From a virus, in the IMG/VR virus record IMGVR_UViG_3300020030_000229, positions 1 to 5,136 of that record: a stretch of DNA of 5,136 nt. The stretch is one strand, 5' to 3'. Shown here piece after piece: positions 1 to 5,136 of this stretch. Under the pieces are notes generated by a model. That model was given only the letters and a program-made list of their open reading frames with translations. It ran no database searches and was not told where the DNA came from. Position numbers and translations under genes: made by a program. How positions within the stretch are numbered: the first letter of the stretch is position 1; every line of letters begins with the position of its first letter.

Positions 1-121
1 GAGGGGAGTTTGACTGCTTATGATGACCGTGCCGCAGATACTCCGGCTTTGTATGCTAATCTCCCTAATGTCTCTAATAGTTTCACTGCTATTATGGATT
101 GGTTCGGAGACACGTTTTTTA
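1..121. repeat. Terminal redundancy, copy 1 (identical to 5016-5136); signature of a circular-genome assembly
   Basis: Direct comparison by eye: gaggggagtttgactgcttatgatgacc...ggagacacgtttttta occurs at both ends in the same orientation, 121/121 identical. Confidence 0.95.
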
Positions 122-339
122 TTGAACGTACTGAGACGGTGCATAAATCCGGGTATACGTCTGAAAGGTATTCCTATAACAGTTCGACCCAACTTATTCA
201 GCTTCCTTATGAGGAAGATTCCACTACTACATCTCAAGTTCTCAACCCGCAGGCTTGCGTTTCTGCTTTGCTTGTTGTCCTTGTCTTTGTCACTACTGTT
301 ACTTGGATTAAAAACGCGATTTGGGGGCGCATGAGCTAA
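1..339 (+). CDS. 3' part of the same wrap-around gene (continuation of 4743..5015); ends at TAA 337-339
   Basis: Frame 1 from nt 1 (gag ggg agt ttg act...) equals the track ORF 10..339. The track's TTG start at 10 is an artefact of linearisation. The C-terminus ACVSALLVVLVFVTTVTWIKNAIWGRMS is a single TM helix followed by basic residues. Confidence 0.75.
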   Translation, partial: EGSLTAYDDRAADTPALYANLPNVSNSFTAIMDWFGDTFFIERTETVHKSGYTSERYSYNSSTQLIQLPYEEDSTTTSQVLNPQACVSALLVVLVFVTTVTWIKNAIWGRMS

Positions 340-452
340 TGGATGTTCTTCCTTTGCAGTATTGTTTCGGTATTTTCTCTGTACCCGAAATTGGCTATTT
401 TATTATCTTCGCCGCTGTTTTCTCTATGTTGGTTCTCCTGTTCCGTCCGTGA
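339..452 (+). CDS. 37-aa hydrophobic protein (pVII/pIX-like small virion or membrane protein candidate)
   Basis: The ATG at 339 overlaps the upstream TAA (TAATG). Hand translation gives MDVLPLQYCFGIFSVPEIGYFIIFAAVFSMLVLLFRP, ending at TGA 450-452. It is below the size cutoff of the ORF track. The rival frame 343..540 gives a Cys/Phe-rich sequence that does not look protein-like. Confidence 0.45.
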   Translation: MDVLPLQYCFGIFSVPEIGYFIIFAAVFSMLVLLFRP

Positions 453-553
453 CAGGTGCCATAAATATTTCTATGAAAGGATGATGACTTCAGGGCGCTT
501 CTTCTTCTATTCTCGCAACGCTGCTTTCCTTGGTCGGTGAGTTTTTCACCTCG

Positions 554-682
554 ATGATTACTTGGATGGGTCAGCTCATTGATTTCTATGAGTCTCAGCC
601 AATTCTCCTCGTCTTCGTGATTCTCACTATTGCGGGCATCGTTCTCCGTGTTCTTCGCCGCTGGATTCCCGGCCGTAGTTAA
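554..682 (+). CDS. 42-aa major-coat-protein candidate (Pf3-style, no leader); start codon uncertain
   Basis: Hand translation gives MITWMGQLIDFYESQPILLVFVILTIAGIVLRVLRRWIPGRS. It has an acidic N-terminus (D, E), a roughly 16-residue hydrophobic helix and a basic C-terminus (R, RR, R), which is the classic inovirus coat layout. Stop is TAA 680-682, followed at once by an intrinsic terminator, as after gene VIII in Ff. Only a weak GGTGAG lies 12 nt upstream of the ATG at 554. The frame stays open back to 488 with no canonical start (see findings). Confidence 0.5.
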   Translation: MITWMGQLIDFYESQPILLVFVILTIAGIVLRVLRRWIPGRS

Positions 683-688
683 TGGCTA

Positions 689-737
689 GAGAAAACGCCG
701 CCGACCATTTTTAATGGTCGGCGACGTTTTCTCATTT
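689..737 (+). terminator. Long hairpin / intrinsic terminator between the coat-like gene and the assembly ATPase gene
   Basis: 689-709 (GAGAAAACGCCGCCGACCATT) pairs with 713-733 (AATGGTCGGCGACGTTTTCTC). That is a 21-bp stem with one C.A mismatch and a TTT loop. The GC-rich core is flanked by AAAA (692-695) and TTTTCTCATTT (727-737), the architecture of a bidirectional rho-independent terminator. Confidence 0.6.
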
Positions 738-754
738 GGAAAGGATTGTATGTT

Positions 755-1378
755 ATGCTTTATGGTATCCTTATCTTTTGCATTTGCTGGCTTTTTGTTT
801 ATATCGATAACTATTGCAAAAACCCCTATAAGTTGGAAGCTGTTGTTGGTTCAAAAGGCTCTGGCAAGTCTCTGTATATGTCTCGTGTTGCTGATAGGTG
901 GCTTCGTTCTAATAAGGGGCTTATCTATAGTAATATGGGTATTGGTTATGAGTTAGAGCCGGAATATTGGAAACAGACCTTTGTCCCTGATTCCCTTATT
1001 CTTATTGATGAGATAGGCGTTTTGCACTCTAACCGTGATTTTAAGACTATGCCCCGAGATGCAGTTGAGTTTTTCAAAATGCAGCGTAAGTATCACCTTA
1101 CGATTATTGTATCGTCTCAGACTATGGATTTTGACAAAAAAATTCGTGATCTCTGCGACCGTATTTACCTTTGTAACCGCATTGGCTGGTTCTGTCGTCT
1201 CACTCCTTATCGCTCCTGCATTGCTATGGAACATCGCCCCGAGGGAGGACAAGAGCTTGTCAACACGGTGCGCAAGGCAGGGCGGGCACGGTGGTATACC
1301 ATTCCCAAGTCCGTGAAGCGGGTCAGTGCCTTAGAATACGATACAGAGCAGGTTATTAGCAAGTCCCCTTCCAAGTAA
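755..1378 (+). CDS. Zot / pI-like P-loop NTPase (filamentous-phage assembly ATPase), short form with an N-terminal hydrophobic segment
   Basis: Walker A is GSKGSGKS and Walker B is LILIDE(IG), with spacing as in the Zot/gene I family. The in-frame ATG at 755 lies 9 nt after GGAAAGGA (738-745). The track's start at 746 is a TTG too close to that Shine-Dalgarno. The N-terminus MLYGILIFCICWLFVYI is hydrophobic. Stop is TAA 1376-1378. Confidence 0.8.
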   Translation: MLYGILIFCICWLFVYIDNYCKNPYKLEAVVGSKGSGKSLYMSRVADRWLRSNKGLIYSNMGIGYELEPEYWKQTFVPDSLILIDEIGVLHSNRDFKTMPRDAVEFFKMQRKYHLTIIVSSQTMDFDKKIRDLCDRIYLCNRIGWFCRLTPYRSCIAMEHRPEGGQELVNTVRKAGRARWYTIPKSVKRVSALEYDTEQVISKSPSK

Positions 1379-1385
1379 AAAAAAA

Positions 1386-1435
1386 CTTCCCCCCGTGCCC
1401 TTTAGGGTTAGGGGGGTTGTTTTTTTTATTTTTTT
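1386..1435 (+). terminator. Rho-independent terminator after the ATPase gene (bidirectional architecture)
   Basis: CCCCCC (1389-1394) pairs with GGGGGG (1411-1416). There is an inner CCCT/AGGG helix and a 3x3 internal loop. An A-run (1377-1385) precedes it and TTGTTTTTTTTATTTTTTT follows. Confidence 0.7.
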
Positions 1436-1470
1436 AAAATCTCGAGAAATTTTTGATTTTTTGGGGAAAC

Positions 1471-1641
1471 TTCGCAGGCAGTTGCCACGTTTAGTCACGC
1501 GATAGCGTCTCCACCGCGTCCCCCGTCTCCGCAAGGGCAAAGCCCTTGCCCTTCCAAAACATGCTGGTAGGGGCTTCCGACATGTAGTGTCTGCCGTGAC
1601 GGCGGGAGCCGGTGGGCGTGCGTGTAATACGCCCACCTTTT
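1471..1641 (+). other. GC-rich, hairpin-dense, ORF-free intergenic island: candidate replication origin(s) and packaging signal, and/or a structured small RNA
   Basis: Hand count gives 105 G+C in 170 nt (62%), set in an otherwise T-rich genome. Hairpins: GCAAGGGC-AAA-GCCCTTGC (1531-1549, 8 bp perfect); CTGCCG-TGA-CGGCGG (1591-1605); GGTGGGCGT-(9 nt)-ACGCCCACC (1611-1637, 9 bp perfect). CGTCTCC occurs as a direct repeat at 1506-1512 and 1524-1530. No + strand ORF longer than 8 codons starts at an ATG here. Confidence 0.55.
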
Positions 1642-1650
1642 ATTAATTTT
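1611..1650 (+). terminator. Strong terminator-like hairpin at the 3' edge of the GC island
   Basis: A 9-bp perfect GC-rich stem (1611-1619 / 1629-1637) has a 9-nt loop GCGTGTAAT and is followed by TTTTATTAATTTT. The T-tract is on the + strand side only. Confidence 0.6.
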
Positions 1651-1653
1651 CTC

Positions 1654-1682
1654 TTGACAGCTCCTTCATATTGTGGTAACAT
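1654..1682 (+). promoter_or_regulatory. Near-consensus sigma70-type promoter for the rep-ssb operon
   Basis: TTGACA (1654-1659), a 17-nt spacer, then an extended -10 TGgTAACAT (TG at 1674-1675, hexamer at 1677-1682). The predicted transcription start is near 1689. Confidence 0.65.
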
Positions 1683-1715
1683 TTAGCCATGGAAATGAAA
1701 GGTGGTTTTTTTCAT

Positions 1716-2852
1716 ATGAAAACGGTTGTTAAGCTTGATTATGCTACGTTCGCTTTTGAGCATGGTTCAATTTCTATTTCCGAAATCGAAGATGCTCTTG
1801 CTCAGTGCGACTTACATTTTTCGCAGACTTCCAACGCAAGTGAGAATTCCCCATACAATTCCCCTGCGGGCCTTTTCTTTAAGCCGAACAACGGCGCGAA
1901 ACAGTCTCCGCACTCCTTGCAAGTGTCTGGTTATGGTTGTGAGCTTTTCCGTCCCACATTGCCGCGTCTCGCGTCACTGATGCAGGATGGTCATGAATTT
2001 GGCCACTTTTCCCGTCTTGATTTTTGTTTTGATGTTGTTATGACTAAGCAACGTTGGCGCGAGTTCTATTTAGGTGTTATTTCTGCTTCTGTCGATGAAA
2101 TGAATTACCCTGAAAAAGCCCGTAAGGTTCGCAAGTTCATGTATCAAGGTTATGGTGATTCTACTACTGTTTATATCGGTCGTAGAACTTCATCAGCGGT
2201 TTTCTGCCGTATCTATAATAAATCTTTGCAAGACCCTGAAAAGAAGCTCTGTACGGCTTCTGGTGAGTTTCTGGATTGTCCTGATGATTCCTATATTATT
2301 CGTTACGAGATTGAATTTAAATTTACTTCGCGTGTACGTTCTGGTTCTCGTTCCGTCTATGACCCGTCTCCGCTTTTCTGGTTTTATTATGAAGACCCTG
2401 AAAAGCTTTTCTCCTATCTCCGTAAAGTCTGGAATCGTTACGGAAATGATATTCTTCTTCCCGATGGTTGGGAAGATATGCAGTTCGTGACTGATATTGA
2501 TGCGCGCGGAATTCATTACACTGATGACTTTTTGCATCCCCTTAGTGATGATCTTGCTAAGAAATTTTCCGTTTCTATCCATACCGAAGAACAAAAGATG
2601 TCTTATGTCGTAAATATTTTTGGTCATCGTATCATTGATATTTTGCTTTATCGTCCTGAGTTGCTTTTCCTCGCTTGTTGCAAGTGGGAGCAGTTCTATA
2701 ATGAGCGTCTTCCGTTCTCACCTCTTGCGCTTGCACAGGAAGTCGCCCAGTTCTCTGAATCCTCGCGCATTGCCGTTGAGGAATTCCATGAAGTTGCTGA
2801 TGACCCTTCTCCCTTTAGTGAAGTCGGGTTTGATGATATATCTTTATTCTAA
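1716..2852 (+). CDS. Rolling-circle replication initiator, Rep_trans-like family (pT181 RepC / phage replication initiation factor type)
   Basis: Motifs recalled from the Rep_trans family appear in order: N-terminal KLDYATFAF, SLQVSGYGCELF, FSRLDFCFDV, VYIGRRTSSAVFCRIYNK and IIRYEIEFK. AAAGGTGG (1698-1705) lies 10 nt before the ATG at 1716. The ATG at 1689 opening the track ORF sits at the predicted transcription start and would be leaderless. Stop is TAA 2850-2852. Confidence 0.8.
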   Translation: MKTVVKLDYATFAFEHGSISISEIEDALAQCDLHFSQTSNASENSPYNSPAGLFFKPNNGAKQSPHSLQVSGYGCELFRPTLPRLASLMQDGHEFGHFSRLDFCFDVVMTKQRWREFYLGVISASVDEMNYPEKARKVRKFMYQGYGDSTTVYIGRRTSSAVFCRIYNKSLQDPEKKLCTASGEFLDCPDDSYIIRYEIEFKFTSRVRSGSRSVYDPSPLFWFYYEDPEKLFSYLRKVWNRYGNDILLPDGWEDMQFVTDIDARGIHYTDDFLHPLSDDLAKKFSVSIHTEEQKMSYVVNIFGHRIIDILLYRPELLFLACCKWEQFYNERLPFSPLALAQEVAQFSESSRIAVEEFHEVADDPSPFSEVGFDDISLF

Positions 2853-2870
2853 TGAAAGGATGGTCGCTTT

Positions 2871-3113
2871 ATGAAAGTTACTGTAGTTGGTAAGTCCCGC
2901 CGCGCTGGTACATCTAAGCAGGGTAAAGACTACGATTTTACTACTATCATGGCCGAATATTCGATGCGTGCAAACGATGACAATGATGGCGTGCAGGTTG
3001 ATAGAATCAATGTCGATGCTCGCATGATGCCGTATGCGCTCATTGTCGTCGGCACTACGTATGACCTTGACTTTGACCGCAACGGATATCTCCTTGGAAT
3101 CGAGGAAGTCTAA
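2871..3113 (+). CDS. Gene-V-like ssDNA-binding protein (80 aa)
   Basis: Its size and position directly after rep match gene V. The N-terminal MKVTVVGKSRRAGTSKQGKDYDF resembles Ff g5p ...TTRSGVSRQGKPYSL (shared G-S-QGK-Y pattern, from memory). AAAGGA (2855-2860) lies 10 nt upstream of the ATG. Confidence 0.65.
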   Translation: MKVTVVGKSRRAGTSKQGKDYDFTTIMAEYSMRANDDNDGVQVDRINVDARMMPYALIVVGTTYDLDFDRNGYLLGIEEV

Positions 3114-3148
3114 CTTCCTTTGTTCAAACCCAATTTCATTTCCTATGG

Positions 3149-3168
3149 GAGAGCGGTTCGCCGCTCTC
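3149..3168 (+). other. Perfect 8-bp hairpin with a TTCG (UUCG) tetraloop, 4 nt upstream of the tRNA
   Basis: GAGAGCGG-TTCG-CCGCTCTC. No T-tract follows, so it is not a canonical terminator. Confidence 0.6.
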
Positions 3169-3172
3169 ACAT

Positions 3173-3246
3173 GGCGGGGTAGTGCAATGGTCGCATGTCA
3201 CACTCTGAATGTGAAGCTGCTGGTTCGAATCCAGACCCCGCAACCA
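3173..3246 (+). tRNA. trnQ: tRNA-Gln (anticodon CUG), 74 nt, with genomically encoded CCA
   Basis: Hand-folded cloverleaf:
- Acceptor stem GGCGGGG / CCCCGCA, with G1.A72 unpaired.
- Positions 8-9 are TA.
- D stem GTGC / GCAT, with D loop AATGGTC containing GG.
- Anticodon stem TCACA / TGTGA, perfect, with loop C-T-CTG-A-A (U33 and purine 37 present).
- Variable region AGCT.
- T stem GCTGG / CCAGA, with position 49-65 G.A, and canonical T loop TTCGAAT.
- Discriminator A, then CCA. Confidence 0.85.
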
Positions 3247-3293
3247 AAACGGACTGACCTCCGTTATTCGATGTCGCGAAAGGTGGTGGCGAA

Positions 3294-4454
3294 GTGAAGA
3301 TGAAGCATCGGTGCTTGTTTAAGCGCTTCGCCGCCCTTGTCGCGGTACTGATGCTTTGTGCGTCTCTATGTGTACCTTGTTTTGCGTCAAACAATGCTTC
3401 TTCTCAAAAATGGGTCATTACTGAGCAGAAACAGTTTGCAAATGAATCTGGAACACAGTCTACTTATTTTCATGTCTCTCCATATGTCAATGGTGAGCTT
3501 TATCGCACTCGCTTTATTACGGAATGTTCTTCGATTGAATCTACTGTTTCTTTTAGCTATTATGATTGGTGGTCTCTTCCTGTAAATTACCCCGATTGGT
3601 GGCGCGCTCCTCTTCCTCTTGGTTCTCGCTCTTATATTCAGGTTGATTCCCCTCGTGTTGTCGATTGGGCTCGCACTGTTGGCTCTGATTATACTAGAGG
3701 CGAAACCCTTGACGGTACTCTTGAGTTTCTTTTAGTTAATCCGGATTATGGTTTTTCTGTTTCTCGTTCCTATACTTCCTCTGCTATGACTTTGTCTCAG
3801 GATCTTTTATTGTATCCTATTGATACTATGTCTCATGTTGAACTGACTAACGGTGCTACTCATACTCGTTCTTTAGCTAATGGTATTCGGTTTCCTAATA
3901 TCTCTTCTGATCTTAATCAGTCTGGAACAATGGCTATTGAATCTTTCTCGCAAGTAATTATGGGGTTTAATCCGTATTATTCGGCTGCGAATGAAACCCT
4001 TAATTTTTCTCTTCGTGCTATGAATGTCCTTTATAACGCCTCTTCTGATTCTCTTATTCTTTTTGTTTCTTATCCATCTTGGCACACTTATGATGCTCCT
4101 GGCAAGTATCATCTTGAAGCTACTGCTGTTGTTTCTTATTGGATTGATGCTAATAAGTTGCCAGCTGGACTTTCTGTTGGTGACGAGTTTCCCGCTAATA
4201 ATGATGCTTTTGAGAACCTCCGCGAAGATCTTCTCAAACAGTTCCCAGAAGCGTCTGATAAAGTCGAAACAGGAAAGGCTACTATTGAGGGTTGGAACGA
4301 TACTGAAACTGTTGATACTGACGTTGCATCTACCTCTATTTCGGCTCTCAATGCCTTGTTTCAGAATCTTGGCGGGTTCCTCTTCATAGTTTCTCTCATG
4401 GTTTTCGGTGCTGTTGTGCTCCGTATGTTGATTCGAAAGGCGGTCGACGGATGA
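3294..4454 (+). CDS. pIII-like minor coat / adsorption protein candidate (secreted, C-terminally membrane-anchored, 386 aa)
   Basis: The N-terminal signal peptide has a basic n-region (KMKHRCLFKR), a hydrophobic core (FAALVAVLMLCASLCV) and a CFA/S cleavage-like site. The C-terminal TM plus basic tail is LGGFLFIVSLMVFGAVVLRMLIRKAVDG. This is the topology of inovirus pIII. AAAGGTGG (3279-3286) lies 7 nt before the GTG at 3294 and 13 nt before the in-frame ATG at 3300, so either could be the start. Confidence 0.65.
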   Translation: MKMKHRCLFKRFAALVAVLMLCASLCVPCFASNNASSQKWVITEQKQFANESGTQSTYFHVSPYVNGELYRTRFITECSSIESTVSFSYYDWWSLPVNYPDWWRAPLPLGSRSYIQVDSPRVVDWARTVGSDYTRGETLDGTLEFLLVNPDYGFSVSRSYTSSAMTLSQDLLLYPIDTMSHVELTNGATHTRSLANGIRFPNISSDLNQSGTMAIESFSQVIMGFNPYYSAANETLNFSLRAMNVLYNASSDSLILFVSYPSWHTYDAPGKYHLEATAVVSYWIDANKLPAGLSVGDEFPANNDAFENLREDLLKQFPEASDKVETGKATIEGWNDTETVDTDVASTSISALNALFQNLGGFLFIVSLMVFGAVVLRMLIRKAVDG

Positions 4455-4582
4455 CTTTTCTTGATTTTTTTAAATCAGTTTTCGGCCTTTTCGGTTCTGG
4501 TGGTGCTCTCGTTATTGCCGTTGTTGTTTTCCTTGTCGGCCTCGGTATTTATAAGTTCGTAAAGGATTGGTTGCCATGGTAG
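4451..4582 (+). CDS. 43-aa single-TM protein (second coat-like, or pVI-like, candidate)
   Basis: The ATG at 4451 overlaps the upstream TGA (ATGA). AAAGG (4436-4440) lies 10 nt upstream. Hand translation gives MTFLDFFKSVFGLFGSGGALVIAVVVFLVGLGIYKFVKDWLPW, ending at TAG 4580-4582. It is below the ORF-track size cutoff. Confidence 0.55.
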   Translation: MTFLDFFKSVFGLFGSGGALVIAVVVFLVGLGIYKFVKDWLPW

Positions 4583-4743
4583 ATTTTGTTTCCGCTCTTG
4601 GCGTTTTTACCTCGTTTATTGCCAATGTGCTTTCTATTTCCTTTTTTGGCTTCGGTACTTTTGGCAACTTTATTTTGGTTTGTCTCTTGCTTTCGCTTGT
4701 TGGCTTTGTTCTCCGTGGTCTTTGGGATGGAGGTGATAGGTGA
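4576..4743 (+). CDS. 55-aa hydrophobic protein with two predicted TM segments
   Basis: The ATG at 4576 overlaps the previous stop (ATGGTAG). AAAGGA (4561-4566) lies 9 nt upstream. Hand translation gives MVDFVSALGVFTSFIANVLSISFFGFGTFGNFILVCLLLSLVGFVLRGLWDGGDR. Stop TGA 4741-4743 overlaps the next ATG. I prefer it to track ORF 4586..4777, which has a TTG start, no Shine-Dalgarno and runs into the next gene. Confidence 0.55.
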   Translation: MVDFVSALGVFTSFIANVLSISFFGFGTFGNFILVCLLLSLVGFVLRGLWDGGDR

Positions 4744-5136
4744 TGGAAGTCCCTGCTATTATCAAAACTTGGGTTGATTCTGACGGTGTCACTGTATATA
4801 CAGTTCGCTATAAAGATGGTAGTACTTGTGATATGACCGTGCAGCAGTATGATTATCTCAAGGCGTCTGCGCAGGCTGTCGCCGATATGGACGCTAAAGG
4901 CGATCCTGAATCTCAGCCGGAAGAAACTCCTCCTCCCTCTGAGCCTGCGCAGAACATTACCGAAAGTCCAGATCTCCGTGACGGCTATGTGCCGCAGGAA
5001 GAAGAATTACCTTTCGAGGGGAGTTTGACTGCTTATGATGACCGTGCCGCAGATACTCCGGCTTTGTATGCTAATCTCCCTAATGTCTCTAATAGTTTCA
5101 CTGCTATTATGGATTGGTTCGGAGACACGTTTTTTA
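4743..5136 (+). CDS. 5' part of a wrap-around gene for a 203-aa tail-anchored protein of unknown function (possible minor virion or assembly protein)
   Basis: The ATG at 4743 overlaps the upstream TGA (TGATG). A GGAGGTGA Shine-Dalgarno at 4729-4736 lies 6 nt upstream. The frame is open to the window end, so the ORF track missed it for lack of a stop. Hand translation gives MEVPAIIKTWVDSDGVTVYTVRYKDGSTCDMTVQQYDYLKASAQAVADMDAKGDPESQPEETPPPSEPAQNITESPDLRDGYVPQEEELPFE..., a non-hydrophobic, protein-like composition. 5016 minus 4743 is 273 nt (91 codons), so the frame joins frame 1 of position 1. Confidence 0.75.
   Translation, partial: MEVPAIIKTWVDSDGVTVYTVRYKDGSTCDMTVQQYDYLKASAQAVADMDAKGDPESQPEETPPPSEPAQNITESPDLRDGYVPQEEELPFEGSLTAYDDRAADTPALYANLPNVSNSFTAIMDWFGDTFF
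5016..5136. repeat. Terminal redundancy, copy 2 (identical to 1-121)
   Basis: Same as copy 1. Both copies lie inside one reading frame, so this is a linearisation overlap and not a biological LTR or ITR. Confidence 0.95.

Follow-up and report, generated by a model that had tools for sequence, protein, structure and literature searches.

Although abundant in metagenomes, the filamentous phages that infect Gram-positive anaerobes of the gut are almost wholly uncharacterised. The stretch of DNA analysed here (the window, 5,136 nt) is a circular inovirus-like genome of 5,015 nt, its circularity being evident from a terminal redundancy of 121 nt. All genes of the phage are carried on the plus strand in the order Zot, intergenic region, Rep_trans initiator, an 80-aa protein, a tRNA and the structural genes; the 80-aa protein encoded 3' of rep has a weak RstB-like match to PHROG 929. 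Within the intergenic region lies a GC-rich block at 1471-1641, and a sequence-only reading had raised the question of whether this island is the usual inovirus intergenic region or a discrete, structured small RNA gene. Our analysis indicates that the island is a commonplace type of element rather than a small RNA gene. It is very probably the cis-acting replication region of the phage, with two separable modules: a plus-strand origin hairpin and a Rep-independent block, designated module A.

The general description given in the earlier reading was borne out. At 61.4% GC, compared with 44.1% genome-wide, the island is the GC-richest stretch of the genome; it was exceeded by only 9 of 4,845 windows, all overlapping it, with a maximum of 62.6% at 1463. 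The A/T tract said to precede it (1417-1465) is 18% GC. Where at least three stable hairpins had been proposed, five were found (Table 1), and between the two copies of the CGTCTCC direct repeat there is a third near-copy, CGTCCCC. Terminator-like sites are located on either side at 1397-1417 and 1611-1637, the latter followed by TTTTATT, and the consensus rep promoter lies just 3' of the island as described (TTGACA 1654-1659, TAACAT 1677-1682). The island was also correctly called ORF-free, in that it holds no conserved ORF. The ORFs spanning it are on the minus strand only (1331-1636 and 1491-1682), and these were rejected as genes because they have no Pfam match and their frames are broken by 1- and 2-nt indels in close relatives.

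Table 1. Features of the intergenic region and of the start of the replication module, in window coordinates.
Feature	Coordinates	Strand	Details
Upstream (Zot/pI-like) operon terminator	1378-1430	+	A-run, GC hairpin, T8 run; terminator scan site 1397-1417
AT-rich variable spacer	1431-1475		Insertion hot-spot for cargo genes in relatives; not conserved
Small hairpin H1	1477-1486	+	GGC-AGTT-GCC; variable, dispensable
Module A, Rep-independent conserved core	1488-1556	+	H2, three C-rich repeats, H3
Hairpin H2	1497-1508	+	ACGC-GATA-GCGT; TAGCGT at 1503-1508
Module A C-rich repeats	1506-1512, 1517-1523, 1524-1530	+	CGTCTCC, CGTCCCC, CGTCTCC
Hairpin H3	1531-1549	+	GCAAGGGC-AAA-GCCCTTGC; last element of module A
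Module B, variable linker	1557-1610	+	Two alternative sequence forms
Small hairpin in module B	1591-1605	+	CTGCCG-TGA-CGGCGG
Plus-strand origin nick hairpin (predicted)	1611-1637	+	GGTGGGCGT / GCGTGTAAT / ACGCCCACC
Loop motif	1623-1630	+	TGTAATAC; spans loop and 3' stem junction
T-rich tail	1638-1650	+	TTTTATTAATTTT; gives hairpin terminator look; not conserved
rep promoter	1654-1682	+	TTGACA, 17-nt spacer, TG-extended TAACAT; promoter scan, 10/12 matches with TG
Rep_trans-type replication initiator, 378 aa	1716-2852	+	ATG 1716; Shine-Dalgarno AAAGGTGG at 1698-1705

The start of the rep gene is most likely ATG 1716, not 1689, because the 378-aa product matches PHROG 27843 (annotated as replication initiation protein) end to end, while in alignments with relatives the similarity begins only at residue 7-9 of the longer ORF. 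The match of Rep to Pfam PF02486 (E = 1.4e-6, 28.5 bits) falls just under the gathering cutoff of 29.6, and BLASTP analysis revealed 30% identity to RepC of pT181 over 106 aa (E = 9e-4). Using the Rep_trans motif definitions of PMC5714925, four catalytic motifs (RLD, TxYxG, RIYNK and RxEIE) were aligned between Rep and RepC in the expected order, with Q instead of E in motif III. A PDB sequence search with Rep gave no match.

For comparison, a set of approximately 105 related genomes was assembled, and their replication proteins were sorted by tblastn into four types: T1 (n = 74), T2 (n = 15), T3 (n = 10) and T4 (n = 7). T1 and T2 are both Rep_trans proteins, with T2 about 40% identical to T1, and T4 is a Rep_OBD protein (PF01719). 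The metagenome-derived relatives were retrieved using a module-A pattern. Recombination is rampant among these phages. The comparisons show the island to behave as two independent, separable modules; its 5' and 3' halves assort independently among genomes with different Rep types.

The 3' half follows the Rep type. Each terminally redundant T1 or T2 genome has exactly one plus-strand copy of the loop motif TGTAATAC, always in a hairpin just upstream of the rep promoter; no T3 or T4 genome contains the motif, the chance expectation being approximately 0.08 per genome. This association is not an ascertainment artefact, since the metagenome set was retrieved by the module-A pattern. Across T1 and T2, 22 distinct compensating stems surround an invariant (C/G)TGTAATA(C) loop, among them GGTGGGCGT/ACGCCCACC, CGTGGGCGT/ACGCCCACG, GGTGGGGTGT/ACACCCCACC, TGCGGGGGT/ACCCCCGCA and GGCGAGGG/CCCTCGCC; compensatory changes were found at four pairs of the hairpin, and 97% of cells are paired. 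The 3' half of the loop and the 3' arm have a pairwise identity of 0.95-0.97, the highest in the region, compared with 0.74 at third codon positions. The TTGACA of the rep promoter is invariant in T1 relatives. One genome with a T1 Rep (91% identical) lacks the hairpin; it has no terminal redundancy and carries an insert of about 300 nt, so that a defective genome or a misassembly is possible. Another contig in which TGTAATAC is absent breaks off within the region and is uninformative on this point. T4 genomes have a hairpin of their own with the loop GGGCTACGTCTTA, resembling the pMV158 nick sequence TACTACG/AC. We regard the hairpin at 1611-1637 as most likely the one at which a pT181/CTXphi-like initiator nicks the plus-strand origin, with the nick predicted to fall within TGTAATAC.

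Since the hairpin has a 10-pair stem with seven GC pairs and is followed by a T-run, it could be argued that it serves only as a terminator or insulator shielding the rep promoter from read-through, the plus-strand origin being elsewhere. An operon terminator is, however, already present 3' of Zot at 1397-1417, where an inverted repeat pairs 1378-1401 with 1404-1427. That terminator is kept in most relatives and is absent in two (L119 and L123), in which the Zot stop adjoins the conserved block; in L119 the hairpin would be the sole terminator before rep, which speaks for an insulator. Against this, the T-run is not conserved: among distinct variants, a T-tract follows the hairpin in 40 of 57 T1 and in 0 of 11 T2, and in the other 17 T1 variants it is replaced by AAATTG and similar sequences. 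The parts that are most conserved, TGTAATAC and the 3' arm, are not needed by a terminator, and the motif tracks T1 and T2 while being absent from T3 and T4 despite the same upstream operon. A role as terminator alone is therefore very unlikely, and termination by the hairpin would be at most a local side role. The plus-strand terminator with which the island was said to end is thus present in the window, as the hairpin and the TTTTATT, but its T-tract is not a conserved property. Positions 1633-1644 are complementary to the region of the rep Shine-Dalgarno sequence (1694-1705); a role as an anti-SD element was rejected because the complementarity is lost in the AAATTG variants.

The Rep_trans proteins of the pT181 family act on AT-rich replicons, which they nick at the tip of a conserved stem-loop that is rich in GC; the nick sequence is common to the family, while the binding site is replicon-specific (PMC4797284, PMC5062986, PMC1851628). 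The phage region is similar to the double-strand origins of pT181 and pC221 in having a Rep_trans initiator with the four aligned RepC motifs, a candidate nick site in the loop of an inverted repeat (IR-II/ICRII in the plasmids) whose GC-richness contrasts with an AT-rich replicon, and a loop motif common to diverged Reps with replicon-specific flanks. The IR-II of pT181, taken from NC_001393, is AACCGGCTA-CTCTAA-TAGCCGGTT, and T-N-TAATA is common to the phage loop and pT181 CTCTAATAG. In contrast to the plasmids, the phage origin would lie upstream of rep by the promoter and not within the rep coding sequence, its stem sequence is unrelated, the replicon is a filamentous phage, and Rep has approximately 180 extra C-terminal residues. 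At Rep_trans origins, Rep nicks the plus strand in the loop and is left covalently joined to the 5' end, and a replicon-specific Rep-binding repeat, IR-III/ICRIII, is located about 23 bp downstream of the nick. No clear ICRIII-like inverted repeat was found downstream of the phage hairpin in an inverted-repeat search; T1 and T2 have different sequences there, which overlap the rep promoter.

The phage CTXphi is also filamentous, and its initiator, classed as Rep_trans-family in a review (PMC5714925), is followed by the small protein RstB, as is Rep here by its weakly matching RstB-like protein. The CTXphi ori(+), located in ig-1, resembles the island in its size of about 167 bp and its several inverted repeats. 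Within this 167-bp ori(+), the cut made by RstA falls between G and T in a hairpin's apical loop (PMC4439123), and the phage loop likewise contains G-T within TGTAATAC. There is no detectable similarity between the two origin sequences, however, and the host of CTXphi is Vibrio, whereas for the present phage a CRISPR spacer match points to an Oscillibacter-like member of the Clostridia as the likely host.

Module A behaves differently from the nick hairpin, as it is found alongside all four Rep types. It is matched by CRISPR spacers. Its pairwise identity is 0.89-0.92, compared with 0.74 at third codon positions and equal to that of first and second codon positions; in the metagenome-derived sequences the part that served as search pattern cannot vary, having been used for their retrieval, and in the protein-anchored subset the identity is still 0.89. 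Hairpin H3 shows compensatory changes in four of its eight pairs, with 99.6% of cells paired. The remainder of the intergenic region is less constrained. The spacer upstream of module A has a pairwise identity of only 0.12-0.13, and H1, in which pairing holds in only 79% of cells, is swapped for GGAG-CA-CTCC in many relatives and is missing in L119 and L123. Module B, with a pairwise identity of 0.69-0.77, is near neutral. Its two alternative forms are common to T1 and T2, its helices are weakly supported (65-92% paired, with mostly one-sided changes), and in one relative (L040) it contains an insert of approximately 300 nt.

What reads module A is suggested by a distant relative, MT135307, in which the module-A core is 86% identical although Zot is 37% identical, the coat 30-33% and the SSB-like protein 31%, and the other virion proteins are undetectably similar. 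This phage has another hairpin, CACGC-GTTA-GCGTG, in place of the H3 sequence. As the core has been kept without co-evolving virion proteins, a host factor is suggested as the partner of module A, which is most likely a host-read element acting as a minus-strand origin. Because of the recombination among these phages, the conservation in MT135307 could instead reflect recent transfer rather than constraint by a host factor.

It is also possible that module A is a packaging signal, or overlaps one. The packaging signals of inoviruses are plus-strand hairpins that suffice for encapsidation by the cognate assembly proteins. The stronger form, in which it is read by the phage's own assembly proteins and is not a minus-strand origin, would account for the finding that in IMG/VR module A occurs only in genomes sharing the same Zot (93-97% identical), and it is compatible with the Rep independence of the module, with the covarying hairpin H3 inside it, and with a relative position matching that of the Ff packaging hairpin, which is found directly 3' of the last-gene terminator. 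We nevertheless consider it unlikely. The core of MT135307, with its divergent Zot and coat, suggests a host factor, the hairpins of module A are short (4-8 bp), and a closer likeness to the Ff packaging hairpin is seen in the long, near-perfect hairpin at 689-733, which may, however, be no more than the coat-gene terminator.

The analogy with Ff (M13/f1/fd), on which the default reading of the island had been based, holds for the overall layout: a last-gene terminator, single-strand elements, a plus-strand nick hairpin and the promoter of the replication gene. The minus-strand origin of Ff is upstream of the nick hairpin, as is module A, which lies approximately 120 nt upstream of it. Ff differs in its initiator, gpII, which belongs to the HUH enzymes and has another nick sequence. 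Neither the single long hairpin that serves Ff as packaging signal nor its minus-strand origin, which mimics a promoter for RNA polymerase, has an evident counterpart here. The default intergenic-region reading was thus upheld in a refined form, with the 3' hairpin as a Rep-specific origin element and the 5' block as a Rep-independent cis element.

With the ssoA origins of Gram-positive rolling-circle plasmids, module A shares Rep independence, a fixed orientation, a position just upstream of the double-strand origin and an inferred Firmicute host. In ssoA, host RNA polymerase makes a short primer on the folded single strand, and the hexamer TAGCGT (CS-6) lies in a hairpin loop. In the phage, this hexamer is present once in the genome, spanning the loop and 3' arm of H2 in the most conserved block; approximately 1.2 copies are expected per strand, and this lone copy could be due to chance. 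In contrast to ssoA, the long paired structure of about 160 nt is absent, and there are short hairpins and C-rich direct repeats instead. The RSB sequence of ssoA, TTATGCCGAGAAAATTT (PMC4598088), is absent from module A. The best RSB-like match near the island, 12/17 at 1437, falls in the spacer, which is not conserved, and scores of 12/17 or better came up in 103 of 200 shuffles. Classification as ssoA was rejected for want of a conserved RSB, and a PLSDB plasmid search in 'distant' mode with the island returned chance matches only (E >= 0.2). We tentatively suggest, at somewhat less than even confidence, that module A represents a previously undescribed class of host-read single-strand origin in filamentous phages of the Oscillospiraceae (Clostridia), in which two short hairpins flank three CGTC(T/C)CC repeats. 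Such an origin would be unrelated to ssoA, ssoU, ssoT and ssoW, would form a portable cassette behind which no fewer than four unrelated Rep/nick-site modules can be exchanged, and would be important enough to be a CRISPR target.

In the remaining reading, the plus strand of the island would encode a small structured RNA as a gene of its own, ending at its own intrinsic terminator (1611-1645). The hairpin is indeed followed by TTTTATT on the plus strand only, and both strands of the island fold better than dinucleotide shuffles, with z = -2.8 as DNA and, as RNA, z = -3.3 for the plus strand and z = -3.6 for the minus strand. Equally good folding of the minus strand argues for inverted repeats in DNA and not for a strand-specific RNA. 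Covariation is real, and was confined to two hairpins (2 of 11 helices), where it is equally explained by ssDNA or cruciform elements; most helices of the RNA minimum-free-energy fold were unsupported. Pairings over longer distances in the RNA and DNA minimum-free-energy folds (for example, 1517-1530 with 1596-1608) were rejected, as they have no covariation support and are impossible in T3 and T4 genomes. A promoter scan of the window found none for such an RNA, as the earlier reading had noted, and many relatives have no space to accommodate one, the T-run of the Zot terminator or the Zot stop codon adjoining module A. A window-wide Rfam scan at E <= 10, one of the checks that reading had proposed, passed only the tRNA at 3173-3243 and gave no match in the island. 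The absence of the T-tract in 17 of 57 T1 and 11 of 11 T2 variants, with the loop invariant, is the reverse of what a terminator needs, and the two halves of the island, besides assorting independently with Rep type, can be split by approximately 300 nt. A discrete small RNA gene is therefore unsupported and highly improbable.

On the basis of these comparisons, the following course of replication can be proposed. In the supercoiled replicative form, the GC-rich inverted repeat at 1611-1637 would be extruded and the Rep_trans initiator would cut the plus strand inside the exposed TGTAATAC motif. The free 3'-OH from this cut would prime rolling-circle synthesis, and cutting and religation of the regenerated hairpin would release a unit-length single strand. 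In this genome the hairpin and T-run may also stop read-through from the upstream operon, a local and non-conserved function. Module A would act on the displaced or packaged plus strand whichever Rep is present, most likely as a minus-strand (single-strand) origin at which a host enzyme lays the primer for the complementary strand. The analysis offers a precise predicted plus-strand origin, a map separating the non-coding pieces that are tied to Rep from those that are independent of it, and a likely host, enough for designing minimal replicons and phagemids for these bacteria and for annotating origins in hundreds of related contigs. A further lesson is that a hairpin and T-run found beside a rolling-circle rep gene should not be taken to mark where an RNA gene ends.

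An exact-pattern scan for the module-A core in 185,579 species genomes gave no match, in the form of either a prophage or a host copy, and neither an XerCD-type attP nor a repressor module was seen in the phage genome. A 50.7-kb contig that begins with a phage segment was examined as a possible prophage for locating attP and was rejected, since the homology stops inside rep (window position 2545) with no clean junction. Among the relatives the intergenic region ranges from 251 to 853 nt in length, and the longer regions carry minus-strand ORFs with a strong promoter of their own.

The first 121 bases of the window are identical to the last 121, so that the window represents a genome that is circular and 5,015 nt long. 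All sizeable ORFs lie on the + strand, which is T-rich (35% T). The nearest GenBank phages were unverified porcine 'Inovirus sp.' records of approximately 5 kb, with about 80% identity across about half of the genome. The phage is small and inovirus-like, and its replication module, of the RstA/RstB type, resembles that of CTXphi. At its longest, the rep ORF begins at ATG 1689; the Shine-Dalgarno sequence AAAGGTGG (1698-1705), a full-length PHROG match (378/378) and the alignments of relatives indicate that ATG 1716 is the real start.

Features of the window, with emphasis on the region between the Zot gene and rep
Feature	Position	Strand	Remarks
Coat-like ORF, 50 aa	530-682		
Hairpin 3' of coat-like ORF	689-733		near-perfect, 20 bp; GAGAAAACGCCGCCGACCAT-TTTTA-ATGGTCGGCGACGTTTTCTC
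Zot/pI-like assembly ATPase	746-1378	+	Pfam Zot
Intergenic region, 310 nt	between Zot gene and rep		
A/T tract	1417-1465		18% GC
AT spacer	1431-1475		
GC-rich island	1471-1641		61.4% GC
Island hairpin	1477-1486		
Module A	1488-1556		
H2	1497-1508, within module A		ACGC-GATA-GCGT
Three C-rich repeats	within module A		CGTCTCC, CGTCCCC, CGTCTCC
H3	1531-1549, within module A		GCAAGGGC-AAA-GCCCTTGC
Module B	1557-1610		
Island hairpin	1591-1605		
3' hairpin	1611-1637		predicted nick hairpin
Rep_trans-type initiator	downstream of intergenic region	+	
80-aa protein	after Rep_trans gene	+	weak RstB-like match
tRNA-Gln(CTG)	3173-3246	+	complete, CCA encoded; Rfam 49 bits; ARAGORN
386-aa protein, then several small membrane proteins	after tRNA-Gln(CTG)	+	

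What the sequence-only reading had seen in the island was confirmed. The island is essentially the GC-richest 171-nt stretch (44.1% GC overall), follows the A/T tract, contains the hairpins listed and has a CGTCTCC direct repeat at 1506 and 1524; terminator-like sites lie on both sides, and a near-consensus, TG-extended rep promoter comes after it. Either strand folds better than shuffled sequences (z from -2.8 to -3.6). The default interpretation, an inovirus intergenic region with origins and packaging signal, was also right, and comparison of relatives sharpened it to two segments: 1611-1637 is predicted to be the plus-strand origin nick hairpin, and module A a Rep-independent origin or packaging block. 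This kind of element is already known; the phage group carrying it is poorly studied.

Relatives were collected by protein-anchored IMG/VR scans, in which a Rep query gave 25 contigs and a Zot query 37, each of about 5 kb, and by a metagenome scan with the module-A core pattern, which gave 80 loci, about 70 of which belong to the same clade and are circular contigs of gut origin, about 5 kb long. Zot is 91-97% identical among these relatives, yet the replication module downstream varies, and four types occupy one site 3' of Zot (window 1557-3113) in genomes with nearly identical structural genes (the swap is seen in contigs L027, L032, L035, L043, L044, L046, L049, L051 and L055). T1, the type of the window, was found in 74 genomes. 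T2 (15 genomes) has a Rep_trans protein (28.7 bits) about 40% identical to that of T1, T3 (10 genomes) has a different gene order and a 278-aa protein in which the Rep_trans signal is no more than faint, and T4 (7 genomes) has a 184-aa Rep_OBD protein (PF01719, 77 bits) of the pMV158 RepB family. Each module has its own sequence from module A to the promoter. This variation allows the parts of the island to be sorted into Rep-linked and Rep-independent ones.

The octamer TGTAATAC occurs in exactly one + strand copy in each T1 or T2 genome that has terminal redundancy, always in the hairpin immediately 5' of the rep promoter, and in none of the T3 and T4 genomes; the chance expectation is approximately 0.08 per genome. 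The 68 distinct sequences include 22 versions of the stem, with arm pairs such as GGTGGGCGT/ACGCCCACC, CGTGGGCGT/ACGCCCACG, GGTGGGGTGT/ACACCCCACC, GTGGGTGT/ACACCCAC, TGCGGGGGT/ACCCCCGCA, GGCGAGGG/CCCTCGCC, GCGGAGG/CCTCCGC and TTCGGGG/CCCCGAA, and pairing is kept in all; by the tool's count, 4 pairs show compensatory changes and 97% of cells are paired. Within the loop, the 3' half reads (C/G)TGTAATA in all variants, and with the 3' arm it forms the best-conserved non-coding stretch (pairwise identity 0.95-0.97, against 0.74 at the third positions of zot and rep codons). A terminator, as this hairpin had been called, requires a T-run and is indifferent to its loop, whereas an origin nick site requires the loop and an extrudable stem. 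The T-run follows the hairpin in 40 of 57 T1 variants and 0 of 11 T2 variants; T1 variants without it read AAATTG or similar, the closing pair of the hairpin being altered along with the tract. Because the loop is invariant, stem pairing is kept and the T-run is unconserved, the hairpin fits a nick site and not a terminator. A search for an ICRIII-like Rep-binding repeat found none; a repeat of this kind, if present, would share its site with the rep promoter and would thus imply autoregulation.

Plasmids of the pT181/pC221 family are AT-rich and are nicked at the apex of a GC-rich, conserved stem-loop (IR-II/ICRII), with the plasmid-specific binding repeat after it (PMC4797284, PMC5062986). 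The RstA of CTXphi cuts a G-T step in the apical loop of a hairpin that is part of the 167-bp ori(+) (PMC4439123). The IR-II of pT181 (NC_001393) reads AACCGGCTA-CTCTAA-TAGCCGGTT and shares T-N-TAATA with the phage loop, a resemblance and not proof. The Rep of the window is 30% identical to pT181 RepC over 106 aa of the catalytic core (E = 9e-4), in an alignment that superposes RLD, TxYxG, RIYNK and RxEIE. T4 genomes, with their pMV158-family Rep, have a different hairpin at the same place; the loop, GGGCTACGTCTTA, is similar to the nick sequence of pMV158, TACTACG/AC. Each Rep type is thus predicted to bring its own nick hairpin.

The suggestion that the island is a stand-alone small RNA gene was not supported. 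Covariation, proposed as a check, is real, but it is limited to two hairpins explicable by DNA-level functions, and the changes are almost entirely from one Watson-Crick pair to another, compatible with DNA hairpins. TTGATT lacks a -10, as had been noted, and the promoter scan found no promoter for the island; in many relatives the T-run of the Zot terminator or the Zot stop codon directly precedes the conserved block. Furthermore, the supposed terminator is unconserved as such, the island is more than one evolutionary unit with halves that assort independently, minus-strand folding equals plus-strand folding, and an Rfam scan with a threshold as loose as E <= 10 gave no match in the island.

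Module A adjoins Rep of all four types. Its pairwise identity is 0.92 across all T1 genomes and 0.89 in 14 genomes found via proteins alone, a subset that avoids ascertainment from the pattern search; this is near the identity of first and second codon positions. In H3, 4 of 8 pairs show compensatory changes (CAAGGG/CCCTTG to CGAGGG/CCCTCG, CAAAGG/CCTTTG or CAAGAG/CTCTTG) and 99.6% of cells are paired; H2 is invariant, and its pairing is thus neither supported nor contradicted. Filamentous phages require three cis elements: a plus-strand origin specific to Rep, a minus-strand origin read by the host, and a signal for packaging. As the only non-coding block common to the four replication types, module A would be a minus-strand origin and/or packaging signal. 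The evidence that separates the two roles best is from porcine Inovirus MT135307, which has a T3 Rep: its Zot is 37%, its coat 30-33% and its SSB-like protein 31% identical to those of the window, and its remaining virion proteins were undetectable by tblastn. Its module-A core is 86% identical over 44 nt, and a hairpin CACGC-GTTA-GCGTG takes the place of H3 at the same position. Because the core is fixed while phage proteins diverge beyond recognition, a host enzyme is the likelier reader, which favours a single-strand origin. The likeness could also come from recent recombination, and the roles of module A are weighted accordingly. Module A lies about 120 nt 5' of the nick site, a placement also typical of single-strand origins in Ff and rolling-circle plasmids. 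A minus-strand origin has close to an even chance, a packaging signal alone is rather unlikely, and both functions together are possible. Module A was rejected as an ssoA, the RSB element being absent and the best RSB-like match at chance level. TAGCGT, present once in module A (1503-1508), is the CS-6 hexamer (PMC4598088) and is suggestive at most.

Module B is near-neutral (pairwise identity 0.69-0.77) and has two alternative forms. In contig L040 an insert of about 300 nt of non-coding DNA splits it, so module A and the nick hairpin need not adjoin. Contig L031 has the same insert and a T1 Rep, lacks the nick hairpin that follows the insert in L040, shows no terminal redundancy, and may be defective or misassembled. 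An insert of about 250-320 nt, structured and non-coding, is present in several T1 genomes (L040:3545-3860, L031:1-300, L081, L088, L102, L122, L140), located either 5' of the nick hairpin, after module B, or 3' of it, before the rep promoter; it has several hairpins, AT-rich inverted repeats and additional CCCCGTCC-type C-rich repeats; in L088, AAATTTCCTC appears to be repeated at both flanks. The AT spacer is unconserved (pairwise identity 0.12-0.13) and is a cargo-gene site in relatives. Many relatives have one or two minus-strand ORFs of 78-88 aa between the Zot terminator and module A, at the equivalent of the spacer (e.g. L044:158-676 (-), L027, L046, L051). One has a weak DUF7661 match and the other has none; a near-consensus minus-strand promoter abutting module A is predicted to drive them, and they may be cargo or moron genes.

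Metagenome contigs L093 (about 2250-2350) and L111 (about 3170-3260) contain CRISPR arrays with the repeat GTCGCGCCCCTCGCGGGGCGCGTGGATTGAAAT and a spacer matching module A. The L093 array is accompanied by type I-C-like cas genes, and because its Cas8c shares 98% identity with the Cas8c of a MAG of Oscillibacter sp. UBA11510, the phage host is probably an Oscillibacter-like member of the Clostridia.

A 50.7-kb metagenome contig opens with a phage segment (L077:606-3850) that corresponds to the window from 4309 across the origin to 2545, and homology ends within rep. An integrated remnant, a chimeric assembly or a variant C-terminus of Rep could account for it; in L030 and L083, examples of such a variant, the match likewise stops near residue 286. 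The tRNA gene has the SSB-like gene on one side and the 386-aa gene on the other, and shows 84% nucleotide similarity to two distant inoviruses from pigs, MT135307 and MT135309, which have no other similar stretch except module A. It may serve translation, integration or priming. The hairpin 3' of the coat-like ORF falls in a 60-nt segment that ranks with the most conserved ones (0.935); it probably serves as the terminator of the major coat gene, and is also a candidate packaging hairpin.

Follow-up and report, generated by a model that had tools for sequence, protein, structure and literature searches.

The window analysed here, a stretch of viral DNA of 5,136 nucleotides, encodes a tRNA with the anticodon CUG and a coat gene at whose proposed start position stands the complementary codon CAG. 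By sequence comparison, the codon at this position was shown to track the anticodon of the phage tRNA across relatives, and the acceptor end of the phage tRNA was shown to be that of the host initiator tRNA-fMet. The probable explanation is that the phage supplies an initiator-like, non-methionine tRNA which would start translation of the coat protein at a non-AUG codon.

The tRNA gene and its genome

The window carries a terminal redundancy of 121 nt and represents a circular contig with a unit of 5,015 nt. Every gene lies on the + strand, including those for a Rep of the Rep_trans family, an RstB-like 80-aa ORF (homologues of which are present in prophages), the tRNA, an adsorption-like ORF and a Zot-like ATPase (Table 1). 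No integrase was found among the genes of the window.

Table 1. Coordinates of features in the window
Feature	Position	Strand	Basis or remark
Shine-Dalgarno sequence GAAAGGA of the coat gene	475..481	+	
Two in-frame stops, TGA TGA	482..487	+	close the coat frame from upstream
CAG, proposed start codon of the major coat gene	491..493	+	complementary to the tRNA anticodon
Putative major coat protein gene, 63 codons, QGASSSILATLLSLVGEFFTSMITWMGQLIDFYESQPILLVFVILTIAGIVLRVLRRWIPGRS	491..682	+	homologues; AF2; third-position variation
Zot-like assembly ATPase	755..1378	+	
Best sigma-70-like promoter, TTGACA-17-TAACAT with TG	1654..1682	+	ahead of rep
Rep, Rep_trans family rolling-circle initiator	1716..2852	+	ORF from 1689, probable start ATG 1716
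80-aa ORF, weakly RstB-like, putative ssDNA-binding protein	2871..3113	+	phrog_929, E=8.6e-4; directly 5' of the tRNA
Perfect 8-bp hairpin, GAGAGCGG-TTCG-CCGCTCTC	3149..3168	+	immediately 5' of the tRNA
tRNA 5' leader ACAT, ending in T(-1)	3169..3172	+	alignment
tRNA gene, anticodon CUG at 3205-3207, proposed initiator-like	3173..3246	+	ARAGORN, Rfam, covariation
Hairpin AACGGA-CTGACC-TCCGTT	3248..3265	+	just 3' of the tRNA; kept in many relatives
Adsorption-like protein, signal peptide and C-terminal anchor	3300..4454	+	canonical ATG start in the window

The segment 3173-3246 was confirmed to be a genuine tRNA under structural selection. ARAGORN called tRNA-Gln(ctg) at exactly these coordinates on the + strand, and the Rfam model RF00005, whose gathering score is 29, gave the segment 49 bits (E=1.5e-8). 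The sequence-only reading had described a complete but non-textbook tRNA(CUG) within an inovirus genome of about 5 kb that lacks an integrase, and this description was upheld in all its details: G1.A72 is unpaired, the discriminator is A73, CCA is encoded, the D loop contains GG and the T loop is TTCGAAT. The anticodon loop, CUCUGAA, combines the Gln anticodon with U33 and a purine at position 37 (A37), as in an elongator tRNA-Gln, and the acceptor stem includes G2:C71 and C3:G70.

Comparative data also point to selection on the cloverleaf. Double-sided compensatory changes were found in 10 of its 21 pairs; none of 500 shuffles scored as high, and the signal collapsed in slid controls. The thermodynamic z-score of the single window sequence is unremarkable (-0.71), so that it is the covariance models and the comparison of relatives that support the tRNA. 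The tRNA is carried by all seven porcine 'Inovirus sp.' relatives in GenBank and by 30 of 32 relatives in IMG/VR, the two exceptions being truncated contigs. An ARAGORN-based tally over 275 sequences placed a CUG tRNA of the window type at 64 loci, in inovirus genomes and prophages, at the same position. Two outcomes that would have undone the sequence-only reading, namely a pseudogene or no hit under covariance models and a chimeric assembly join with host DNA, are contradicted by the RF00005 score and by the presence of the tRNA in these relatives, respectively.

The flanks of the gene are structured as well. Alignment of relatives showed that GGCCGC-TYCK-GCGGCC occupies the place of the upstream hairpin, which might protect the rep-orf80 mRNA at its 3' end once the tRNA is excised. 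Of 42 distinct phage tRNAs, 40 have T at -1, as would suit a substrate of RNase P.

The coat gene and the codon at its start position

AF2 predicts one long helix over residues 4-58 of the product of the gene at 491..682 (pLDDT 85); the protein lacks a signal peptide, and its C-terminus is basic. Together with the synteny of the gene, just 5' of the assembly ATPase, this agrees with the architecture of an inovirus major coat protein: about 50-60 aa in one long helix, with a small or acidic N-terminus, a hydrophobic core and a basic C-terminus. The assignment rests on this architecture; homology in sequence to coat families already known plays no part in it, the protein having given no Pfam, PDB sequence or Foldseek hit. 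The ORF as called from TTG 530 belongs to no PHROGs family. Gene callers miss the gene: it is uncalled in the gene tables examined and absent from the GenBank records examined. When a narrower coat-protein alignment was used as a locus query, only two loci were recovered; Zot alignments worked as queries.

The gene has no ATG, GTG or TTG that could serve as its start. The order in the window is GAAAGGA, TGA TGA, CTT and CAG, and the distance of 10 nt that separates AAAGG from CAG is the same as that between AAAGG and the ATG of orf43, orf58 and zot. The CAG at 491 is kept in 37 of 37 clade genomes while the codons 3' of it vary, and upstream of the conserved ILATLLS segment these 37 genomes share no canonical start (ATG, GTG or TTG). 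Variation 5' of the first in-frame ATG follows codon structure: 12 of 15 columns vary at third codon positions, compared with 6 at first and 4 at second positions. Only one site in the genome, that of the coat gene, has an SD followed by CAG at the head of an ORF of 35 codons or more.

Other routes to a start were considered. A cryptic canonical start one codon upstream was rejected for most lineages, in which many different codons, few of them start codons, occupy that place. In one sub-lineage (L172, L263 and L255) the matched codon does follow directly on an in-frame TTG, which lies 4 nt 3' of the SD and could be the real coat start there; an upstream ATG is a possible start of the coat gene in L083. 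A +1 frameshift from an ATG inside the SD region was also rejected: this ATG is spaced 0-3 nt from the SD, and there is no conserved slippery site.

The codon at the start position changes together with the tRNA anticodon. CAG occurs with tRNA(CUG) in about 10 lineages, where the SD+CAG coat gene was found in L077, L096, L084, L066, L095, L131, L135, L004/L005, L007 and L191/L192/L196; in the first three of these it lies immediately 3' of the tRNA. The adsorption gene of L131 and L135 also has SD+CAG, unlike the ATG of the window. GAG was found with tRNA(CUC) at six loci, ACG with tRNA(CGU) in L260 and ACA with tRNA(UGU) in L265. The pairing of CAA with tRNA(UUG) was predicted and then found in L263. 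The lineages compared in this way are related by descent and are not phylogenetically independent, and nominal statistics on the match therefore exaggerate its significance.

Relatives that have no tRNA and are complete or long start the coat gene with SD+ATG or GTG, and Rfam detected no hidden tRNA on the phage strand of these controls. Two of them, L162 and L163, have the same leader as the window, tatGAAAGGATGATGA, but continue with ATT ATG where the window has CTT CAG. One case counts against the match of codon and anticodon and is unexplained: L266 and L267 carry a tRNA(CUA) on the same scaffold, one nucleotide short at position 73, together with a coat gene that starts with SD+ATG, and no SD+TAG ORF was found for this tRNA. 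Several contigs with CAG, CAA, ACG, TAG or TAA at the start position end at the tRNA site and weigh neither way; for the TAG and TAA elements L173 and L254, all contigs break inside the adsorption gene.

The acceptor end and the proposed route of initiation

The 42 distinct inovirus CUG tRNAs first examined all have a 1x72 mismatch (G.A in 27, C.A in 15), and none has the paired 1:72 of cellular tRNA-Gln. They also share G2:C71 (42/42), C3:G70 (41/42), G4:C69 (41/42) and A73. Position 1x72 is G.A, C.A or A.A in 71 of 72 phage loci, with CUG, CUC, UUG or CGU anticodons; L265 has U:A. The U1:A72 pair and C73 of this tRNA(UGU) count against the proposed explanation.

Bacterial tRNA-fMet has the same set of features as the phage tRNA, namely a 1x72 mismatch, G2:C71, C3:G70, G4:C69 and A73. 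Of these, G2:C71, C3:G70 and A73 are formylation determinants. The C1:A72 mismatch is read by formyltransferase and IF2 (bioRxiv 10.1101/524249). The resemblance extends to a host initiator tRNA in L081 (CGCGGCG...CGCCGCA-A-CCA), whose acceptor stem is the same as that of the phage tRNA of L004 and L005. Among 179 tRNAs scanned, the acceptor signature was seen only in phage tRNAs, in the type found in the PVC superphylum and in this host tRNA-fMet. The closest cellular family is the tRNA-Gln(CUG) of the PVC superphylum, which has the D arm GGUGUAAUGGUAGCAC, G2:C71, C3:G70, A73 and an encoded CCA in common with the phage tRNA. It differs in its U1:A72 pair and C4:G69, which were found in 50 of 50 distinct cellular PVC-type tRNAs sharing the D arm, and is 58-70% identical to the phage tRNA. 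No PVC-type tRNA-Gln was found as a native gene of Oscillospiraceae hosts.

The rest of the molecule is less like an initiator. Unlike tRNA-fMet (CAU), which has methionine identity, the phage tRNA has the anticodon CUG in the window and CUG, CUC, UUG, CGU or UGU in relatives; with an anticodon other than CAU, charging by MetRS is not expected. The phage tRNA also differs in having a Gln/Glu elongator body, in being phage-encoded and in lacking the three G:C pairs of the anticodon stem. The pairs 29:41, 30:40 and 31:39 are A:U, C:G and A:U in the window, and GGG/CCC occurs in no phage copy. The A11:U24 of initiators is absent, and all phage copies have U11:A24. The G:C pairs of the anticodon stem matter for P-site binding in E. 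coli (bioRxiv 10.1101/524249). Their absence and U11:A24 count against an initiator role.

The proposed route would begin with transcription of the tRNA together with the rep operon, presumably from the sigma-70-like promoter ahead of rep, and with its excision from the transcript. It would then be aminoacylated, presumably with glutamine. With its initiator-type acceptor end it would be treated as an initiator, being formylated and/or taken by IF2, and would be kept away from EF-Tu. Lastly, it would pair in the P site with the CAG that stands 10 nt 3' of the coat SD, in the manner in which tRNA-fMet pairs with an SD-positioned start codon. Why would a phage use such a system? It may provide a private translation channel for the most abundant protein, it may allow the tRNA level to control coat synthesis, or it may give a defined non-Met N-terminus to a coat protein that has no signal peptide. 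A bolder and more tentative suggestion, which we regard as possible but on balance doubtful, is that the tRNA and the coat start, sometimes with the adsorption start, form a lock-and-key orthogonal initiation channel. The pair (CAG, GAG, CAA, ACG, ACA, possibly UAG/UAA) would switch rapidly among close relatives under diversifying selection from phage-phage or phage-host conflict.

The same principle has been used in the laboratory. An engineered E. coli initiator tRNA(CUA) was shown to initiate at UAG with 50-60% of the efficiency of AUG and to be charged mainly with glutamine (bioRxiv 10.1101/524249). Both the amber tRNAfMet(CUA) and the i-tRNA(AAC) (10.1101/2021.05.25.445580) combine an initiator acceptor with a changed anticodon and a complementary non-AUG start. 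These are constructs on the full tRNAfMet body, whereas the proposed phage system is natural, virus-encoded, built on an elongator-like body and paired with a specific essential viral gene.

Alternative explanations and significance

Could the tRNA instead be an ordinary elongator tRNA-Gln(CUG), cargo of the kind that large dsDNA phages carry, which helps to decode internal CAG codons? The window has 32 CAG versus 10 CAA codons, and 61% of all Gln codons in the clade are CAG. The anticodon does not vary, and both arms, D and T, are similar to those of the cellular PVC-type tRNA-Gln. The CAG preference is, however, no stronger than the general bias for G over A at third positions (CTG 75%, CCG 70%), and codon usage was rejected as an explanation on the ground that the enrichment is modest and non-specific. 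The sequence-only reading had suggested that the tRNA supplies CAG decoding. What survives of this idea is one CAG, at the coat start position; the argument from codon usage does not. An elongator would leave unexplained the universal 1x72 mismatch against the U1:A72 of cellular homologues, the missing start codon of the coat gene and the five-way covariation of anticodon and start-position codon, and C37, present in 7 of 42 related phage copies, is unusual for an elongator. This explanation is unlikely. Elongator tRNAs that serve codon compensation or evasion of anticodon nucleases are likewise carried by phages. They are known from dsDNA phages, while the present case is a 5-kb ssDNA inovirus whose tRNA has an initiator-type acceptor and matches one special codon and not overall usage. 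A study of codon usage in E. coli phages recorded tRNA genes in none of its ssDNA phage genomes (PMC4032129). The suppressor tRNAs of stop-recoded gut phages (TAG as Gln) also alter codon reading in structural genes, and the relatives with tRNA(CUA) or with TAG or TAA at the start position resemble such systems. In recoded phages the suppressor acts in elongation at internal stops, whereas here the start codon is special and there are no in-frame stops in the window on which a suppressor could act.

The remaining explanations set decoding aside or give it another purpose. Covariation between a specifier codon and an anticodon is the signature feature of the T-box leaders common in Firmicutes, and the covariation seen here would fit an anticodon that pairs with a codon of the coat leader for regulation, opening the ribosome-binding site while translation starts by another route. 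The window has no T-box (RF00230) or other Rfam leader at E<=1, the leader is only about 40 nt, and the matched codon lies at exact SD-to-start spacing, in frame with the coat ORF and directly after the stops. With no alternative start codon available and the initiator-like acceptor end left unexplained, T-box-like sensing is quite improbable. The location of the tRNA between the replication and structural modules of an apparently single transcription unit, with T(-1), an encoded CCA and conserved hairpins on both flanks, would suit a signal for cleavage by RNase P and RNase Z for which decoding is irrelevant. Such a signal has no need of an initiator-type acceptor, or of an anticodon that stays invariant and covaries with a codon far away, and it is very unlikely to be the chief function; a processing role can coexist with the initiation explanation but not replace it. 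Some inoviruses integrate at tRNA genes (PMC8530359), and distant relatives of the phage are integrated in Oscillospiraceae chromosomes; the isolates Intestinimonas massiliensis Marseille-P3064 and Oscillibacter sp. MSJ-31 carry relatives. The sequence-only reading had also raised a host-derived integration site. This attP proposal, like an assembly chimera with host DNA, now retains very little probability. The window has no integrase, and in prophages the tRNA is internal, with Rep on one side and the structural genes on the other. The tRNA is complete and shows compensatory substitutions, and 64 independent loci carry it. All 286 Rep homologue clusters of the window's clade are on contigs of no more than 5.7 kb. 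Outside prophages, the only cellular tRNAs of this type that were found are those of the PVC group, with a different acceptor stem; no host tRNA identical to the phage tRNA was found, and the repeats around the Intestinimonas element are short, at chance level and do not involve the tRNA. Lastly, the gene lies on the packaged (+) strand of an ssDNA phage, where a DNA cloverleaf might act as a minus-strand origin or packaging signal. This structural or priming role, another proposal made from the sequence, fails on an anticodon that is invariant although the stem changes and on the covariation with a codon 2.3 kb away. The parts that are conserved, namely the T loop, D loop, anticodon and CCA, are those expected of a tRNA, and the GC-rich intergenic region of 310 nt at 1380-1690 is a better origin candidate, which leaves the proposal hardly credible.

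If initiation by the phage tRNA is true, it would be the first natural dedicated non-methionine initiator tRNA acting at a start codon that is neither AUG nor near-cognate, no earlier case having been found in the literature, and the first functional tRNA reported in an ssDNA phage. Nature would already be using the "orthogonal initiator" design of synthetic biologists, and these phages would offer ready-made orthogonal pairs of initiator and start codon for Gram-positive hosts. It would also explain why gene callers miss the major coat gene in inoviruses that are very common in the human and pig gut, and it would provide a rule for their annotation, in which the start codon is read from the anticodon of the phage tRNA.

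The tRNA gene and its genomic setting

The window, a circular contig, has a terminal repeat of 121 nt, a unit of 5,015 nt and a G+C content of 44%, and its + strand carries every gene. A non-coding region of 310 nt containing G+C-rich hairpins separates zot from rep and probably holds the replication origins and the packaging signal. No integrase is encoded among the window genes, as the sequence-only reading had stated. In integrated relatives (L254-L274), an IS30-like DDE recombinase gene (HTH_38 + rve), presumably the integrase of those elements, lies directly after Zot on the opposite strand; the window is without this gene.

The complete tRNA claimed in that reading was called by ARAGORN as tRNA-Gln(ctg) at exactly 3173-3246, and the Rfam tRNA model agrees (49 bits, threshold 29). 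The G1.A72, A73, encoded CCA, U33 and A37 that it listed are all present. Its proposed refutation, that relatives lack the tRNA, did not hold: the gene was found in 30 of 32 IMG/VR relatives, the other two being truncated contigs. Seven of seven GenBank porcine 'Inovirus sp.' genomes also carry tRNA(CUG), in a segment 76-91% identical. The tRNA is real, conserved and structurally constrained. In an alignment of eight copies, both partners have changed in 10 of the 21 base pairs, which none of 500 shuffles matched, and slid controls collapse. A codon-usage study found tRNA genes in none of the ssDNA phages that it examined (PMC4032129), and our literature search for a tRNA in an inovirus found no such report.

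At the same site, a second and much more divergent tRNA type occurs with its anticodon and odd acceptor end kept; the two tRNA(CUG) types (that of L027, L028, L029, L038 and L039 versus that of the window) are ~70% identical. Because Reps that are ~94% identical accompany such different types, the tRNA appears either to evolve very fast or to be swapped by recombination. In one clade member, L036, the tRNA (1578-1646) has a D-loop deletion and its anticodon loop was read as 'actg' by ARAGORN; the coat gene keeps CAG, and the cause is either decay of this tRNA copy or an error in sequencing.

The window tRNA is preceded, at a distance of 4 nt, by a perfect 8-bp hairpin with a UUCG tetraloop, which is not a classical terminator because a T-run is absent. 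A different, equally perfect hairpin (GGCCGC-TYCK-GCGGCC) occupies the same place in relatives (equivalent sites in L001-L003 and L006). Other RNA elements were detected in related sequences. An odd second tRNA-like gene lies directly after tRNA(CUC) in L184 (~4550-4630), L187 (4706-4787) and L199 (1076-1157), with an Rfam tRNA score of 43.9 bits, G1:C72, a long variable arm, an anticodon loop of 8 nt and a 4-base anticodon 'gcac' (ARAGORN). An inovirus-like prophage region in L211 has two type II hammerhead ribozyme matches above the Rfam gathering score (6403-6469 and 7120-7186, +), and L169 has a match to the Rfam 'ssNA-helicase RNA' motif (2888-2929, +; 45 bits, threshold 41.5).

Coordinates of features in the window and of tRNA and coat loci in related inovirus sequences
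Sequence	Feature	Position	Strand	Remarks
Window	Shine-Dalgarno (SD) of coat gene, GAAAGGA	475-481		then TGA TGA, CTT, CAG
Window	Coat gene	491-682	+	CAG at 491-493
Window	Zot-like ATPase	755-1378	+	
Window	Non-coding region	1380-1690		
Window	Terminator-like sites	1397-1417; 1611-1637		zot-rep intergenic
Window	TAGCGT motif	1503-1508		zot-rep intergenic; reminiscent of CS-6 in ssoA-type single-strand origins, Gram-positive rolling-circle plasmids
Window	Best promoter-like site	1654-1682		
Window	Rep_trans rolling-circle initiator	1689/1716-2852	+	
Window	80-aa ORF, weakly RstB-like	2871-3113	+	
Window	Hairpin	3149-3168		
Window	tRNA(CUG)	3173-3246	+	ARAGORN, Rfam
Window	Adsorption-like 386-aa signal-peptide protein		+	
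Window	Small hydrophobic ORFs, several		+	
L004	Tandem coat paralogues	4284-4685		SD+CAG then SD+ATG
L007	Tandem coat paralogues	3724-4131		SD+CAG then SD+ATG
L131	Adsorption-gene SD+CAG	near nt 5146	tRNA strand	
L135	Adsorption-gene SD+CAG	4322-4400		
L177, L178, L181, L182, L184, L187	tRNA(CUC), Glu-type D arm			coat leader GAAAGAAGG-ttttatt-GAG
L263	tRNA(UUG), C1xA72, A73, directly after Rep			coat leader AAAGAAGG-aattttg-CAA
L260	tRNA(CGU), G1xA72			coat leader GAAAGGAG-N11-ACG
L265	tRNA(UGU)			coat leader GAAAGAAGG-tatttta-ACA

The coat gene and its start position

Behind the tRNA of an Intestinimonas prophage come AAAGGAGGAG and then TGA CCG CAG. The 58-codon frame after this sequence encodes a typical inovirus coat protein, with its first canonical start only 42 codons in. 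The coat leader of the window behaves in the same way. Its CAG is invariant in 37/37 clade genomes, with free variation over the four to six codons that follow, and a TTG at 530 is not conserved. The 10 nt between AAAGG and CAG are exactly the distance from SD to ATG in three window genes (orf43, orf58 and zot), and no other SD+CAG site of the window leads into an ORF of 35 codons or more. Before the first in-frame ATG lies a conserved segment in which, read in the coat frame, variation affects 12 of 15 third-position columns versus 6 and 4 at positions 1 and 2; because this segment varies mostly at third-codon positions, it is translated. The product is predicted to be a single long kinked helix (pLDDT 85). 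Gene callers leave the coat gene uncalled in relatives, a search for a PHROGs family for the ORF found none, and neither tRNA nor coat gene is annotated in GenBank MT135288-MT135309 (same clade); these records bear the mark 'UNVERIFIED', and the proteins in them are named A, C, F and H.

The pairing of tRNA(CUG) with an SD+CAG coat gene recurs among the compared sequences. The coat gene directly follows the tRNA in L077, L096 and L084, and the two occur together in L066, L095, L131, L135 and L191/L192/L196. In L004/L005 and L007, tRNA(CUG) is accompanied by a tandem pair of coat paralogues, of which the first has CAG and the other ATG. A similar coat pair, ACG then ATG, was seen in L171, L165 and L167. 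In L131 and L135, the adsorption-like signal-peptide gene directly after the tRNA also has an SD, 7-10 nt and CAG behind an in-frame stop, and two genes thus appear to use a CAG start in this lineage. Coats with SD+ATG or GTG were found where the phage strand has no tRNA: in L146/L147 (L147 circular), L148, L162/L163 and L186, in L268, L272 and L274 (complete with Rep), and in many long metagenomic contigs. L162 and L163 have the leader tatGAAAGGATGATGA in common with the window, but ATT ATG replaces its CTT CAG.

The start-position codon changes with the anticodon, with five matched pairs in all, CAG/CUG included. The tRNA(CUC) loci have the acceptor CGCGGGA...UCCCGCA-A-CCA. A tRNA(UUG) on the same acceptor end was predicted from the CAA of truncated contig L168, and the complete relative L263 matched. 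Nominal probabilities of 1.9e-17 and 1e-8 (Fisher) are illustrative only, as the lineages share ancestry and the control count of 20 is approximate. Four ACG contigs (L164, L165, L167, L171) are probably truncated rather than tRNA-less and were left out of the controls; the assignment of L083 is ambiguous. An exception to the matching comes from L266 and L267, where the same scaffold bears a CUA anticodon and lacks one nucleotide at position 73; ATG opens the coat gene of both, and a search for an SD+TAG ORF found none. A stop codon occupies the start position of the coat leader in L173/L176 (GAAAGAAGG-N7-TAG GAA) and L254/L258 (TAA GAA), in contigs that all end within the adsorption gene, short of the expected tRNA site.

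Acceptor end, hosts and alternative readings

Position 1x72 is unpaired in all 42 distinct inovirus CUG tRNAs (G.A in 27, C.A in 15). These tRNAs have G2:C71 in 42/42, C3:G70 and G4:C69 each in 41/42 and A at position 73, and a T lies directly 5' of 40/42. Among all 179 tRNAs of the compared sequences, the acceptor signature was found only in the phage tRNAs, the PVC type and a genuine host tRNA-fMet in L081 (CGCGGCG...UCGGG-CUCAUAA-CCCGG...CGCCGCA-A-CCA). The phage tRNAs of L004 and L005 have exactly the acceptor stem of this tRNA-fMet. A 1x72 mismatch keeps initiator tRNA off EF-Tu. It is also the element read by formyltransferase and IF2 (bioRxiv 10.1101/524249).

A degenerate tRNA pattern scanned over one genome per bacterial species gave 90 loci in two classes. 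One consists of native tRNA-Gln(CUG) of PVC-group bacteria, which has the D arm and A73 in common with the phage tRNA but differs in its normal U1:A72 and its acceptor stem (UGCCGGA); U1:A72 and C4:G69 occur in 50/50 cellular PVC homologues. The other comprises 11 Oscillospiraceae matches with the phage-type C1/G1xA72 mismatch, including the isolates Intestinimonas massiliensis Marseille-P3064 and Oscillibacter sp. MSJ-31. These copies lie within integrated inovirus-like elements in the order Rep, tRNA, structural genes, Zot, which is kept even with a different Rep family. One Zot homologue is labelled as from an Oscillospiraceae MAG. Because the tRNA sits inside elements integrated in Oscillospiraceae, it is internal phage cargo, and the hosts are Oscillospiraceae. 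For the window's own clade, no contig >5.7 kb was found among 286 Rep clusters.

Several other identities were weighed. The sequence-only reading had judged that this is not a routine tRNA-Gln, rightly, because 1x72 is mismatched; the tRNA is not a member of the tRNA-fMet family either, because its anticodon, anticodon-stem pairs and 11:24 pair differ from those of that family (the phage tRNAs are without two initiator marks, the three anticodon-stem G:C pairs and A11:U24). Its suggestion of host-derived sequence marking an integration site was rejected: the tRNA is no attP, as it lies inside the integrated elements. A T-box identity was also rejected for the tRNA/coat-leader system. A hidden canonical start immediately before the matched codon does not explain the coat gene in general, because many different codons occupy that place (CTT, TTT, CAT, CCG, TCT, TCG, CCT, TTA, TTC, ATT, CTG, TTG). 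An in-frame TTG could be the real coat start in L172, L263 and L255, where 4 nt separate it from the SD.

A candidate non-methionine initiator tRNA

The best explanation from these computational comparisons is probably a natural non-methionine initiator tRNA, encoded by the phage, whose partner is a private start codon in the major coat gene. The observed basis is a conserved, constrained tRNA whose acceptor end is of the initiator type, a coat gene that has no canonical start, an anticodon-complementary codon at exact start spacing, covariation, and ATG in tRNA-less relatives. The tRNA would be cut out of the operon transcript, and RNase P processing fits because of the T(-1), the encoded CCA and the flanking hairpins. 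It would then be charged, presumably with Gln, the main amino acid on an engineered amber initiator whose acceptor stem is the same (bioRxiv 10.1101/524249). Formylation and/or use by IF2 would follow, and the tRNA would pair with CAG in the P site. The proposed working mode is that of initiator tRNA and of the engineered amber and AAC initiators. It differs from that of phage codon-compensation tRNAs and of the suppressor tRNAs of recoded phages, since the special codon here is the start codon. The finding in the window is real and of far more interest than an isolated tRNA would be, and the comparisons indicate that its tRNA/coat pair is one of a family whose anticodons and start codons change in step.
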